The position numbers and the translations under genes are program-made. A stretch of 64,000 nucleotides of DNA from Dehalococcoidia bacterium. GTDB taxonomy: Bacteria; Chloroflexota; Dehalococcoidia; GIF9; AB-539-J10. Below the pieces are notes generated by a model that was given only the letters and a program-made list of their open reading frames with translations, was not told the origin of the DNA and ran no database searches. How positions within the stretch are numbered: the first letter of the stretch is position 1; the number at the start of each line of letters is the position of its first letter. Shown piece after piece: positions 1-64,000 of the stretch. The stretch is from assembly GCA_003562475.1 (NCBI GenBank), contig PWUU01000096.1:25853-89852 (forward strand), written 5' to 3'.

Positions 1-2
1 GC

Positions 3-1433
3 TTTGCTGGTCTCTGGCTTCGGCACCGACCGGGTACTGATGTCGCACTGCTCATGGGCATGATGAGAGTCATCGTTGATGAGGGTCTACTCGATCGAAC
101 CTTTATCGACCAGCGTACCGAGGGTTTTGATGCCTTCAAGGAGTCATTACAGCACTTTGACCTCAGTCTTGTGGAACAGATTACGGGAGTACCTCGGAAG
201 CAGATAATCGAAGCCGCTCGGGCTTATTCCACCCAGCGACCGGCCACCATCCTCTATGCCATGGGTATCACGCAACACTCCCATGGCACTGACAATGTGC
301 TGGCAATAAGCAACCTGGCCCTGCTGACTGGGAGCATTGGCAAGCCATCAACCGGGGTTAACCCCCTGCGAGGGCAGAACAACGTCCAGGGTGCTTGTGA
401 CATGGGTGCCCTACCCAACGTGTACCCCGGCTATCAACGAGTGGATGACCCTGAGGTCAAACGGAAGTTCGAGACCGCCTGGGGTTACAGCCTGGGTTCC
501 TCTCCTGGACTGACCCTCACCGAAATCCTGGAGGCTGCCTATCACCGACAGATTAAGGCGCTCTACATTATCGGCGAGAATCCCCTGCTAAGTGAACCTG
601 ATGCTGAACACGCAAAGGATGCTCTGGAGAAGGCAGAATTCTTGGTGGTTCAGGATATCTTCTTGACTGAGACTGCCCGTCTAGCTGACGTAATCTTGCC
701 TGCGGCAACTTTCGCCGAGAAGGATGGTACTTTCACCAACACCGAGCGACGCGTTCAGCGTATCTACAAAGCAATAGAGGCCGTCGGTACTTCGCGACCT
801 GACTGGTGGATTACTTGTCAGATAGCAAAGAAGCTAGGCATCAATGGATTTGATTATGCTGGTGCCGCAGATATCATGGAGGAAATTGCCGCCGTCACTC
901 CCAGCTACAAAGGCATATCTTACAGGCGTTTGGATAACGATGGTTTGCAGTGGCCGTGTCTCAGCCCGGAACACGCGGGAACGCCAATTCTTCATACGCA
1001 GAAGTTTCTCACCAGCAGTGGCAAAGCCCGGTTCGTTCCCCTGGAGTATAAGCCTTCTGTCGAAATCCCGGATGAACAGTATCCCTTAATTCTTACTACT
1101 GAGCGCAGCCTTTATCACTATCATACGGGCACAATGACAAGAAGGGTGGACGGCCTGAATATGTTGAGGGACCGGGAGCTTGTAGAAATGAATCCACAGG
1201 ATGCCAATACTCTTGGAGTCATTGATGGCGAAACGGTAAGAGTGGTCTCTCGTCGTGGGGAAGTGACGGCTAGAGCGAAGGTGACCGAGAATTCTCCGCC
1301 GGGTGTAGTCTCTATGACCTTCCATTTTGCCGAAAGCCCGACCAATGTGCTTACCAACCCTGTTCTTGACCCGGTCGCCAAGATTCCAGAGTTGAAGGTG
1401 TGTGTAGTGCGAATAGAAAGGATGGCAGGATAG
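3..1433 (+). CDS. fdhA: Formate dehydrogenase alpha / molybdopterin oxidoreductase, C-terminal part (5' end outside window)
   Basis: The frame of ORF 54..1433 stays open back to nt 3 (..RPGTDVALLMGMM..). Motifs ILYAMGITQHSHGTDNV, NPLRGQNNVQGACDMG and TTERSLYHYHTGTMTRR are present. The C-terminal molybdopterin-dinucleotide-binding barrel (VRVVSRRGEVTARAKV..VSMTFHF) is typical of FdhF/FdhA-type enzymes. Confidence 0.85.
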   Translation, partial: FAGLWLRHRPGTDVALLMGMMRVIVDEGLLDRTFIDQRTEGFDAFKESLQHFDLSLVEQITGVPRKQIIEAARAYSTQRPATILYAMGITQHSHGTDNVLAISNLALLTGSIGKPSTGVNPLRGQNNVQGACDMGALPNVYPGYQRVDDPEVKRKFETAWGYSLGSSPGLTLTEILEAAYHRQIKALYIIGENPLLSEPDAEHAKDALEKAEFLVVQDIFLTETARLADVILPAATFAEKDGTFTNTERRVQRIYKAIEAVGTSRPDWWITCQIAKKLGINGFDYAGAADIMEEIAAVTPSYKGISYRRLDNDGLQWPCLSPEHAGTPILHTQKFLTSSGKARFVPLEYKPSVEIPDEQYPLILTTERSLYHYHTGTMTRRVDGLNMLRDRELVEMNPQDANTLGVIDGETVRVVSRRGEVTARAKVTENSPPGVVSMTFHFAESPTNVLTNPVLDPVAKIPELKVCVVRIERMAG

Positions 1434-1590
1434 TATAGATGGCCCCCACCAGACTCGGTCGGGGGGTTAAGGTGGTTTCTGCTCGAGAATAGGGAGTGGA
1501 GTCACATGAAGGAGAACCGTTATACTACTCCACCGGGTCTGTAAGAGAAGAGCCGGCAACGGCATAGACTGTCTGTAAGGCAGGTAGGAG

Positions 1591-1821
1591 ATGTTTGACA
1601 AGTGTCCAGGGGCTGCACACATCCGTACCCCTACCCTCCAACTGAAGACCTGCCCTAAGTGCGGCGCCGAAATCGAGATGTTCTCCACCGATATGCAGCA
1701 CGACTGCCCCAAGTGTAAGCAGACGGTGTACAACGACCTCGAGTCGTGCGTACAGTGGTGCACTTATGCGCGCGAATGTGTGGGTGAAGAGACCTATCAG
1801 CGATTGAAGAAGGAGCAGTAG
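1591..1821 (+). CDS. Small cysteine-rich zinc-ribbon protein (76 aa), function unknown
   Basis: Two CxxC pairs (CPKCG..CPKCK) plus CVQWC..C. It lies co-directionally 157 nt after fdhA. An AGGAG sits directly upstream of the ATG. Confidence 0.6.
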   Translation: MFDKCPGAAHIRTPTLQLKTCPKCGAEIEMFSTDMQHDCPKCKQTVYNDLESCVQWCTYARECVGEETYQRLKKEQ

Positions 1822-2071
1822 GCGCTTACGTTCGTTGTCCCTCTCCTGGCAGACGGCCTGATCTCCAGGCGCCATCGAAGCAACTGACCTCCAATGCGCT
1901 CGTCCACCGGCCGGCCACGCCTCAAGCCATGCGCGGACAATTTCACGGAACTGCACGGCATCAGTCGAACAGCACCCACTGTATGGGTCGATAGGGGTCG
2001 TTGGTGGTGCAACATGCCTTCCAGCAGAAACTCAGCTCCTGAGCGATGTCCCAGGCCCGTCCATCCGAATT

Positions 2072-2380
2072 CTAATCTTCGTCCGCTGATATGCTGTAAA
2101 CACAGATCCTCGGCTCTTCCAGCAACGACGGGATGATCAAGTCTGCCAGGTTCATCCTTTCCTCTGAAGTCTCCCAACATTCCCAGTGCTCGCGAGACAT
2201 CCAGGTGGCAATAACCAGTACGCACAACGGATCCTCGCCCCTGAACAGAGTCTCAGCCGTCACCCAACCGGGTTGTCTCAGGGCTGCGGCCCTGAGGTCC
2301 TGGAGCAGTCCCATCAGTCTCTCCAAATCTTTCCTCTTAACCCAGCGTTCCTGCAGGACTTTCACCATCGCCATTGCCAT
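2072..2380 (-). CDS. Antibiotic-biosynthesis-monooxygenase (ABM) domain protein
   Basis: About 100 aa with a ferredoxin-like ABM pattern (LRQPGWVTAETLF..DPLCVLVIATWMSREHWECW). TAGGAGGT lies upstream of the ATG. Confidence 0.6.
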   Translation of the reverse strand: MAMAMVKVLQERWVKRKDLERLMGLLQDLRAAALRQPGWVTAETLFRGEDPLCVLVIATWMSREHWECWETSEERMNLADLIIPSLLEEPRICVYSISADED

Positions 2381-2540
2381 GACCTCCTATCGCGAGCATA
2401 GTTTCTCTATTGTATCAGGCGTAAGTGGTGTTCCTATGGCAACAGCACGCTACGCCTCAATCTCCCAATAAGCGATACTTGCCGTCTGCAGCCGACCGGG
2501 TTACGGCACACATGAAGCAACGTCATCTGGTTCATGCTGC

Positions 2541-2790
2541 TCACCACCTTCCCCTGACGAAATTGGGGTAGGTGGAGAAGGGACGTTCACCGCTGCTCAT
2601 CTTCGCCCGCGTGCGCCTCGCCCGGCAAAGGAGATCAGTCTCTCGCGTCAGGCGTAGCACCTTCTTGCGATTGATGGCCGGCTCCTCGTGCTGAAGCTGC
2701 ATGGACGGCCCCGTCCAGGAACCAGTCGTCGGCTGGATGAGGCGGGAATATGCTGTGGATGGCGCCAATGGAATAGAACACACAACGGTG
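2541..2790 (-). pseudogene. IS3-family transposase (OrfB N-terminal region) remnant, frameshifted and truncated before the DDE domain
   Basis: Two minus-strand frames together read ..AIHSIF.. / ..GPSMQLQHEEPAINRKKVLRLTRETDLLCRARRTRAKMSSGERPFSTYPNFVRGRW*. This matches the IS3 OrfB pattern (YGxPRi..L...G..vnrKRV.RLMRe.gL..rrrr......pN.l.R.F). A stop follows immediately and no catalytic domain is present. Confidence 0.45.
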
Positions 2791-2953
2791 GCCAGGCGAT
2801 TGCACCTGCCATATTGACACGCTGGCTTGCCGGCTGAGGACAACGGGACGGAAGGCTGCCATCGCCGGGGCGATCATTTCCAATCTGATCGCCTACTGCT
2901 CTGGTACTATTAGCTTCATGGAGTAACATATTGCCCGATGCGGGCAAGGAGAC

Positions 2954-3892
2954 ATGGAGATGCGCTACGGTTCAGGTGAGTTTCGGTACGAGTTGGTTCC
3001 ACGCTGGGCGCAGGTCACGGAAGGTTGGTCGTTCGTGGACATAGGTGGCATCGCGGTGGATGGTGACGACAATGTATACGTTCTCAGCCGAAGTGATTAC
3101 CCCGTCCTCGTGTTCAACAGAAACGGCGAGATGCTGCGACACTGGGGCGAAGGATTCTTCGGCCGCGCCCATGGAGCACGCCTTGCTCCTGACGGCTCCA
3201 TCTTCTGCACTGATGACGGTGATCACTTTGTCGCCAGGTTCAGCCCGAGCGGGGAGTTGCTGATGACTCTGGGAGCGAAAGGAGTTCCCTCAGACACCGG
3301 CTATCGCCGGACCTGGGATGTATTTCAGAGTACTTCAACCATCGCTTATGCTGGCCCGCCGTTCAACCGCCCCACCGGCACGGCGATCACTTTGGACGGT
3401 GACATCTTTGTCTCGGACGGATACGGGAACTGTCGAATTCACTGCTTCGACGCGTCGGGCACACTGCAGTATTCCTGGGGCGCTCCGGGTGGGAAACCAG
3501 AACATTTCCGTTTACCGCACGACATCGCGCTCGACAAGATGGGGCGGCTCCTTGTAGCCGACCGCGAGAACAGTCGCATCCAGCTCTTCGACCAATCGGG
3601 GACGCTGCTCGGCATCTGGCACGACGTCATTCGTCCGACGGGCATCGGTATCGACGCCGACGGGTTCATCTATGTCTCCGAGCTATGCCTCCGTGTGAGC
3701 GTGTTCAACAGCGATGGTGAGCTATTGGCGCGTTGGGGCAACACAACCAGCAACAGAGACGAGGCTCTCTTCCTCGCACCTCACACCGTCGCAGTGGATT
3801 CGCACGGTGATGTCTACGTGGGCGAGGTGTCGAAGACACACGCGGGAACCGACAGGGGCGCGGATACCATCCACAAGTTCTGCCGCCTGTGA
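2954..3892 (+). CDS. NHL-repeat six-bladed beta-propeller protein
   Basis: Repeated GIAVDGDDNVYV / DIALDKMGRLLVADRENSRIQLF / GIGIDADGFIYVSE / AVDSHGDVYVGE blades. AAGGAG lies upstream of the ATG. Confidence 0.7.
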   Translation: MEMRYGSGEFRYELVPRWAQVTEGWSFVDIGGIAVDGDDNVYVLSRSDYPVLVFNRNGEMLRHWGEGFFGRAHGARLAPDGSIFCTDDGDHFVARFSPSGELLMTLGAKGVPSDTGYRRTWDVFQSTSTIAYAGPPFNRPTGTAITLDGDIFVSDGYGNCRIHCFDASGTLQYSWGAPGGKPEHFRLPHDIALDKMGRLLVADRENSRIQLFDQSGTLLGIWHDVIRPTGIGIDADGFIYVSELCLRVSVFNSDGELLARWGNTTSNRDEALFLAPHTVAVDSHGDVYVGEVSKTHAGTDRGADTIHKFCRL

Positions 3893-3966
3893 GAATCAGG
3901 CGGCAGAAGCCGGGCGAGGCACGCCGCAGAAGCGGGATCAAAGAGACCTGCCGGGGCCACCGTCAA

Positions 3967-4308
3967 TCACTCACCAACAGCTTTCGGGACTTGATCCTCG
4001 CTGAACCGCTCGAGCTTGAAGAACACAGGGCGCAAGCCATCGGTACAGCACTGCACTGCAGTACCTTCTTCTTCGCAAAACGGGTAGTTGCCGCCAAACC
4101 GGAGATGGGTGATATCCCGCTGGATGTCGGCGAAGGCCCAGGAGCAGAAACCCTCGGGACAGGAACCATCCTCCGGCACAATGTACACATCGCCGACGTT
4201 GCAGCGAGGACACGACTCCTCAAACGTAGGGTGTACCGGAGGGGTATCACCAAACAGGTCACGGGTACCCAGTTTCCTGATAACGGTAATCTTCACTTTG
4301 CTTCGCAT
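3967..4308 (-). CDS. TIGR04076-like small Cys-rich protein
   Basis: 113 aa with CPRC..G..CPEGFCSWAF..I..GG..PF..CCTDG. This is the pattern I recognise from the TIGR04076 family. GAGGAGG lies upstream of the ATG. Confidence 0.55.
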   Translation of the reverse strand: MRSKVKITVIRKLGTRDLFGDTPPVHPTFEESCPRCNVGDVYIVPEDGSCPEGFCSWAFADIQRDITHLRFGGNYPFCEEEGTAVQCCTDGLRPVFFKLERFSEDQVPKAVGE

Positions 4309-4502
4309 ATCTCTGCCTCCTCAAGGCTATCATGTCACTCGCAACTGTACAGGACAAGGAGGATACGTGGCCTCACGTGCCGGGACAAACCCGTAACAAA
4401 TGCAAGTCGGTCGCTGGATGCCACTGCATCTCTACACACAAGAGTACCGTGGTCTCGAGACCCTTCTTCCTGTATTCACTGGCATGCGTCACCGGATAGA
4501 AT

Positions 4503-6002
4503 CTAATCGCAGGTGCGTGCCACACCGCGCACTCGTTGTACCGCGTCGCGCCATTCCGCAGAGAGTCGCAGCCTGCGCGACTGCTCCATCGCGGGCAAGA
4601 ATACGCGGTCGATCGCCTGCGTTCCTTCGAGTTGTTTGACATCTGGCCACAGGCCGCTTCCGACTCCCGCGAGGTAGGCGGCACCGCGCGCCGTCGTCTC
4701 CACATCTGTCGGTCTAACAACCTTTACGCCGAGAACATCGGCCTGGAACTGGCACAGGAAGTCGTTCGTACTTGCCCCACCATCTACCTTGAGTTCCTCC
4801 ATGGAGAGTCCGGTATCTTCAAGCATGACGTCTACGACATCCTTCGTCCTGTAGCACATCGCCTCGAGGGCTGCCCGAACAATGTGTTCTCTTGTGGCTC
4901 CCCTGGTGATACCAACAATGGCTCCCCGTGCCTCGGCATCCCAATACGGTGCGCCCAGCCCGGCGAGCGCGGGCACAAAGTACACTCCTCCGTTGTCCGG
5001 AACCGACTCAGCGAGTTCCTGGGATAGCTTCGTTGACTCGAGCACACCCAGGCCGTCGCGAAGCCACTGAAGTACCGCCCCGGCAGTGAATATGGCGCCT
5101 TCCAGCGCATAGACAGGGGCACCCGAGACGCCGCAACCGAGCGTTGTGATAAGACGATCATCACCTGACGGCCGCTGTCCGCCGGCGTTCATCAAGATGA
5201 ACGCGCCTGTGCCATACGTGTTCTTGGCAGTGCCCGGCGACCAGCAGGTCTGTCCGAACAGCGCTGCCTGCTGGTCGCCGGCCACACCTGTGATCGGTAC
5301 ACCTGCCGGCAGTCCGCACTCTCCCGCTGTCACACCAAAGCCGCCTGACGACCCTTGCACATCCGGCAGCACCGACAACGGAATGTCGAACAGGGACAAC
5401 AACTCCTCGCTCCACACAAGCCGGTCGATATCGAACAGCATCGTGCGCGCCGCATTGGTGTAATCGGTGGCATGTACCGCTCCTCCGGTCAGCTTCCATA
5501 GCAACCACGAGTCTATCGTGCCGACCCTGAGACGGCGCCGGCGGGCACAGTCGCGCACCTCGGGCACGTTCGTCAGTAGCCATTCAACCTTAGTCGCAGA
5601 GAAGTAGGCATCGATGGGAAGCCCCGTCACTCGCCTGACAGTCCTTCGCACACCCTCGTCCTTATTCAGTATGGAGCATCTTTCTGCCGAGCGTCTGCAT
5701 TGCCACACAATCGCGTTGTGCAGCGGCTCGTCACTGGCAGCATCCCAGGCAACAGTCGTTTCCCGCTGATTGGTGATGCCAACGCAGGTGACACAGACCG
5801 ACGGGACCTGAGACAAGGCTTCTTTGATGCAGCCAACCACACTGTCCCAGATTTGCAACGGGTCATGCTCAACCCAGCCCGGCCTGGGAAAGCGCTGGGG
5901 GAACTCTCTGTAGGCCGATGCCACCGGGACGGCTTCCTCACTGTAGAGTATCGCACGGCTTCCCGTGGTACCCTGGTCAATCACGAGGACACATTCAATC
6001 AT
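4503..6002 (-). CDS. glpK: Glycerol kinase
   Basis: Full-length FGGY kinase: VIDQGTTGSRAILY, GITNQRETTVAWD, AGDQQAALFGQ, KNTYGTG, VDGGAS. Confidence 0.95.
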   Translation of the reverse strand: MIECVLVIDQGTTGSRAILYSEEAVPVASAYREFPQRFPRPGWVEHDPLQIWDSVVGCIKEALSQVPSVCVTCVGITNQRETTVAWDAASDEPLHNAIVWQCRRSAERCSILNKDEGVRRTVRRVTGLPIDAYFSATKVEWLLTNVPEVRDCARRRRLRVGTIDSWLLWKLTGGAVHATDYTNAARTMLFDIDRLVWSEELLSLFDIPLSVLPDVQGSSGGFGVTAGECGLPAGVPITGVAGDQQAALFGQTCWSPGTAKNTYGTGAFILMNAGGQRPSGDDRLITTLGCGVSGAPVYALEGAIFTAGAVLQWLRDGLGVLESTKLSQELAESVPDNGGVYFVPALAGLGAPYWDAEARGAIVGITRGATREHIVRAALEAMCYRTKDVVDVMLEDTGLSMEELKVDGGASTNDFLCQFQADVLGVKVVRPTDVETTARGAAYLAGVGSGLWPDVKQLEGTQAIDRVFLPAMEQSRRLRLSAEWRDAVQRVRGVARTCD

Positions 6003-6195
6003 GCACTATCTTCCGCACATCTCGACAGCAAAACACTATCGGGAGTCTGCCGATTCTATCACCCCCATGCCAGCGGCAACAAAGCGACAGACCATGCAGC
6101 GTGCGACTATTCACGACATGGCATTACCGTCGTAGCACAGAAACAGTTGTGAAGAACGCTGGTCGAGTGTCGCAGGAAACGCCTTCAGAACCTTC

Positions 6196-6543
6196 TCATC
6201 CACCAGCCATGACACGCTCAGTTGCACGAAAGAAGCGCTCCCATTCACTGAGGCGTGACCTGAGTGTTTCACAACCTTTATCGGTGATCCAGTAGTATCG
6301 GCGACGAGGGCTTCGCGACACCGTATCCCAGGTGCTTTGCACAAGACCTTCTTCCTCAAGTCTACGCAATGCCGAATACACCGTACTGGCGGTCAAACAG
6401 AAGTATCCGCTGCTCCTGCGTTCGACTTCCTTCGCGATACTGTACCCATGACTTGGCAACTGGCTGATGACAGACAGCATGAGCGGCTCAACCAGACCAC
6501 GAAGAAGCTGATTCAGGTATTGTCCAACCTGGTGCTGAGCCAT
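6196..6543 (-). CDS. PadR-family transcriptional regulator
   Basis: Winged-helix pattern LMLSVISQLPSHGYSIAKEV....STVYSALRRLEEEGLV...RRRYYWITDKG. Confidence 0.85.
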   Translation of the reverse strand: MAQHQVGQYLNQLLRGLVEPLMLSVISQLPSHGYSIAKEVERRSSGYFCLTASTVYSALRRLEEEGLVQSTWDTVSRSPRRRYYWITDKGCETLRSRLSEWERFFRATERVMAGG

Positions 6544-6591
6544 TGGCTGCCATTATACCATCAAGCCAGCTGGCTCATGTTGTCCGCGAAA

Positions 6592-6619
6592 TTGCCTGCG
6601 GCTGAGTCAATGCTATAAT
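6592..6619 (+). promoter_or_regulatory. Sigma-70-type promoter (TTGCCT-16 nt-TATAAT) for htrA; start codon 8 nt after the -10, no SD
   Basis: TTGCCT at 6592-6597 and TATAAT at 6614-6619. The ATG is at 6628 and no purine-rich SD lies between them. Confidence 0.55.
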
Positions 6620-6627
6620 CCATTGCC

Positions 6628-7755
6628 ATGGACATTCGAAGCGTTCGGACACGCATATTGCTGCTTGTCGTAGCATCGCTTATCGGTCTCGCGGGGTGTA
6701 TCGTTGCTCCCCCGTCGACTCCCTCAGATACCACGCCTTCTTCAACAGTCCCCGCGGAGCCGAGTGAGCACGTAGACCCCTCCTGGAGGTTCCCTGCAAC
6801 ACCGAGTGTGCCACAGGAACCTCTCCCCTCCATAGTGGACGTTGTACGCGAAGCACGACCGGCAGTCGTCTCCGTCATGACCGAGATGGTCGCCTACGAC
6901 CTGTTCAGCCAGGCCTATACCCAGGAGGCTGCCGGCTCAGGCATCATCATCGATTCAGACGGGTACATTGTTACAAACAACCATGTCGTGCAACACGCCA
7001 AGGATATACAGATCGAGTTGTACGACGGCACCAAGTACCAGGCGACCATAGTTGGGACCGACCCGATCACGGATCTGGCAGTAATCCGAGCCGATGCAAC
7101 CGGCCTGCCATATGCGTCCCTCGGCATCTCAGACAACCTGGCGGTTGGCGAATGGGTGGTGGCAATTGGCAACGCCCTCGGCGAGGGAATCTCCGCGACC
7201 GAGGGAATCGTCAGTCGGCTGGACGTGTCAGTCACGGTTGGAGGCAACACGCTACGCGACCTCATCCAGACCACCGCTGCAGTCAATCCAGGCAACAGCG
7301 GGGGACCGCTTGTCAGCATGTCCGGTGAGGTCATTGGTATCAACAGTGTCAAAGTCGCCTCCATCGGAGTCGAGGGCATGAGCTACGCCATCGCCATTGA
7401 TGGCGCCCGTCCGATCGTACAGTCACTCATCAATCAGGGTTACGTGACGAGACCCTGGCTGGGCGTGTCGCTGTATACGGTCGACCGGTTTACTGCAAGG
7501 ATCAACCAGCTTGCGGTCGACGAAGGCGCGCTCGTCGTCGAGGTGAGCAGGCAGAGCCCGGCCAGTCAGGCGGGCTTGCAGACTGGCGACGTCATCGTCG
7601 AGTTCAAGGGGCGTCAAATCAGGACGACTAACGACCTGCTTCAGGGGATAATCGATAGCGAGGTGGGAGAGGTCGTAGAAATCGTCTTCATGCGGAAGCA
7701 GGACCGCATGACAACGACAGCCCAACTCCGGGAAAGCCCGCCGCCCTGGGACTAG
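6628..7755 (+). CDS. htrA: HtrA/DegP-family serine protease with PDZ domain
   Basis: N-terminal signal/anchor (LLLVVASLIGLAGC). Catalytic triad contexts TNNHVV, DLAVIR and GNSGGPL are present, with a C-terminal PDZ domain. Confidence 0.9.
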   Translation: MDIRSVRTRILLLVVASLIGLAGCIVAPPSTPSDTTPSSTVPAEPSEHVDPSWRFPATPSVPQEPLPSIVDVVREARPAVVSVMTEMVAYDLFSQAYTQEAAGSGIIIDSDGYIVTNNHVVQHAKDIQIELYDGTKYQATIVGTDPITDLAVIRADATGLPYASLGISDNLAVGEWVVAIGNALGEGISATEGIVSRLDVSVTVGGNTLRDLIQTTAAVNPGNSGGPLVSMSGEVIGINSVKVASIGVEGMSYAIAIDGARPIVQSLINQGYVTRPWLGVSLYTVDRFTARINQLAVDEGALVVEVSRQSPASQAGLQTGDVIVEFKGRQIRTTNDLLQGIIDSEVGEVVEIVFMRKQDRMTTTAQLRESPPPWD

Positions 7756-7801
7756 GGTGCCGAACAACTCGCAGGCACTGAGTGCCGAAGTGGCGCATCC
7801 G

Positions 7802-10800
7802 TCAGGAGGAGCGCAGGATCCCCACAACGAGTTCGTGGTCGTCCAGTTTCAGCGACTGTACAAACGCGTCCTCAGGTGGCGCACCATTCACCAACTCGAC
7901 GCTCAGTGTTTCCTGCCGGATGTAGTCAGCGAACGACGCAAATACAACCTGCAGGCCAGGGCTGCCTTCGTAGTACACCCTTATGTGATCCGCTATCTCA
8001 AGGGCAGCTGACCGACGCATCATCTGAAGCCTGCGCACAATCTCGCGGGCAGATCCCTCAGCGAGAAGCTCACCCGTCAGCTCAGTTGACACGGCGACGC
8101 GGTAGCGTTCATCCCCGGCCACTACCCACCCCTGTTCCTCACCCTCCATGCTGGAGACACATACGACATCTTTCACATTGAGTTCTTCCCTGATGTGCTC
8201 GCTCAGAGCAGTGACAGCAGCCCGCTCGCTCTCTCCAGGCACTACCACAACAGCCGTCGCCAGCGGTTGCCTCACCTTGATACCGGCCTTCGCCCTCGCG
8301 GCGCGTCCCAGACTTGCAAGGTTCATCACAAGCTCCATGTGCTTGTTCAAGGCTCCATCGATTTCCTCTGTACTTGCGACGGGATAATCTGCCAGATGGA
8401 CACTCTCCGGAGCGGTGTCAGCAACCGACCGCACGAGGTTCTGATATATCTCCTCGGTGACGAATGGCGCGACCGGAGCCAGCAATCTAACGGTAGTCGT
8501 CAGGCAACGGTACAGGGTCTCGTGTGCGGCCAGTTTGTCATCATCGCTCTCGCTCTTCCAAAAACGCCGCCGACTCCGCCTCACATACCAGTTGGATAGC
8601 AGGTCAATGAAGTCTTCTATGCGACGTATAGCCTGAGTGAACGCATATGCATCCATCGCTCTCGTTACGTCGACAATGACCTGATTCAACTCCGACAGAA
8701 TCCAACGGTCAAGCTCCGCACGCGTCACCGGCTGCTGGCGACCCGGTACAAAACAATCGATGTTCGCATAAAGGACAAAGAACGAGTAGGTGTTCCACAA
8801 AGTGAGGAGATGACGCCGCATCGTTTCTGCGAGCGACTGCACGGAGAAACGATGGGTGCTCTCGCTTGGCACCGCAGACAGGAGGTACCACCGGACCGCA
8901 TCCGCACCATACTCACCGACGACCGTCCACGGGTCGATAATGTTTCCCTTGGACTTGCTCATCTTCTCGCCATTGGCATCGACCACGTGTCCGAGGCAGT
9001 GAACATTCCTGAAGCACGGACCATCAAAGAGCATCGTGGAGAGTGCGTGCAGGCTGTAGAACCATCCTCTGGTCTGGTCGATGGCCTCGGTGATGTAGTC
9101 CACAGGAAACATCCGGGCAAATGTCTCCCGGTTCTCAAACGGGTAGTGCCATTGCGCCCACGTCATTGCACCGGAGTCGAACCAGCAATCGAGCACCTCC
9201 GGAGCCCGCTGCATCCTGCCGCCACACGTGCCACAGGCAAAGGTCACCTCGTCTACGTACGGGCGATGCAGTTCCAGGTCATCGTGGAAGCCCTCGATTC
9301 CGGGCCTGGCCGCGAGATCGGCACGCCCACCAACACATTCGAACTGACCACAATCCGGGCACTCCCATACGGGGAGAGGGGTGCCCCAATAGCGCTCACG
9401 AGAGACGGCCCAATCGACATTATTCTCGAGCCAGTCACCGAATCTTCCATACTTGATGTAGTCAGGGAACCAGTTGACCTCCAGATTCCCCGACACCAGT
9501 CTCTCTTTCTTTGCAGTGGTCTTGATGTACCACGATCTCTTCACGTAGTACAACAACGGGGTAGAGCACCGCCAGCAGAACGGATACGTGTGCCGGATGG
9601 TTTCAACACGAAACAGCAGCCTCCGTGCACGCAGATCATCAATGACCTCAGGGTCGGCATCCTTCACAAACTTGTGGGCAAAGGGATATGTTCCGGTCAC
9701 CTTGCCGTCGAGGTCCACCTGCTGCACAAAATCCAGCTTCTCCTGCATGCCGGCCTCGAAGTCCACTTCGCCGAATGACGGCGCAATATGCACGATGCCG
9801 GTACCGTCCTCGAGCGACACGAAATCGGCAGCTATCACGGGATACGTGAGTACTTCTGGTCTTGGCTGGGCTTCAAATTCCGGCATGGACAGTCGTGGCA
9901 CGTCATAGTCATGCGGGTTGAAGAGTGGTTCGTAGCGAAGTCCTACGAGACACTCGCCAGTCACTGTTCCCACCTGTCTGTACCCTGACATGCCCACGGT
10001 CTCCACAAGTGGGGCAGCCATAATGACCCAGTCAGTATCACCCGAGAGAACGGCATACTCCGCATCTTGCGACACCGCAAGAGACGTATTGCCGGGAAGC
10101 GTCCACGGGGTAGTGGTCCACGCCAGCAGATGAACATCCTTCTCATGCTCGCCGATAAGTTTGGCGAGTTCAGAGCACGCTTGAGCAAGCGCCTCCCTGG
10201 AAATCCGGAACTTTATGTATACCGATGGATCTTCGGTATCCTCCTCATACCCCAGCGCTACCTCGTGAGAACTCAGCGACGTACCACATCTCGGACAGTG
10301 CGGCGTTGTACGGTAGCCACGATAGATGAAACCGTTGTCCCAGAGTTGCTTGATACCCCACCACCCCGATTCAATGTAGTCGTCTTTCAGGGTGATATAC
10401 GGGTCTTCCATGTCGATCCAGTGGCCGATGCGCTCTACAAGTGCCTTCCACTGGCCAATGTACTTGTACGCGCTCTCCCTGCAGCGCTGGTTGAAGGCGG
10501 CAACCCCGTAGTCCTCGATCTGCTTCTTACTTCGGAGACCCAGACTCTGCTCAACTTCGAGCTCCACAGGTAAACCATGTGTGTCCCATCCGGCCTTCCT
10601 GGGCGCCCAGTAACCACGCATGGTCTTGTAGCGGCACGGAATATCTTTGAACACGCGGGACAAAACGTGGTGGATGCCGGGGCTACCATTGGTCGTAGGA
10701 GGCCCATCGTTGAAGCTGAAGAGCGGCTGCCCGTGGCGGGCATCGATGCTCTTCTGAAACGTGTCGTTCTCTCGCCAGAAGCGGAGAACGGCGACCTCTA

Positions 10801-10840
10801 TATCGGGGAATCGTGCTTTGGAATCAACGCTCGTAAACAT
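7802..10840 (-). CDS. ileS: Isoleucyl-tRNA synthetase (type 2)
   Basis: 1012 aa with a class I aaRS HIGH region (PPTTNGSPGIHHV), KMSKSKGN, an editing-domain insertion and a zinc-knuckle CPRCG. Confidence 0.95.
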   Translation of the reverse strand: MFTSVDSKARFPDIEVAVLRFWRENDTFQKSIDARHGQPLFSFNDGPPTTNGSPGIHHVLSRVFKDIPCRYKTMRGYWAPRKAGWDTHGLPVELEVEQSLGLRSKKQIEDYGVAAFNQRCRESAYKYIGQWKALVERIGHWIDMEDPYITLKDDYIESGWWGIKQLWDNGFIYRGYRTTPHCPRCGTSLSSHEVALGYEEDTEDPSVYIKFRISREALAQACSELAKLIGEHEKDVHLLAWTTTPWTLPGNTSLAVSQDAEYAVLSGDTDWVIMAAPLVETVGMSGYRQVGTVTGECLVGLRYEPLFNPHDYDVPRLSMPEFEAQPRPEVLTYPVIAADFVSLEDGTGIVHIAPSFGEVDFEAGMQEKLDFVQQVDLDGKVTGTYPFAHKFVKDADPEVIDDLRARRLLFRVETIRHTYPFCWRCSTPLLYYVKRSWYIKTTAKKERLVSGNLEVNWFPDYIKYGRFGDWLENNVDWAVSRERYWGTPLPVWECPDCGQFECVGGRADLAARPGIEGFHDDLELHRPYVDEVTFACGTCGGRMQRAPEVLDCWFDSGAMTWAQWHYPFENRETFARMFPVDYITEAIDQTRGWFYSLHALSTMLFDGPCFRNVHCLGHVVDANGEKMSKSKGNIIDPWTVVGEYGADAVRWYLLSAVPSESTHRFSVQSLAETMRRHLLTLWNTYSFFVLYANIDCFVPGRQQPVTRAELDRWILSELNQVIVDVTRAMDAYAFTQAIRRIEDFIDLLSNWYVRRSRRRFWKSESDDDKLAAHETLYRCLTTTVRLLAPVAPFVTEEIYQNLVRSVADTAPESVHLADYPVASTEEIDGALNKHMELVMNLASLGRAARAKAGIKVRQPLATAVVVVPGESERAAVTALSEHIREELNVKDVVCVSSMEGEEQGWVVAGDERYRVAVSTELTGELLAEGSAREIVRRLQMMRRSAALEIADHIRVYYEGSPGLQVVFASFADYIRQETLSVELVNGAPPEDAFVQSLKLDDHELVVGILRSS

Positions 10841-10842
10841 GG

Positions 10843-11493
10843 CTAGCGTTCCCTGGGGTGAATCACCACCTTGCGTTCCATGTCGACGCCAACACTCTCA
10901 GTGTACACGTCCGGATGATTTGCCAGCGCAAGATGGATCGCACGACGCTCATCGGCCGGTAAAGGCTCCAGCGTCATCGGTCTGCGGCGGTACTTCGCCT
11001 GGTCGGCAAGCTTGCGGGCCAGGTCCTGCAGTGCATTGTAGCGGCGCCTCTTATAGCCACACACATCAACCGTCACCACCGGCCACTCCGCTTCCCTTGA
11101 GGCGATCATCAGCCGCACCATATACTGCAGGGCGGAGAGTGTCATTCCACGACGCCCTATCAGCACACCAAGATCATCGCCTTCGATATTGAGGACGACC
11201 GACTCGCCGTTTCGTTCGCACAGGACATCGCCCTCGAGACCCATCAGGTCAAGCAAGCGCCTGAGCACGTCAACACCGATCTCGGCACCCGTCGCCGATA
11301 GTCGATGATGGAGTGGTGCACTGCTAAGGTCATCATCCAGATCCGAGGCCTCTTCACCCTGCCCGCTGACAGGAACGTGCGCATCGTCACCATCTCCCGC
11401 ATTCAATGCTTCCCGCTCTATTCCAGGAAACCCTTCACCCTCAGGGCGACTTGCACCAGATTCAGCTTCATTCATCGGACGCACCTCCCTCAA
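10843..11493 (-). CDS. jag: Jag-like KH/R3H RNA-binding protein
   Basis: KH and R3H regions (VVTVDVCGYKRRR.., MTLEPLPADERRAIHLAL). It occupies the conserved position downstream of yidC. The acidic N-terminus leaves the start uncertain (M1 or M7). Confidence 0.8.
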   Translation of the reverse strand: MREVRPMNEAESGASRPEGEGFPGIEREALNAGDGDDAHVPVSGQGEEASDLDDDLSSAPLHHRLSATGAEIGVDVLRRLLDLMGLEGDVLCERNGESVVLNIEGDDLGVLIGRRGMTLSALQYMVRLMIASREAEWPVVTVDVCGYKRRRYNALQDLARKLADQAKYRRRPMTLEPLPADERRAIHLALANHPDVYTESVGVDMERKVVIHPRER

Positions 11494-11518
11494 CTAGGCT
11501 CCCTGCTCATAGGGGGCA

Positions 11519-12274
11519 CTACTGTTTCGCGATGGCAGCGGCCACACCACCACGTCGCAAGTAGCCCCATCCACCACCCACCACATACTGCGTGCCGATG
11601 CCTATGAGATTCGAGACTAACCAGAAGAGCGGCAGGCCGCTCGGGAACATGACCGTGAACATACCGAACATCAGAGGCATCATCATCAGCATCATGCGAT
11701 TCGTCGACTGCTGCCTCGGGTCCGGAGATGGGGGCGTTGTCATCTTCTCCTGGATAAACATAGTGCCCCCGACGAGTATCGCCAGAATCATTGTAGTGTC
11801 AGGTTTCCCCAGATCGAGCCAGAGGAAGCTGCTGTTAACCGGAATCGCCCGCGCGATGGTCTCAGAGGTGTACAGATGCTGCGCCAGGTCGAGCAGGTTC
11901 TCAGGAGTCGTCGCCAGCGTCTTCATGATCGACTGGTACAGGGCTATCCATACCGGGAACTGGATCAGCATTGGCCACATACAGCCAACGGGGTTGATTC
12001 CCGCCTCTTTGTAGAGCTTCATCGTCTCTTGCTGAAGCTTCTGTTTATTCTTCGCGTACTTCTTCTGCAACTCTTTCATCTTGGGCTGCAGTTCCTGCAT
12101 GGCCTTGGTGGATTGAGTCTGCTTGATGGTAACCGGGGTCAGCACCAACCGAACCACGAGAGTGAAGACGATGATGGCCAGTCCGAACTCAACAGCCGTC
12201 GGCATAGCGCCCGAGATGGCGATAAGCCCGTTCATGGCCGGGCGCAGGATGATGACATTCCACACTTCGATCAT
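11519..12274 (-). CDS. yidC: Membrane protein insertase YidC (short, monoderm type)
   Basis: Motifs LAIIVFTLVVRLVLTPVTIKQ, MQELQPKMKELQKKY, LYKEAGINPVGCMWPMLIQFPVWIALY. Confidence 0.92.
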   Translation of the reverse strand: MIEVWNVIILRPAMNGLIAISGAMPTAVEFGLAIIVFTLVVRLVLTPVTIKQTQSTKAMQELQPKMKELQKKYAKNKQKLQQETMKLYKEAGINPVGCMWPMLIQFPVWIALYQSIMKTLATTPENLLDLAQHLYTSETIARAIPVNSSFLWLDLGKPDTTMILAILVGGTMFIQEKMTTPPSPDPRQQSTNRMMLMMMPLMFGMFTVMFPSGLPLFWLVSNLIGIGTQYVVGGGWGYLRRGGVAAAIAKQ

Positions 12275-12282
12275 CTAAGACA

Positions 12283-13518
12283 TCACTCCATCTTCAGCGA
12301 GAAGGTGAACAGGACTGACCTGGACACAGGGTCTATAGCACAGAGAACATTATTCTGGGCCCGCACATAGACCAGGCCTTCGTGGTAGCATGGAGGGGCA
12401 ACTACCTCCGCGCCACACGTGGATGATCGGTCGTTAGTCGGGTGTGGAACTCGCGCACCCATACCGGTGTCACGATTGACAATATGCACATCGCCCGCCT
12501 GTGTAACCACCACCACGTCGTCACCCGCAATGACCGGCGAGACTGCTATCGGGTCATCCGCATTATATGGCTCAACCCAGAGAGGCGCTCCACTCAAGGC
12601 ATCAACTGCATAGAGCCTCCCATCCAGCGACACAGCATACATTACACCATCCTCGACAACCGGCGTTGCCCAGAACCAGTTGTCAGCCTCAAGCCGCCAG
12701 GATGGCTCATCTCCTCCAAGGGGAATAGCCAAAAGGCTTCGGTCAAACGCGCCGATATAGAGCATCTCGTTTGTGACGAGCGGTGAAGACACAAACCCGA
12801 ACTCACTCTTGTAGATCCAGGGCAACACGCCGCCAGTATCGAGATCGAGCGAATAGATGTGACCTTCAAAGGTGCTCACGTACACAACACCATCTACGAC
12901 CGCAGGTGTAGCCCACAGCTTTCCGTCGAGAGGTTCAGATACCCAGAGCTCATCGCCGAACAGTCTGTCCACGGCATAGATGACACCGGCAGTGCGACTG
13001 CCCTCTGAGCGCGAACTCGACACCACCACCGTGTCACCTTCCACTGACGGGTTGCCAACCACCGGACCAATCTTGTCCTCGGTCCGCGGATAAAGCCATT
13101 CGCCCGCACGCAACTGTGGAAACACCATGCCCGCGATACGGGACTGCGGATCGACCATCAGCACCTTGCCCTCATACGTTCCAATGCAGATGTGACCGTT
13201 ACTCAGAACAGGTGTGGCATAAAGAGTCGACGGCACTTGAGACGTGCCACAGCCAAATGTGCCGCGAACCTCAGTGGTGATGGAAAAGTCCCATTCGTCC
13301 CGTGAAGGAAAGGGCTCTCCGCCTGCACGCGCACCGGGATTCAACGCGAGGATTCTCCCATCGGCAGAACCGACGTAGAGCATTTCACCGTCAGCCACAA
13401 TTCCGGAGAACCCCTGAGACCGCACTTCTGCGCATCCGAGCAGCGGAACGGCCAGCAACACACCCAGCAAGAACAGCAACAATGGTATTCGAACAGACTT
13501 CATCGAGGACCCTGACAA
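12283..13518 (-). CDS. PQQ-like (BamB-type) beta-propeller lipoprotein
   Basis: Signal peptide with lipobox LLGC. Repeated ..G.lYa.d..tG..lW.. blades (LYAVDALSGAPLW, IYSLDLDTGGVLPW, IYAVDRLFGDELW). Confidence 0.75.
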   Translation of the reverse strand: MSGSSMKSVRIPLLLFLLGVLLAVPLLGCAEVRSQGFSGIVADGEMLYVGSADGRILALNPGARAGGEPFPSRDEWDFSITTEVRGTFGCGTSQVPSTLYATPVLSNGHICIGTYEGKVLMVDPQSRIAGMVFPQLRAGEWLYPRTEDKIGPVVGNPSVEGDTVVVSSSRSEGSRTAGVIYAVDRLFGDELWVSEPLDGKLWATPAVVDGVVYVSTFEGHIYSLDLDTGGVLPWIYKSEFGFVSSPLVTNEMLYIGAFDRSLLAIPLGGDEPSWRLEADNWFWATPVVEDGVMYAVSLDGRLYAVDALSGAPLWVEPYNADDPIAVSPVIAGDDVVVVTQAGDVHIVNRDTGMGARVPHPTNDRSSTCGAEVVAPPCYHEGLVYVRAQNNVLCAIDPVSRSVLFTFSLKME

Positions 13519-13524
13519 TGCATT

Positions 13525-13755
13525 CTATTTTTCTCTTATCACATTTTGTGGCACGGGATCATACCTGGGTTCCGAAAACGGATGACACCGTACCACCCTC
13601 CCTATCCCGAGCCATACACCCCGGAGCACACCGTGCCGCAGTATCGCTTCAGCCGTGTACTCCGAACACGTAGGCTGAAACCGGCATCGGTGTGGCGTCA
13701 CTTCAGATATGGTCTTCTGGTATGTGCGAACAAGGGCGATCAACGCCGCAGCCAC
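13525..13755 (-). CDS. yidD: Membrane protein insertion efficiency factor YidD
   Basis: YQKTISEVTPHRCRFQPTCSEYTAEAILRHGVLRGVWLGIGRVVRCHPF. The longest ORF (to 13857) overlaps rnpA by 155 nt, so I place the start at the in-frame GTG at 13755. A TTG at 13743 is also possible. Confidence 0.8.
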   Translation of the reverse strand: MAAALIALVRTYQKTISEVTPHRCRFQPTCSEYTAEAILRHGVLRGVWLGIGRVVRCHPFSEPRYDPVPQNVIREK

Positions 13756-14086
13756 TCGCGTTGAGTACGCCGGCTCGGACCAGGAATTGCCGCAACTCGC
13801 GTTCCAGATCTCGGTACTCTGCACTCCGTATGCTCGTTCGGGCGATAACCACCACATCCCATCCCAATGGCATCGCCCGGATATTTACTGCTTCACGAAT
13901 CCGTCGCTTCGCGCGATTGCGCTCAACTGCGGACCCAACCTTCTTACCTGCAACTACGCCCAGACGGCTCCAACCCAACCCGTTTGGAAGTACTCGCACC
14001 ATTAGCGTTGAGCCGGAGTAGAACCGCCCCCGACGAAACACAGCCTTGAACTGCTCGCGTGTAGCGAGAACCCATGGTCTTCTCAT
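13703..14086 (-). CDS. rnpA: Ribonuclease P protein component
   Basis: REQFKAVFRRGR....RLGVVAGKKVGSAVERNRAKRRIREA, in the canonical position after rpmH. Confidence 0.9.
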   Translation of the reverse strand: MRRPWVLATREQFKAVFRRGRFYSGSTLMVRVLPNGLGWSRLGVVAGKKVGSAVERNRAKRRIREAVNIRAMPLGWDVVVIARTSIRSAEYRDLERELRQFLVRAGVLNASGCGVDRPCSHIPEDHI

Positions 14087-14096
14087 CCAGACGAGT

Positions 14097-14237
14097 TCAG
14101 GCAGGTGTCAGCTTCCAGCGACCTTTAAGCCGTCGGCACTTCAACACACGAACGCCGGCCTTTGTCGACATCTTGGCACGGAAGCCCAGCTTCCGCGCCC
14201 GGGGTATTCTCTTGGGCTGATAGGTCCGTTTCGGCAT
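14097..14237 (-). CDS. rpmH: 50S ribosomal protein L34
   Basis: This ORF is absent from the supplied track (46 codons). My manual minus-strand translation from the ATG at 14237 is [46 protein letters not shown]. This is the L34 signature MKRTYQP..R.R..GFR.RM.T..G..vl..RR.KGR..L. Confidence 0.9.
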
Positions 14238-14246
14238 GACCCTCTC

Positions 14247-14546
14247 CTATGAACTGGACGGCCCCGGTGCGGTCCACGCTGTCTGCCAGATATGACTTGG
14301 ACCGTACGGCAGGAGAGCGAGAAAACGCGCGCGTTTGATCGCCTGTGACAGACGGCGCTGATGCCTCGAGCACGCCCTGGACTTATGCCGCGACGCTATC
14401 TTACCACCGCCCTGTATGTACCTTGCCAGCAGACCGGTGTCCTTGTAATCGATCGGCATCCTTTCAGCACAGAACGGACAGATTCGAGGCCTGCTGCCAC
14501 GGAATTTCGATCGTCTTCTTGATCCCGAGTACCGGTAGTTCGCCAT
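14247..14546 (-). CDS. rpsR: 30S ribosomal protein S18
   Basis: CPFC..IDYKDTGLL.RYI..GGKI..R..S..C..HQRRLSQAIKRARFLALLPY, followed by a C-terminal extension of about 20 aa. Confidence 0.92.
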   Translation of the reverse strand: MANYRYSGSRRRSKFRGSRPRICPFCAERMPIDYKDTGLLARYIQGGGKIASRHKSRACSRHQRRLSQAIKRARFLALLPYGPSHIWQTAWTAPGPSSS

Positions 14547-14557
14547 TCATCCACTCC

Positions 14558-14956
14558 TCAGTTCTGGTCAAACGGCATATCATCCGGAACGATGTCTCCC
14601 TCATCAGGAAACGCCGCCGCTCCCGAAGGTCTGCCGAGAAACACGACGTTGTTCGAGGTAACCTCGAGAGAGGTGCGAGGTTGACCATCCTGTGTCTGCC
14701 ACTCCCGAGAATGCAATCGTCCTTCGACGTATACCTGTTGTCCCTTCTTCAGGAACTGATTACACTGCTCTGCCTGCCTGCCCCACACCGTCACACGGAA
14801 CCAGTCCGTCTCCTCCCGGGCCTCTCCTTTCGATGTAGTATAGCGATGCGTTGTAGCCATTCGAAATGAGGTGACCGATTTCCCATCAGGAGTGTAGCGC
14901 ATTTCAGGATCCGCGCCGAGATGCCCGATGAGAATGATCTTATTCAGCGTCGCCAA
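14558..14956 (-). CDS. ssb: Single-stranded DNA-binding protein
   Basis: OB fold MATLNKIILIGHLGADPEMRYTPDGKSVTSF..WFRVTVWGRQAE and an acidic C-terminal tip DDMPF. Confidence 0.92.
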   Translation of the reverse strand: MATLNKIILIGHLGADPEMRYTPDGKSVTSFRMATTHRYTTSKGEAREETDWFRVTVWGRQAEQCNQFLKKGQQVYVEGRLHSREWQTQDGQPRTSLEVTSNNVVFLGRPSGAAAFPDEGDIVPDDMPFDQN

Positions 14957-14961
14957 ATCTT

Positions 14962-15258
14962 CTACTTGCTCCTCTTGATCACTAGATAGCGCAGCACGTC
15001 CACGTCGCTCTCAAGCAGGTCGCGCACGTCACGAATATGGCCGGGCTCGAGTTTGAACCGCATCAGGCTGTAATCGCCTTCCACGTACTTCCTGATTGGA
15101 TACGCCAGCTTCTTCCTGCCCCACCGCTGGGTCTCATCGACAACACCCTGCCGCCCGGTGACAAGCCGGCCAACCTCATCGAGCTTACCCGCAACACTCT
15201 CGTCCGTTGCGTCAGGGCGCACGATAGCTACAAGTTCATAGTCGCACATGGCGGACAT
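14962..15258 (-). CDS. rpsF: 30S ribosomal protein S6
   Basis: YELVAIVRPD....WGRKKLAYPIRK..EGDYSLMRF, first gene of the rpsF-ssb-rpsR trio. Confidence 0.92.
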   Translation of the reverse strand: MSAMCDYELVAIVRPDATDESVAGKLDEVGRLVTGRQGVVDETQRWGRKKLAYPIRKYVEGDYSLMRFKLEPGHIRDVRDLLESDVDVLRYLVIKRSK

Positions 15259-15267
15259 TATATCATG

Positions 15268-16002
15268 TCAGTAGCCGGCGTGTAAGCGCGTCGCCAGTGG
15301 AAGCGGAAGGCCAGCCACACGCATCGCGGCAGCAGTGCCCTCCACATCGTACGATACCCGGTGAAGAGAAACCGTGCCTGTCCCGGTGCTAAGCAGACCG
15401 TACGCCGCACGAGGATCGCCATCCCGTGGCTGTCCCACTGCCCCTGGATTGATGATCAGTCGCCCCCGCACTACCACCCTCTCACCATCGGAGACTGTGC
15501 GAGGGGGCAATGCCTCTCCCTCCGTCATCGAAAGCACAAGAGGTCGGTGCGTATGTCCTGCAAGACAGTGGGCCTTTTCACAGAACGATGCCAGGCATTT
15601 CGCCTGTGCCTCACCGGTCACATATTCCCATATGGGGTCACGTGGTGAGCCGTGCACCAGGACAAAGGATGCCTGGCTGCTCCGCAGCGGTAGTTCGCTC
15701 AGAAACCGCCAGGAAGCCAGTGATAATCGTCGACGAGTCCACAGGCATGCCTCAGCAGCTATTGAGTTGAATTGGGACAAACTGACACGGCCAATCACGC
15801 CGAGGTCGTGATTGCCAGCAATGCATACAAGGGGATATTCCCCCAGCAACGCAATACACGCATCAGGGTCAGGTCCGTAACCGACCACATCCCCGAGCAT
15901 CCATATCGCATCGAAACCTCCGAGCTGCCGGGCATCTTCCAACACTGCCGCGAGCGCTCTCAGGTTCGAATGTACATCGGCCACTATGAGAAAGCGTCCC
16001 AT
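15268..16002 (-). CDS. Metallophosphoesterase family protein
   Basis: FLIVADVHSN, MLGDVVGYGP, IAGNHD and GHTH motifs. I place the start at the ATG at 16002 (MGRFLIV..) rather than the longest ORF start at 16047. Confidence 0.8.
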   Translation of the reverse strand: MGRFLIVADVHSNLRALAAVLEDARQLGGFDAIWMLGDVVGYGPDPDACIALLGEYPLVCIAGNHDLGVIGRVSLSQFNSIAAEACLWTRRRLSLASWRFLSELPLRSSQASFVLVHGSPRDPIWEYVTGEAQAKCLASFCEKAHCLAGHTHRPLVLSMTEGEALPPRTVSDGERVVVRGRLIINPGAVGQPRDGDPRAAYGLLSTGTGTVSLHRVSYDVEGTAAAMRVAGLPLPLATRLHAGY

Positions 16003-16012
16003 GCCTGCCAGC

Positions 16013-16021
16013 ACTATACCA
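16013..16021 (-). promoter_or_regulatory. Extended -10 (TGgTATAGT) for the metallophosphoesterase gene, 10 nt upstream of its ATG
   Basis: The minus strand reads aTGgTATAGTgctggcaggcATG, with no SD. Confidence 0.4.
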
Positions 16022-16039
16022 TGCAACAGCTGACAACCT

Positions 16040-16067
16040 TTGAGCACTCTCGGCTCGATGGTATAAT
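16040..16067 (+). promoter_or_regulatory. Promoter TTGAGC-16 nt-TGgTATAAT for thiL; ATG 7 nt after the -10, no SD
   Basis: TTGAGC at 16040-16045 and TATAAT at 16062-16067 with an upstream TG. The ATG is at 16075. Confidence 0.55.
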
Positions 16068-16074
16068 CGCGCCG

Positions 16075-17079
16075 ATGAAGCTATCTAACCTTGGTGAGTT
16101 TCGCCTCATAGACCTCATCAAGGACGCTGTAGAGCCCACCTACAAGCTACCTTCCGAGACAGCGAGGCGCGTAATCATCGGCATTGGCGATGACACTGCG
16201 GCGTGGCGCGGTTCTGATCTCATACAACTCGCTACAACAGACTCACTCATCGAAAACACTCACTTCGCCTTCGACTGGTGCACGTGGGAAGACCTGGGTC
16301 ATAAGTCGCTCGCTGTAAACCTGAGTGACATCGCAGCCATGGGTGGCCGCGCGCTGTACGCTCTCGTATCCCTTTCCTGCCCGTCTGACGTAGACTCGGA
16401 GGCAATCCTCAGTTATTACCGTGGAATGACCACCCTGGCGCTACAACATGGAGTCGCCATCATAGGCGGCAACCTGGCCACATCGCCGATCGTCACATCG
16501 ACGGTACTCGTGCATGGAGACTCTCCCCGGGGCAGACTGCTTCGACGGTCTACAGCGCAGCCTGGCGACGTGATAGCTGTCACCGGCACACTGGGCACTG
16601 CCGCTGCCGCACTGGCGCGACTGCGCGACGGAACCACGCCGCTACACCGGGTTCCACAGGCCCTTCTCACTGGACTGGTCAGGCCGCAGGCGCGGTTAGC
16701 CGAGGGGCAATTACTTGTCGAGGAGGGCGTAGAGTGTGCCATCGATATCAGCGATGGCTTGTTGAGCGACATTGGCCACATCTGCGAGTGCAGCAATGTG
16801 TCAGCCACCGTATGCGCAGCGCTCCTCCCGATATCGACCGAATGCCGCGATGCCTCTGACGATCCAATTAGACTCGCTCTCACAGGTGGCGAGGTATACG
16901 AGCTCCTGTTCACCTGCAAGCCCGCAACTCTTGACATGGTGGCCGGGAGGCTCGAGTGCCCGGTGACAGCAATCGGCGAGATCGGAGTCCGAACGGACTC
17001 GCCGGTCGTGGTGGTGCTGGGACACGACAATCGGCCGCTAGGAACACCCGACAGGGGCTGGAACCACTTTAGAGAATGA
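16075..17079 (+). CDS. thiL: Thiamine-monophosphate kinase
   Basis: MKLSNLGEFRLIDLI, IGDDTAAW, NLSDIAAMGG, DISDGLLSD. The longest ORF (15772) runs antisense through the neighbouring gene, so the internal ATG at 16075 was chosen. Confidence 0.88.
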   Translation: MKLSNLGEFRLIDLIKDAVEPTYKLPSETARRVIIGIGDDTAAWRGSDLIQLATTDSLIENTHFAFDWCTWEDLGHKSLAVNLSDIAAMGGRALYALVSLSCPSDVDSEAILSYYRGMTTLALQHGVAIIGGNLATSPIVTSTVLVHGDSPRGRLLRRSTAQPGDVIAVTGTLGTAAAALARLRDGTTPLHRVPQALLTGLVRPQARLAEGQLLVEEGVECAIDISDGLLSDIGHICECSNVSATVCAALLPISTECRDASDDPIRLALTGGEVYELLFTCKPATLDMVAGRLECPVTAIGEIGVRTDSPVVVVLGHDNRPLGTPDRGWNHFRE

Positions 17080-17570
17080 CATCCTGTACGTTTGTCAGCA
17101 CGAGCGAACAACAGACGGACTCGCTTGGCCGCCATATTGGTGTGTTATGTCAGGCAGGCGATGTCATACTACTCTCCGGCGAGCTTGGAGCAGGAAAGAC
17201 CTGCCTCGTTCAAGGCATTGCGTCAGGACTCGGCGTGTCGGAATATACCTTCAGCCCCTCATTCGTGTTGGTCAGGGAATACAGGGGGCGCCTCATGCTG
17301 TACCACATGGACTTCTACCGCATTGAGGCGATCGAGGAAGTAGCGGATCTTGGTATTGAGGAATACCTGCATGGCGATGGCGTCTGTGCTATTGAATGGG
17401 CAGATCGTGCCATCGCGCTTCTCCCGGATCAGTGCCTTCACTTCGAGCTCCGATATGTGCCTGACATCGAACAGTCGAGAGAGGTGCGAGCTTCGGCGCG
17501 AGGATCACGCTACGAATACCTGCTGCAACGGCTGCTCACTGAGATGAAGGATTTCGCTCGATGGAACTGA
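17076..17570 (+). CDS. tsaE: tRNA t6A37 biosynthesis ATPase TsaE
   Basis: GDVILLSGELGAGKTCLVQGIA, SPSF.LVREY, YHMDFYR. Its start overlaps the thiL stop (ATGA). Confidence 0.88.
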   Translation: MTSCTFVSTSEQQTDSLGRHIGVLCQAGDVILLSGELGAGKTCLVQGIASGLGVSEYTFSPSFVLVREYRGRLMLYHMDFYRIEAIEEVADLGIEEYLHGDGVCAIEWADRAIALLPDQCLHFELRYVPDIEQSREVRASARGSRYEYLLQRLLTEMKDFARWN

Positions 17571-18241
17571 TACTGGACGCCTCCTCAGATTCTGCTACTG
17601 TCGGTCTTGCATCACAAGGGACCCTGATATGGGACTCCGGCACACTCCCCCCACAGCAGCACACACAGCGACTCCTTCCGGAAATACTGCTTGGACTGTC
17701 CGCAGCTTCTACCGCATTCGGCAGCGTCGAGTTGATTGTGGTCGCTCTTGGCCCCGGACCGTTCAACGGGTTGCGAGTCGCCACAGCCATAGCAAAAGGC
17801 ATCGCAGTCGGAGTAGACGCCGCGCTTGTCGGCATACCCACACTGCACGCCGAGGCGTATCGCTGCCCTCCTTCCCACGGGACAATCCGACCGATCATGC
17901 GCGCCGGGCGCGCCGGCTTTGCGACTGCGTTGTACGCCTGGCGCGACGGATCATGGCAGCAACTGGAGGCCGAACACCTCATCGACGATCCTGCATCCGT
18001 GACGGACACCAGCGTTCCGGTACACTTCAGCGACGACATCGATGTCGATACGGTGACAATATCACCCCGTACGCAGAACGCATCACTTCGTGTCACAGGC
18101 ACAACTCAATCAAGACTGGTAGTACTGGCTGACATGGGATGGCGATACTACTGTGCCGGGGCTACAACCGCTCCGGCAGCACTCCAGCCTCTCTACGTAC
18201 GTCCTCCCCACATCACCAGCCCGCGAAACAGGAGGCCATAG
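17561..18241 (+). CDS. tsaB: tRNA t6A37 biosynthesis protein TsaB (YeaZ)
   Basis: MELILDASSDSATVGLA, GPGPFNGLRVATAIAKGIA. It overlaps tsaE by 10 nt. Confidence 0.85.
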   Translation: MELILDASSDSATVGLASQGTLIWDSGTLPPQQHTQRLLPEILLGLSAASTAFGSVELIVVALGPGPFNGLRVATAIAKGIAVGVDAALVGIPTLHAEAYRCPPSHGTIRPIMRAGRAGFATALYAWRDGSWQQLEAEHLIDDPASVTDTSVPVHFSDDIDVDTVTISPRTQNASLRVTGTTQSRLVVLADMGWRYYCAGATTAPAALQPLYVRPPHITSPRNRRP

Positions 18242-19309
18242 ATGGAACTACCGCACCTTACGCTTGTCGAGAGCGACCGATCCTTTGACTACTGTTTTGG
18301 CTGTGGAGAGCTCAATCCGATCGGGCTGCACTTGAGACCACACTACGATGGTGATAGGGTTACTGCTACGTTCACACCAACACTTGACTACCAGGGCTGG
18401 CATAACGTGACACACGGAGGAATCCTCTACAGCATCCTGGATGAAGTCACTGCTTACGTGGTGCTGTGCTCTGGTTTCAGCTTTGGGGTCACGGCGAAGA
18501 GCACCATCCGTTTCAAACAGGTCGCCCCAACAGGCCAGCGACTTGTTGCCAGCGCATGGGCTACGAAGGTTACCTCTCGCCTCATTGAGGTGCGCGGAGA
18601 ACTCGAACTGGAGGGGAGGGACATGGTGGCGGAGGTCGAGTCCGCATTCATCCCTGGTGACCGCTGCAAGAAGGCATTTCTCTGGGACATGGACGGCGTC
18701 ATCGTGGATTCTGCAGGACCTCACTACCAGTCATGGCGCGAGACACTCGGTGCACGCGGGGCTGACTACAGCGAGGCACAGTTCACGGAGCTCTTCGGCA
18801 CGAGGGATGACTACATCATCACTCAGGTGCTGGGGCCACTCCCTCACAAGGAGGTTGACGAGATCGCCAGGCAGAAGGAGGAGCGTTACAGGCAGCTCAT
18901 ACGCGGCCAGGTGCAGGTCTTTCCGGGGGTGGAACGACTGCTCAAGGCGATGAAGAAGGGGGGCTACCGGGTTGCCCTCGGCACATCAGCACCCATGGAG
19001 AACGTCGAAGCAGTCACTGCTGAACTGAGTCTGCGTGATTATTTCGATGTCATTGTCTGCGGCGAGGATGTTACCGAGGGAAAGCCGAGTCCCATGATCT
19101 ACTTACACGCAGCAAGAAAACTTGGTGTTGAACCTGGCGATTGTGTGGTGTTCGAAGATTCGCCACATGGTGTTGACGCCGCCAGACGGGGAGGCATGAA
19201 ATGCGTGGCAGTAACGAGCACCCACCCTGCAGAAGCATTACAGGCAGCCAACCGAGTAGTGGGGTCGATGGAGGAGATTGATCTGATACAACTCATAAGA
19301 TGGATTTAA
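18242..19309 (+). CDS. Fusion protein: PaaI/hotdog thioesterase domain + HAD-IA phosphatase (beta-phosphoglucomutase-like) domain
   Basis: The N-terminus has CFGCGELNPIGLHL...HGGILYSILDE (hotdog fold). The C-terminus has FLWDMDGVIVDS, ALGTSAP, KPSP and VVFEDSPHGVDAA (HAD motifs I-IV). Confidence 0.75.
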   Translation: MELPHLTLVESDRSFDYCFGCGELNPIGLHLRPHYDGDRVTATFTPTLDYQGWHNVTHGGILYSILDEVTAYVVLCSGFSFGVTAKSTIRFKQVAPTGQRLVASAWATKVTSRLIEVRGELELEGRDMVAEVESAFIPGDRCKKAFLWDMDGVIVDSAGPHYQSWRETLGARGADYSEAQFTELFGTRDDYIITQVLGPLPHKEVDEIARQKEERYRQLIRGQVQVFPGVERLLKAMKKGGYRVALGTSAPMENVEAVTAELSLRDYFDVIVCGEDVTEGKPSPMIYLHAARKLGVEPGDCVVFEDSPHGVDAARRGGMKCVAVTSTHPAEALQAANRVVGSMEEIDLIQLIRWI

Positions 19310-19330
19310 CGCAGGAAGGAGATACTATTC

Positions 19331-19804
19331 ATGGGGTCGTCATCCGCCGACACTCAACGAACTCTTGTTCTGGTCAAACCAGATGCACTGCACCGTGGCC
19401 TCGTCGGAGAGGTAATCTCCCGCATTGAGCGCAAGGGATTGAGAATCGTTGCACTGAAGCTCTTGCAGGTTGACAAAGATCTTGCGGCGAGGCACTACGA
19501 AGCGCACAAGGAGAAACCGTTTTTCGGGAGCCTTGTCACGTTCATCACCTCGTGTCCCGTTATTGCCATGGTGGTACAGGGACGAAACGCCGTGGATGTC
19601 GTGCGACAGGCCATGGGAGAAACCGATCCTGCCAGGGCCGCACCCGGCACGATACGGGGTGACCTTGCGCTTGATGTTCAGAATAATCTGGTACACGGGG
19701 CGGACTCACCGGAAAGCGCGCGCCGTGAGATAGATCTTTTCTTCACAGAGGCTGAGATTCTGGACTACGAGCGGAGCATCGATTGTTGGCTGGAATCCGC
19801 TTGA
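19331..19804 (+). CDS. ndk: Nucleoside diphosphate kinase
   Basis: [48 protein letters not shown] lies upstream. Confidence 0.93.
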
Positions 19805-19811
19805 AAACGGC

Positions 19812-20162
19812 CTACTGAATACGCAGGACGGGAATCGCATCCTGCCATAGTTGCTCTAGGCGGTAGTACTCCCTCTCCGCAGGAGCAAAGATGTGCACCA
19901 CCACAGCTCCATAGTCGGCGAGCAGCCAGCCGGAGTCGGACTCCCCTTCTTTGTGAAGGGGTATTTCACCTCGTGCCTCGAGAGTTTCAAGAACTGCTTC
20001 CCAGATGGCTTCGAGCTGTCGCTCACTCTCACCACTACAGATGACGAAGTAGTCGGAGAAAGAACAGGAGGCGCGCACATCCAGTAAAACCACATCCGCC
20101 GCCTGCTTGTCAGAGGCGATGTCCGTCACGAGATGTGCAATGTCGGCTGGTTCCAGTCGCAT
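19812..20162 (-). CDS. rsfS: Ribosome silencing factor RsfS
   Basis: KQAADVVLLDVR..CSFSDYFVICSGESERQLEAI..WLLADYGAVVVHIF. Confidence 0.88.
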   Translation of the reverse strand: MRLEPADIAHLVTDIASDKQAADVVLLDVRASCSFSDYFVICSGESERQLEAIWEAVLETLEARGEIPLHKEGESDSGWLLADYGAVVVHIFAPAEREYYRLEQLWQDAIPVLRIQ

Positions 20163-20341
20163 TCCTCCTCGCGGACATTATAGCATCCCGGTTTGATACT
20201 TCGTAGCGTGCGGAACGTGACGCCAGACCAGCACAGATGTGCAGGTTTCACCGAAGGATACCGCCGTGTGTTCCTGCGGGCATCCGTGCACGGCACATTA
20301 TGTGCCGTACGCAGTCTTCTTTTCTCGTCTACACGAGTCCC

Positions 20342-20350
20342 TGCTATAAT
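20342..20350 (+). promoter_or_regulatory. Extended -10 (TGcTATAAT) immediately upstream of the proposed ftsH GTG start
   Basis: TATAAT at 20345-20350. An in-frame GTG lies at 20357, 6 nt downstream. Confidence 0.45.
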
Positions 20351-20356
20351 GACGAG

Positions 20357-22198
20357 GTGCAAAACCTAACACCTCGCAGATGGCAGAATAGCATTTTCTA
20401 CCTGCTTCTCTTTGTCGCCGCCCTTATCTTGCTCGTCCTGTTCATGCCCGAAGGCAGCGGCCCGGTAAAGGTGGGCATCACCGATTTCGTAGCCCACGCA
20501 AGACAGGGGGAGATCGACCGTATATCGCAGAAGGACAACACTCTCACCGGTTACGCCGATGATGAGAGCAAGTTCACAGCAGACTACTACGGAAGCACGA
20601 ACGACCTTATTCAGATTCTGAACGATGCTGGAGTAAAGGTCGGCGACGACGGAATCGCACTGGAAGTGATCGCATCAGGGTACGATTGGAGCCTCATCGC
20701 GCTGCAGGTATTCCTGCCCATAGGCCTGCTGGCCGCACTATTCATCTTCTTCTTCAGGTCTGCCCGTGGCGCTGGTTCTCAGGCGTTCAGCTTCGGCAAG
20801 AGCCGTGCGCGTCTCAACTCTCCCGACCGCCCCCAAATAACCTTCGCCGATGTGGCAGGAAGCGAGGAGGCTAAGGAAGAAGTCCAGGAGGTCGTCGAGT
20901 TCCTGAAGTCGCCGGACAAGTTCCAGTCGCTGGGAGGCAGAATACCACGTGGCGTACTCCTCGTTGGATCACCCGGCACAGGGAAGACGTTGCTCGCCAA
21001 GGCCATCGCAGGCGAGGCGCAGGTGCCGTTCTACTCCATCAGTGGAAGCGAGTTTGTGGAGATGTTCGTCGGTGTGGGTGCCGCAAGAGTGCGCGACCTC
21101 TTTGAGCAGGCGAAGCGTAATTCTCCCTGTATCATCTTCGTGGACGAGATAGATGCTGTCGGCCGCCATCGTGGCGCAGGGGTCGGGGGAGGCCACGACG
21201 AGCGAGAACAGACGCTCAACCAGATCCTCACGGAGATGGACGGCTTCGATACGAACGCCAAAGTCATCGTCATCGCCGCCACGAACCGGCCCGACATCCT
21301 TGATCCCGCTCTCCTGAGACCGGGCAGGTTCGATCGCACCATTGTCGTCGATCTGCCCGATATCAAAGAGCGTGTGGCAATCCTCAAGGTGCACACGAAG
21401 GACAAGCCACTGGCCGAGGACGTCGACCTGGAAGTCATCGCCCGTCAAACGCCGGGCCTTAGTGGTGCTGACCTGGCGAACGTCACCAACGAGGCAGCGC
21501 TGCTTGCGGCACGACGCGCTTTGAAGAAGATTGGTGCACAGGAACTGGAGGACGCAACCGACAGGGTACGTATGGGGCCGGAACGAAAGAGCCGCGTCAT
21601 GAGCCATCACGAGAAGCTCATCACCGCGTACCATGAGAGCGGGCACGCGCTGGTGGCTAAACTACTGCCCAACGCAGACCCGGTGCACAAGGTTTCCATC
21701 GTCGCGCGCGGCCTGGCCGGCGGCTACACCCAGGTCCTCCCAAGTGAGGCCCGCCACTACTGGTCACGCTCGCAACTGGACGACCAAATCGCGATGATGC
21801 TTGGAGGTCGAGCGGCAGAAGAGTTGCAGTTCGGCGATATCACAACCGGCGCCCAGAACGACCTCAAGAACGCAACCACAGTCGCTCGTCGAATGGTCAC
21901 CGAGTGGGGTATGAGCGACAAGCTTGGCCCTCGCACGTTCGGACAGCGCCAGGAGCTGGTGTTCCTGGGCAAGGAGATCAGTGAGCAGCGGGACTACAGC
22001 GACCTGGTTGCCCAGCAGATTGATGAAGAGGTACACGACCGAATACAGCACGCCTACACGGCTGCCAAGAAGATCCTGGAGGAGAACTTCACGAAACTCC
22101 AGCAGGTTGCGGAGTTACTGATGGAGAAGGAGACAATCGTCGAGGAAGACATTGCCTCGCTTTTTGAGAGCCCCGCACCTCAGACTGCAGCGGGATAG
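20357..22198 (+). CDS. ftsH: ATP-dependent zinc metalloprotease FtsH
   Basis: [28 protein letters not shown], the SRH region and HESGHAL. The start is set at GTG 20357, which gives [19 protein letters not shown].. (a normal FtsH N-terminus). The longest ORF begins at 20237. Confidence 0.93.
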
Positions 22199-22242
22199 TA
22201 CACCAGGATACACACCCCATCGCGGACACGAAGACCGGCCGC

Positions 22243-23904
22243 CTACTTCCCGAGGCGCGCGGTTTCTTCTTCAATCACCGATTCATCAAGCTTGGTAAAG
22301 AGGGGGCTGGCCTCACCAAGAGCCTGTCCGGCGGAAGGGATCACCATCTTCCAGCCACGGTCCTGCAGCGTCCCCTTGAATCCCAGGGACTGGTGCAGCG
22401 CCTCGGAGCTGAATGGGAGGTAAGGACTGAACACCGTGCTGAGAACCGACAACACACCCATGACCGTGTACAGCGTTCTGCCCGCCGAGTCCTTCGAGTG
22501 TTTGACGGACTTCCATGGCGCCTGCTCATCCAGGTAACGGTTCGCCTTCTGCGCGAGCGCCATCGAATGCCGGATGCCCTCCTTGAAGCTGCAACGTTCA
22601 AGGGCGCTACGAACGTCTCCGAGCGTTTGTTCAGCCTCGGCAATGAGCTGCTGCGCTTGCGCGTCAAGGTCGCCCGGGTCAGGCACCAGCCCGTCGAAGT
22701 AGCGGTGAGTGAAGGTCAACACGCGATGCACGAGGTTGCCATACGTCGCCACAAGCTCGTCGTTGTTGCGGTGAACAAACTTGTCCCAGGAGAAGTCGCT
22801 ATCCTGTGTCTCTGGCATTGCTGCCGACAGGTAATAGCGGAGCGGATCGGGTTCATATCTCTCCAGGTAATCATCGACCCATACAGCCCAGTTTCGACTC
22901 GTCGAAAGCTTCTGTCCCTGAATGCTGAGAAACTCGTTCGACGGCACATCATAGGGGAGGTTAAGGTCGCCATAACCCATCAGGATTGCCGGCCAACTCA
23001 AGGTGTGGAAGAAGATATTGTCCTTCCCGATGAAGTTATAGATCCGTGCTTCCTGTTTCCAGTAGCGCTCCCACAACGAATCATCTCGGTTGCACCTGGC
23101 CCATTCCCTGGTGGCTGAAAGATATCCGATCACCGCCTCAAACCACACGTATATGCGCTTCCCTTCATAACCGGGCACCGGAACCGTAACACCCCAATCG
23201 ATGTCGCGGGTAATGGCGCGATCACGCAGGCCTTCATCGAGAAACCGTCTCGTTGCGCCAATGACGTTCTGCCGCCAGTGAGCCATACCATTGACCCACG
23301 AGGCCAACCGATCCTGAAACGCGCTGAGTTTGAAGAAGAAGTGCTCAGACTTCTCAAACCGTGGCGACCCTCCGCAGACCACACAGTGCGGGTCACCAAG
23401 ATCTACAGGATCAAGCGGCTTGCCACAGGCTTCGCACTCGTCTCCACGCGCATTGCGCGAGCCACAGCTGGGACACACACCCGCCACATATCGGTCGGGC
23501 AAGAAGCGCTGACAGGAAGGACAATAGGCTTGGAGTACCAGGTCTTTATACAGATACCCATTCTTAAGCAGCGTGAGAAATATGTCCTGTGTGACCTCAG
23601 CATGGTTGGCCGTGCCGGTGCTGGTGTAGAGGTCCCACGAAATGCCAAGCCGTTGCCAGCAGCCGACAAAATGCGCGTGGTACTTGCTTGCTATAGCATC
23701 AGGTGTTGTGTTCTCTCTCTCCGCGCGAATGGTGATGGGGGCTCCGTGCACGTCACTCCCTGACACCATGAGCACCTCGTTGCCAATCAAGCGATTGAAC
23801 CGGGCGAAAACATCCGCAGGCAGGTAGGCTCCCGCGACATGCCCCAGGTGCAGTCGACCATTCGCATAAGGCCAGGCAACACCAACGTGAATACGCTCAG
23901 ACAA
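22243..23904 (-). CDS. metG: Methionyl-tRNA synthetase
   Basis: AWPYANGRLHLGHVAG (HIGH), a four-CxxC zinc knuckle and KLSTSRNW (KMSKS). The start is set at TTG 23904, preceded by AAGGAGG with a 6-nt spacer. The longest ORF (24012) would include the putative promoter. Confidence 0.92.
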   Translation of the reverse strand: MSERIHVGVAWPYANGRLHLGHVAGAYLPADVFARFNRLIGNEVLMVSGSDVHGAPITIRAERENTTPDAIASKYHAHFVGCWQRLGISWDLYTSTGTANHAEVTQDIFLTLLKNGYLYKDLVLQAYCPSCQRFLPDRYVAGVCPSCGSRNARGDECEACGKPLDPVDLGDPHCVVCGGSPRFEKSEHFFFKLSAFQDRLASWVNGMAHWRQNVIGATRRFLDEGLRDRAITRDIDWGVTVPVPGYEGKRIYVWFEAVIGYLSATREWARCNRDDSLWERYWKQEARIYNFIGKDNIFFHTLSWPAILMGYGDLNLPYDVPSNEFLSIQGQKLSTSRNWAVWVDDYLERYEPDPLRYYLSAAMPETQDSDFSWDKFVHRNNDELVATYGNLVHRVLTFTHRYFDGLVPDPGDLDAQAQQLIAEAEQTLGDVRSALERCSFKEGIRHSMALAQKANRYLDEQAPWKSVKHSKDSAGRTLYTVMGVLSVLSTVFSPYLPFSSEALHQSLGFKGTLQDRGWKMVIPSAGQALGEASPLFTKLDESVIEEETARLGK

Positions 23905-23982
23905 GCTCGCCTCCTTACGGTCATGCTGCAGAAATAGAAGGTGAAGCAGCACCAGTGGAATCCGCTGCACGGGGTGACACCG

Positions 23983-23988
23983 ATTATA
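23983..23988 (-). promoter_or_regulatory. Candidate -10 hexamer (TATAAT) about 78 nt upstream of the metG TTG start
   Basis: The minus strand reads gagcTATAATcggtg. Confidence 0.35.
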
Positions 23989-24078
23989 GCTCACACTTCT
24001 GCCCGATTCCACCAGTTTCCTTGACTCTAGTCGGCGAGAGGGGTATATTCTTCTCCACTTTTCGCCGCTGGAGGGTCC

Positions 24079-25221
24079 ATGCAGTATCCCAAGTTCAAGG
24101 AGATGGAACGGGCCTACGGTTTCGACGAGGTCGCACTGGTCCCGGGAGACATTACCATCAATCCGGATCAGACCGACATCCGCTACACTATCGGCTCACT
24201 CGAATTCCAGTTCCCTATTCTCGCATCGGCCATGGACGCCGTCGTCAGCCCTTCCAGCGCAATTGCCTACGGCAAGCTCGGTGGACTCGCGGTCCTGAAC
24301 CTCGAGGGTGTGCAGACGCGCTACGAGGATGCTGAAACGATACTCGAAGAGATCGCCGCAACGCCACAAGCCGAAGTAACAGCTTTGCTGCAGAAGCGAT
24401 ATGCTGAGCCCATCAAAGAGGACCTGGTGGCCAAGCGCATACGCACCATCAAGCAGGCAGGCGTCGCGTGCGCTGTTTCTGTCACTCCAGCCAACACCAA
24501 GCGCCTCACACCAATTGCACTTGACGCAGGAATGGACATTCTTGTGGTGCAATCGACCGTCACAACTGCTACGCACCTCTCCAAGAGTGCTAAAGGGCTC
24601 ATCCTGAGCGAACTATGCGAACAGGTCAGGATCCCGGTCATCGTGGGTAACTGCTGTAGCTATAACGCAGCTCTTGAACTGATGAGGACGAGGATTGCGG
24701 CAATCCTCGTAGGCGTCGGGCCCGGAGCAGCGTGCACTTCACGCGAGGTGCTTGGCATCGGCGTCCCTCAGGTATCGGCAACTTCAGAATGTGCGGCTGC
24801 GCGTGAAACCTACCTCAAGGAGACAGGCAGGTACGTCTCCATCATCACAGACGGCGGCTTCCGCGTGGGAAGCGATATCTGCAAGGCATTCGCAGCCGGC
24901 GCAGACGCTGTGATGATTGGTTCACCCCTCGCTCAAGCGCGAGGTGCACCAGGCCATGGCTTTCACTGGGGCATGTCACACCCTCACCCGGCACTGCCCC
25001 GGGGCACCAGGGTCAAAGTGGGCAGCGTTGCATCACTGGAGCAGATAATGTTCGGGCCGACTTCCGTGACCGACGGAACTCAGAACTTCATCGGTGCACT
25101 CCGTACCAGCATGGGCATGTGTGGCGCCAAGACCATACGTGAGATGCAGCATACGCGGATGATCATCGCGCCATCGATCAAGACGGAGGGGAAGTACCTC
25201 CAGATGATACAAGGCGGGTAG
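24079..25221 (+). CDS. IMP dehydrogenase-related protein (GuaB3-like, no CBS insert)
   Basis: YGFDEVALVPG, ILASAMDAVVSP, GVGPGAACTSREVLGIGVPQ, ITDGGFRVGSDICKAFAAGADAVMIGS. At 380 aa it is too short for a CBS pair. GGAGGG lies upstream. Confidence 0.8.
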   Translation: MQYPKFKEMERAYGFDEVALVPGDITINPDQTDIRYTIGSLEFQFPILASAMDAVVSPSSAIAYGKLGGLAVLNLEGVQTRYEDAETILEEIAATPQAEVTALLQKRYAEPIKEDLVAKRIRTIKQAGVACAVSVTPANTKRLTPIALDAGMDILVVQSTVTTATHLSKSAKGLILSELCEQVRIPVIVGNCCSYNAALELMRTRIAAILVGVGPGAACTSREVLGIGVPQVSATSECAAARETYLKETGRYVSIITDGGFRVGSDICKAFAAGADAVMIGSPLAQARGAPGHGFHWGMSHPHPALPRGTRVKVGSVASLEQIMFGPTSVTDGTQNFIGALRTSMGMCGAKTIREMQHTRMIIAPSIKTEGKYLQMIQGG

Positions 25222-25343
25222 CACCGCTACTCGGGCCATCCGCCACGCCCGTGGACAATCAAGGCGCTCCTGTCGGGTGCTGTCTTGTCCTGCACTGAAT
25301 TCACGCGCCAGGTGAGCCGTCGGCAGCATGCCGCCAGAGATGA

Positions 25344-26198
25344 CTACTCGTCATCATCTTCTTCTTCTCCGTCGCCCTCATCATCTTCACGAGTACCGGT
25401 GTGGCCCAGTGCGCTCATCTGAGGTCCGATGGCAGCAAACGTGCCCGCCTCAGACAACCGTGATTCGTAGGAAGCATTATTCACAGAATCGCGTATGGAC
25501 GTAAGGCTTTCCAGATCAAGAGCCGAGTCGACCAGCAGCGCATCGACCCCGACACGCCAGAAGGCGCCTACCTGCACAGGTTGGATCCTGCCCTCGAGAG
25601 AGAGCACCAGAGGTTTACCACTGATGATGTGTATGCGACGACATTCGACAACGGATGACAGTCTCGTCAGGTCGAGAGACTCGGACCTCAGTACCAGCGC
25701 ATCAACACCCAGTTCGGCAATAGCCCGCAGCCTGCTCGCCTCCAACCCACTATCCACCTGCACGATGCACCCTTGCTCCTTCTGAGTGATCGCTTCAAAC
25801 GGGCCATCCAGATCGCACACGAAGAAGTCAATAGCCGGATCTACGGGCAGGGGCCCTTGAGTTGCCACAGCTACACCAACGGGGTCGCCGCCACAACGCG
25901 ATACCACTTCCTGTAGCATGGCATGATCCCCCGACTTCTCATGACCGAGTATCGCCGCATCTGCCAGCCCCAGCACCGCACCCAGATCCTCACCAGTAAC
26001 TCCGCTGATCCGAATCAGCAGGAGCATACGCCGAGGAGTGACTACGGCTGAACCGAAGCCAAATCCAATCGGTTTCGAAACCTTATGCAACCTTTGAAGA
26101 CGTTCCCCTAATCTGCTCACACTATCGCTCCCGCATCCGTGGTTGTCGATGGCCCGCACCTGCTTCCAGCGCGGCTTCACACTGCCACCCTGGGGCAC
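25344..26198 (-). CDS. Hypothetical protein with extreme acidic C-terminal tail
   Basis: A long ORF on the same strand as the upstream L25 gene. It has an internal repeat-like GVDALVLRSESLDL / GVDALLVDSALDLESL and ends in REDDEGDGEEEDDDE. I recognise no family, and the start is uncertain. Confidence 0.5.
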   Translation of the reverse strand: MPQGGSVKPRWKQVRAIDNHGCGSDSVSRLGERLQRLHKVSKPIGFGFGSAVVTPRRMLLLIRISGVTGEDLGAVLGLADAAILGHEKSGDHAMLQEVVSRCGGDPVGVAVATQGPLPVDPAIDFFVCDLDGPFEAITQKEQGCIVQVDSGLEASRLRAIAELGVDALVLRSESLDLTRLSSVVECRRIHIISGKPLVLSLEGRIQPVQVGAFWRVGVDALLVDSALDLESLTSIRDSVNNASYESRLSEAGTFAAIGPQMSALGHTGTREDDEGDGEEEDDDE

Positions 26199-26279
26199 GC
26201 CACGAGCTTACGCAGGCGCCACAGTTCAGATTCGCAGCTCCCAACTGTGTCGACCAAGAGGACATGTCGCTCGACCTGG

Positions 26280-26927
26280 TCAGTCCGTCTGTTCAGCGGT
26301 GCCCTTTTCCTCTTTCGCAGGCTCGGCCTCGACTTCCTCAACCTCCTCAACTTCCTCCACAACCGGCCTTCGCTCGGCTTCGATTCGCGCAACTACCAGT
26401 TCAGGGTCGTTGAGAATCGCCACTCCATCAGGAGCACGCACATCGCCGACGCGAAGCACATCCGAAGCGGATTCCAGGCTACTGATATCTACATCAAGAC
26501 GTGACGGAAGATTCGTCGGAAGGCACTCGACAGTCAACGAAGGAAGCTCGAGGGCAAGGGTGTTCGCCTTAGATTCAAGCGCAGGCGCGTGACCCACCAC
26601 ATGCACCGGAATTTCGACTGTCATCTTTTCCTTGCTTTTCACCTGGTACAGATCCAGGTGCAGCAACAAACCAGAGGCTGGTTTCCTTTGAATCTCTCGT
26701 ATTAGCACCGTTCTGGCTCGTTTCTCACCACTCACCTTCAGGCTGATGAGGCGTGAAGTCCCCGCCCGAGCAAGCACCCGCTCGAGATCTGCCGTCTGAC
26801 CCTGCAAGGCCAGCGAATGCACACGATGTCCAAACAGATGCGCCGGTGTCATCCCGGCGCGTCGCAGGGCCTTGTTCCGTTTTCCGAACGTGTCCCTTGG
26901 TTGTAGTTCAAGGGTAATCTTGTCCAT
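26280..26927 (-). CDS. rplY: 50S ribosomal protein L25 / general stress protein Ctc
   Basis: MDKITLELQPRDTFGKRNKALRRAGMTPAHLFG.., with both L25 domains. The C-terminal tail is acidic (VVEEVEEVEEVEAEPAKEEK). The start is at the internal ATG 26927, preceded by AGGAG. Confidence 0.88.
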   Translation of the reverse strand: MDKITLELQPRDTFGKRNKALRRAGMTPAHLFGHRVHSLALQGQTADLERVLARAGTSRLISLKVSGEKRARTVLIREIQRKPASGLLLHLDLYQVKSKEKMTVEIPVHVVGHAPALESKANTLALELPSLTVECLPTNLPSRLDVDISSLESASDVLRVGDVRAPDGVAILNDPELVVARIEAERRPVVEEVEEVEEVEAEPAKEEKGTAEQTD

Positions 26928-27034
26928 GATAGTTGCTCCTGTCCAGTCTAGCAGCCGCACGACCCCACCGCGATAGCATCGGTGTATGCTAGCACCGGCA
27001 CAAGCCTCAGGCAAGCCGACCATCGCTTGCCACC

Positions 27035-27650
27035 TTGCGTCTCGCACCCGCGTTCCTATCCTTCGGTCATCCCATCGGTAATCATCACCACTCCCCCCAT
27101 ACCAACACATTTCAAGTGGAGCATCAGGCGATAGAACAGGACTACTCACTTCTGAGCCCACCACTCAAGCCTGCGCAGGTCATGCCTGATAGCAGGCTTG
27201 GGCTTCGGCTTCGCATACGACCGCGCACAGTGGGTCGACGACATGGAAGCTATCGGCGGCCGCGAGAACCTGAGCAGCCCAACCCCCTGTTTCATCGCGG
27301 GCAAAGAGATCTTGCGCCGCTTTCTCGATGAGCCAAAGAGCTATGAGTGGGCCTGTCGCGTACTGGCTAACCGGCTGAACGTACTCATAGAGGAGACCGG
27401 GCCTCACCTGGTGCTACCCGGAAATGGCTTATTCGGTGCGCTCTATGCCCTCGTAAAGACGGGGGGTCGGCCATGTGAAGCATTTGCAGACCGCCTCATC
27501 GAGGAAAGCGGAGTTGTCACCGTACCGTGCAACCAGTTCTACGGTGGCGAAGCACATGCCGTGCGGCTTTCACTCGTATTTGTGCCGTGGACACCGGGAG
27601 ATGGAGGCTGGGTAGCCAGCGTGAAGGCGCTCCAATTTGCTCTTTCGTAA
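27035..27650 (+). pseudogene. Class I/II aminotransferase fragment (C-terminal half only, frameshifted)
   Basis: One frame reads ..LLSPPLKPAQVMPDSRLG (resembling the SxSK..G.RlG lysine region). About 27195 the reading shifts into the frame of ORF 27198..27650: GFGFAY....LVLPGNGLFGALYAL...VVTVPCNQFYGGEAHAVRLSL (an aminotransferase small domain). There is no room for the N-terminal half because rplY starts at 26927. Confidence 0.55.
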
Positions 27651-27827
27651 CGGTGCGGAATCCATATGCCTGTTCGGCTGCTGCCCCCCGCCAGTCGGCG
27701 TAGCGGCCGACCTCTTCAGCCACTATCGGGCATCGCATGACGCGAGCAGCGGCAATACCGTCATCCAGCGCGGCGATTTACTTGCCAGTCGTGAGCCAAC
27801 TATAATTGCACACTGGAGGTGCGTTAA

Positions 27828-28349
27828 ATGAGTGAAGCTCTACACATTGTCAATCAGATACTGGAGGAACATGAACAAATCCATGCTGACTTCCAGACGC
27901 TGGGACAAGTGAGTAGCGATGTGGAGGCAGCAGCGAGTCTACAGACCGACAAGACACGAGACTACTTCGTACCAAGAAGCCTCGACGATCAGGGACGAGG
28001 GCTCGCTCGCTGGAGGGAGATCCTTCAATCGATCAGCACCGGATTGAAGGCACACTTCAAGAAAGAAGAGACCGCCCTGTTTGATGCCTTCAAGCGGGAG
28101 GGCACTCCAGACCTCGAGGCGGCACTTAATGAGCTGCTGTCCGAACATGACAGGATTAGCAAGCATGTGGCAAAGCTGCTCAAGGATGCCGACGACATCG
28201 CGTCCGGTGGCGTGAAGATACAAGTCTGGGAAGGTAATGGCTGGGGCATGAAGATCAACATCGAGCGACTTCGTTCCGAAATCGAAACGCATGCCGAAAG
28301 AGAACGAGAGCTTCTCGGAAAGATGAAGCGACATCTCGGCAAGGACTGA
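27828..28349 (+). CDS. Hemerythrin-like (HHE cation-binding) domain protein
   Basis: ILEEHEQIHADF..., HFKKEETALFDAF, LLSEHDRISKHV, ETHAERERELL: spaced H/E helices. TATAAT and GGAGGTG lie upstream. Confidence 0.5.
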   Translation: MSEALHIVNQILEEHEQIHADFQTLGQVSSDVEAAASLQTDKTRDYFVPRSLDDQGRGLARWREILQSISTGLKAHFKKEETALFDAFKREGTPDLEAALNELLSEHDRISKHVAKLLKDADDIASGGVKIQVWEGNGWGMKINIERLRSEIETHAERERELLGKMKRHLGKD

Positions 28350-28380
28350 GCACCAGGTCGCGAGCGCATTCTTCTGAAAC

Positions 28381-28427
28381 GCCCGGGGCGCCCGCCATCA
28401 CATGGCGCGTTCCCCGGCTTTTCGTGT
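28381..28427 (+). terminator. Candidate intrinsic terminator after the hemerythrin-like gene
   Basis: A GC-rich imperfect stem (GCCCGGGGCGCC ... GGCGCGTTCCCCGGC) followed by TTTTCGTGTG. Confidence 0.5.
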
Positions 28428-28630
28428 GAACGTTGAACGAACGCATGTTGACCCGGAGGTTCACATACAGTTTCTCCTGTCACCGGACCAACATCAGGTT
28501 CACAGTGGAGGCGGAAAAACTCGGTGAATCTGTTTATAATACTTCAACGCACGATGTGCTGACACTCTATCAGCGTCTGGCTTTTGCAGCAAGCGAGACC
28601 ACGCGCATGTTGCACCGAGGGGAGGGTACA

Positions 28631-29563
28631 ATGGACCTGCGTTCAATATTCAAAGCCACCGCAGCTCTCCTGTGCGGCCTCTTGCTTATCGGTTGCGCAG
28701 GAGGAGGAGAGGGCAAAGGACCTATCGTCGTTGGTTCCAAAATTGACACCGAGGGAGCCCTGCTCGCTCACACCATCATGCTGCTTCTCGAGGACAACGG
28801 GTTCGATGTTGTTGACAAGTCGCAATTCGGCCCCACGCAGATTGTGCGCAAGGCGATTACCTCGGGGGAGATAGACATCTATCCCGAGTACACCGGCAAC
28901 GGTGCCTTCTTCTTCGACGGGACCGATCCCGGAATCTGGAAAGATGCCGCGCAGGGCTATGAAACCGTCAGGCAACTCGACCTGCAACAGAACAATATCG
29001 TGTGGTTGACTCCGGCCCCTGCGAACAACACATGGGCAATCTCTGTTCTACAAAGCCTTGCCGTGGATGAAGGCCTCACTACGCTTGATGATCTCGCTGG
29101 GTATCTTGAGAAAGGAGGGTATTTCAAAATAGCCTGTTCCGAAGAGTTCGTCACCAGTCCGGCAGCGCTACCCGCCTTCCAGGATGCCTACGGATTCGAA
29201 TTGGACGAGAGCCAACTGCTGACCCTGGCAGGCGGCAACACCGCACAAACTCAGCAAGCTGCAGCACAGGGTATCGACGGGGTAAATGCTGCTATGGCTT
29301 ACGGTACAGACGGTTCCCTTGCAGCTCTCAACCTGGTGATACTCGAAGACCCAAGAGGCGCGCAACCAGTATACGAGCCAGCGCCAATCGTCCGCGGTGA
29401 GATATACGAAGCATATCCTGAAATAGCCGACATCCTCTCGCCAGCATTTGAATCGCTCAACCTCGAAACGCTGCAGATACTCAATGCCAGGATTGCGCTG
29501 GAAGGGGAGAGGGCCGCCGATGTGGCGCTGGATTACCTCACGACAAACGGATTCCTCACTTGA
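28631..29563 (+). CDS. Osmoprotectant (glycine betaine/choline-type) ABC transporter substrate-binding lipoprotein
   Basis: The start at ATG 28631 follows GGAGGG. The lipoprotein signal is LLCGLLLIGC. OpuBC-type pattern: VVGSKIDTEGALLAH, IDIYPEYTGN. Confidence 0.85.
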   Translation: MDLRSIFKATAALLCGLLLIGCAGGGEGKGPIVVGSKIDTEGALLAHTIMLLLEDNGFDVVDKSQFGPTQIVRKAITSGEIDIYPEYTGNGAFFFDGTDPGIWKDAAQGYETVRQLDLQQNNIVWLTPAPANNTWAISVLQSLAVDEGLTTLDDLAGYLEKGGYFKIACSEEFVTSPAALPAFQDAYGFELDESQLLTLAGGNTAQTQQAAAQGIDGVNAAMAYGTDGSLAALNLVILEDPRGAQPVYEPAPIVRGEIYEAYPEIADILSPAFESLNLETLQILNARIALEGERAADVALDYLTTNGFLT

Positions 29564-30776
29564 CTCCACTGGTCAAGTCGCCACGACGCAGCATCGCGCA
29601 CGGCTATCGCAGGGTAGCCATGTCGCGCTGCTCGGTTCACTGTTGGGCCTGATCTCACTTGCGCTACCGTGGCTTAGCATCCGTGAGAGTCGACTCGCGG
29701 CAGGCGAGGGCATCGGCCTTGTGAGTTCCGTCGGCATACCTCTTGCCTTCGCCATCGTGACACTGTGGATCGCCGCACTGATATTGAGCTTACGCCCCCT
29801 CACGACACGCCTGGCACACGCACTGGGCGTCATCGGCACATTGATGCTTCCCATCAGTCTGCTCGCAGCCGGCACCGGCGCGACGAAGGTCCTCGACACA
29901 GCCACTGCAATGACCCGCGCGTCGCTGGCCGGCGGCGTATGGGTAAGCCTCTTCGCAGCCTACGTACTGCTCCACACCGCTATGTCCGGACTGCCGGGAC
30001 ATTCTAAAGCTCGCAGGTATTTGTTCTTTGCAGGACCACTTGCCGTACTGGTGCTGGGTATATCCGGGACGTTCGATAGCCTATCACTCATGGTCGAGTT
30101 TGCCGGAAACGAGCAACGCTTCGTGCAGGAGACCGGTCGTCATCTTGCACTGTCACTCGGTAGCGTTACAATCGGTGCCTGCATCGCCATACCTCTCGGT
30201 ATCGCCGCTGCGCGGAATGCAAGAGCGAAGCGTCCAATCCTTCTCATCAGCAGCGCGATCGAGACAATCCCGAGTCTGGCGCTATTCGGACTGATCATTG
30301 CCCCCCTGTCAGCTCTCTCATTCGCTTACCCCGCCCTCCGCGAGATGGGTATCCGTGGTGTGGGAGCAACACCTGCGCTCATCGCGCTGGTCCTCTACTC
30401 GCTCCTGCCGATCATACACAACACGTATGCGGGACTGAAACAGGTAGACCCTGCCGCGCTTGACGCGGGAGAGGGTATGGGCATGAATCGCCGCCAGATC
30501 TCCTGGCGCATAGAATTCCCTCTCGCCTTGCCGCTCATTGGTGAAGGGGTTCGCACAGCCGCGGTCCAATCAGTAGGCAACGCCGCAGTCGCAGCGCTCA
30601 TCGGTGCCGGCGGTCTTGGCCATTTCATTTTCCAGGGTCTGGGACAGGCAGCGCCGGACCTCATTCTGCTGGGAGCGCTCACCGTGATAGCGCTCGCACT
30701 CGCCATTGATGCACTTGCTCGGAGTCTCATCCAAATACTCACGCCCACAGGGCTGCGCATAGAGAGAAATCAATGA
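29520..30776 (+). CDS. ABC transporter permease (OpuCB-like) with about 200-aa extra N-terminal membrane domain
   Basis: The C-terminal half is a BPD-type permease (IETIPSLALFGLIIAPL, EGMGMNRRQISWRIEFPLALP). The N-terminal half has about 5 additional hydrophobic helices. The start is uncertain: ATG 29520 follows GGAGAGGG, and TTG 29643 is the first start after the upstream stop. Confidence 0.8.
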   Translation: MWRWITSRQTDSSLDSTGQVATTQHRARLSQGSHVALLGSLLGLISLALPWLSIRESRLAAGEGIGLVSSVGIPLAFAIVTLWIAALILSLRPLTTRLAHALGVIGTLMLPISLLAAGTGATKVLDTATAMTRASLAGGVWVSLFAAYVLLHTAMSGLPGHSKARRYLFFAGPLAVLVLGISGTFDSLSLMVEFAGNEQRFVQETGRHLALSLGSVTIGACIAIPLGIAAARNARAKRPILLISSAIETIPSLALFGLIIAPLSALSFAYPALREMGIRGVGATPALIALVLYSLLPIIHNTYAGLKQVDPAALDAGEGMGMNRRQISWRIEFPLALPLIGEGVRTAAVQSVGNAAVAALIGAGGLGHFIFQGLGQAAPDLILLGALTVIALALAIDALARSLIQILTPTGLRIERNQ

Positions 30777-31855
30777 TCCAGCTGGAAGCAGTGACGAAGC
30801 GCTACGGCGACACACTGGCAGTAGACGAACTCTCGCTCGAGGTAAGATCCGGCGAGGTCTGCGTACTGGTTGGCCCCTCAGGATGCGGCAAGACCACCAC
30901 ACTGCGAATGATAAACAGACTCGTGGAGCCAACTGCAGGCCGCATCCTCGTTAACGGAAGAGATACGAGCGAGAGCCGCCCGGAACTGTTGCGTCGAAGT
31001 ATCGGCTACGCAATTCAGAGCGTGGGACTCTTTTCGCACCTGACAGTGGAACAGAATATAGGGATCGTGCCAACCATACTGGGATGGGAGAAGAGCCGTA
31101 TCGCACACAGAGTTAGTGACCTGTTGCTGCTGGTAGGACTGGATCCGACAGGCTATGCTGCCAAGTATCCTTCGCAACTCTCCGGTGGAGAAGCTCAGCG
31201 CGTCGGTGTTGCACGAGCGCTTGCCGCAGATCCCCCAATACTGCTGATGGACGAACCGTTCGGCGCTGTCGATCCCCTCACCCGAGAGAGGCTCCAGCAA
31301 CAGTTTCTCGCAATCCAGAGAGAACTGAACAAGACAATCGTGCTGGTTACACACGATCTGGATGAAGCCATCCGTCTCGCGGGCAGAGTGGCCATCATGC
31401 GGAACGGACGACTCGTGCAATACGACACTCCAGAAGCTCTGCTTGCCAATCCAACAGATGGCTTTGTCAGGAGCTTCGTTGGTACGGACCGCGCTCTCAA
31501 GAGGATTTCCCGAATCCCCGTGGCCACACTCATGAAGCCTGCCTACAGTCTCCGTCGGGATGCAACCGGGTTGGTCGGACCGGTGTCTGAGTTACAGAAG
31601 TACGCATGGGTCACGGACGACGACGGACGGCTGGTCGGATGGACGGAGACCCGGGGGGGCAACGAAAGCCCTTCGATCTCTGAGATCGATCCGGACGAGC
31701 TGGAACGAATCACCTTGCCCGCGTATGCCAGTGCTCGCGAGGCACTCTCACGCATGCTGGGGCAGGGAGTCAGGTCGATTCCGGTCATAGACGAATCGCT
31801 GAAGCTTATTGGCGAAGTCACACTTCGGGACATCGAGGAGGTCACTGCTGAATAG
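30773..31855 (+). CDS. Osmoprotectant ABC transporter ATP-binding protein with C-terminal CBS pair
   Basis: GPSGCGKTTTLRMINRL, LSGGEAQRVGVARALA, LLMDEPFGAVD and a CBS-like tail. Its ATGA overlaps the upstream permease stop. Confidence 0.92.
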   Translation: MIQLEAVTKRYGDTLAVDELSLEVRSGEVCVLVGPSGCGKTTTLRMINRLVEPTAGRILVNGRDTSESRPELLRRSIGYAIQSVGLFSHLTVEQNIGIVPTILGWEKSRIAHRVSDLLLLVGLDPTGYAAKYPSQLSGGEAQRVGVARALAADPPILLMDEPFGAVDPLTRERLQQQFLAIQRELNKTIVLVTHDLDEAIRLAGRVAIMRNGRLVQYDTPEALLANPTDGFVRSFVGTDRALKRISRIPVATLMKPAYSLRRDATGLVGPVSELQKYAWVTDDDGRLVGWTETRGGNESPSISEIDPDELERITLPAYASAREALSRMLGQGVRSIPVIDESLKLIGEVTLRDIEEVTAE

Positions 31856-32612
31856 TAGTACCTTCTCACACAGCTTTACGCTTCGCTGGGTGTGGCTGGG
31901 TGGAGCAACCATCGCATTCGCCCTGCTCATCAGCCAGGACAGTTGGTGGCTCTGGTTCCTGGAGAAGCTTTTCCCTGCCGAATCCCAGCTACTGCACCCA
32001 CGAGCGAGCCTGCAGACTCTGGTAGTACAGCACCTCGCACTTATTGGAGCTTCGAGTTCACTGACAATCGGAATCGGCGTGCCACTCGGCATCTTTGTCA
32101 CACGCAGTTACGGCAAACCGTTCCTGGGAATGACAAGCGACATCACCACGTTCGGACAGACATTCCCACCGGTTGCCATACTGGCCCTGGCAGTTCCCCT
32201 AATGGGTTTCGGTTTCAAACCCACAGTTCTAGCCCTGTTTCTCTACGGCCTGCTGCCCGTCGTCCGAAACACTATCGCCGGACTTATGGCAGTGCCACAG
32301 GAGGCACGCGACGCAGCACAGGGGCTGGGCATGACGGCGACACAGAAGCTAATTCGTGTCGAGCTACCACTGGCTTCCCGGGTGATACTTGCAGGCATCC
32401 GAACATCCGTGGTCATCAACGTGGGCACCGCAATGGTTGGTGCAGTCATTGGCGCAGGGGGACTTGGCTCACCGATTATCGCCGGCCTCATACAGGACAA
32501 CCTTGCCTTCGTGACACAAGGAGCACTGCCGGCCGCGCTGCTCGCGTTGCTGCTGGATCAAGCACTCGCAGGCATTGAGACGCTCGTGCCAGGACAGCGC
32601 GCAGCTGTCTGA
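31809..32612 (+). CDS. ABC transporter permease (OpuCD-like)
   Basis: FGQTFPPVAILALAVPLMGFG, QGLGMTATQKLIRVELPLASRVILAGIRT. The start is uncertain: TTG 31809, or CTG 31848 just after GAGGAGG, or GTG about 31890. Confidence 0.85.
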   Translation: MAKSHFGTSRRSLLNSSTFSHSFTLRWVWLGGATIAFALLISQDSWWLWFLEKLFPAESQLLHPRASLQTLVVQHLALIGASSSLTIGIGVPLGIFVTRSYGKPFLGMTSDITTFGQTFPPVAILALAVPLMGFGFKPTVLALFLYGLLPVVRNTIAGLMAVPQEARDAAQGLGMTATQKLIRVELPLASRVILAGIRTSVVINVGTAMVGAVIGAGGLGSPIIAGLIQDNLAFVTQGALPAALLALLLDQALAGIETLVPGQRAAV

Positions 32613-34211
32613 TCAGAGCACAACTGCCTGGCCGTCACGCCTCGGGTCCGAAGCAACACAATATCCATCAGGCAGAGACAGTATGAACTGTCCACCTCCA
32701 AAGACAGCATCACCGTAGGCAGCTTCCCACACATGGTGCCCACGGTCCCTGAGCTCGTGTTGGACCCCATCGGAGAAACCGTGCTCCAACAGCACGTTCC
32801 CATCATTCGTCACGTGCCATCGGGGCGCGTCGCAGGCGGCCTGTGGGTTCTGTCCATGAGCGCACATACGGAGGAATATCTGCACGTGACCCTGTGGCTG
32901 CATCGGACCACCCATTACGCCAAAGCTGATGAGAGCACGCCCTTGAGAGGAGGCAAACGCCGGACAGAGTGTGTGGAAAGGACGCTTGCCCCCGGCCACG
33001 ACATTCGGGTGACTCGGGTCCAGACTGAAACCGGCTGCCCTCGAGTGGAGGCTTATCCCCGTTCCGGGTACAACGATACCCGAACCGAAGCCGAAGTAGT
33101 TCGACTGGATGAAAGACACCATCATGCCGGATGAATCCGCCGCCGTCAGGTACACGGTGTCGCCGCCCGACTGCTCCAGCCGAACCGGACCACATGCATC
33201 CGGCCACCTGTCCATGCGGTGACGGAGCTCTTCAAGACACTCGCCGGCCAACAGGGATGCGACACCATGTTCCATAGAGCCAGGATCGGCAACATGAGCG
33301 CGCACAGCGCCATTGGCAACGAACATGGCGCGTAACTGAAGGTCAAGGCTGTCCACAGCATCGGGATGCTCCTCCCAGATCCCGGTATTGCTCAATAGCG
33401 CAAGCGCGATGAGAGTCGCCACGCCTTGACTGTTCGGAGGCATCTCGTGGACCGTGTACTGACCGAAGTTTGTGGTCACGGGCTCCACCCACTCCGGCAC
33501 GTGGGCGGCAAGGTCGTCCTCCCGCAGAAGACCACCTGTACTGCGGGCGTAGGAAGCTATCAAGGCCGCGATCCGGCCACGGTAGAACGACTCTCCAAAC
33601 GTCTCGGCAATCTCGGAAAGCGTTTCCGCCTGTTCCTCACAGCAAAACACCTCGCCCGCCAGCGGTGCACGACCCCCAGGCAAAAAAGTCTCGGCGAACG
33701 ACGCGGAGTCGCGATACTTCGCAGCAGCACCCGCCCAGGTCCTGGCAACGAAAGGTGAAATCATGAAGCCCTCACGGGCGTACTCGATTGCGGGCTGAAA
33801 CAGGTCCGAGAAAGGGAGCACCCCAAACCGCCGCGACAGCGCAATCCATGAGGACACTGCGCCGGGCACGGTCACGCTCTGCCATCCGGTTGCAGGCATC
33901 TCCGTAAGTCCCCGGAACATATCCAGCGTCCATCCACGAGGGGAGCGTCCGGACGCATTCAGGCCGTGGAGACTCTCTCCGTCCCACACGAGGGCGAACG
34001 CATCGCCGCCGATGCCATTCATCGTTGGCTCGACCACCGTGAGCGTGATCGCCGTGGCGATTGCCGCATCAACTGCGTTGCCACCGCGGAGCAACATCTG
34101 CAGTCCGGCCTGTGCCGCAAGCGGCTGTGAGGTGGCAACAGCGTTGGCACCGAATACAGGTGTACGAAACGAAGGGTAAAGATGCCCCCACTCAAGCTCG
34201 TGCGATTTCAT
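32613..34211 (-). CDS. ggt: Gamma-glutamyltransferase
   Basis: FGANAVATSQPLAAQAG..MLLRGGNAVDAAIA, the autoprocessing site GGDTVYLTAAD, and GGPMQPQGHVQ. The start is set at the internal ATG 34211 (MKSHELEW..). Confidence 0.9.
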   Translation of the reverse strand: MKSHELEWGHLYPSFRTPVFGANAVATSQPLAAQAGLQMLLRGGNAVDAAIATAITLTVVEPTMNGIGGDAFALVWDGESLHGLNASGRSPRGWTLDMFRGLTEMPATGWQSVTVPGAVSSWIALSRRFGVLPFSDLFQPAIEYAREGFMISPFVARTWAGAAAKYRDSASFAETFLPGGRAPLAGEVFCCEEQAETLSEIAETFGESFYRGRIAALIASYARSTGGLLREDDLAAHVPEWVEPVTTNFGQYTVHEMPPNSQGVATLIALALLSNTGIWEEHPDAVDSLDLQLRAMFVANGAVRAHVADPGSMEHGVASLLAGECLEELRHRMDRWPDACGPVRLEQSGGDTVYLTAADSSGMMVSFIQSNYFGFGSGIVVPGTGISLHSRAAGFSLDPSHPNVVAGGKRPFHTLCPAFASSQGRALISFGVMGGPMQPQGHVQIFLRMCAHGQNPQAACDAPRWHVTNDGNVLLEHGFSDGVQHELRDRGHHVWEAAYGDAVFGGGQFILSLPDGYCVASDPRRDGQAVVL

Positions 34212-34496
34212 ATCTGGCTCCAAGCGCCGCGGGGTGCGGCATGCGAGTATACCAGACGCACTGGTCTCAGCAGTCCGGCCCTGGGGCACACCTGCAGTAC
34301 AGGCGACAGGACTCATAGCGCTTACCTGGAGTCCCTGCAACGAACGCCCCTCATGGTAACCATCAGTCAATCGTTCGTAGCCTCAAGAAACTGATGATCG
34401 TCCATGGGCGCCACGCCAAGCAACTCCTCAATTTTCACCAACATCGCGAGATAAGGCGGTGGACAATATCCGGCTCATTCTGTAACTTGTGAGGTC

Positions 34497-35207
34497 ATGA
34501 TGAGCGCTACTCCGGAACACGAAACCGCAATTCACGTATTCAGAAAGGTTGACTTCAAAATCACGACCGAAGACGTACTACGCGCTATGAAGATACGCAA
34601 GGTAGCGCCGTCGCTCGAGAGGACTACCGCCACTCTCGTGGAGCGCGCGATGGAGGTGGCGCGACCCAAAGCATTATGCCGCGTTTGCTATGTCGAAGAC
34701 CGCACAGAAGACAGCGTCACCATCGAAGACCAGGAATTCACGAGTCGCGTGCTCCGGCAGAACCTGGACGGAATTCAGCGGGTCTTTCCTTTTGTGGCCA
34801 CATGCGGCATTGAGCTTGAACAGCTCACAGTGGATCGAACTGACCTCATGACGGCGTATTGTCTGGACACCATTATGATGCTGGCGGTCCAGGCGGCACG
34901 GCGTCACGTGCAGCATTTCCTCCAGGACACGTACTCGGTTGGACAGCTTTCCCGGATGGCGCCGGGTTCGCTGCAAGACTGGCCTCTGCAGGAACAGGGC
35001 CTACTGTTCGATCTGCTTGGCGATGTTCAGCAACAGATCGGTGTGCAACTGACGGAACGATTTCTCATGATCCCGATCAAGTCAGTATCAGGGATATTCT
35101 TTCCCACAGAAATCCGATTTGAGAGCTGTCAGCTCTGTTCCCGTCCCAACTGTCCGGGAAGGCGAGCGCCGTATGATGCTGCCCTATCGGCCCGGTACGG
35201 CGTCTGA
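34497..35207 (+). CDS. Stand-alone methionine-synthase activation-domain-like protein
   Basis: SRMAPGSLQDWPLQEQGLLFDLLG...IGVQLTERFLMIPIKSVSGIFF resembles the MetH reactivation (AdoMet-binding) domain. The C-terminus carries CQLCSRPNCPGR. Confidence 0.55.
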   Translation: MMSATPEHETAIHVFRKVDFKITTEDVLRAMKIRKVAPSLERTTATLVERAMEVARPKALCRVCYVEDRTEDSVTIEDQEFTSRVLRQNLDGIQRVFPFVATCGIELEQLTVDRTDLMTAYCLDTIMMLAVQAARRHVQHFLQDTYSVGQLSRMAPGSLQDWPLQEQGLLFDLLGDVQQQIGVQLTERFLMIPIKSVSGIFFPTEIRFESCQLCSRPNCPGRRAPYDAALSARYGV

Positions 35208-35338
35208 CGCTCTACCTCCACTTGACGCCCCACGGATTCAATGCCAGCATAGTGGTTCTGATAGTCTACAGCCGCGCCACGTTCGAGGGTGCCGCGGTGG
35301 ATAGCACGTCGCCAGTGCCTGATCGCGGATGAAGCCTC

Positions 35339-37711
35339 ATGGATGAGAAGAGTCTTGAACTACTGGAGTTCCAGGCAGCCAAGAACCGGGTAGCTCGGTT
35401 CGCTTCGTTCGAGCTCAGCCGCCAGGCGCTGCTCGATCTCAAGCCGCTAACGAACCGAAGACGAGTGCAGCAGCGACTGGACGAGAGTGCAGAGGCCCGA
35501 AGGCTGCTGTCTCTCTCGCCCGGGTTCTCTACAGGTCACACGGACGACATTCGCCCCATTGTCAAACTGGCGGCACAGGGACTGGTGCTGCGGGCTGAGG
35601 ATCTGGTGGCCGTTGCCCGTACCCTTGAGTCTGTCGCAGCCACACGGCAGCAGATAGAAGAGGTGTGCGAGCAGGTGCCTCTACTCTGGTCGACTGCCGA
35701 GACTCTGAGCGACCTGCGGCCGCTTGCGCGCGACCTGACCACAGGAATCGGCCTCTCAGGTGAGATCCTGGACTCAGCCTCAGCCGAGCTCGGACGGATT
35801 CGCAGGCGCCTCATCTCGGCGCGCGACGAACTGGTGTCGCACCTCGAAAGCCTCCTGTCCTCCAGCGAGATGCACGAGCTCGTCACAGACCACGTGGTGA
35901 CACAGCGGGAGGGAAGGTACGTCATCCCTGTCAGGGTAGAGCACCGCCGTGCCATCCAGGGCATCGTACACGACGTGTCGAACAGCGGCGCCACCGTGTT
36001 CATCGAGCCGTGGAGCACAGTCGAGCACGGCAACACACTGCGAGAACTCGAGTTAGCGGAGAGGGACGAGATCCAGCGAATACTTGCAGATCGCAGTCAG
36101 GCGCTGGGCAGGCAGAAGGTACTGATTGACCGGGACGTGACCACTATCATCGAGATCGATATCGCGATCGCCAAGGCACGCTACGCCAAAGAAGAGCGGG
36201 CAATTGAACCCATCCTTCTGGACGAACGCAGCCGGAAAGGCCAGGGAACGAGACTCGATCTGCGACAGGCGCGTCACCCACTCCTCGGCCCGGGCGCCGT
36301 GCCGCTCTCGCTCAAGCTGGGTGACGGTTTCCGCGTACTCGTCGTGACCGGCCCGAACACCGGAGGCAAGACGGTCCTACTCAAGACCGTGGGTTTGCTC
36401 GCCGCGATGACACAGGCCGGATTACCGGTCCCCGTGGCCGAGGGCACGGTTCTTCCCGTGTTCGACCAGGTATTTGCCGATATCGGTGACGAGCAGAGCA
36501 TTGAGCAGACGCTCTCCACGTTCAGCTGGCACATAGGCAACATCGTCCGTATTGTCAGCAATGCCACGGACCGCAGCCTCGTCCTACTGGACGAGCCAGG
36601 CTCAGCGACTGATCCGGCTGAGGGATCTGCTTTGGCACGAGCACTGCTCCAGCATTTTCTGCAGTGCGGTGCGCTCACGCTGGCAGCCACCCACTACACC
36701 GACGTAAAGGTGTACGCACACGCCACTTCCGGCCTGCGGAATGCGTCACTCGAGTTCGATCCCGTTACAAGGCAACCTACCTACCGGCTGCAGATGGGTT
36801 TCCCAGGCGTGAGTAATGCGCTGGCAACCGCCGAGCGTCTCGGATTGCCCGAAGACCTGGTCGACACCGCACGCCGGATGATGCCCGAGGCCGAACGGGA
36901 ACTGTCGGATTTGCTGCACGACCTCGAAACAGAGCAACAGGCTGTAGAGGCGCTCAAGACGTCGCTTGCCGACGAGATAGCGGTCGTGGAGAACCTGCGA
37001 AACTCGCTCGAAGCCGAGCTTGCACGCCTCCAGCAGGAAGACCGGCAGGCCGCGCGGGAGGCCAGGGATACGGTTGCACGTGAGGCCGCGGCGCTCCACC
37101 GGCAGATGCGGGAAGTGGCGTCTGAACTGAAACGGACCCGAAACAAGGAGCAACTCGAGCGTGCCCGCGCAACGCTGGGAGTCGTACAGACAAAGCTGCG
37201 CTCCGAGGAGATGGAGGTGCCTGCACCACCGACCGAGGATCAGCCACCCGCGATTCCGGATGACGGCATACGCCCGGGTGACATCATCAGGATTCGAGGC
37301 ACCTCCACTGAGGCGGCGGTCGTATCAGTGTCGGAGAAGACGTTCCAGGTAGAAGTCGAGTGCGGTTCAGTGAGACTCTGGCTTGGGGTCGACAGCGTCG
37401 ACAAGATTGCTGGAACGACGAAACGAGACGAGGGAACTGTGTCGGTGAAGCTACGTAAGCTCGACCGCGAGGTATCCCCCGAGCTGGACCTCAGGGGCAA
37501 GAGAGCCGACGAAATCGAACCAGCCCTTGACTCCTACTTCAACGCGGCCGCAGTTGCGCATCTCCAAACCGTCCGCATCATCCATGGCTTTGGAACCGGA
37601 ACGGTACGAAACATCGTGCGCGAATACCTCACGACACACCGCCTGGTGAGGTCGTTCCGTCCGGGTGAGAAAGACGAGGGCGGCGATGGCGTCACCATCA
37701 TTGAACTGTAA
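35339..37711 (+). CDS. mutS2: Endonuclease MutS2 (MutS domain + coiled coil + Smr)
   Basis: VVTGPNTGGKTVLLKTVGL, LLDEPGSATDP and the C-terminal Smr domain LDLRGKRADE..VRIIHGFGTGTVR. Confidence 0.93.
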   Translation: MDEKSLELLEFQAAKNRVARFASFELSRQALLDLKPLTNRRRVQQRLDESAEARRLLSLSPGFSTGHTDDIRPIVKLAAQGLVLRAEDLVAVARTLESVAATRQQIEEVCEQVPLLWSTAETLSDLRPLARDLTTGIGLSGEILDSASAELGRIRRRLISARDELVSHLESLLSSSEMHELVTDHVVTQREGRYVIPVRVEHRRAIQGIVHDVSNSGATVFIEPWSTVEHGNTLRELELAERDEIQRILADRSQALGRQKVLIDRDVTTIIEIDIAIAKARYAKEERAIEPILLDERSRKGQGTRLDLRQARHPLLGPGAVPLSLKLGDGFRVLVVTGPNTGGKTVLLKTVGLLAAMTQAGLPVPVAEGTVLPVFDQVFADIGDEQSIEQTLSTFSWHIGNIVRIVSNATDRSLVLLDEPGSATDPAEGSALARALLQHFLQCGALTLAATHYTDVKVYAHATSGLRNASLEFDPVTRQPTYRLQMGFPGVSNALATAERLGLPEDLVDTARRMMPEAERELSDLLHDLETEQQAVEALKTSLADEIAVVENLRNSLEAELARLQQEDRQAAREARDTVAREAAALHRQMREVASELKRTRNKEQLERARATLGVVQTKLRSEEMEVPAPPTEDQPPAIPDDGIRPGDIIRIRGTSTEAAVVSVSEKTFQVEVECGSVRLWLGVDSVDKIAGTTKRDEGTVSVKLRKLDREVSPELDLRGKRADEIEPALDSYFNAAAVAHLQTVRIIHGFGTGTVRNIVREYLTTHRLVRSFRPGEKDEGGDGVTIIEL

Positions 37712-37718
37712 GACGACG

Positions 37719-38909
37719 TCACCCCGTCAATCCGTAGGCTACCGCAGCCTTTCTGAAACCCTCCAGAGAGGCTTCAAGCGTGCGGTCGTTCACGCAGTAC
37801 GAAATCCGGAAGTAGCCTGGCGCACCAAAACCACGTCCCGGCACAACGAGAATCAGCAGAGTCAGCAACTCTCTCACGAATTCGACATCGTCTTCCATTG
37901 GTGACTTGGGGAACATGTAGAAGGCGCCCTGGGGCCTCACCACCTCATAACCCATGTCGGTGAGTTCACGATACAGCAAGTCACGCTTACGCTCGTACTC
38001 GGATACCGAGACGGTCACGTGCTGAAGGTTCCGTACGAGGTGTTGCATCAGCGCCGGCGCATTAACGAAGCCAAGCACACGATTGCAGTGAATGAACCCT
38101 GCCATCAAATCATCGTGCTCATCACTTTCAGGATTCAGCACTGCAAAGCCTATTCTTTCCCCCGGCAGCGCCAGATCTTTCGAATGAGATGCCGCCAGCA
38201 CGCTGTTGTGGTAGTAACGAAACACCGGCACCGGCATCAAGCCGTCGAACAGTATCCGCCGGTACGGCTCATCGCTGATGAGGTAGATCTGCTTTCGGAA
38301 CTCCTCTTCCTTTGAGCGTAGCACTTCACCGATGCCGCGTATTACGTTCTCGGAATAGACCACTCCCGTGGGATTATTGGGCGAATTAAGAATGACAGCT
38401 TTGGTCTGTGGGCCAATCGCTTCAGCCAGTTTCTCAAGGCTGGGCACAAAGTCACGGTCACACCGAACTACTCTTGCTTTCCCACCGTGATTGTCGACAT
38501 ATCCCAGGAATTCCACGAAGTAGGGAGCGAGCACAATCACCTCATCGCCCGGGTTCAGGAGCGCCTTCAGCACCACGTTCATGGCGCCGGAAGCGCCACA
38601 CGTCATCAGCACGTCACGCGCAGAGACGTTGACACCGGTCTCTCGCTGGAGTTCGAGCGCAACCGCCGCACGTGTTTCTTCGTAACCGGCGTTCGCCATG
38701 TACCGGTGCATGCCGGGGATTGGATTCTCAGCCAGGCGGCGCAGTTCAGCCTCGAACTCGGCCGGCGGCTCGACTATGGGGTTGCCCAGCGACAGGTCGC
38801 AGATCTTCTCCGGCCCGTGCAACACCTTAAGCGCCGCTCCTTCTTCGAACATCCGCCGAATCCATGAGCCCTCTACCATCTGCTGGCGGACATTCTCTGA
38901 CATTGACAT
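37719..38909 (-). CDS. Pyridoxal-phosphate-dependent aminotransferase (class I/II)
   Basis: LSLGNP, Y..NAGYEETR, VILNSPNNPTGVVY, AASHSKDLALPGERIGF, RISY. Confidence 0.88.
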   Translation of the reverse strand: MSMSENVRQQMVEGSWIRRMFEEGAALKVLHGPEKICDLSLGNPIVEPPAEFEAELRRLAENPIPGMHRYMANAGYEETRAAVALELQRETGVNVSARDVLMTCGASGAMNVVLKALLNPGDEVIVLAPYFVEFLGYVDNHGGKARVVRCDRDFVPSLEKLAEAIGPQTKAVILNSPNNPTGVVYSENVIRGIGEVLRSKEEEFRKQIYLISDEPYRRILFDGLMPVPVFRYYHNSVLAASHSKDLALPGERIGFAVLNPESDEHDDLMAGFIHCNRVLGFVNAPALMQHLVRNLQHVTVSVSEYERKRDLLYRELTDMGYEVVRPQGAFYMFPKSPMEDDVEFVRELLTLLILVVPGRGFGAPGYFRISYCVNDRTLEASLEGFRKAAVAYGLTG

Positions 38910-38985
38910 GGTCTTGCGTCTCTCCTCTCAGTGGCCGAAATCTCCGATTCGCAGCCGCTGGCACGAAGGTGAATTGGCCGGAATT

Positions 38986-39174
38986 CTACCACAGCAGCAC
39001 TGTGATCTCACCGATCCGCTCATTCCAATCGATGGCAGCAGCACCGTCACCCCAGCACACACGAACATGGCTGATGCCGATGATGTACACCATGCAGTGA
39101 CAGGCCAACGATACCAGGATTGCCCACAGCGCCACCAGAAATAAAAGGGGCAATGCGACGAGAGCAGGAAGCAA
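38986..39174 (-). CDS. Possible small membrane protein (62 aa, TTG start)
   Basis: Hydrophobic N-terminal about 35 aa (LPALVALPLLFLVALWAILVSLACHCMVYIIGI), co-directional and 76 nt upstream of the aminotransferase. There is no recognisable family and no clear SD. Confidence 0.25.
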   Translation of the reverse strand: MLPALVALPLLFLVALWAILVSLACHCMVYIIGISHVRVCWGDGAAAIDWNERIGEITVLLW

Positions 39175-39421
39175 CTGCGGGTGAGGTCACGGTCCCAATA
39201 GCCCCGTCCCCGGCCTGCTACATCAAGGCAGCACTGATAGAGCGTCGATTCTTTGAGCAAACGCCGGACCAAGCTCCAACCATGCGGCAGGTGATGACAT
39301 CGCTACAGCGTCAGACCGAGCGGCACCTCAACCAGGTGAAGGACGCGCTCTCGCGAACAAGAGCCCGGTAGAGCACTGCGCTGCGGGGAGCGCGTCCTGG
39401 CGGCCCCACGATGCCAGCGCA

Positions 39422-40447
39422 CTAGTCAGCAGAGGCTGCGATAAGAACTTTCATGAAGTCAGCCTTTCCCCCCACGATATCCTCGAAAGTCTCCTGTATC
39501 TTATCAACCGGCCGGATATCGGAGACAATCCTGTCGAGCGGCAGATTGCCCTCGGCCACCAGTCGAATCGCCTCATCAAAGTCCTCTTTGAGGTAGTTCC
39601 TGGCGCCTATCATGGTGTACTCGCGCCACAGGATAGTCCTCAGGTCGACCATCATGGGCTCAGCAAATATCGCCACAATAATGATCCGGCCACATGTTCG
39701 TGGCAACCTGGTCATCACCTCAGCGCCGGCTTGCGTTCCCGTCACCTCGAAGACCACATCCGCGCCCGCACCACCAGTGCGGTCGAACACATACTTCACG
39801 AGATCGGTCTCAACAGGGTTCACGACATCGAAACCCAACTCCCTGGCAAGCTCCACACGCGACGGATTCACCTCGGAAACAACGACCGTAGCCCCCTTCT
39901 CTCTGCACACAAGCGCCTCAAGAATGCCAATGGGGCCCGCGCCAAGGACAACACAGAAATCCTTATCGGTCACCTCTCCATAGCGGACATCGTGCGCGGC
40001 AACGGCTAACGGCTCGATGAGCGCAGCATGCACCATGTTGACATCATCGGGCAGCTTGTGGAGCAAGTGCGCCGGGACGGTCCACGAGCCCTGAAATGCA
40101 CCGGGAGATGTGATCCCGATGAAGTTGAGACTCGGACAGATATTGATGTGACCCTTTTCGCACGAAGGGCACGTGCCGCACGCGTCGGTCGGACGCAACA
40201 CGACACGGTCGCCGGCCTTGAAGTCGACGACACCTTCTCCTACCTCTGCAACGGTGCCAACGGCCTCATGTCCCACCACCTGCGGAGGGGTGAGCCTGTG
40301 ATCCATGTGGCCAAGGAAGACATGCACATCCGTGCCACAAACTCCGGCGTACGTCACCTCAATGCGTGCCTGTCCCGGACCCGGTGGAATCACCACCGAT
40401 TCACCGATGGAGAATCGCTTATTACCTTCATAGTACGCTGCTTTCAT
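39422..40447 (-). CDS. Zinc-dependent medium-chain alcohol/polyol dehydrogenase
   Basis: GVCGTDVHVF, GHEAVGTV, structural-zinc motif CGTCPSCEKGHINIC, GAGPIGIL. Confidence 0.88.
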   Translation of the reverse strand: MKAAYYEGNKRFSIGESVVIPPGPGQARIEVTYAGVCGTDVHVFLGHMDHRLTPPQVVGHEAVGTVAEVGEGVVDFKAGDRVVLRPTDACGTCPSCEKGHINICPSLNFIGITSPGAFQGSWTVPAHLLHKLPDDVNMVHAALIEPLAVAAHDVRYGEVTDKDFCVVLGAGPIGILEALVCREKGATVVVSEVNPSRVELARELGFDVVNPVETDLVKYVFDRTGGAGADVVFEVTGTQAGAEVMTRLPRTCGRIIIVAIFAEPMMVDLRTILWREYTMIGARNYLKEDFDEAIRLVAEGNLPLDRIVSDIRPVDKIQETFEDIVGGKADFMKVLIAASAD

Positions 40448-40472
40448 TACTGCTCACTCCTCCACGTGCGTC

Positions 40473-41708
40473 TTATCGTTCAATGGCATCGCTGGAAGCA
40501 TTCCACAGCTTCATCCGCGCTTGCGCCATCGTCGCCATTACCGTCTCGGGGTCCGCACCACATACCTCGGCAAGAGTACGGACCATCTCGGCCTCCTTGG
40601 GCGGGCAACCGGGAACATAAGCACTGGCCCCGGGCAGCTCCGCTGCGCACTTGCCAAGCGCAACCACCTTTTCCCTCGCGCCGGAATCCGCGGCATCGCC
40701 GACCACCACGGTGAGACCGGTCATCTGTTCGCCATAACCGGCCTGTTTCAAATACGTGATGGCGCTGACCAGCTCGTTGGTGCACCCACTGCACGCAGAT
40801 TCGCCCTGAACAATAGTGACCTCAGGATAACGTGAGCGAAACACATCGAATCCCGTCGTGAAGACCTGCCTGTGGTCCTCAAGGCGCTCTCCCACAATGT
40901 CCACTCCATCCAGTGCGACGCTCTTCCCCTCACGATCAGCCATATAGTGAAAGTGCATCACCTGGGAGGGATCGATGCCCATGAGCGCAGCACCAACGAC
41001 ATCGACGTAGAGCGCATCGCTTCCAGCCACAATGAGTCCCATCTCTTTCGTATCCTGGGGATGCTGCCATAGTCCCTCCATTCCAACCGTCGCATCGATT
41101 ATTGCGTAGTGAGGGCGAACGACGGCGCACAGGTCGACAATCGCCATATCGAGACCCAGACGATGGCTCTTCCGCTTCTCGGCCCCCGGCATCACGCCCT
41201 TCATATTCTTGAGAGCCAGGGTCGCGTGCGTCCTGATATGGGTCTTCAGCACCGGTATGCTGATGATAACGTCGCTATCAAGCGCCGTACGGGCAATGCG
41301 GACTGTGTCCATCACCAGTGCGTCTGGAACTCTCACTTCTTCGAAGAAATCCTTGTTCAGATTGCGCAGCTCGACACCCAGGCGCTTCGCCACCTCTGTC
41401 ACGCCTGAAGAGTCAAACGCCTCCTGGGTACTGAAGCCGGCGAAATCGTATCCCGCGATAGCGCCATCGCCGATTACCACGGATGCCGGCGTGCGCTCCA
41501 GCACCAGCTTCGTCACTGCCTCTACCACGTCGCCGTCGGTCATACAGCCGCAGTGTCGCGGCGATGGCTTACACTGGTTTGGTTTGATGAGCACCCTGGA
41601 GCCACTGTCAATGAGCTGATCAAATCCTCCAGCCAGATGCACAGCCTCCCGAACAGCGGATTCAACGTCTCCTGAAGCTACCCGGGCAATGGCAACGCGA
41701 TTCGTCAT
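40473..41708 (-). CDS. DUF362 domain-containing protein
   Basis: VLIKPNQCKP....TDGDVVEAVTKLVLE, ISIPVLKTHIRTHATLALKNMKGVMP. C-terminal Cys motifs CSGC and GCPP. Confidence 0.75.
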   Translation of the reverse strand: MTNRVAIARVASGDVESAVREAVHLAGGFDQLIDSGSRVLIKPNQCKPSPRHCGCMTDGDVVEAVTKLVLERTPASVVIGDGAIAGYDFAGFSTQEAFDSSGVTEVAKRLGVELRNLNKDFFEEVRVPDALVMDTVRIARTALDSDVIISIPVLKTHIRTHATLALKNMKGVMPGAEKRKSHRLGLDMAIVDLCAVVRPHYAIIDATVGMEGLWQHPQDTKEMGLIVAGSDALYVDVVGAALMGIDPSQVMHFHYMADREGKSVALDGVDIVGERLEDHRQVFTTGFDVFRSRYPEVTIVQGESACSGCTNELVSAITYLKQAGYGEQMTGLTVVVGDAADSGAREKVVALGKCAAELPGASAYVPGCPPKEAEMVRTLAEVCGADPETVMATMAQARMKLWNASSDAIER

Positions 41709-41812
41709 ATCTGCACCTCCTTCCCAATGAAGACCTCATCGGGTCAGCAACCACGGCAGTGTAAACCGGTGCCATTGGGGTGTCAAAGCGTCGCGTCTCT
41801 CCACACAACTTT

Positions 41813-42808
41813 TCAGTAGCCACGAGCTTTGTCTACCACGTTCAGAAGCGGCCGGCCCTCGATATACCGCCGCAGGTTTTCGGCGAAGAGGCGCGCCGCC
41901 CCCACGTCGTACGCCTCGATGTCGCCGGATACATGTGGACTGAAAATGACGTTCCGCATTCGCCTCAGTGGGCTATCAGGGGACAACGGCTCTTCGGCGA
42001 AGACATCCAGGCCCGCACCCGCTATCCACCCCTCCTGCAGCGCCTGAATCAGGATCGGCTCGTCCACAATGGCGCCGCGCGACACGTTGATGAGCCGGGC
42101 GGAAGGTCTCATCGCCTTGAGTTCCTCCTCACCAATGAGACCGCGAGATTCGTCCGTAAGCGGTAGCGCCAGCACGACGAAATCGCTCAGCGACAGTAGC
42201 TCGTGCAGCCGTGTGGGAGGCAGCAGCAGATCAACGTTCTCCTCGACATCACCCGTCGCTGCCGACCGCCTGGTGGCCAGCACTTTCATATTGAAGAGAC
42301 GCGACACACGTGCCACTTCCCGGCCTATTCGTCCAAGTCCCACGATACCCACAGTCTTGTCCGTAAGCACATCCACCGGGAACCACTTCCATCTGCCTTC
42401 GATCTGCTGGTAGAAGCTCCCGGGAGCGTGCTTCACGAACATGAGCATCAGCATCAGGACGAACTCCGCGATGGTCACCTCATGAATGCCGCTCATGTTG
42501 GTGACGACCATCTGGCTGCGAGCCAACTCGGGAGTAAGTATCTTTTCGACGCCGGTAGAAATGGTCTGAATCCATTTCAGACGCGGTGCACGGTCCAGCA
42601 AGCGTTCGGGTAGCTTCAGCGCGTAGACCACCTCCGCCCGTTCCAGCTCGCGATCCAGCTCATCACTGCGGGAATAGTCGCCATTCCGCTCCGCCCGCGC
42701 CAGATCCGTCACGTCCTTCACCGAAATCTCGTGTGAGACAGCGCGAATAATATCGAGTGCTTCAGGTTCGATCTTGTTGATTGCAACCACACGAGTCTCT
42801 TCAGCCAC
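41813..42808 (-). CDS. D-isomer-specific 2-hydroxyacid dehydrogenase (NAD-binding)
   Basis: VGIVGLGRIGREVAR, LINVSRGAIVDE, AGLDVFAEEPL, SPHVSG. Confidence 0.88.
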   Translation of the reverse strand: MAEETRVVAINKIEPEALDIIRAVSHEISVKDVTDLARAERNGDYSRSDELDRELERAEVVYALKLPERLLDRAPRLKWIQTISTGVEKILTPELARSQMVVTNMSGIHEVTIAEFVLMLMLMFVKHAPGSFYQQIEGRWKWFPVDVLTDKTVGIVGLGRIGREVARVSRLFNMKVLATRRSAATGDVEENVDLLLPPTRLHELLSLSDFVVLALPLTDESRGLIGEEELKAMRPSARLINVSRGAIVDEPILIQALQEGWIAGAGLDVFAEEPLSPDSPLRRMRNVIFSPHVSGDIEAYDVGAARLFAENLRRYIEGRPLLNVVDKARGY

Positions 42809-42949
42809 GGAATCTCCTTACATCACCGGCCTCCTGAGACCGCAGTACGTCGCGGCCCCGCGGTCACGCGAAGCGCCCGGAAGTGCATCTTACACGTTGA
42901 CAGCACATGTCTTCCACGCCTAGTATTGCAGCGCAGAAAGGAGAACGTC

Positions 42950-43345
42950 ATGGCAACCTACCGCTACGACCACGCCCACATCATCAGTCCCGACCCCGAA
43001 TCGGCAGCCAGTTTCTTCGTCGATAAGTTCGGAGCAACCGTGAAGGGCACCGGCACCGCAGCCGACGGCACCACCATGGTGATGCTTGACCTCAGCGGCG
43101 CCAATGTCTTCTTCAAGGGCCGCGCTGAGAAACCATCAGTAGAGACTCCCAAACCGGGCAGCACCTACGGACTGGAGCATCTCGGTATCGTCACTGACGA
43201 TCTGGATGCCGCCGTCGCCGAACTCAAGGCGAAAGGCGTCAAGTTCGTACAGGACATCACCGATTTCCGGCCCGGCATCCGCATCTCGTTCCTGCTCGGC
43301 CCGGACGACACGCTCATCGAGTTGCTGGAGCGGAAGCCTGTGTAG
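42950..43345 (+). CDS. VOC (glyoxalase/bleomycin-resistance) family protein
   Basis: HAHIISPDPESAASFFVDKFGA, GLEHLGIVTDDLDAAVAELKAKGVKF. The ATG at 42950 follows AAGGAG. Confidence 0.8.
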   Translation: MATYRYDHAHIISPDPESAASFFVDKFGATVKGTGTAADGTTMVMLDLSGANVFFKGRAEKPSVETPKPGSTYGLEHLGIVTDDLDAAVAELKAKGVKFVQDITDFRPGIRISFLLGPDDTLIELLERKPV

Positions 43346-43485
43346 CCGCACTACATGCCGGCAATGCAGTGCGCCGCCAACGACCGGGGCGGAGAATCGA
43401 CTCCCGTGATCGTTCCCGTACGCTCCAGTGGGCTCGTTTGTTCTTGACGTCCCAGGAGCATGGCTATACACTCACCTGACAGCAC

Positions 43486-43926
43486 ATGATCTGCCCGAGA
43501 TGCCACTCAGACCTCATCGTCGTCGAATACCACGACATCGAACTGGACTACTGCCCTGCCTGTGAGGGGCTATGGTTCGACAGCGGAGAGATGGAGGTGG
43601 TCGCTACCCGCATGGGCGCTTCCACCAGTGACCTCGTGCCGAAACGGAAAGCGGACACGCGTGAGGCCCGGCTCAAGTGCCCTGAGTGTCACAAGGCGAT
43701 GGACAAACGCCTGCTTGGCGTCAGCGACCCTGTCATCGCAGATGTGTGCCCGCTGTGCGAAGGACTGTGGCTCGACCACGGTGAGCTGGAACGAGTTGTG
43801 TCCGGGAGTGCCGCTGCCACCGAAGTGGATACTCCGGTCGTCGAGCATCTGCGCGACACATTTCTGATGCAGTCGAAAAGGAACGCAGGAACGCCGGACG
43901 ACTCAGCCGGCGACGCGCGAAAGTGA
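43486..43926 (+). CDS. Tandem zf-TFIIB-type zinc-ribbon protein
   Basis: Two copies of C-P-x-C ... C-P-x-C-x-G-L-W-(F/L)-D-x-G-E: CPRC..CPACEGLWFDSGEM and CPEC..CPLCEGLWLDHGEL. Confidence 0.75.
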   Translation: MICPRCHSDLIVVEYHDIELDYCPACEGLWFDSGEMEVVATRMGASTSDLVPKRKADTREARLKCPECHKAMDKRLLGVSDPVIADVCPLCEGLWLDHGELERVVSGSAAATEVDTPVVEHLRDTFLMQSKRNAGTPDDSAGDARK

Positions 43927-43935
43927 GGAGTCTAC

Positions 43936-44499
43936 ATGATATGGCTATGGATAGTCGTCGGCATCCTCGTCGTTATTGCAGTGGTATTCATCTCGATCTA
44001 TAACGGCCTCGTGAGAAGCAGGAATCAGGTCAGGAACGCCTGGGCACAGATAGACGTCCAGCTTAAGCGGCGTTACGACCTCGTCCCCAACCTGGTCGAG
44101 ACCGTGAAGGGCTACGCCAAACACGAGCGCGAGACGTTCGAGATGGTCACGAAGGCTCGCAATCTCGCGCAGCAGTTGACCTCCGCTGGAGCGGGCGAGC
44201 GGGCAAAGGTCGAGGGTGAGCTAAGCTCGGCACTTGGCCGGCTCCTTGCCGTCGCCGAGGCTTACCCGGACCTCAAGGCCAACCAGAACTTTCTCGCGCT
44301 GCAGGAAGAGCTCACGTCGACCGAAAACAAGATTGGGTTCGCACGGCAGTTCTACAACGACTCGGTGCTCCGCCTGAACAACAAGACCCAGGAGTTCCCC
44401 TCCAACATCGTAGCCAGCATGACCGGATTCAAGGCAGCCGAGTTCTTCGAGACCACCTTAGCGGCCGAGCGCGAAGCGCCAAAGGTCAGCTTCTCCTAG
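43936..44499 (+). CDS. lemA: LemA family membrane protein
   Basis: N-terminal TM helix, then YNGLVRSRNQVRNAWAQIDVQLKRRYDLVPNLVETVKGYAKHE. Confidence 0.9.
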   Translation: MIWLWIVVGILVVIAVVFISIYNGLVRSRNQVRNAWAQIDVQLKRRYDLVPNLVETVKGYAKHERETFEMVTKARNLAQQLTSAGAGERAKVEGELSSALGRLLAVAEAYPDLKANQNFLALQEELTSTENKIGFARQFYNDSVLRLNNKTQEFPSNIVASMTGFKAAEFFETTLAAEREAPKVSFS

Positions 44500-44518
44500 G
44501 ACGGAGTACTCCAGACAT

Positions 44519-45727
44519 ATGTGGGAACAGATACGGGCAAACCGGATCCGCTCAGCCTTCATTGTGGTGTTCATGGGGCTGCTCCTCATCGCAATAGGCT
44601 TCGCGCTGGGCTTCTACTTCTTCGGCAGCGCGACGGGCGGCGTTGTACTTGCGCTCATCGTGTGGGGCATCTTGAACCTGGTCGCACTATCCCAGGGCGA
44701 CAGTATCCTCCTCTCACTGGGAAACGCCCGCAAGGTCAGCAAGGATGATTTCCCACGGCTCTTCAACATCGTTGAGGAGATGACCATAGCGTCCGGTCTG
44801 CCGAAGATTCCAGATGTGTATGTGATAGACGACCCTGCGCCAAACGCATTCGCAACAGGACGCAAGCCCGAGAAGGCGGCAATAGCAGTCACGTCGGGCC
44901 TCATGCAGAAGCTGAACCGCGATGAGCTGCAGGGTGTTGTGGCCCATGAGCTCGGCCACATCAAGAACCGCGACACGCTGCTGATGGCCATCGGCGGTAT
45001 CCTGCTGGGAACTATCGTCATTCTGGCCTACTTCGCGAGCCGCATGTTGTTCTTTGGCGGCATGTCGAGGGGCAGGCGCGGCGGCGGTGGATCAGGCGGC
45101 GGGGGCGCCCACATCATCATACTTGTGGTTGGCCTTGTCCTCCTCATCCTTGCCCCCATCGCAGCAAGACTCCTGTACTTCGCCCTCTCCCGCAAACGTG
45201 AATACCTCGCCGATGCTTCCGGGGCGCTATATACCCGCTATCCGGAGGGGCTCGCATCAGCCCTCGAGAAGATAGCCGGTACAACGACCCAGCTCAAGTC
45301 GGCGAACAACGCCACCGCACCGATGTACATTGTCAACCCGTTTCGAAAAGCCGGCAGGGCAGCTGCTAATCTCACCAGCACGCACCCGCCGACCTCAGAC
45401 CGGATTCGCGTGCTCAGGGCGATGGGAGGCGCCTCCTTTGCCGATTACGATGCTGCATTCAAGAGCGTCCGTGGCAGCCGGAGTGGCGTGGTGCCTCGCG
45501 GGTCGATGGCGCTGGCAGCCGCAGCGCCGCTCAGACACGCGACACCGGAGAGTGCTTCAATCGAAGAGGGCGAGGTGGAGCGCAAACGGGAGGTCTCCGA
45601 TGCCCTGTGGAAGGCCGACAACTACCGGACTGTGGACTGTGATTGTGGCGCCCGGCTCCGTATTCCACCTGGAGCGAAGCTCCAGCAGGTGAAGTGCCCG
45701 CGCTGTGGTACGCGACATAGCGTCTGA
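44519..45727 (+). CDS. M48-family (HtpX-like) zinc metallopeptidase with C-terminal zinc ribbon
   Basis: HELGHIKNRD, a glycine-rich loop and ADASGA. The roughly 100-aa C-terminal extension ends in CDCG..(13)..CPRCG. Confidence 0.85.
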   Translation: MWEQIRANRIRSAFIVVFMGLLLIAIGFALGFYFFGSATGGVVLALIVWGILNLVALSQGDSILLSLGNARKVSKDDFPRLFNIVEEMTIASGLPKIPDVYVIDDPAPNAFATGRKPEKAAIAVTSGLMQKLNRDELQGVVAHELGHIKNRDTLLMAIGGILLGTIVILAYFASRMLFFGGMSRGRRGGGGSGGGGAHIIILVVGLVLLILAPIAARLLYFALSRKREYLADASGALYTRYPEGLASALEKIAGTTTQLKSANNATAPMYIVNPFRKAGRAAANLTSTHPPTSDRIRVLRAMGGASFADYDAAFKSVRGSRSGVVPRGSMALAAAAPLRHATPESASIEEGEVERKREVSDALWKADNYRTVDCDCGARLRIPPGAKLQQVKCPRCGTRHSV

Positions 45728-45740
45728 ACGAGCGCAGGCA

Positions 45741-46649
45741 CTATCCCGACGCGTGGTCCGCTATGCGAATCCCCGTCAATCGCTCGTACGCCGCAGCCAG
45801 TGCCTGGTGCCCCTTTTTGCCCATACCCTCAGCCTCAACGGCATTGTAGAGCTGCTGCACCATTGAAGTGGCCGGGAGCATCATGTGGAGCTTCCCGGAT
45901 TCATCCATGAGGATATCCAGGTCTTTCTGCACAGTCTCGACCGTGCCCCCGGGTTCGATATCACCTTCCAGCAGTCGAGCACCCAGGTTCTCGAACTGCC
46001 AGGACCCGCCTGCGCCGTCTTTCACCGCATCGTAGACCCGGCGGACATCCAGTCCCAGCCCCGCGCCCAGCGTCAGGGCCTCGACGGTCGCCAGCAGGTT
46101 CACCAGCACCAGTACCTGGTTGCACAGCTTCGCACCCTGCCCCGCCCCATTCTCCTCACCCACGTGCACAATGCTGCTGCCCATCGCTTGCAGCACCGGC
46201 AGGGCTCGCTCGAATGCCACTTCAGGGCCACCAACCATTATCGACAGCGTCCCGGCCTCGGCGCGGGGAGTGCTGCCACTCACAGGAGCATCGAGCATGA
46301 ACACCTCCCTCTCTCCCAAGCGAGCCGCAATGGCGCGCGCCTCTGCAGGAGCAATGGTGCTCATGTCGATGAGAATCATCCCCGGGCGGGCCCCCGCCAA
46401 CAGGCCATTGTGGCCAAGGGCCACCTCGGCGGTATCGCCTCCGTGTTTCACCATCGTGATCACGATGTCGGATGCGGCAGCAACTTCACCCGCAGAGTTT
46501 GCCTCCACCGCACCATGCAACAGCGCGAACTCGATCCCCGGACGGCTGCGGTTCCACACTGTCACCTGATAGCCTGCCTTGAGAAGGTTCCGGCACATAG
46601 GGCGGCCCATGTACCCGAGCCCAATGAATCCGACCTTCAACTCTGACAT
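45741..46649 (-). CDS. NAD(P)-dependent 3-hydroxyisobutyrate/2-hydroxy-3-oxopropionate reductase-family dehydrogenase
   Basis: KVGFIGLGYMGRPMCRNLLKAGYQVTVWNRS, DAPVSGS, KLCNQ. The ATG at 46649 follows AGGAGG. Confidence 0.85.
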   Translation of the reverse strand: MSELKVGFIGLGYMGRPMCRNLLKAGYQVTVWNRSRPGIEFALLHGAVEANSAGEVAAASDIVITMVKHGGDTAEVALGHNGLLAGARPGMILIDMSTIAPAEARAIAARLGEREVFMLDAPVSGSTPRAEAGTLSIMVGGPEVAFERALPVLQAMGSSIVHVGEENGAGQGAKLCNQVLVLVNLLATVEALTLGAGLGLDVRRVYDAVKDGAGGSWQFENLGARLLEGDIEPGGTVETVQKDLDILMDESGKLHMMLPATSMVQQLYNAVEAEGMGKKGHQALAAAYERLTGIRIADHASG

Positions 46650-46798
46650 CCCCTGGCTACCTCCTGGTTCCGCGAATCGACCACACGCCGTGAGCACGTG
46701 ACAATGAATCTGCGTGCGAGACTCACCATGGTGGGAGACGTGCTATTCTAGGTATCTCCGGTGGGGCCGTCAAACAGGCACGTAGAGGAGTTACCCAC

Positions 46799-47983
46799 AT
46801 GGCATCGATTCCGCTGGTGAGGGTGTTGACCGACGCGGGCTATGGCTCTCGCCGGCAGTCGTCAATGCTCGTTAAGAGGGGACTCGTCGTTGTGAACGGA
46901 CGCATCGCCTCATCGTTCACCGAAAGAGTCGACCCGCAAGTCGATTCCATCGTCGTGATGGGCAAGAAGCAGGCCGGTGGCGTGACGCGCCGCGTGTACC
47001 TCATGATGCACAAGCCCGAGGGCTATCTGTCGACCACCGTCGATGACAGGGGCAGACCAACGGTTATGGACCTCCTGCCGGAGAATCTGCGAACCTCCGG
47101 GTTGCATCCCGCGGGGAGGCTCGACGAGGATAGCACCGGTCTGCTCATACTCACCAACGACGGACAGCTGACGTACGAACTGACCCATCCTCGCTACGAG
47201 CACGAGAAGGAGTACTACGTCGCGACCACCGGCCGGCTGACCGACGCGGATCTGGACAAGCTGGAGCAGGGCGTGGAGATAGACGGCCGGATGACGTGGC
47301 CTGCAAAGCTCCGGCTGCTGCTGGGCCAGTCGCCCTACACCTACAGCATTACCATCCACGAGGGGAGAAAGCGACAGATACGCCAGATGTTCGCCGCCAT
47401 CGGCCAGCACGCAGCCCGGCTGAAGCGGGTACGAATCGGGGGGTTGGTGCTCGGCACGCTCGAGGAAGGTGCGTGGCGGGAGTTGACGCCCGCGGAGCTG
47501 CGCCAGCTGATGAGAAAGCGACCCGAAGAGCAACGTTCCCCGCGCGCAGGAGGTAGTACAGGAGGTGGTAGAGGAAGTCGTCAGGATGATCGGTACTCAT
47601 CTGCGAGCCGCAGGGCCCCCGCCCGTGATGCCCACCCCACAAGACGACCGCTCACCACGCGCACCCAATCCGTCCGATCACGCGCGGGCACGCGTCCTGA
47701 ATACCGGTCTCAAGAGCACCCCTCGCCAACCGGTTTCAGGCCGGCCTCCGGACAACGCAGGGAACCCCCGTTGCGCAGAGAACAGCAACGCAGCCGGTCC
47801 CATGCTAATCCCTATCGCTCCTCTTCCACAGGGCGTGACCCGCAGCGGGACACGCGACGCGAACCGCGCACCGCTCGAGAACAGGGCCGGCCTCGACGCA
47901 CGACAGGCGAGCGCAGGCCCCGGCCCTTCGCGCGGCGCGGACTCGACGCCGGTGCGAAGCGCAGGGAGCCACGCACATACTAG
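46799..47983 (+). CDS. rluB: RsuA/RluB-family rRNA pseudouridine synthase with about 150-aa Arg/Pro/Ser-rich tail
   Basis: S4 domain, HKPEGYLST, PAGRLDEDSTGLLILTNDG and RQIRQMF. A low-complexity basic tail follows from about 47520. Confidence 0.85.
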   Translation: MASIPLVRVLTDAGYGSRRQSSMLVKRGLVVVNGRIASSFTERVDPQVDSIVVMGKKQAGGVTRRVYLMMHKPEGYLSTTVDDRGRPTVMDLLPENLRTSGLHPAGRLDEDSTGLLILTNDGQLTYELTHPRYEHEKEYYVATTGRLTDADLDKLEQGVEIDGRMTWPAKLRLLLGQSPYTYSITIHEGRKRQIRQMFAAIGQHAARLKRVRIGGLVLGTLEEGAWRELTPAELRQLMRKRPEEQRSPRAGGSTGGGRGSRQDDRYSSASRRAPARDAHPTRRPLTTRTQSVRSRAGTRPEYRSQEHPSPTGFRPASGQRREPPLRREQQRSRSHANPYRSSSTGRDPQRDTRREPRTAREQGRPRRTTGERRPRPFARRGLDAGAKRREPRTY

Positions 47984-49194
47984 GGCGTCGCGCCGCCACT
48001 GCCTCGCCGAATGGCACGGATCAACAGAGGCACCAGGGCAACAGTCGCCAGCACGCTGAGCACAGCGCAGACATAGAATACGGCGCTTATCCCCTCCGCA
48101 TCCGCCACCAGTCCCAACGCACCTGCGGAGAACGACCCCACCCCAAACGCGCAAAAGAAGTACACGCCGTACATGCGCCCCCGCCAGTAGTCCGGACAGT
48201 AGTCGGCAATGAGAGCATTGAACACCGGCTGGCTGAGAAAGTGAAAGAAGGCGAACGCGGCCGCCGCTCCGAGCAAGCCCACACCTCCGAATCCCCACAC
48301 CCCCAGCAATGCAGGTGCGGATACCCCCAGCGAGATGAGCGCCAGCGTCTCCCGCCGCCGCTTATCCGAGAGGTAGCCGCCCATGAACTGCCCGGCCACA
48401 CCGAACAACAGCGCCACCGTGGTAAAGGAGCCGCCAAGCATGACGGGATCGAGGCCCATGACGTCGTGCCTGACGCTCGCGCTGAGATGTGCCGGCAGAA
48501 ACGTCACCACGCCGCGGTAGACCAGGCCGTTGATGACACTGGCTACGAGAATCAACGCGAGCGGAAAAAGAACCGGGCGCAGCGATGCCGTCCCGGTATC
48601 GACCTGTACCGCAGCCGGGGCCTCCGGGGCAACGGCGCGGACCTTGCGCGGCAGCCTGAGGATGAGCAGGCCGAGAACTATGCACGGGATCGCGAAAACG
48701 GCGTACGCGAGCCGCCAGCCCATACCGGAGGCGATGATACCGACCATGATGGGACCCAGGGCGAGTCCCAGGTTGCCCCCGGTTCCCAGGTAGGCAAACC
48801 CCAGTCCGGTGCGACTCGCCGTACGGGCAATGAATGCCGCCGCCACCGGATGGAACAGGCCGAGGGCAACCCCGAGGAGCGCGAGAGCCACGCCAAGTGT
48901 CACAATATCAGGCGCGAGGCTCACCCCTGCTGCGCCAACGCCCATGCCGAGAGCACACAACGCCAGCAATCGCGTCTCGCTCACCCGGTCGGCCAGCACA
49001 CCGACCGGCAGCGCCGTCAATCCATAGGCGAAGCCAAAGACGTTGGCGATGACACCGAGCACGAAGAGGCTGACGCCGAGATCGGCGGCGATCGCAATGA
49101 GCGCCACTCCATAGGCCAGCTCAAGGACATGCAGCAGCCCGTGCAGAATTGACACATAGCCGATGCTCCGGCCCTCGAGGGAAACCTCTGCCAT
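47980..49194 (-). CDS. MFS transporter
   Basis: About 12 hydrophobic helices and the MFS loop motif GVLADRVSETR. The start is set at ATG 49194; the longest ORF starts at 49269. Confidence 0.8.
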   Translation of the reverse strand: MAEVSLEGRSIGYVSILHGLLHVLELAYGVALIAIAADLGVSLFVLGVIANVFGFAYGLTALPVGVLADRVSETRLLALCALGMGVGAAGVSLAPDIVTLGVALALLGVALGLFHPVAAAFIARTASRTGLGFAYLGTGGNLGLALGPIMVGIIASGMGWRLAYAVFAIPCIVLGLLILRLPRKVRAVAPEAPAAVQVDTGTASLRPVLFPLALILVASVINGLVYRGVVTFLPAHLSASVRHDVMGLDPVMLGGSFTTVALLFGVAGQFMGGYLSDKRRRETLALISLGVSAPALLGVWGFGGVGLLGAAAAFAFFHFLSQPVFNALIADYCPDYWRGRMYGVYFFCAFGVGSFSAGALGLVADAEGISAVFYVCAVLSVLATVALVPLLIRAIRRGSGGATP

Positions 49195-49380
49195 AGCGCG
49201 CGCCCCGCTCGAAACGGACAGGAAACCACTACTGTCGCGCGTACCTGGTCCGTACGAACCGAGAATCACCGCAGTCTATCACAGGAAACTCGTCCCAGGG
49301 TAGCTCGCCGGGCCGCTACGTTCAGGCCACACCTCTCCCTCCTGTACACCGCATCTGGACTGTTATGTCAAGGACACAGC

Positions 49381-50450
49381 GTCGTGCCCGCACTCGCGCC
49401 CGCCCGTACGTCATTCACGGCAACAGCATCCACACACCGCGCCGTTGACAGGACGATGGCATTATACGTAGGGGCGGCATACATGCCGCCCGCCCGTACT
49501 TCATTCACGGCAACAGCATCCACACACCCGGCCCCCGACCGGACGGTGGCGGGCCGGATATATCCGGCCCCTGCATATATGGGTGTGCCGGCGTTGGCGA
49601 TGGGGGTGGGGGGTGTCCCCAAATTGCCCGAATTACCCCAGGCCCCGCAGGGTGTAACTGTTCCCACACCGACCCGCAACGCCGATACGCGGCGTCGCCC
49701 ATGGGGCACATCCCCGATTATACGTAGGGGCGGCATGCATGCCGCCCCCCCCCCGTACGTCATTCAGGGCAACAGCATCCACAAACCGCGCCGTTGACCG
49801 GACGGTGGCGGGCCGGATATATCCGGCCCCTACATATAATGGGTGTTTCGGCGTTGGCGATGGGGGTGGGGGGTGTCCCCAAATTGCCCGAATTACCCCA
49901 GGCCCCGCAGGGTGTAACTGTTCCCACACCGACCCGCAGCGCCGATACGCGGCGTTGCCCGTGGGACACATCCGCCGATTATATGTAGGGGCGGCATACC
50001 TGCCGCCCGCCCGTACGTCACTCACGGCAACAGCATCCACAAACCGGGCCGTTGACAGGACGATGGCGGGCGGGTGTGGGAACCCGCCCCTACATGTACG
50101 TATGGTCACACCAACGTGTCCCACACCATCAACGCGGGTTTTCCCACGGGACGGTGGCGGGCCGGATATATCCGGCCCCTGCATATAATCGGTGTGCCGG
50201 CGTTGGCGATGGCGGCGGGGTGGGGCCCCAAAGCCATCATATCCCTGTAGGGGCCGGTTCCCACACCGACCCGCAACGCCGATACGCGGCGTCGCCCATG
50301 GGACACATCCCCCATTATATGTAGGGGCGGCATACATGCCGCCCGCAGCCGTACAGCCCATATCACCACCGAATTCCATTGTAGGGGTCGGTTCCCACAC
50401 CGACCCGGGTGTCGGGGCCGTGTGGTGTCGCCAAATTGCCCGAGCGAACG
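49381..50450. repeat. REP/BIME-like array, left block (GTAG-headed palindromic units, families A-D)
   Basis: Family A, + strand: GTAGGGGCGGCATACATGCCGCCC at 49468, 49724, 49985 and 50321. Family B, reverse orientation: palindromes GGGCCGGATATATCCGGCCC at 49551-49570, 49810-49829 and 50159-50178. Family C, + strand: GTAGGGG(T/C)CGGTTCCCACACCGACCC at 50247 and 50381, plus headless copies near 49660 and 49920. Family D, reverse orientation: 50068-50093. Confidence 0.85.
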
Positions 50451-50684
50451 CTACGCGTAGACCCTGAATGAGCCCCGCAGGGCATCACCGATCTCGCGCG
50501 CCTGTGGCACGTCGGTGAGATCCACGCCTTCGCTCACCCGCAGCCATTCGATGCCAACGGGGCCGTCATCCGCAGCGTAGTCAACGTTGCGAAAATCTCC
50601 AAGGGCCCTGGTGTAGGCGCACGGAGCCTCACGCAGGGTCACGTACAGTGCATCTGCTTCGCGGTCATAGTCAACTCTGAGCAT
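50451..50684 (-). CDS. DUF2283 domain protein (putative antitoxin)
   Basis: MLRVDYDREADALYVTL.. is the characteristic DUF2283 N-terminus. The ATG at 50684 follows GAGGTG, which overlaps the upstream stop. The ORF track starts at GTG 50693. Confidence 0.75.
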   Translation of the reverse strand: MLRVDYDREADALYVTLREAPCAYTRALGDFRNVDYAADDGPVGIEWLRVSEGVDLTDVPQAREIGDALRGSFRVYA

Positions 50685-50694
50685 CTGTGACACC

Positions 50695-50904
50695 TCACAG
50701 CCACATTGCGGATACTACCATGTTCTTGTCCGCATCAATAACCACTTTCAGGCGCCTTCCGTCGGGCAGGTTAAGAATATGCTGCTTGAGCCCTTTCGTC
50801 GGTGAGAGCACCACATCCGGCTTCTCAAGGCACATCTCAACCCACTCTTTCTCAATGCCACGCTGCCTCATCCGATCCCAGGCGTGCTTTGAGTATCGTG
50901 GCAT
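50695..50904 (-). CDS. DUF4258 domain protein (putative toxin)
   Basis: 69 aa: SKHAWDRMRQRGIEKEWVEMCLEKPD...VVIDADKNMVVSAMW. It is tightly coupled to the DUF2283 gene. Confidence 0.7.
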   Translation of the reverse strand: MPRYSKHAWDRMRQRGIEKEWVEMCLEKPDVVLSPTKGLKQHILNLPDGRRLKVVIDADKNMVVSAMWL

Positions 50905-50968
50905 ATATCACTAGCCCCTGTGGCCGGCCTGTAGTCTGACGCCTTGTGGCGTGCCTGTCAAGCAGGTG

Positions 50969-51556
50969 CGCCCAATTCAGGGGACACCATCCCCCGCATA
51001 CCATTGTAGGGGTCGGTTCCCACACCGACCTGCAACGCCGATACGCGGCGTCGCCCGTGGGACAGATCCACCATTATGTGTAGGGGCGGCATACATGCCG
51101 CCCGCCCGTACGTCATTCACGGCAACGGCATCCACACACGGGGCCCCCGACCGGACGGCGACGGGCCGGATATATCCGGCCCCTACATATAATGGTGTGC
51201 CGGCGTCGGCGATGGCGGCGGCGTGGGGCCCCAAAGCCATCATATCCCTGTAGGGGTCGGTTCCCACACCGACCCGCAACGCCGATACGCGGCGTCGCCC
51301 GTGGGACAGATCCACCATTATGTGTAGGGGCGGCATACATGCCGCCCGCCCGTACGTCATTCACGGCAACAGCATCCACAAACCGGGCCGTTGACAGGAC
51401 GATGGCGGGCGGGTGTGGGAACCCGCCCCTACATGTACGTGTGGTCACACCAACGTGTTCGACACCATCAACGCGGGTCTTCCCACGGGACGGTGGCGGG
51501 CCGGATATATCCGGCCCCTGCATATAATGGTGTGGGTGGTGTCCCCGAAGTACGCG
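50969..51556. repeat. REP/BIME-like array, right block
   Basis: Family C at 51006 and 51250. Family A at 51080 and 51324. Family B palindromes at 51163-51182 and 51498-51517. Family D at 51407-51432. Long stretches are near-identical to the left block. Confidence 0.85.
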
Positions 51557-51592
51557 TATGCGGCAGCACTCGAATACCATGAGAGAGCGAAG

Positions 51593-52540
51593 TCAGCCAG
51601 CAGCGGACAGGTTCAGTGCTCTGAAATACTCGATGGTTCGTCGAAGGCCCTCGTCCAGCGGCACAGTTGGGGCAAAGTTCAACTCCCGTCGCGCCAGGCT
51701 GATGTCAGGCCGTCGTCTCCTGGGATCGTCATCCGGAAGCTCCTGCAGCCGGATGAGGGAAGCGCTGTCCGTCAGGCGGATTATCTTCTCAGCCAGCTCG
51801 CGTATCGTCGATTCCTCGGGGTTTCCGATATTGACCGGGCCGACGAATTCCGCCGGGCTCTCCATGAAGCGGATCATGCCGTCGATCAGATCATCCACGT
51901 AGCAGAAGCTCCTCGTCTGCAGCCCATCCCCGTAGATCGTAATGGGCTCTCCTCTCAGCGCTTGAACAATGAAGCTGCTTATGACGCGGCCGTCGTCCGG
52001 CTGCATCCGTGGACCGTAGGCGTTGAAGATTCGCATCACCTTGATCGGAACCCGGTACTGCCTCCAGTAGTCGAAAAACAGAGTATCGGCGCAGCGCTTG
52101 CCTTCATCGTAACAGCCCCGCATCCCTATCGGGTTCACCCGTCCCCAGTAGCCTTCATGCTGGGGGTGCACCTCCGGATCGCCATACACCTCGGCCGTAG
52201 AAGCCTGGAGGATCCTGATCTTTGCTCTTCTGGCCAGCTCAAGCGCATTCACCGCCCCGTACACGCACGTCTTCAGCGTCTGCACCGGATCGCGCCGGTA
52301 ATGGACGGGTGATGCCGGGCAGGCAAGATTGTAGATCCGGTCGACCTCAACGAAGATCGGCAGCGTCATGTCATGACGAATAGCCTCGAAGTTGGCGTGG
52401 GGAATCAGGTGGGCGATATTCCGCTCGCTGCCGGTGGAGTAGTTGTCCACGCAGGTGACGTGGTGACCCGCAGCCAGTAGTCGTTCACAGAGATGAGAGC
52501 CGAGAAAGCCGGCTCCGCCGGTCACCAGGATCCTTTGCAT
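51593..52540 (-). CDS. UDP-glucuronate decarboxylase (UDP-xylose synthase)-type SDR
   Basis: [26 protein letters not shown], the YDEGKR catalytic motif and the typical UXS/ArnA-C length of 315 aa. Confidence 0.88.
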
Positions 52541-52557
52541 CGATTCCTTCCTCTGAG

Positions 52558-53853
52558 TCAGCTGGCACGGACACGTGAACGCCCGCCACCGGACGTCACA
52601 AGGGAGTATGCGCGTTGTGCGAAAGATCTTCTCCGGGAGCCGACGGGCAGCATCCAGTCCAAAAGGCGCTGCGCCCTCCGCGCCGCGCTCCGTATCACAG
52701 GCGACATCGCCTGATTGAGTTCGGCAATTCGGGCGTCCCTGTCGGCGACAGTGTTCTGGAGCACTCCTATGTGGGCATCCCTGTCTGCAACAGTCTTCTG
52801 GAGCACTCCTATGTGGGCATCCCTGTCGGCAACAGTCTTCTGGAGCACTCCTATGTGGGCATCCTTGTCTGCAACAGTGTTCTCAAGCACCTTCAGGTGG
52901 GCGTCCCTGTGAGTCACGGTGCTCTCCAGTTCACGTATTCGCGAATCCTTCGCAGTCACAGCGTTCTTCAGTGCACGTATTTCGCTGTTCCTGACCTTCA
53001 GGTTCTCCTCAAGGCTTCGCAGCAACGCGCCACGTTCGCGTAGCTGGCGAACCTCCGTATCGGTCGGGTGTGCCATGTGCCCGTCACCGAAGGAGCGCAA
53101 CTCCTCAATCACCGGATCATCCAGATGCTGCTCGCATTCCTGCCTGATCCACTCTTCAGTGACGTTCCAGTGCTGCCACGTCATCCGCAGCGTCCTGTTC
53201 CTCCCGCTGATTCGACTCCTGTTCTTCAACCTCCTGTTGATGGCTACCTCGGGATCCGCCATGGCCCAGTGAGCCCCCAGGAAGAACTCGGGTGATGTCT
53301 CTCTAGTGCTGCTCAGGGAGTGGTTTCCCGGCCTGAACTCGATCTCCGCCGAGGGCTTGACCACGATGGGTTTGATGTACAGCGCGTTGGAACACCGGTT
53401 CTCACCTTCAGCGGTGCTGAAGACATCCGCGTCGCCGTGCACTCTCTGGGGGACGGGAGGCAAAGACGGATCCAGATCACTGTCGCTTCTGTGCCGGTAG
53501 ACCTGGAACATCGCCGCCCGGACCACATCGCATTCCTGGCGGGCGAGGAAGCTGTGCGGCGACTCATGAAGCGGGAAGATGAACTCGTCACAATCCAGGA
53601 CGTACACCCAGTCGGCCTGCATGCCGTGCAGGGTCTCATTGATCAGGTTCACCTTGTCAATGTCATCGAGGCCGCCTTCGATGTGCACCCGGTATATGAT
53701 GACATTTGAGGCTCCCTCTAGAATCTCTGAGGTTCCGTCGTTGCTGTCGGTCTCATGGAGCACATGGATTTCATCAAGGTACTCGTAGTGTCGCAGGAAA
53801 TAGGGCAGGAGCAGTGCCTCGTTGTAGACCATGGTCACGGCGGCGATCTTCAC
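52558..53853 (-). CDS. Family-2-like glycosyltransferase with C-terminal repeat-encoded coiled coil
   Basis: The N-terminus has [39 protein letters not shown]. The C-terminus has 14-aa repeats [14 protein letters not shown]. Confidence 0.7.
52730..52897. repeat. Four near-identical 42-bp tandem repeats (in frame within the GT gene), with 2-3 degenerate copies continuing to about 52985
   Basis: Units at 52730-52771, 52772-52813, 52814-52855 and 52856-52897. The consensus is GGGCATCCCTGTC(T/G)GCAACAGTCTTCTGGAGCACTCCTATGT. Confidence 0.9.
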
Positions 53854-54136
53854 TCGTATGCTCCTTTGGCGTCCAGTGGACAGGCCATTTCTCGTGGGGA
53901 GACCGTAGAAACTCGGGCGTCACCTCGCAGATCCTACCGGGCGGACACGAAGCCGGCCGTCGTCTTGACGGACTGATGCGGTTCCGGATCGTCGATAGGG
54001 CATTCGTCCGTCTACTATTGTACTTCATTGTAAATGCTTCCATAGCGTCTCCGGCATCGGTTATACTCACGCAGAGTGCACACGCATCGACACGTGAAGG
54101 CACCCTTTCGATAGATGCCTGCATAAGGACGCCAAT

Positions 54137-55489
54137 GTGAACATCACGGTATTCGGGACGGGTTACGTGGGACTGGTGGTCGGCGCATGTCTTGCCGATG
54201 GCGGCCACCACGTGGTGTGCGTGGATGTGGATGAGCCGAAAGTAGAGGTCCTGAAGACGGGGCACATCCCCATCTGGGAGCCGGGACTTGAGTCGCTGGT
54301 GCGCGCAAACCTCGATGAAGGACGGCTGCGGTTCACCGCTGATGCGGCAGAGGCCGTGGCATTCGGTCTGCTGCTGTTCATTGCGGTAGGCACTCCCTCC
54401 GATGAGGATGGCTCCGCTGATCTGAGGCACGTCCTCGATGCGGCACGCACGATCGGGGCGCATATGACAGGCTACAAGGTCGTGGTGAACAAGTCCACCG
54501 TACCGGTGGGCTCCGCAGACAGGGTTCGCGCGGCAATCTCCGAAGCACTGCGTGCACGCGGCGTTGACGTGCCGTTCGATGTCTGCTCCAACCCGGAGTT
54601 CCTTAAGGAGGGAACCGCCATTGAGGACTTCACCAGGAGTGCGCGCATCATAGTCGGCACTGACTCGGGGCGCGTCTGTGAGCTGATGCGTGAGTGCTAC
54701 GCCCCCTACAACCGCAAGCACGACAAGATCATCGTTATGGATGCGCGATCGGCAGAGCTCACGAAGTACGCTGCGAACGCCATGCTGGCCACCAGGATAA
54801 GCTTCATGAACGAGGTGGCGAATCTTGCTGAGCGTCTGGGCGCGGATGTGGAGCACGTGCGGCAGGGAATCGGCTCAGACCCCCGTATCGGCTACGATTT
54901 CCTCTATCCCGGTTGTGGCTTCGGTGGGTCGTGCTTGCCCAAGGACCTGCGGGCGCTGGTGCACACTGCCCAAGATGTGGGGTACGAGACACCGGTCCTG
55001 CGTGCGGTAGAAGCGGTGAATCTGCGTCAGAAAAGCCTGCTATTCGAGAAGCTCAGCCACGCGTTTGGCGGAGACTTGAGCGGTAAGACCATCGCAGTGT
55101 GGGGGCTGGCGTTCAAGCCCAATACGGACGACATGCGTGAGGCGCCGAGCCGGGCGCTGATGGAGGCGCTGTGGGCCGCCGGGGCATGCGTACAGGCGTA
55201 TGACCCCGTGGCTATGCCGGAGGCCGAGCGCATCTACGGACACCGGGATGACCTGAGACTTATGCGCAGCCGCGAGGAAGCGGTGAAGGGCGCGGACGCC
55301 TTGGTCATCTGCACCGAATGGAAGGTGTTTCGCGCGGTGGACTTCGACTGGCTCAAGAGCCAGCTTCGCCAGGCGGTGATAGTGGACGGTCGCAATCTGT
55401 ATGACCCGGATGAGGTGAGTCGGGCAGGAATCCGCTACTACGCGGTGGGGCGGCGAGACGGTGTCGTGTCCCCAAACGTGAGAACGTAA
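54137..55489 (+). CDS. ugd: UDP-glucose 6-dehydrogenase
   Basis: GTG start; [49 protein letters not shown]. Confidence 0.93.
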
Positions 55490-55759
55490 CCCTGGAGGCA
55501 TCTGCCTGCGTGCGTCAGTTCTTGGTGGCTCGCATCTTCCATCGTGGCATGGATGCAACGTATCAAGGACACGGGGATTGCGGGTACCGGACGAGAATGC
55601 TAGCATGGCCAGCATGACAGTCTTGCTCTCCCATGAAGGGGAGCACTCGATGATGAGTGAGGAGCGCAGAGTTACCCTTGTCTCTAGAGGCTTCAGGACG
55701 GATACCATCTTGAGTGATCGGTGAAGCGCTGCTCTACGTAACGCGAGAATAAGAGCATT

Positions 55760-56041
55760 ATGAATCGCCTGACGCGTAAAGATATCATCGTCGCGGCCAT
55801 AATCACTTCTGCCCTCGTTTTGGTCTTTCCGGAGGTGGCCCAGGCCTCTATTGACGTTGAAGGATTGCCCCTAACGGATCACAGGCACTATTTGGACCCC
55901 GGCACAGGCAGCCTCATAATCCAAATGATCGTTGGGTCGCTTCTCGCCGGATTGGCAATGATTGGAGTGTACAGGCGGAGGGTGGGCAACCGCCTTCGAA
56001 AGTTGTTCAGGACACAAAGAGACGATGAGGGAAGCGAGTAG
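55760..56041 (+). CDS. Small membrane protein (93 aa), unknown function
   Basis: N-terminal signal/anchor, a DPGTGSLIIQMIVGSLLAGLAMIGVY helix and a basic C-terminus. It lies immediately upstream of the sulfatase-like gene. Confidence 0.5.
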   Translation: MNRLTRKDIIVAAIITSALVLVFPEVAQASIDVEGLPLTDHRHYLDPGTGSLIIQMIVGSLLAGLAMIGVYRRRVGNRLRKLFRTQRDDEGSE

Positions 56042-56060
56042 CTCGCGGCTCGCGTGTATC

Positions 56061-57587
56061 ATGAGAAGTCTTTCCATAAGAAGACGGCTCTCCTGGAAAT
56101 CCCTGGTCCTCCACCCGGTGCTGTTTGCCGCCTTTCCCATCCTCTTTCTCTATGCACACAACATACACCAGACATCGGCAAGCCAGATGTGGCTGCCGCT
56201 GGGAGTCTCGGTAGCTGCAACCGTGGTGCTGTGGGCAGCCTTGAGCCTCATACTCAGGAGTGTCGTCAAGGCGGCACTGGCAACCACGATACTCGTATTC
56301 TTCTTCTTCAACTACGGGCGCTTCTACGAGCTAATAGAGCACCAGGGAGTATGGGTGCCCCGACATGCCTATCTGCTGCCCAGTGTGCTGTTCTTCTGGG
56401 GCTACTGCACCTACTTCATCAAGCTTGTCCGCCGCGATTTCGCTCTCACCACAAGGATACTCAACGTAGCAGCGGTCGCTCTGATTGCCGTGAACCTGTT
56501 GAACATCGGCAGCTATCAAATCAGACTGGCCAGAGTGGAGGCGGTCGCACCGGCGGAGACGCCAGAGCATACTATCGGCCCGGCAGACATCAGCACCCTG
56601 CCCGATATCTATTTCATAATCCTGGACAATTACGCCCATCCCGATACCATGCTGGAATGGTACGATTACGATAACAGCGAGTTTATCAACAGCCTGGAGG
56701 ACAAAGGCTTCTTCGTAGCCCACGGGAGTCGGACGCGGACGCCAAGTTCACCACAGTGCATTGCCCAAGTGCTGAGTATGGAATATCTTACTCCGGGATG
56801 GTACTTTGACGCCGACATCAGGAACTATGTTGAACATGAATCTGGTGTGACATATCATGAGTCTTATACTTGGAACGATATCACATTCAGAAAGATAACT
56901 TACAGTAGGGTGGCAGATTTACTCCGGGCACAGGGGTATCGATACATTGCCTTTGGGAACGACGTTTCCAATGCCAGATGGGATAACTATATGGAGGACA
57001 ACACCGACCTCTACTTCAACTACTTTGTAGAAGCTGCCACTTCCTGGGTATCGGAGTTCCAGGAGACCCTGTGGAACACCACCATGCTCAGGCCCTTCTA
57101 CTATGAGCTTGTCGGAAGTCACTATGAAACTGCCTTGCGGCGCATGACTTTGGGTACAATTCAGCACCTTAAGGTAATCCCTGAAGTGGAAGGACCAAAA
57201 TTTGTTTTTGCCTATGTCAACTGTCCCCACACACCATTCGTCTTTGGCCCGCAAGGCGAATATGTTGACCCAATCAACTGGCAAAACCGTGACGACAAAC
57301 AATTCTACCTCGGACAGTACATTTTTATTTCCAGGGAGATAGAAAATGTGGTGGATGTACTGCTTACACAGTCGGAAGTCCCGCCGGTTATCGTCCTGCA
57401 GTCAGACCACGGTCTGAGGAGAGGTTATCCCGTCGGCGGCAGCGAATGGAAGAAGATACTTAATGCCATGTATCTGCCGGGCATGGATTACGATGAACTG
57501 TCGGAATCCATATCGCCTGTGAATACATTCCGGCTGATATTCAACCACTACTTCGGCGCGGAGTATCCACTATTGGAGGACGATTAA
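56061..57587 (+). CDS. Membrane-anchored sulfatase-like (alkaline-phosphatase superfamily) hydrolase/transferase
   Basis: About 5 N-terminal TM helices, then IYFIILDNYAHPD, NCPHTPF and VLQSDHG. The start is ATG 56061, or alternatively 56025. Confidence 0.65.
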   Translation: MRSLSIRRRLSWKSLVLHPVLFAAFPILFLYAHNIHQTSASQMWLPLGVSVAATVVLWAALSLILRSVVKAALATTILVFFFFNYGRFYELIEHQGVWVPRHAYLLPSVLFFWGYCTYFIKLVRRDFALTTRILNVAAVALIAVNLLNIGSYQIRLARVEAVAPAETPEHTIGPADISTLPDIYFIILDNYAHPDTMLEWYDYDNSEFINSLEDKGFFVAHGSRTRTPSSPQCIAQVLSMEYLTPGWYFDADIRNYVEHESGVTYHESYTWNDITFRKITYSRVADLLRAQGYRYIAFGNDVSNARWDNYMEDNTDLYFNYFVEAATSWVSEFQETLWNTTMLRPFYYELVGSHYETALRRMTLGTIQHLKVIPEVEGPKFVFAYVNCPHTPFVFGPQGEYVDPINWQNRDDKQFYLGQYIFISREIENVVDVLLTQSEVPPVIVLQSDHGLRRGYPVGGSEWKKILNAMYLPGMDYDELSESISPVNTFRLIFNHYFGAEYPLLEDD

Positions 57588-57621
57588 TGGGAGTTTGTTA
57601 ACTGCACAAAGCATCCAGTCT

Positions 57622-57701
57622 TCTCTCCCCTGGCGGGAGAGAGTTAGAGTGAGGGGGAGAGTCACCCTCACCGAGACCCTCTCCCTTCGAGGAAGAGGGT
57701 C
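57622..57701 (+). repeat. Three consecutive GC-rich hairpins built from GGGAGAG / GTGAGGG / AGAGGGTC motifs (terminator or repeat element)
   Basis: Hairpin 1: TCTCTCCC..GGGAGAGA at 57622-57642. Hairpin 2: GTGAGGG..CCCTCAC at 57649-57671. Hairpin 3: GACCCTCT..AGAGGGTC at 57675-57701. Confidence 0.6.
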
Positions 57702-57713
57702 TTAAACAGAATC

Positions 57714-58271
57714 ATGCGGAGGACTATAGGTACCAGGTCAATGAGAAGCTGGTTCAACGCCCACAGGAAACCGCTGATCACTCACATGTCAATCATCGCG
57801 GGATTTGTGCTGGTGGTAATCTTTGTGGCCGAGCCTCTGTTTGACAGGCTTGAGGCGATTCCGGGGGAGGCGCAGCTGCATCGGTTTGAGTTACCCGCCG
57901 CAACCAACGGTATGAGGAGGGCCATTGACGAATTCCAAACCGACGGGCGCACCACGGTAGAAGTACGGGGGTGGGCGTTCATTGAGGGCCAGGACTCTGA
58001 AAACAGCGAAATTTTCGTAGCCTTGGAATCAGCCGACCGGACCTATGTCTTCGACACCATGATGCGAGAGAGGACGGACGTCACCCGGCATTTTGAGGAG
58101 CTAGGTCTGAACTTGGACCACTCTGGATTCAGCGCTCTCATTCCGACACGGAGAATAGCCGATGGCGAATATACCGTCGGAATCTACATCAGGAAGGACG
58201 AGACCGAAGCGCTTCAGTACACGAACAGGTCCTTAGTTAAGTCAAGAGGCACCATAGAACTACGCGGTTGA
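57714..58271 (+). CDS. Hypothetical membrane-anchored protein
   Basis: A single TM helix (IIAGFVLVVIFVA), then a soluble, beta-rich-looking domain of about 130 aa (VEVRGWAFIEG..YTVGIYIRK). I recognise no family. Confidence 0.5.
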   Translation: MRRTIGTRSMRSWFNAHRKPLITHMSIIAGFVLVVIFVAEPLFDRLEAIPGEAQLHRFELPAATNGMRRAIDEFQTDGRTTVEVRGWAFIEGQDSENSEIFVALESADRTYVFDTMMRERTDVTRHFEELGLNLDHSGFSALIPTRRIADGEYTVGIYIRKDETEALQYTNRSLVKSRGTIELRG

Positions 58272-58310
58272 TTAGCGGCCTGAGGGCGCTCTGAACACGC
58301 CATAGGGGTG

Positions 58311-59237
58311 CTACAGGCGACTGATCCAGTGCCATGTCCTTTCTATCCCTTCCTGCAAACTCGTGCCTGGTTGCCAGCCGACTTCATCGCGTAGTCGCGA
58401 GATGTCGAGGACAATCTTCTGCACACGAACGATAGTGTCCTCTGCATAAACCGGCTCTATCGTCCTGCCGACTAGACCGGACATCACTTCAATCAAGTGG
58501 TTGAGGGAGGTGCCGGCACCACTTCCCACATTGAATACTTTGTAAGGCGTCTTCTTCTCCAGAAGTGCGATCGTTGCCTGCACTGCATCACCCACGTAAA
58601 GGTAATCCCTCTCCACGGAACCGTCGCCATAGACAATCGGACGCTCGCCCAGCTTAATCCTGTTCAACAGGACAGGTATTACCCCCTGTTGACCGTGCGG
58701 ACTCTGTCTCTCCCCGTAAGGGTTTGAGTACCTTAGAATGAGGTAATCCAGTCCATAAGCGCGATTGAAGTAGTTCAAATACTTTTCGATGACCAGTTTG
58801 GATATACCATAGGGGTCCATCGGGTTAAGGGCATGCGTCTCGTGAACCGGCAGACTGGTCGGTTCGCCGTATATTGTTCCACCGGAGGAAGGGAATATTA
58901 CTCTCTTTACTTTGCTGTTCACTGCAAGCTGTAGTAGCCTTACTGTCCCTACAACGTTCGTCTGGACGTCGTAAATGGGGTCTTTGATGGCGGTGGCCGG
59001 GACGGTTGTACCGATGTAGTGGAAAACGTAGTCCATGTCCTGCAAAGCCTGGAGCACATCTGCCTGGTTGAGGAAATCACCTTTCATAATCTCAATTTTG
59101 CCCTTAACAGTCTCCAGGTTCGTCGTCCCGGTCTGGAAACTATCAAAAACCCTGACATCGTATCCCCTCTTGAGCAATCTCTCCGCGAGATGCGAACCCA
59201 GAAATCCATTCCCACCAAGAATCAAGCACGTGGTCAT
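58311..59237 (-). CDS. NAD-dependent epimerase/dehydratase (GalE-like SDR)
   Basis: LILGGNGFLGSHLAERL, PSSGGTIYG, YGISKLVIEKY. Confidence 0.88.
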   Translation of the reverse strand: MTTCLILGGNGFLGSHLAERLLKRGYDVRVFDSFQTGTTNLETVKGKIEIMKGDFLNQADVLQALQDMDYVFHYIGTTVPATAIKDPIYDVQTNVVGTVRLLQLAVNSKVKRVIFPSSGGTIYGEPTSLPVHETHALNPMDPYGISKLVIEKYLNYFNRAYGLDYLILRYSNPYGERQSPHGQQGVIPVLLNRIKLGERPIVYGDGSVERDYLYVGDAVQATIALLEKKTPYKVFNVGSGAGTSLNHLIEVMSGLVGRTIEPVYAEDTIVRVQKIVLDISRLRDEVGWQPGTSLQEGIERTWHWISRL

Positions 59238-59243
59238 TCCAAT

Positions 59244-59411
59244 TCACCACAGAACGAAATGTCCAAGCCGGTTCCAAAGATCAGCATCTCTAGCATAGCC
59301 AAGATACATCGGCAGTATATCATTCTCCCAATACTTGGCTAATCGACTTCCGTCAAAGTCCAACCAATGTACTGACCACTGAAAGCTGACGAATAGTCTT
59401 GCGATTGCCAA
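59244..59411 (-). CDS. Unlisted 55-codon ORF (TTG start) or remnant of a decayed gene
   Basis: My manual translation is (M)AIARLFVSFQWSVHWLDFDGSRLAKYWENDILPMYLGYARDADLWNRLGHFVLW*. It looks protein-like and ends 6 nt before the epimerase ATG. It is below the 60-aa track cutoff. Confidence 0.25.
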   Translation of the reverse strand: MAIARLFVSFQWSVHWLDFDGSRLAKYWENDILPMYLGYARDADLWNRLGHFVLW

Positions 59412-59529
59412 GTCGATACGCCTGTGTCAATTCTCCAGAGTCTATTCGAGAGTGTCCTCAAGTCCCGATCCCGAGAGCGACCATCTGTAACGGTATTTCA
59501 AGCCGTTCACGCAACTCTCGCTGAATGAC

Positions 59530-60459
59530 TCAAATCTCTCTTGCGTATTTCGATCGAAAACGCATATGATGCGCTCTTCGTTTACGAGTTCTCTCGACAT
59601 AAGAGAAGTTAGGCTCCCGTTCAAACCACGTCGAAATTACCCTGTGGTCAATCATACTATGAATATGACCTATATTGGCCCCAGCTTCTTCCCTATATGG
59701 AACCGATACTAATGATACTTCACATACCTCAAGCAGCTGTCTTGCGAATCTGGCAGCGTCAGAGACATGTTCCATTACCTGAAGACAAGTGCCGAACTCT
59801 ATCTTCTGAGGCGGAACCCATTGTAGAAAATCCTCACGTATCGGCGTAACACCTTTACCTCGGTAAGGGGTTACAGGGTCGATTGAATACTTGATTGGGT
59901 TGCCAGGAAAGAAGTCGAGAAGGGGGGTTCCATTAGACCCGATGTCCGCGACAGCAGACGCTGATCGACCGATAATGTTAATTAGTCTCTTACACACATG
60001 CAAATAGACGAGCTTCGCGCGTGTGTTCCAGTAATCTAACAGCCTCTCTTCGTTAGAGCCGAGTTTAAGTGCGTGATTGTGAATCTTCACCTCGCGTAAA
60101 GCAATTAGAAATCTCGCCTCCGCATTACCCCTCCGGTTTAGACGCGCCAAAATGCGAATAGTGCTGAGGGCATCGTCAAACAGCGCATTCTCAATCTCGA
60201 TCACTGTCCTTGTACGCAAGACGGGGACGTGCAAGTCTGACGGAAACTCGCTGAGCGCTTCATCGCACACTTGTCGTGCTCGATCAACATTGCCTCGATT
60301 TCCCAAGCTGATTGCATGATTTAGAAGAAAGTAAACACCTGGCCGTCTGGGACGAAGCTCACCATAGAGCCGGTCCAATTCATCATGTTGCCCCGCCTTT
60401 CGATATTGTTCGGCAAGACGTGTGTAATACTGATCATCGACAGGAGTATCATGCACCAT
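59530..60459 (-). CDS. Putative SAM-dependent methyltransferase with helical (TPR-like) N-terminal region
   Basis: The C-terminal half reads VADIGSNGTPLLDF...FGTCLQVMEHVSDAARFARQLLEV (a methyltransferase-like fold). The ATG at 60459 overlaps the upstream GT stop by 11 nt. Confidence 0.55.
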   Translation of the reverse strand: MVHDTPVDDQYYTRLAEQYRKAGQHDELDRLYGELRPRRPGVYFLLNHAISLGNRGNVDRARQVCDEALSEFPSDLHVPVLRTRTVIEIENALFDDALSTIRILARLNRRGNAEARFLIALREVKIHNHALKLGSNEERLLDYWNTRAKLVYLHVCKRLINIIGRSASAVADIGSNGTPLLDFFPGNPIKYSIDPVTPYRGKGVTPIREDFLQWVPPQKIEFGTCLQVMEHVSDAARFARQLLEVCEVSLVSVPYREEAGANIGHIHSMIDHRVISTWFEREPNFSYVERTRKRRAHHMRFRSKYAREI

Positions 60460-63400
60460 GTGCCGCCTCAAGCCTCACCACTTCGAGAATATTGTTGACG
60501 GCGTCGCCGACCGGGTCCTGGGGCAGATAGTTCAGCATAGCCTGCTTGGCTCGCCGGCCTATCTCCTCCCACTCGTGGCGGCGTTGATAGGCGCGTTCCA
60601 TAGCATCATCCAGAGCTTCCGGCGTGGGGTCTGAGGCAATGAAGCCGGTTACCCCATCCTCAATCACCTCGGCATGCCCCCCGATATTGGTAACGATGGG
60701 CACGCGTGCCGAGAGCATGGCACTGACCAGCATGATGGGCAGGCCCTCCATCCGTGACGGCAGGAGAATTGCCTGGTTGTGCAGCCAGATTTGGGGGATT
60801 TCGTGCTCGCGCCCGATAAAGGCAATCTTGCCGTGGAAGACAAATTTGTCGCCCAGACCTGCTTTGTTGACCATCTCCTTAAGGCGCTCTTCGTCTGCGC
60901 CCACGCCGTAGAAATCGATGGTGACGTCGCGCTCCTTCCACTTGCCTTGCTTCATCACCTCCACAATCAGGTCCTGGCCTTTGTGCACCAAGAGAATCTT
61001 GGCAGGGACCGCCAAATTGATCCCCTGAGACACAGACGGGAATGGTAGGACAGCATTGGGATTAGTATGGCATGGGTTATAGTGTCGTGCCCATCGGGGA
61101 AGCTCACACCTCAACCTTTGCTCCATCACGCGATGGTTATTCTCGCATGTGAAGAACACTCTCTCAGCTCCAGTGTAGCCATCACGGACCTTATCTTTAC
61201 AGCCCTTCCGGATTGGCCAGAATCGGGGCTCCTTCGTCAGTTGGTTTATGACGACATACGGAATCCCCCGCCTCCGGAGGTCGCCGTAGTACTCGATGCC
61301 CTCGTCCTGGTCTCCTATGGATACCACGACCAGGTCAGGCTCCAGACCGACGATTCTCTCGAACCCCTCTTCTTCCTTGAAGTATGGCTTTATGCCCAAT
61401 TCGGCGAAGTCGTCAAGATAGGGTGGCGGCGGATCCCATTTCCTGATGAGGATGACCACGTCATGTCCGAGCCCGCGGAGTCGCCTGGCGCATTCCCGCC
61501 ACAACACCTCGCTGCCGCCGTCGAAGGAAGCATTATTGGTCGTGATAAAGCCGAATCGGCGGTTTTGCGTTACCTGTGCGGCAATCGCAGCCAGCGTGGC
61601 TCTTACTGCCGGGCATTGGGAGTTCTCATTCACGCCCTCTACTTTGTAGTCCTTGTCCAGGAAATGAACCATTCGTGGTAGCTGGGAAGGATGAATTGGA
61701 AAACTCTCACACATATATTTCTTGACACTGACAACTTCCTCCAGATACTCGATGGTCTTTCCCAAGCTTGCGGTCACGGTGCCACTGTGTCGCCGGAATG
61801 AGTTAAGGGGGCGCGCAATATAGCTCACATCACCGTGCCTGAGTAAGTGCGCGTATAAGAGACGGTCCCCACAGAACCGGGCTCGGGACAGCTCTTTCTC
61901 GATATCCCCGATGGCGCTCCTGCGCAGCAGACAGGCACTGGCGTTGGGCATGGTATTGCGATAGACTAGGTAGTCGACCACCTCGCGGACGCCCAGTTCC
62001 CGGTAATTCTTCCGCCAGCGTTCGGGGTCAAGCTCATTCGTGTGGTGCAAGTTGTCCGGCGCGGTAACAATCCCATTCTCGTCAATCCGCTTGGACTGGC
62101 AGTAGGCGATCACCACGCGCCCGTCCTGCATAGCAGCGGCCAGAGTTGCCAGCGTATCCGGCTCACAGATGTCATCCGCTTCTGCTATCCAGATGAACTC
62201 ACCATTCGCTTCGGCAATCCCCCTTAGCCACTGTTGATATGTGCCGGCATTGGTCTCGTTGCGGATAATGGTGAACGGAATCGAGGATTGCTCAAGGATG
62301 TGCCGGGCTACTTCGATACTGTTATCACTCGATGCGTCGTCGAGGAAGATGATCTCCCGGGGCGTGACGGTCTGATTGATGATACTGACCAGGCGCTCGG
62401 GCAGATAGTGTGCATAATTATAGTTCGGGACAATGACGCTGACATCACAGACTTGTGTTCGCTGGAAAGACGGGGGCAGGCGCGACAGGCTGTCACGGCG
62501 TGAATCGCCAATGATTTGCGTATAGACCTCCCGCAGAGTCTCTGCGAACCTCTGTTTCGCGTATCCGTGCACCGCCACATCCCGCGCTGCCTCACCCATT
62601 TTCGTGATGAGCGACGGTTCCTGTGCAAGTCGTTCAAGACAAAGGGCCGTCCGGTCGACATCCCTATACGGTACCAGGTACCCTGTCTCTCCGTGGACAA
62701 TCAACTCCGGGATAGCTCCCCAGTCATACGCGACGACCGGACGGCGTGCTGCCATCGCCTCCAGAACAGTCCGTCCGAAGGACTCCTGGAAATGAGACAG
62801 GTTGACAACAATATTCACTTTGGATACGGCATCGATGGGTGATTGGATATACCCAACAATATCCAGGTTTGAGTGTCGGCCGTGATGCTTCTGGGCGCGC
62901 CTGATGGCTGCCACATGGTGATTCTGTTCACCTATCAGGAGAAAGCGCAGGTTGGGAGACGTGTCTTTGAGTCTTTCAGCGACTGCTGCAAATTCAAAGA
63001 TTCCTTTCTTGACTATGTTACTACTTATCAGGCCGACGAATACTTGACTTGCGTCAATATCGTTACCTATATCAAATTCGTCGATATCTATGCTGTTCGG
63101 GAGTACAATAGTACGACCCTTTGTATCATAACAAGCGGCGGTTGTCTTAGAGTTTGCAATAATATAGTCTGCATTAGCGACGACTTCTTTGATGATGCTG
63201 TCTGGGCATGCACCAATTTGCCTGCAGAGTGCTTCATCGTGAGAAATGACCTCGCGAGCGTGGACGACAGCAGGGATGCTCTTTCGGCGTGCAGCCATGA
63301 GGGGTTCGCGCAACATGATCGTATTGACGTGCACTGCATCTATGCAGTACCGGTCAATCAGCGCTTCAAATACTGCCACTGTTGCTTGCCGAACGGTCTG

Positions 63401-63937
63401 ACTGGCTCGCCACCAAGGGTAACTGAAGGCGACAACTTCCATGGATCGGGATATGAGCTCAGAGATATACCGAGGATTCTCTGCACCGGGTAAGACTGCC
63501 ACAACATTGTAGCGACATGACACGAAGCCATCCAGCACGTCCAGTAGACTCCATTCAGCGCCGTAGAGTTGCCCTCCAGCGTTGTGGGCACACACGAGTA
63601 TGGTAGGAGAACCAGGATTCTTGGACAGTACTCCGGGAAGCCTCGAGACAGTCGTATTCGATAGACTATCCTGAAACCACGTCAAGCCTTCGTCTTCATG
63701 TCTGCTCTTCGCGTTGAACAATTCGCCACATTGCGGCGCCGTGAGCCATCGCATTACAGCATGGCGCAGCCTTATCGGAACCATTGCTCTGATGCGGAGC
63801 GGGACGGAACTCACATAATAGCGTAAGAGTGCATTGCCGGCACGGCGGAATTGCCCCGTGAACAGCCATCCTATCAGTATGGACGCGCGACGCACGCTCC
63901 GCAGCATCCATTGAAGACCGTGGTATCCAGTGCGCAA
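60449..63937 (-). CDS. Three-domain glycosyltransferase (GT4-like + GT2 + GT4-like), 1162 aa
   Basis: Domain 1: ESFGRTVLEAMAARRPVVAYDWG..GETGYLV. Domain 2: VSVIVPNYNYAHYLPERLVSIINQT..IIFLDDASSDNS..EADD. Domain 3: EGLPIMLVSAMLSARVPIVTNIGG..DGVTGFI. Confidence 0.8.
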   Translation of the reverse strand: MRTGYHGLQWMLRSVRRASILIGWLFTGQFRRAGNALLRYYVSSVPLRIRAMVPIRLRHAVMRWLTAPQCGELFNAKSRHEDEGLTWFQDSLSNTTVSRLPGVLSKNPGSPTILVCAHNAGGQLYGAEWSLLDVLDGFVSCRYNVVAVLPGAENPRYISELISRSMEVVAFSYPWWRASQTVRQATVAVFEALIDRYCIDAVHVNTIMLREPLMAARRKSIPAVVHAREVISHDEALCRQIGACPDSIIKEVVANADYIIANSKTTAACYDTKGRTIVLPNSIDIDEFDIGNDIDASQVFVGLISSNIVKKGIFEFAAVAERLKDTSPNLRFLLIGEQNHHVAAIRRAQKHHGRHSNLDIVGYIQSPIDAVSKVNIVVNLSHFQESFGRTVLEAMAARRPVVAYDWGAIPELIVHGETGYLVPYRDVDRTALCLERLAQEPSLITKMGEAARDVAVHGYAKQRFAETLREVYTQIIGDSRRDSLSRLPPSFQRTQVCDVSVIVPNYNYAHYLPERLVSIINQTVTPREIIFLDDASSDNSIEVARHILEQSSIPFTIIRNETNAGTYQQWLRGIAEANGEFIWIAEADDICEPDTLATLAAAMQDGRVVIAYCQSKRIDENGIVTAPDNLHHTNELDPERWRKNYRELGVREVVDYLVYRNTMPNASACLLRRSAIGDIEKELSRARFCGDRLLYAHLLRHGDVSYIARPLNSFRRHSGTVTASLGKTIEYLEEVVSVKKYMCESFPIHPSQLPRMVHFLDKDYKVEGVNENSQCPAVRATLAAIAAQVTQNRRFGFITTNNASFDGGSEVLWRECARRLRGLGHDVVILIRKWDPPPPYLDDFAELGIKPYFKEEEGFERIVGLEPDLVVVSIGDQDEGIEYYGDLRRRGIPYVVINQLTKEPRFWPIRKGCKDKVRDGYTGAERVFFTCENNHRVMEQRLRCELPRWARHYNPCHTNPNAVLPFPSVSQGINLAVPAKILLVHKGQDLIVEVMKQGKWKERDVTIDFYGVGADEERLKEMVNKAGLGDKFVFHGKIAFIGREHEIPQIWLHNQAILLPSRMEGLPIMLVSAMLSARVPIVTNIGGHAEVIEDGVTGFIASDPTPEALDDAMERAYQRRHEWEEIGRRAKQAMLNYLPQDPVGDAVNNILEVVRLEAAHGA

Positions 63938-64000
63938 TGGTGTGGTGATACGCCACGAATAGGATGAATAGACTGCCGCTCGCTCGGCTTCCAGATTGGT

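Follow-up and report, generated by a model that had tools for sequence, protein, structure and literature searches.

A probable GTAG-tagged REP cluster of BIME-like build in a Dehalococcoidia-like member of the Chloroflexota

Short palindromes tagged with GTAG are already known from the phylum to which the present locus belongs. Di Nocera and others defined the GTAG superfamily of REPs as short stem-loops whose stem has 6–13 bp and which end on one side in an unpaired GTAG, with GYAG also allowed, and described stem variants with complementary changes as typical of these elements. One of their families, GTAG-23, occurs in the Chloroflexi Thermomicrobium roseum and Roseiflexus castenholzii, where it is clustered in blocks, and in T. 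roseum its units are inserted within CCGSSCC(n3,4)GGSSCGG palindromes (Di Nocera et al., 2013, PMC3733652). On the enzyme side, Group 4 RAYTs are common in Caldilineae (Bertels et al., 2017, PMC5581495), and the range given for subclass 2.4 or Group 4 takes in Cyanobacteria, Bacteroidetes, Chlorobia, Caldilineae and “various phyla” (PMC6006769, PMC5581495). The clustered REP form is already published for the phylum Chloroflexota, and the locus described here is a good example of it, not a new kind of element. The first-pass annotation had called such an architecture unusual outside proteobacteria, a view that is not supported in the light of GTAG-23 in Chloroflexi (PMC3733652), of the Group 4 RAYTs of Caldilineae (PMC5581495) and of a 24-mer found in six or more phyla, which is taken up below.

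The window, meaning the whole 64-kb stretch of DNA that was analysed, comes from a host that is a Dehalococcoidia-like member of the Chloroflexota. Within it, positions 49381–51556 hold 19 GTAG/GCAG-type palindromic units and five copies of a headless second hairpin, H2 (ACGCCGATACGCGGCGT). The units fall into four stem variants: A (GTAGGGGCGGCATACATGCCGCCC), with six copies, every one on the plus strand; B (GTAGGGGCCGGATATATCCGGCCC), with five, all on the minus strand; C, with four full copies on the plus strand and two headless cores at 49660 and 49920; and D, with two copies, both on the minus strand. The head is GTAG in 14 of the 17 headed units and GCAG in three, all of them B copies (49551, 50159 and 51498). 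The pattern greatly exceeds chance: GTAGGGG has 16 occurrences in the window where 4.8 ± 2.0 would be expected, with 14 of them inside the block, and of 25 perfect hairpins with a stem of at least 8 bp in the 64 kb, 15 are within the block’s 2.2 kb. No A–D or H2 sequence was found in the other 62 kb at up to three mismatches, so that dispersal is far below that of classic proteobacterial REPs; nor does any other window hairpin with a stem of at least 7 bp carry a GTAG head at its foot. The unit counts match the earlier list exactly, and the composite modules reported there were confirmed as composite direct repeats spaced 244–260 bp apart. It had further been stated that every C unit is followed by a second hairpin, which holds for five of the six and fails for C2 at 50381. 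The block had also been taken as purely intergenic, whereas a pair of small minus-strand genes splits it into 49381–50450 and 50905–51556.

The basic arrangement is a head-out inverted doublet, A(+) followed by a conserved 59-nt linker, S1, and then B(−) or D(−); five such doublets, with a mutual identity of 83–98%, are embedded in modules of 244–344 bp. The MFS gene, whose product P0001 has 404 aa, probably starts at 49194, so that 49195–49380 is ordinary upstream DNA. The left edge of the repeats is an orphan S1 linker (49397–49460, plus strand) with no A hairpin before it; it is the reference copy of repeat family D3, whose other five copies are 84–97% identical. Doublet 1 (49468–49574, plus) joins A1 (49468–49491, plus) through S1 to B1 (49551–49574, minus, GCAG head), and is followed at 49575–49723 (plus) by a type-I S2 linker, a headless C core (49660–49674), H2 (49679–49695) and an AT-rich junction before A2, a segment belonging to repeats D5 and D6. 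Doublet 2 (49724–49833, plus) consists of A2 (49724–49747), S1 and B2 (49810–49833, minus). The second type-I S2 linker, with its headless C core (49920–49934) and H2 (49939–49955), occupies 49834–49984 (plus) and belongs to repeat D5, here 135 nt at 96% identity to 49579–49713. Doublet 3 (49985–50093, plus) ends in a D unit, with A3 at 49985–50008, S1, and D1 at 50068–50093 (minus). Linker S3 and B3 (50159–50182, minus, GCAG head) follow at 50094–50182 (minus), within a copy of repeat D4 (49978–50189) that matches 51317–51528 over 212 nt at 97% identity. Linker S2′, C1 (50247–50272, with one stem mismatch) and H2 (50276–50292) make up 50183–50292 (plus), and the left part closes at 50321–50406 (plus) with A4 (50321–50344), a short spacer and C2 (50381–50406).

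Both embedded genes lie on the minus strand. The first (50451–50693) encodes an 80-aa DUF2283 protein, a putative antitoxin-like partner (Pfam PF10049, E = 1e-10), and the second (50695–50904) a 69-aa DUF4258 protein, a putative toxin-like partner (PF14076, E = 2.8e-10). Beyond them the array resumes on the plus strand at 51006–51051 with C3 (51006–51031, final base T) and H2 (51035–51051), continues with doublet 4 (51080–51186, plus), made of A5, S1 and B4 (51163–51186, minus), and then with linker S2′, C4 (51250–51275) and H2 (51279–51295) at 51187–51295 (plus). Doublet 5 (51324–51432, plus), made of A6, S1 and D2 (51407–51432, minus), is 98.2% identical to doublet 3 across the gene pair. 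The right edge (51433–51556, minus) consists of linker S3 and B5 (51498–51521, minus, GCAG head) with an S2-like tail that is truncated; it belongs to repeats D4 and D7, and 37 nt separate it from the stop codon of UXS. The block as a whole sits at a synteny break.

The block is probably a REP cluster of the GTAG-tagged superfamily, built like a BIME, in which a RAYT produced and seeded the units and local amplification followed. Each unit consists of a 4-nt unpaired GYAG guide followed by a G+C-rich hairpin of 8–9 bp, and the head-out inverted doublet would be the REPIN/BIME building block. The most likely origin of the units would be a RAYT, an HUH/Y1 enzyme, probably of the MPNHxHG/WQRNYxEHI/YIxxNP class found at hairpin loci in other genomes and encoded elsewhere in this one; an enzyme of this class would bind the hairpin and GTAG on single-stranded DNA, cut and rejoin. 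Subsequently the array expanded through local duplication or unequal recombination of modules. As to the host, every flanking gene is on the minus strand, so that the hairpins, when transcribed, would fall downstream of the UXS operon and of the two small genes; there they could serve as 3′-end RNA stabilisers or insulators and as recombination substrates at an island junction. With stems of 8–9 bp, an unpaired GTAG/GCAG head and compensatory sub-families, the window units agree in structure with the superfamily. The REP/BIME architecture proposed in the first-pass annotation holds up on the unpaired GYAG head, the 8–9-bp stem, the compensatory changes, the alternating orientation of the units, the conserved linkers between them and the lack of an Rfam match in the block.

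As judged from its repeats, the array is shown to have grown module by module: entire stretches of 244–344 bp were copied by local segmental duplication or by unequal recombination. The duplicated stretches are the 212 nt (97%) repeated across the gene pair, the 135 nt (96%) noted above and a further 189 nt at 88% identity. Because whole modules were duplicated, linkers S1, S2 and S3 and H2 were copied along with the units, and such local duplication also explains the fixed orientation of each stem variant and the near-identical modules to the left and right of the embedded genes. The same observations can be read without any RAYT, as amplification by replication slippage or unequal recombination of a hairpin-rich segment that was never mobile and whose GTAG head derives from a single ancestor unit. 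In favour of this account are the duplication of modules with their linkers, the one orientation per stem variant, the window’s want of units outside the block and of a RAYT gene, and the failure of the exact S1 core to turn up in a metagenome collection, where all 16 matches were chance ones in unrelated sequence without S1 context. BLAST of one module and of unit A against plasmids gave no meaningful matches.

The stems speak against simple copying. Folded as single-stranded DNA, single units form stable hairpins of −8.7 to −11 kcal/mol (z = −3.2 to −4.8) with loops of 2–6 nt, and the GTAG head adjoining the stem is left unpaired. Over 23 units, taken from the window and from an array in a relative (L100, described below), 98.9% of the cells are paired, and compensatory changes occur at four of the six outer pairs of the stem. 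This value was not attained in any of 500 shuffles, and pairing was only 32–61% in slid controls. The stems of A and B, and likewise those of C and D, differ by paired changes. Compensatory stem changes under a fixed head point to selection on shape. At the level of doublets, the A-S1-D arrangement of doublet 5 folds into one long REPIN-like hairpin (−33.8 kcal/mol, z = −4.6), and the A-S1-B doublets, among them doublet 4, fold as two separate hairpins.

Other arrays also argue against purely local growth. The A, B and D units recur in a second array, ORF P0256 on a separate 48-kb NCBI contig, in whose translation A reads as GGMYAAPT, B as VGAGYIRP and D as RGGFPHPP; S1- and S3-like linkers are present and the order of units differs from that in the block. 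These two are the arrays found with exactly these units. The assembly GCA_003552125.1, which encodes an MFS protein 84% identical to that of the window, carries on one contig (L100) a 1.3-kb multi-variant GTAG/GCAG hairpin array with the same grammar but different stems, at an unrelated locus. L100 also holds a SCO4226-like gene. At the orthologous MFS loci of four relatives the block is entirely absent. Further afield, exact matches to an A/B-type 24-mer were found in MAGs labelled as at least eight distinct lineages, in six or more phyla; the scan pattern had the head and loop fixed and only the S positions free, so that conservation of the ATAYAT loop across phyla cannot be concluded from it, and the free S positions were complementary in 153 of 154 matches. 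In these MAGs several stem variants per genome are the rule, contrary to the earlier view that their coexistence is unusual. When 3001 ORFs from 120 loci were clustered all against all, the only proteins that recurred beside the hairpins were of generic families (e.g., ABC transporters).

A RAYT is usually present as a single copy per genome, and its absence from 64 kb therefore says little. None was found in the window, as the first-pass annotation had noted, or in hairpin loci L001–L124 by two motif scans, an A1-class HMM and an HMM of 19 RAYT/TIRYT sequences built from Di Nocera’s Additional file 5. In other genomes the GTAGGGGC head can be connected with a cross-phylum RAYT class bearing the motifs MPNHxHG...WQRNYxEHI...YIxxNP, whose profile finds at least 7998 proteins at E ≤ 1e-10. 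At seven of seven informative loci (L125, L126/127, L129, L147, L149, L154 and L155), GTAGGGGC-headed hairpins with 8–9-bp stems and loops of 3–6 nt lie inside a gene of this class or within about 700 bp of it, the nearest within 200 bp, and at L125, L149, L154 and L155 a REP is inserted within the RAYT gene. One locus is a Chloroflexota REPtron: in Leptolinea sp. HRD-7 the gene, whose product is BCY19579.1, scores above the NCBIfam cutoff for REP_Tyr_transpos (82.2 vs 80), and arrays of hairpin-linker-hairpin modules flank it; three of these modules stand in tandem at about 147 bp. Homology of S1 to the Leptolinea or L100 linkers is not claimed, since the GGCAAC...TCCACA likeness visible by eye was not significant by nhmmer. 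By its motif signatures (NH[IFV]H, WQ, YIxNNP) rather than by tree placement, the class is assigned to Group 4 of Bertels and subclass 2.4 of Quentin. Taken with the reordered units of the second contig, the unrelated array of the relative and the covarying stems, the association at all seven loci makes amplification of a never-mobile block an unlikely account, and a RAYT-seeded cluster remains our preferred reading.

It is distinctly improbable that the block is instead a structured RNA, either an array of small-RNA genes or a long regulatory leader or trailer whose hairpins would serve the MFS and UXS genes as terminators or attenuators, with DNA mobility irrelevant. The hairpins are stable, the neighbouring genes are all on the minus strand, so that the block is probably transcribed, and REPs downstream of genes have been proposed as RNA elements (PMC3733652). 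However, an Rfam scan of 49000–52000 ranked by E-value gave a single chance-level match, sR19, outside the block (17.5 bits against a gathering score of 45, E = 0.43), promoter-like and terminator-like sites are not enriched, the hairpins have no T-tails, and the block is missing from the orthologous MFS loci. The units are, moreover, perfect DNA palindromes, identical on both strands and present in both orientations.

Integron attC sites are imperfect palindromes of 55–140 nt, with R''/L''-L'/R' cores bounding ORF cassettes, next to intI. That the block is an integron-like cassette array, with the hairpins as attC sites and DUF4258/DUF2283 as a toxin-antitoxin cassette, is barely credible: repeats do stand on both sides of the gene pair, and the cassettes of chromosomal integrons often contain toxin-antitoxin pairs, but the units are perfect palindromes of 24–26 nt spaced 60–100 nt apart with no ORFs between, their head is GYAG and not a GTTRRRY core, and Pfam found no integrase or transposase family in 36 window ORFs, which include every called ORF of at least 60 aa between 37.7 and 64 kb. 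A CRISPR array, which would have direct repeats in one orientation and unique spacers, was ruled out, as orientation changes from unit to unit and the would-be spacers S1, S2 and S3 are repeats too.

The significance of the locus lies in its being a well-resolved REP/BIME example from an uncultured Dehalococcoidia-like Chloroflexota lineage, in which array growth is made visible by modules duplicated across an embedded gene pair where conserved genes give way to a polysaccharide island, and whose GTAGGGGC head is tied to one widespread RAYT class. There is also a practical side: such arrays yield spurious ORFs, P0256, P0257 and P0258 being called proteins made of repeat sequence throughout, and they break assemblies. 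More tentatively, GTAGGGGC-headed REPs and MPNHxHG/WQRNY-type RAYTs may form one cross-phylum system broader than published, reaching Oscillospiraceae gut Firmicutes, Thermoleophilia, Nitrospinota sponge symbionts, Gemmatimonadota, Acidobacteriota and Dehalococcoidia. Unlike proteobacterial REPINs, this system might in Chloroflexota favour a few large multi-variant arrays at junctions of core genome and variable islands over dispersal; the arrays would flank, and perhaps shuffle, small genes, with the toxin-antitoxin-like pair of the window and the SCO4226-like gene of L100 as examples. This larger picture is possible, though we hold it to be doubtful; the recurrence of head and hairpin across phyla could support a wider census of Group 4 RAYTs and their REPs. 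Current understanding is not overturned by any of these findings.

Among described systems, GTAG-23 shares with the window units the phylum and the GTAG-tagged short palindromes, a likeness judged by description and not by stem or loop sequence, and differs in that the window’s host belongs to another, Dehalococcoidia-like class. The intragenic GTAG-23 copies of R. castenholzii give peptides ending in ...PY, compatible with a CCCTAC tail, which would correspond to at least GTAGGG on the opposite strand; no units were found in the T. roseum megaplasmid over its first 50 kb. With the BIMEs of E. coli (mosaics of Y, Z1 and Z2 REPs) and the REPINs of Pseudomonas, the block has in common orientation-tied variants that alternate with conserved linkers, the inverted doublet as basic unit, arrays that vary by tandem amplification, and a GT[AG]G guide 5′ of the hairpin foot (PMC6006769). 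In contrast to these systems, the window sequences are unrelated except for the head, the linker is longer (59 nt), one long hairpin forms only in the A-S1-D doublets and not in A-S1-B, dispersal is far lower, and the associated RAYT class is Group 4 or subclass 2.4, not Groups 2 or 3. With no RAYT gene in the window, the locus is an orphan array and not a REPtron. It also resembles the REPtrons of subclass 2.4 or Group 4 (Quentin et al., 2018, PMC6006769; PMC5581495), with which it shares the GTAGGGGC head and stems of 8–9 bp; the REP insertions in the RAYT gene at L125, L149, L154 and L155 are as published for these systems.

Between the MFS and UXS genes, the block at 49381-51556 of the window is filled with headed hairpin units in four stem variants, designated A to D. 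The families and copy numbers proposed in the first-pass annotation were borne out by direct reading of 49200-51800 and by a search of the whole 64-kb window allowing ≤3 mismatches. Six A units (GTAGGGGCGGCATACATGCCGCCC) all lie on the + strand and five B units (GTAGGGGCCGGATATATCCGGCCC) all on the − strand, GCAG being the head in three; four C units (GTAGGGG[T/C]CGGTTCCCACACCGACCC) occupy the + strand, together with two headless C cores, and two D units (GTAGGGGCGGGTTCCCACACCCGCCC) the − strand. A second, headless hairpin, H2 (ACGCCGATACGCGGCGT), is present in five copies and had been described as following every C unit, which holds for five of the six. Beyond 49381-51556, no A, B, C, D or H2 unit was found in the 64-kb window at this threshold. 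The window contains 16 copies of the heptamer GTAGGGG where 4.8 ± 2.0 would be expected, and 14 of them are inside the block. Perfect hairpins with a stem of ≥8 bp number 25 in the 64 kb, 15 of which fall within these 2.2 kb. A GTAG head at the foot is absent from all other window hairpins with stems of ≥7 bp. The block is not wholly intergenic, as two small minus-strand genes, encoding DUF2283 (50451-50693, 80 aa) and DUF4258 (50695-50904, 69 aa) proteins, break into it. For the MFS gene, the 404 residues of its protein in the database (P0001) place the probable start at 49194.

Folded as single-stranded DNA, each unit forms an 8-bp stem with a 4-6-nt loop and leaves the four head bases unpaired (−8.7 to −11 kcal/mol; z-scores −3.2 to −4.8); the A and B stems reach 9 bp with a 2-nt loop if the innermost A-T pair is counted. 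In an alignment of 23 units from the window and from a relative's contig (L100), positions G1, A3, G4, G5 and G6 are invariant, and the six outer stem pairs can pair in 98.9% of cells, against only 32-61% in slid controls. Both-side changes are seen in four of these six pairs, and the observed covariation was reached by none of 500 shuffles. A and B differ by compensatory stem changes and one loop base, and C and D by compensatory stem changes alone. The units are thus guide-plus-hairpin elements whose shape is kept by compensatory change.

The units are assembled into larger modules. Five head-out inverted doublets, with GTAG facing outward, consist of A, a 59-nt linker (S1) and then B or D, with 83-98% identity among them. 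The A-S1-D form can adopt a single long hairpin (−33.8 kcal/mol, z = −4.6); A-S1-B instead forms two hairpins, each on its own. With the further linkers S2 (in two forms, type-I S2 and S2') and S3, the doublets build two copies of a 259-bp module [A S1 B S2 C' H2], one 244-bp module [A S1 B S2' C H2], and a module of ~344 bp [A S1 D S3 B S2' C H2] with one copy to either side of the gene pair, the right-hand one ending at the fifth B unit. Positions 49978-50189 and 51317-51528 are 97% identical over 212 nt, and further stretches match over 135 nt at 96% and 189 nt at 88%. Since the linkers were duplicated together with the units and each variant keeps one orientation, the array has grown mainly by duplication of whole modules and not through 24-nt units inserting one at a time, and the latest such duplication spans the gene pair.

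The two genes lie one base apart in mid-array (50451-50904), and the directly repeated modules on both flanks, 97% identical over 212 nt, form a geometry in which recombination could delete or move the pair. The type-I S2 linker (49602-49663 and 49862-49923) aligns, with an 18-nt deletion, to 50414-50493, which comprises the last DUF2283 codons and the DNA immediately downstream (CCAAATTGCCCGA...GCCCCGCAGGG), and both headless C units arise where this linker matches the end of the DUF2283 gene. An older duplication across that gene boundary is probably recorded here.

Relatives of the window's MFS protein are labelled Dehalococcoidia or Chloroflexota, including an 84%-identical protein from Dehalococcoidia bacterium B1Sed10_135 (GCA_003552125.1). 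Core genes (LemA, M48 peptidase, 3-hydroxyisobutyrate-dehydrogenase-like, pseudouridine synthase and MFS) occupy the left flank of the block at ~42.9-49.2 kb, and the 1.5-Mb contig of a relative (L124) shares their order. To the right (51.6-64 kb) is a polysaccharide cluster with a UXS-like epimerase, a GT2 glycosyltransferase, UDP-glucose dehydrogenase, a second epimerase and a 1162-aa multi-glycosyltransferase. At the orthologous MFS loci of four relatives (MFS identity 84% in L121, 82% in L156, 77% in L122/L123 and 73% in L124), tagged hairpins are absent and MFS adjoins other neighbours instead of the polysaccharide cluster; the block is therefore lineage-specific and marks a break in synteny. 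Of 36 window ORFs scanned, none matched an integrase or transposase family.

Comparable arrays occur elsewhere. In the B1Sed10_135 assembly, contig L100 carries a 1.3-kb array of the same grammar at an unrelated locus, with GTAG/GCAG-headed hairpins, at least five stem variants and repeated linkers. Its two parts (3584-4135 and 4665-4923) flank a single small SCO4226-like gene (PF14026, 4335-4610), in parallel with the gene pair of the window. A spurious ORF across the block, 49633-50400(−), was searched against 1.84 billion representative proteins and gave two matches: P0257, a copy of the window's own locus on a JGI 1-kb (1000-nt) contig, and P0256, a 302-aa ORF from a different contig at NCBI (48,140 nt), which may belong to the window's assembly. 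Units A, B and D can be recognised in P0256 by the peptides GGMYAAPT, VGAGYIRP and RGGFPHPP, respectively (GGCGNPPL for D in the opposite sense); S1-like (ARFVDAVAPND) and S3-like linkers accompany them, in an order different from that of the window. The same units thus stand on a separate contig and are not restricted to this locus; their dispersal nevertheless looks low. P0256, P0257 and P0258 (from the 126,024-nt window contig) are public gene calls consisting wholly of translated repeat array. A metagenome scan with the S1 core returned only chance matches in unrelated sequence.

A pattern covering A and B, GTAGGGGCSGSATAYATSCSGCCC, was found in at least 120 stretches of a genome collection, and the matches listed carry MAG or isolate labels from Nitrospinota, Gemmiger/Subdoligranulum/Faecousia, Thermoleophilia, Gemmatimonadota, Acidobacteriota, Anaerolineae, Dehalococcoidia and delta proteobacteria. 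These matches are real hairpins: 153 of the 154 listed have complementary bases at the four free S positions, and all four possible complementary stems are present. By our own calculation, ~0.1 matches would be expected by chance. Head and loop were fixed by the pattern, and the matches therefore say nothing on their conservation. Exact A/B-type 24-mers (GTAGGGGC, three variable pairs, ATAYAT and GCCC) are spread over many phyla among the matches listed. Oscillospiraceae of the gut, namely Gemmiger, Subdoligranulum and Faecousia, and Nitrospinota MAGs associated with sponges hold especially many. Each lineage has the hairpin nested in a longer repeat of its own, such as TACGGGTACTCC-unit-GTTGCAGCC in Gemmiger. 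The matched loci hold many more GTAG-tagged hairpins with other stems, one Subdoligranulum MAG having 45 of 19 kinds in 48 kb, and several stem variants side by side are normal in such genomes.

Motif scans and two HMMs detected no REP-associated tyrosine transposase (RAYT) in the window, as first noted, or in stretches L001-L124 from other genomes. A RAYT class was collected starting from the Roseiflexus RAYT-like protein rca 2775 of the Di Nocera alignment. It is marked by MPNH[ILVFM]H[GA], LWQRNY[YHW]EHI[IV] (with D for E in the Leptolinea protein) and YIxxNP, and its profile matched at least 7998 proteins at E ≤ 1e-10, with labels including Chthonomonadales, Nitrospira, Binatia, Acetothermia, Methylococcus and Deltaproteobacteria. 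Its motif signature agrees with that of subclass 2.4 of Quentin and others (NH[IFV]H, WQ, YIxNNP; REPs inside the gene; "various phyla"; PMC6006769). This subclass is equivalent to Group 4 of Bertels, often found in Cyanobacteria, Chlorobia and Caldilineae (PMC5581495). GTAGGGGC-headed hairpins accompany the gene at every informative locus examined (7/7). They form an in-frame head-out doublet within the gene in a JGI contig (L125, 1017-1067), the classic REPtron with one unit upstream (+) and one downstream (−) in ENA contigs L126/L127, and hairpins just downstream in an IMG/VR viral-collection contig (L129). Hairpins are internal to the gene in Chthonomonadales (L149); in Nitrospira (L154) they lie upstream, at the start codon and in an internal doublet (2786-2851, in frame), and a Binatia MAG (L155) has four tandem internal units and one inverted, in frame, at 2814-3003. 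On a plasmid of the Chloroflexota member Leptolinea sp. HRD-7 (L147), arrays lie on both sides of the gene and include three tandem ~147-bp hairpin-linker-hairpin modules; its protein is matched by both RAYT HMMs and scores 82.2 against the NCBIfam REP-associated tyrosine transposase model (curated cutoff 80). Head type, and in Chloroflexota array habit, are thus linked to one RAYT class, as judged from genomes other than the window's.

In L125, L154 and L155, the in-frame insertions directly follow the HUH motif and yield peptide stretches such as VGA..P / GQPQGVAPT. By eye, a GGCAAC(N3-7)TCCACA-like motif is common to the Leptolinea linkers (L147, 4500-5000) and S1; an nhmmer S1 profile detected neither the Leptolinea nor the L100 linkers (E > 10), and kinship is not claimed.

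From the families involved, a RAYT would recognise GTAG and hairpin on single-stranded DNA, cut and rejoin it, and could so create and move doublets; these activities have been demonstrated solely for the E. coli enzyme (PMC6006769). The block would form part of the transcripts of the minus-strand genes and may act as a 3'-end stabiliser or an insulator; its hairpins carry no T-tails, and terminator-like sites are not in excess. Two points of wider interest are the possible breadth across phyla of the RAYT class with the GTAGGGGC head and a possible tendency of Chloroflexota arrays to surround small genes at island junctions.

With its headed hairpins, inverted doublets and compensatory stems, the block retains its REP/BIME-like structural reading. 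The view that such an architecture is unusual outside proteobacteria does not stand, given that co-existing variants are normal and that Di Nocera and others described GTAG repeats in Proteobacteria, Cyanobacteria, Chloroflexi and the PVC group, with GTAG-23 of T. roseum and R. castenholzii "largely made by clustered elements" (Di Nocera et al., 2013; PMC3733652). The published clusters consist of dimers repeated in tandem along with the DNA beside them, and complementary substitutions in the stem set the sub-families apart (PMC3733652). The block closely fits this description, through which GTAG-23 was compared, and therefore adds an example to an already described type of GTAG/REP cluster.
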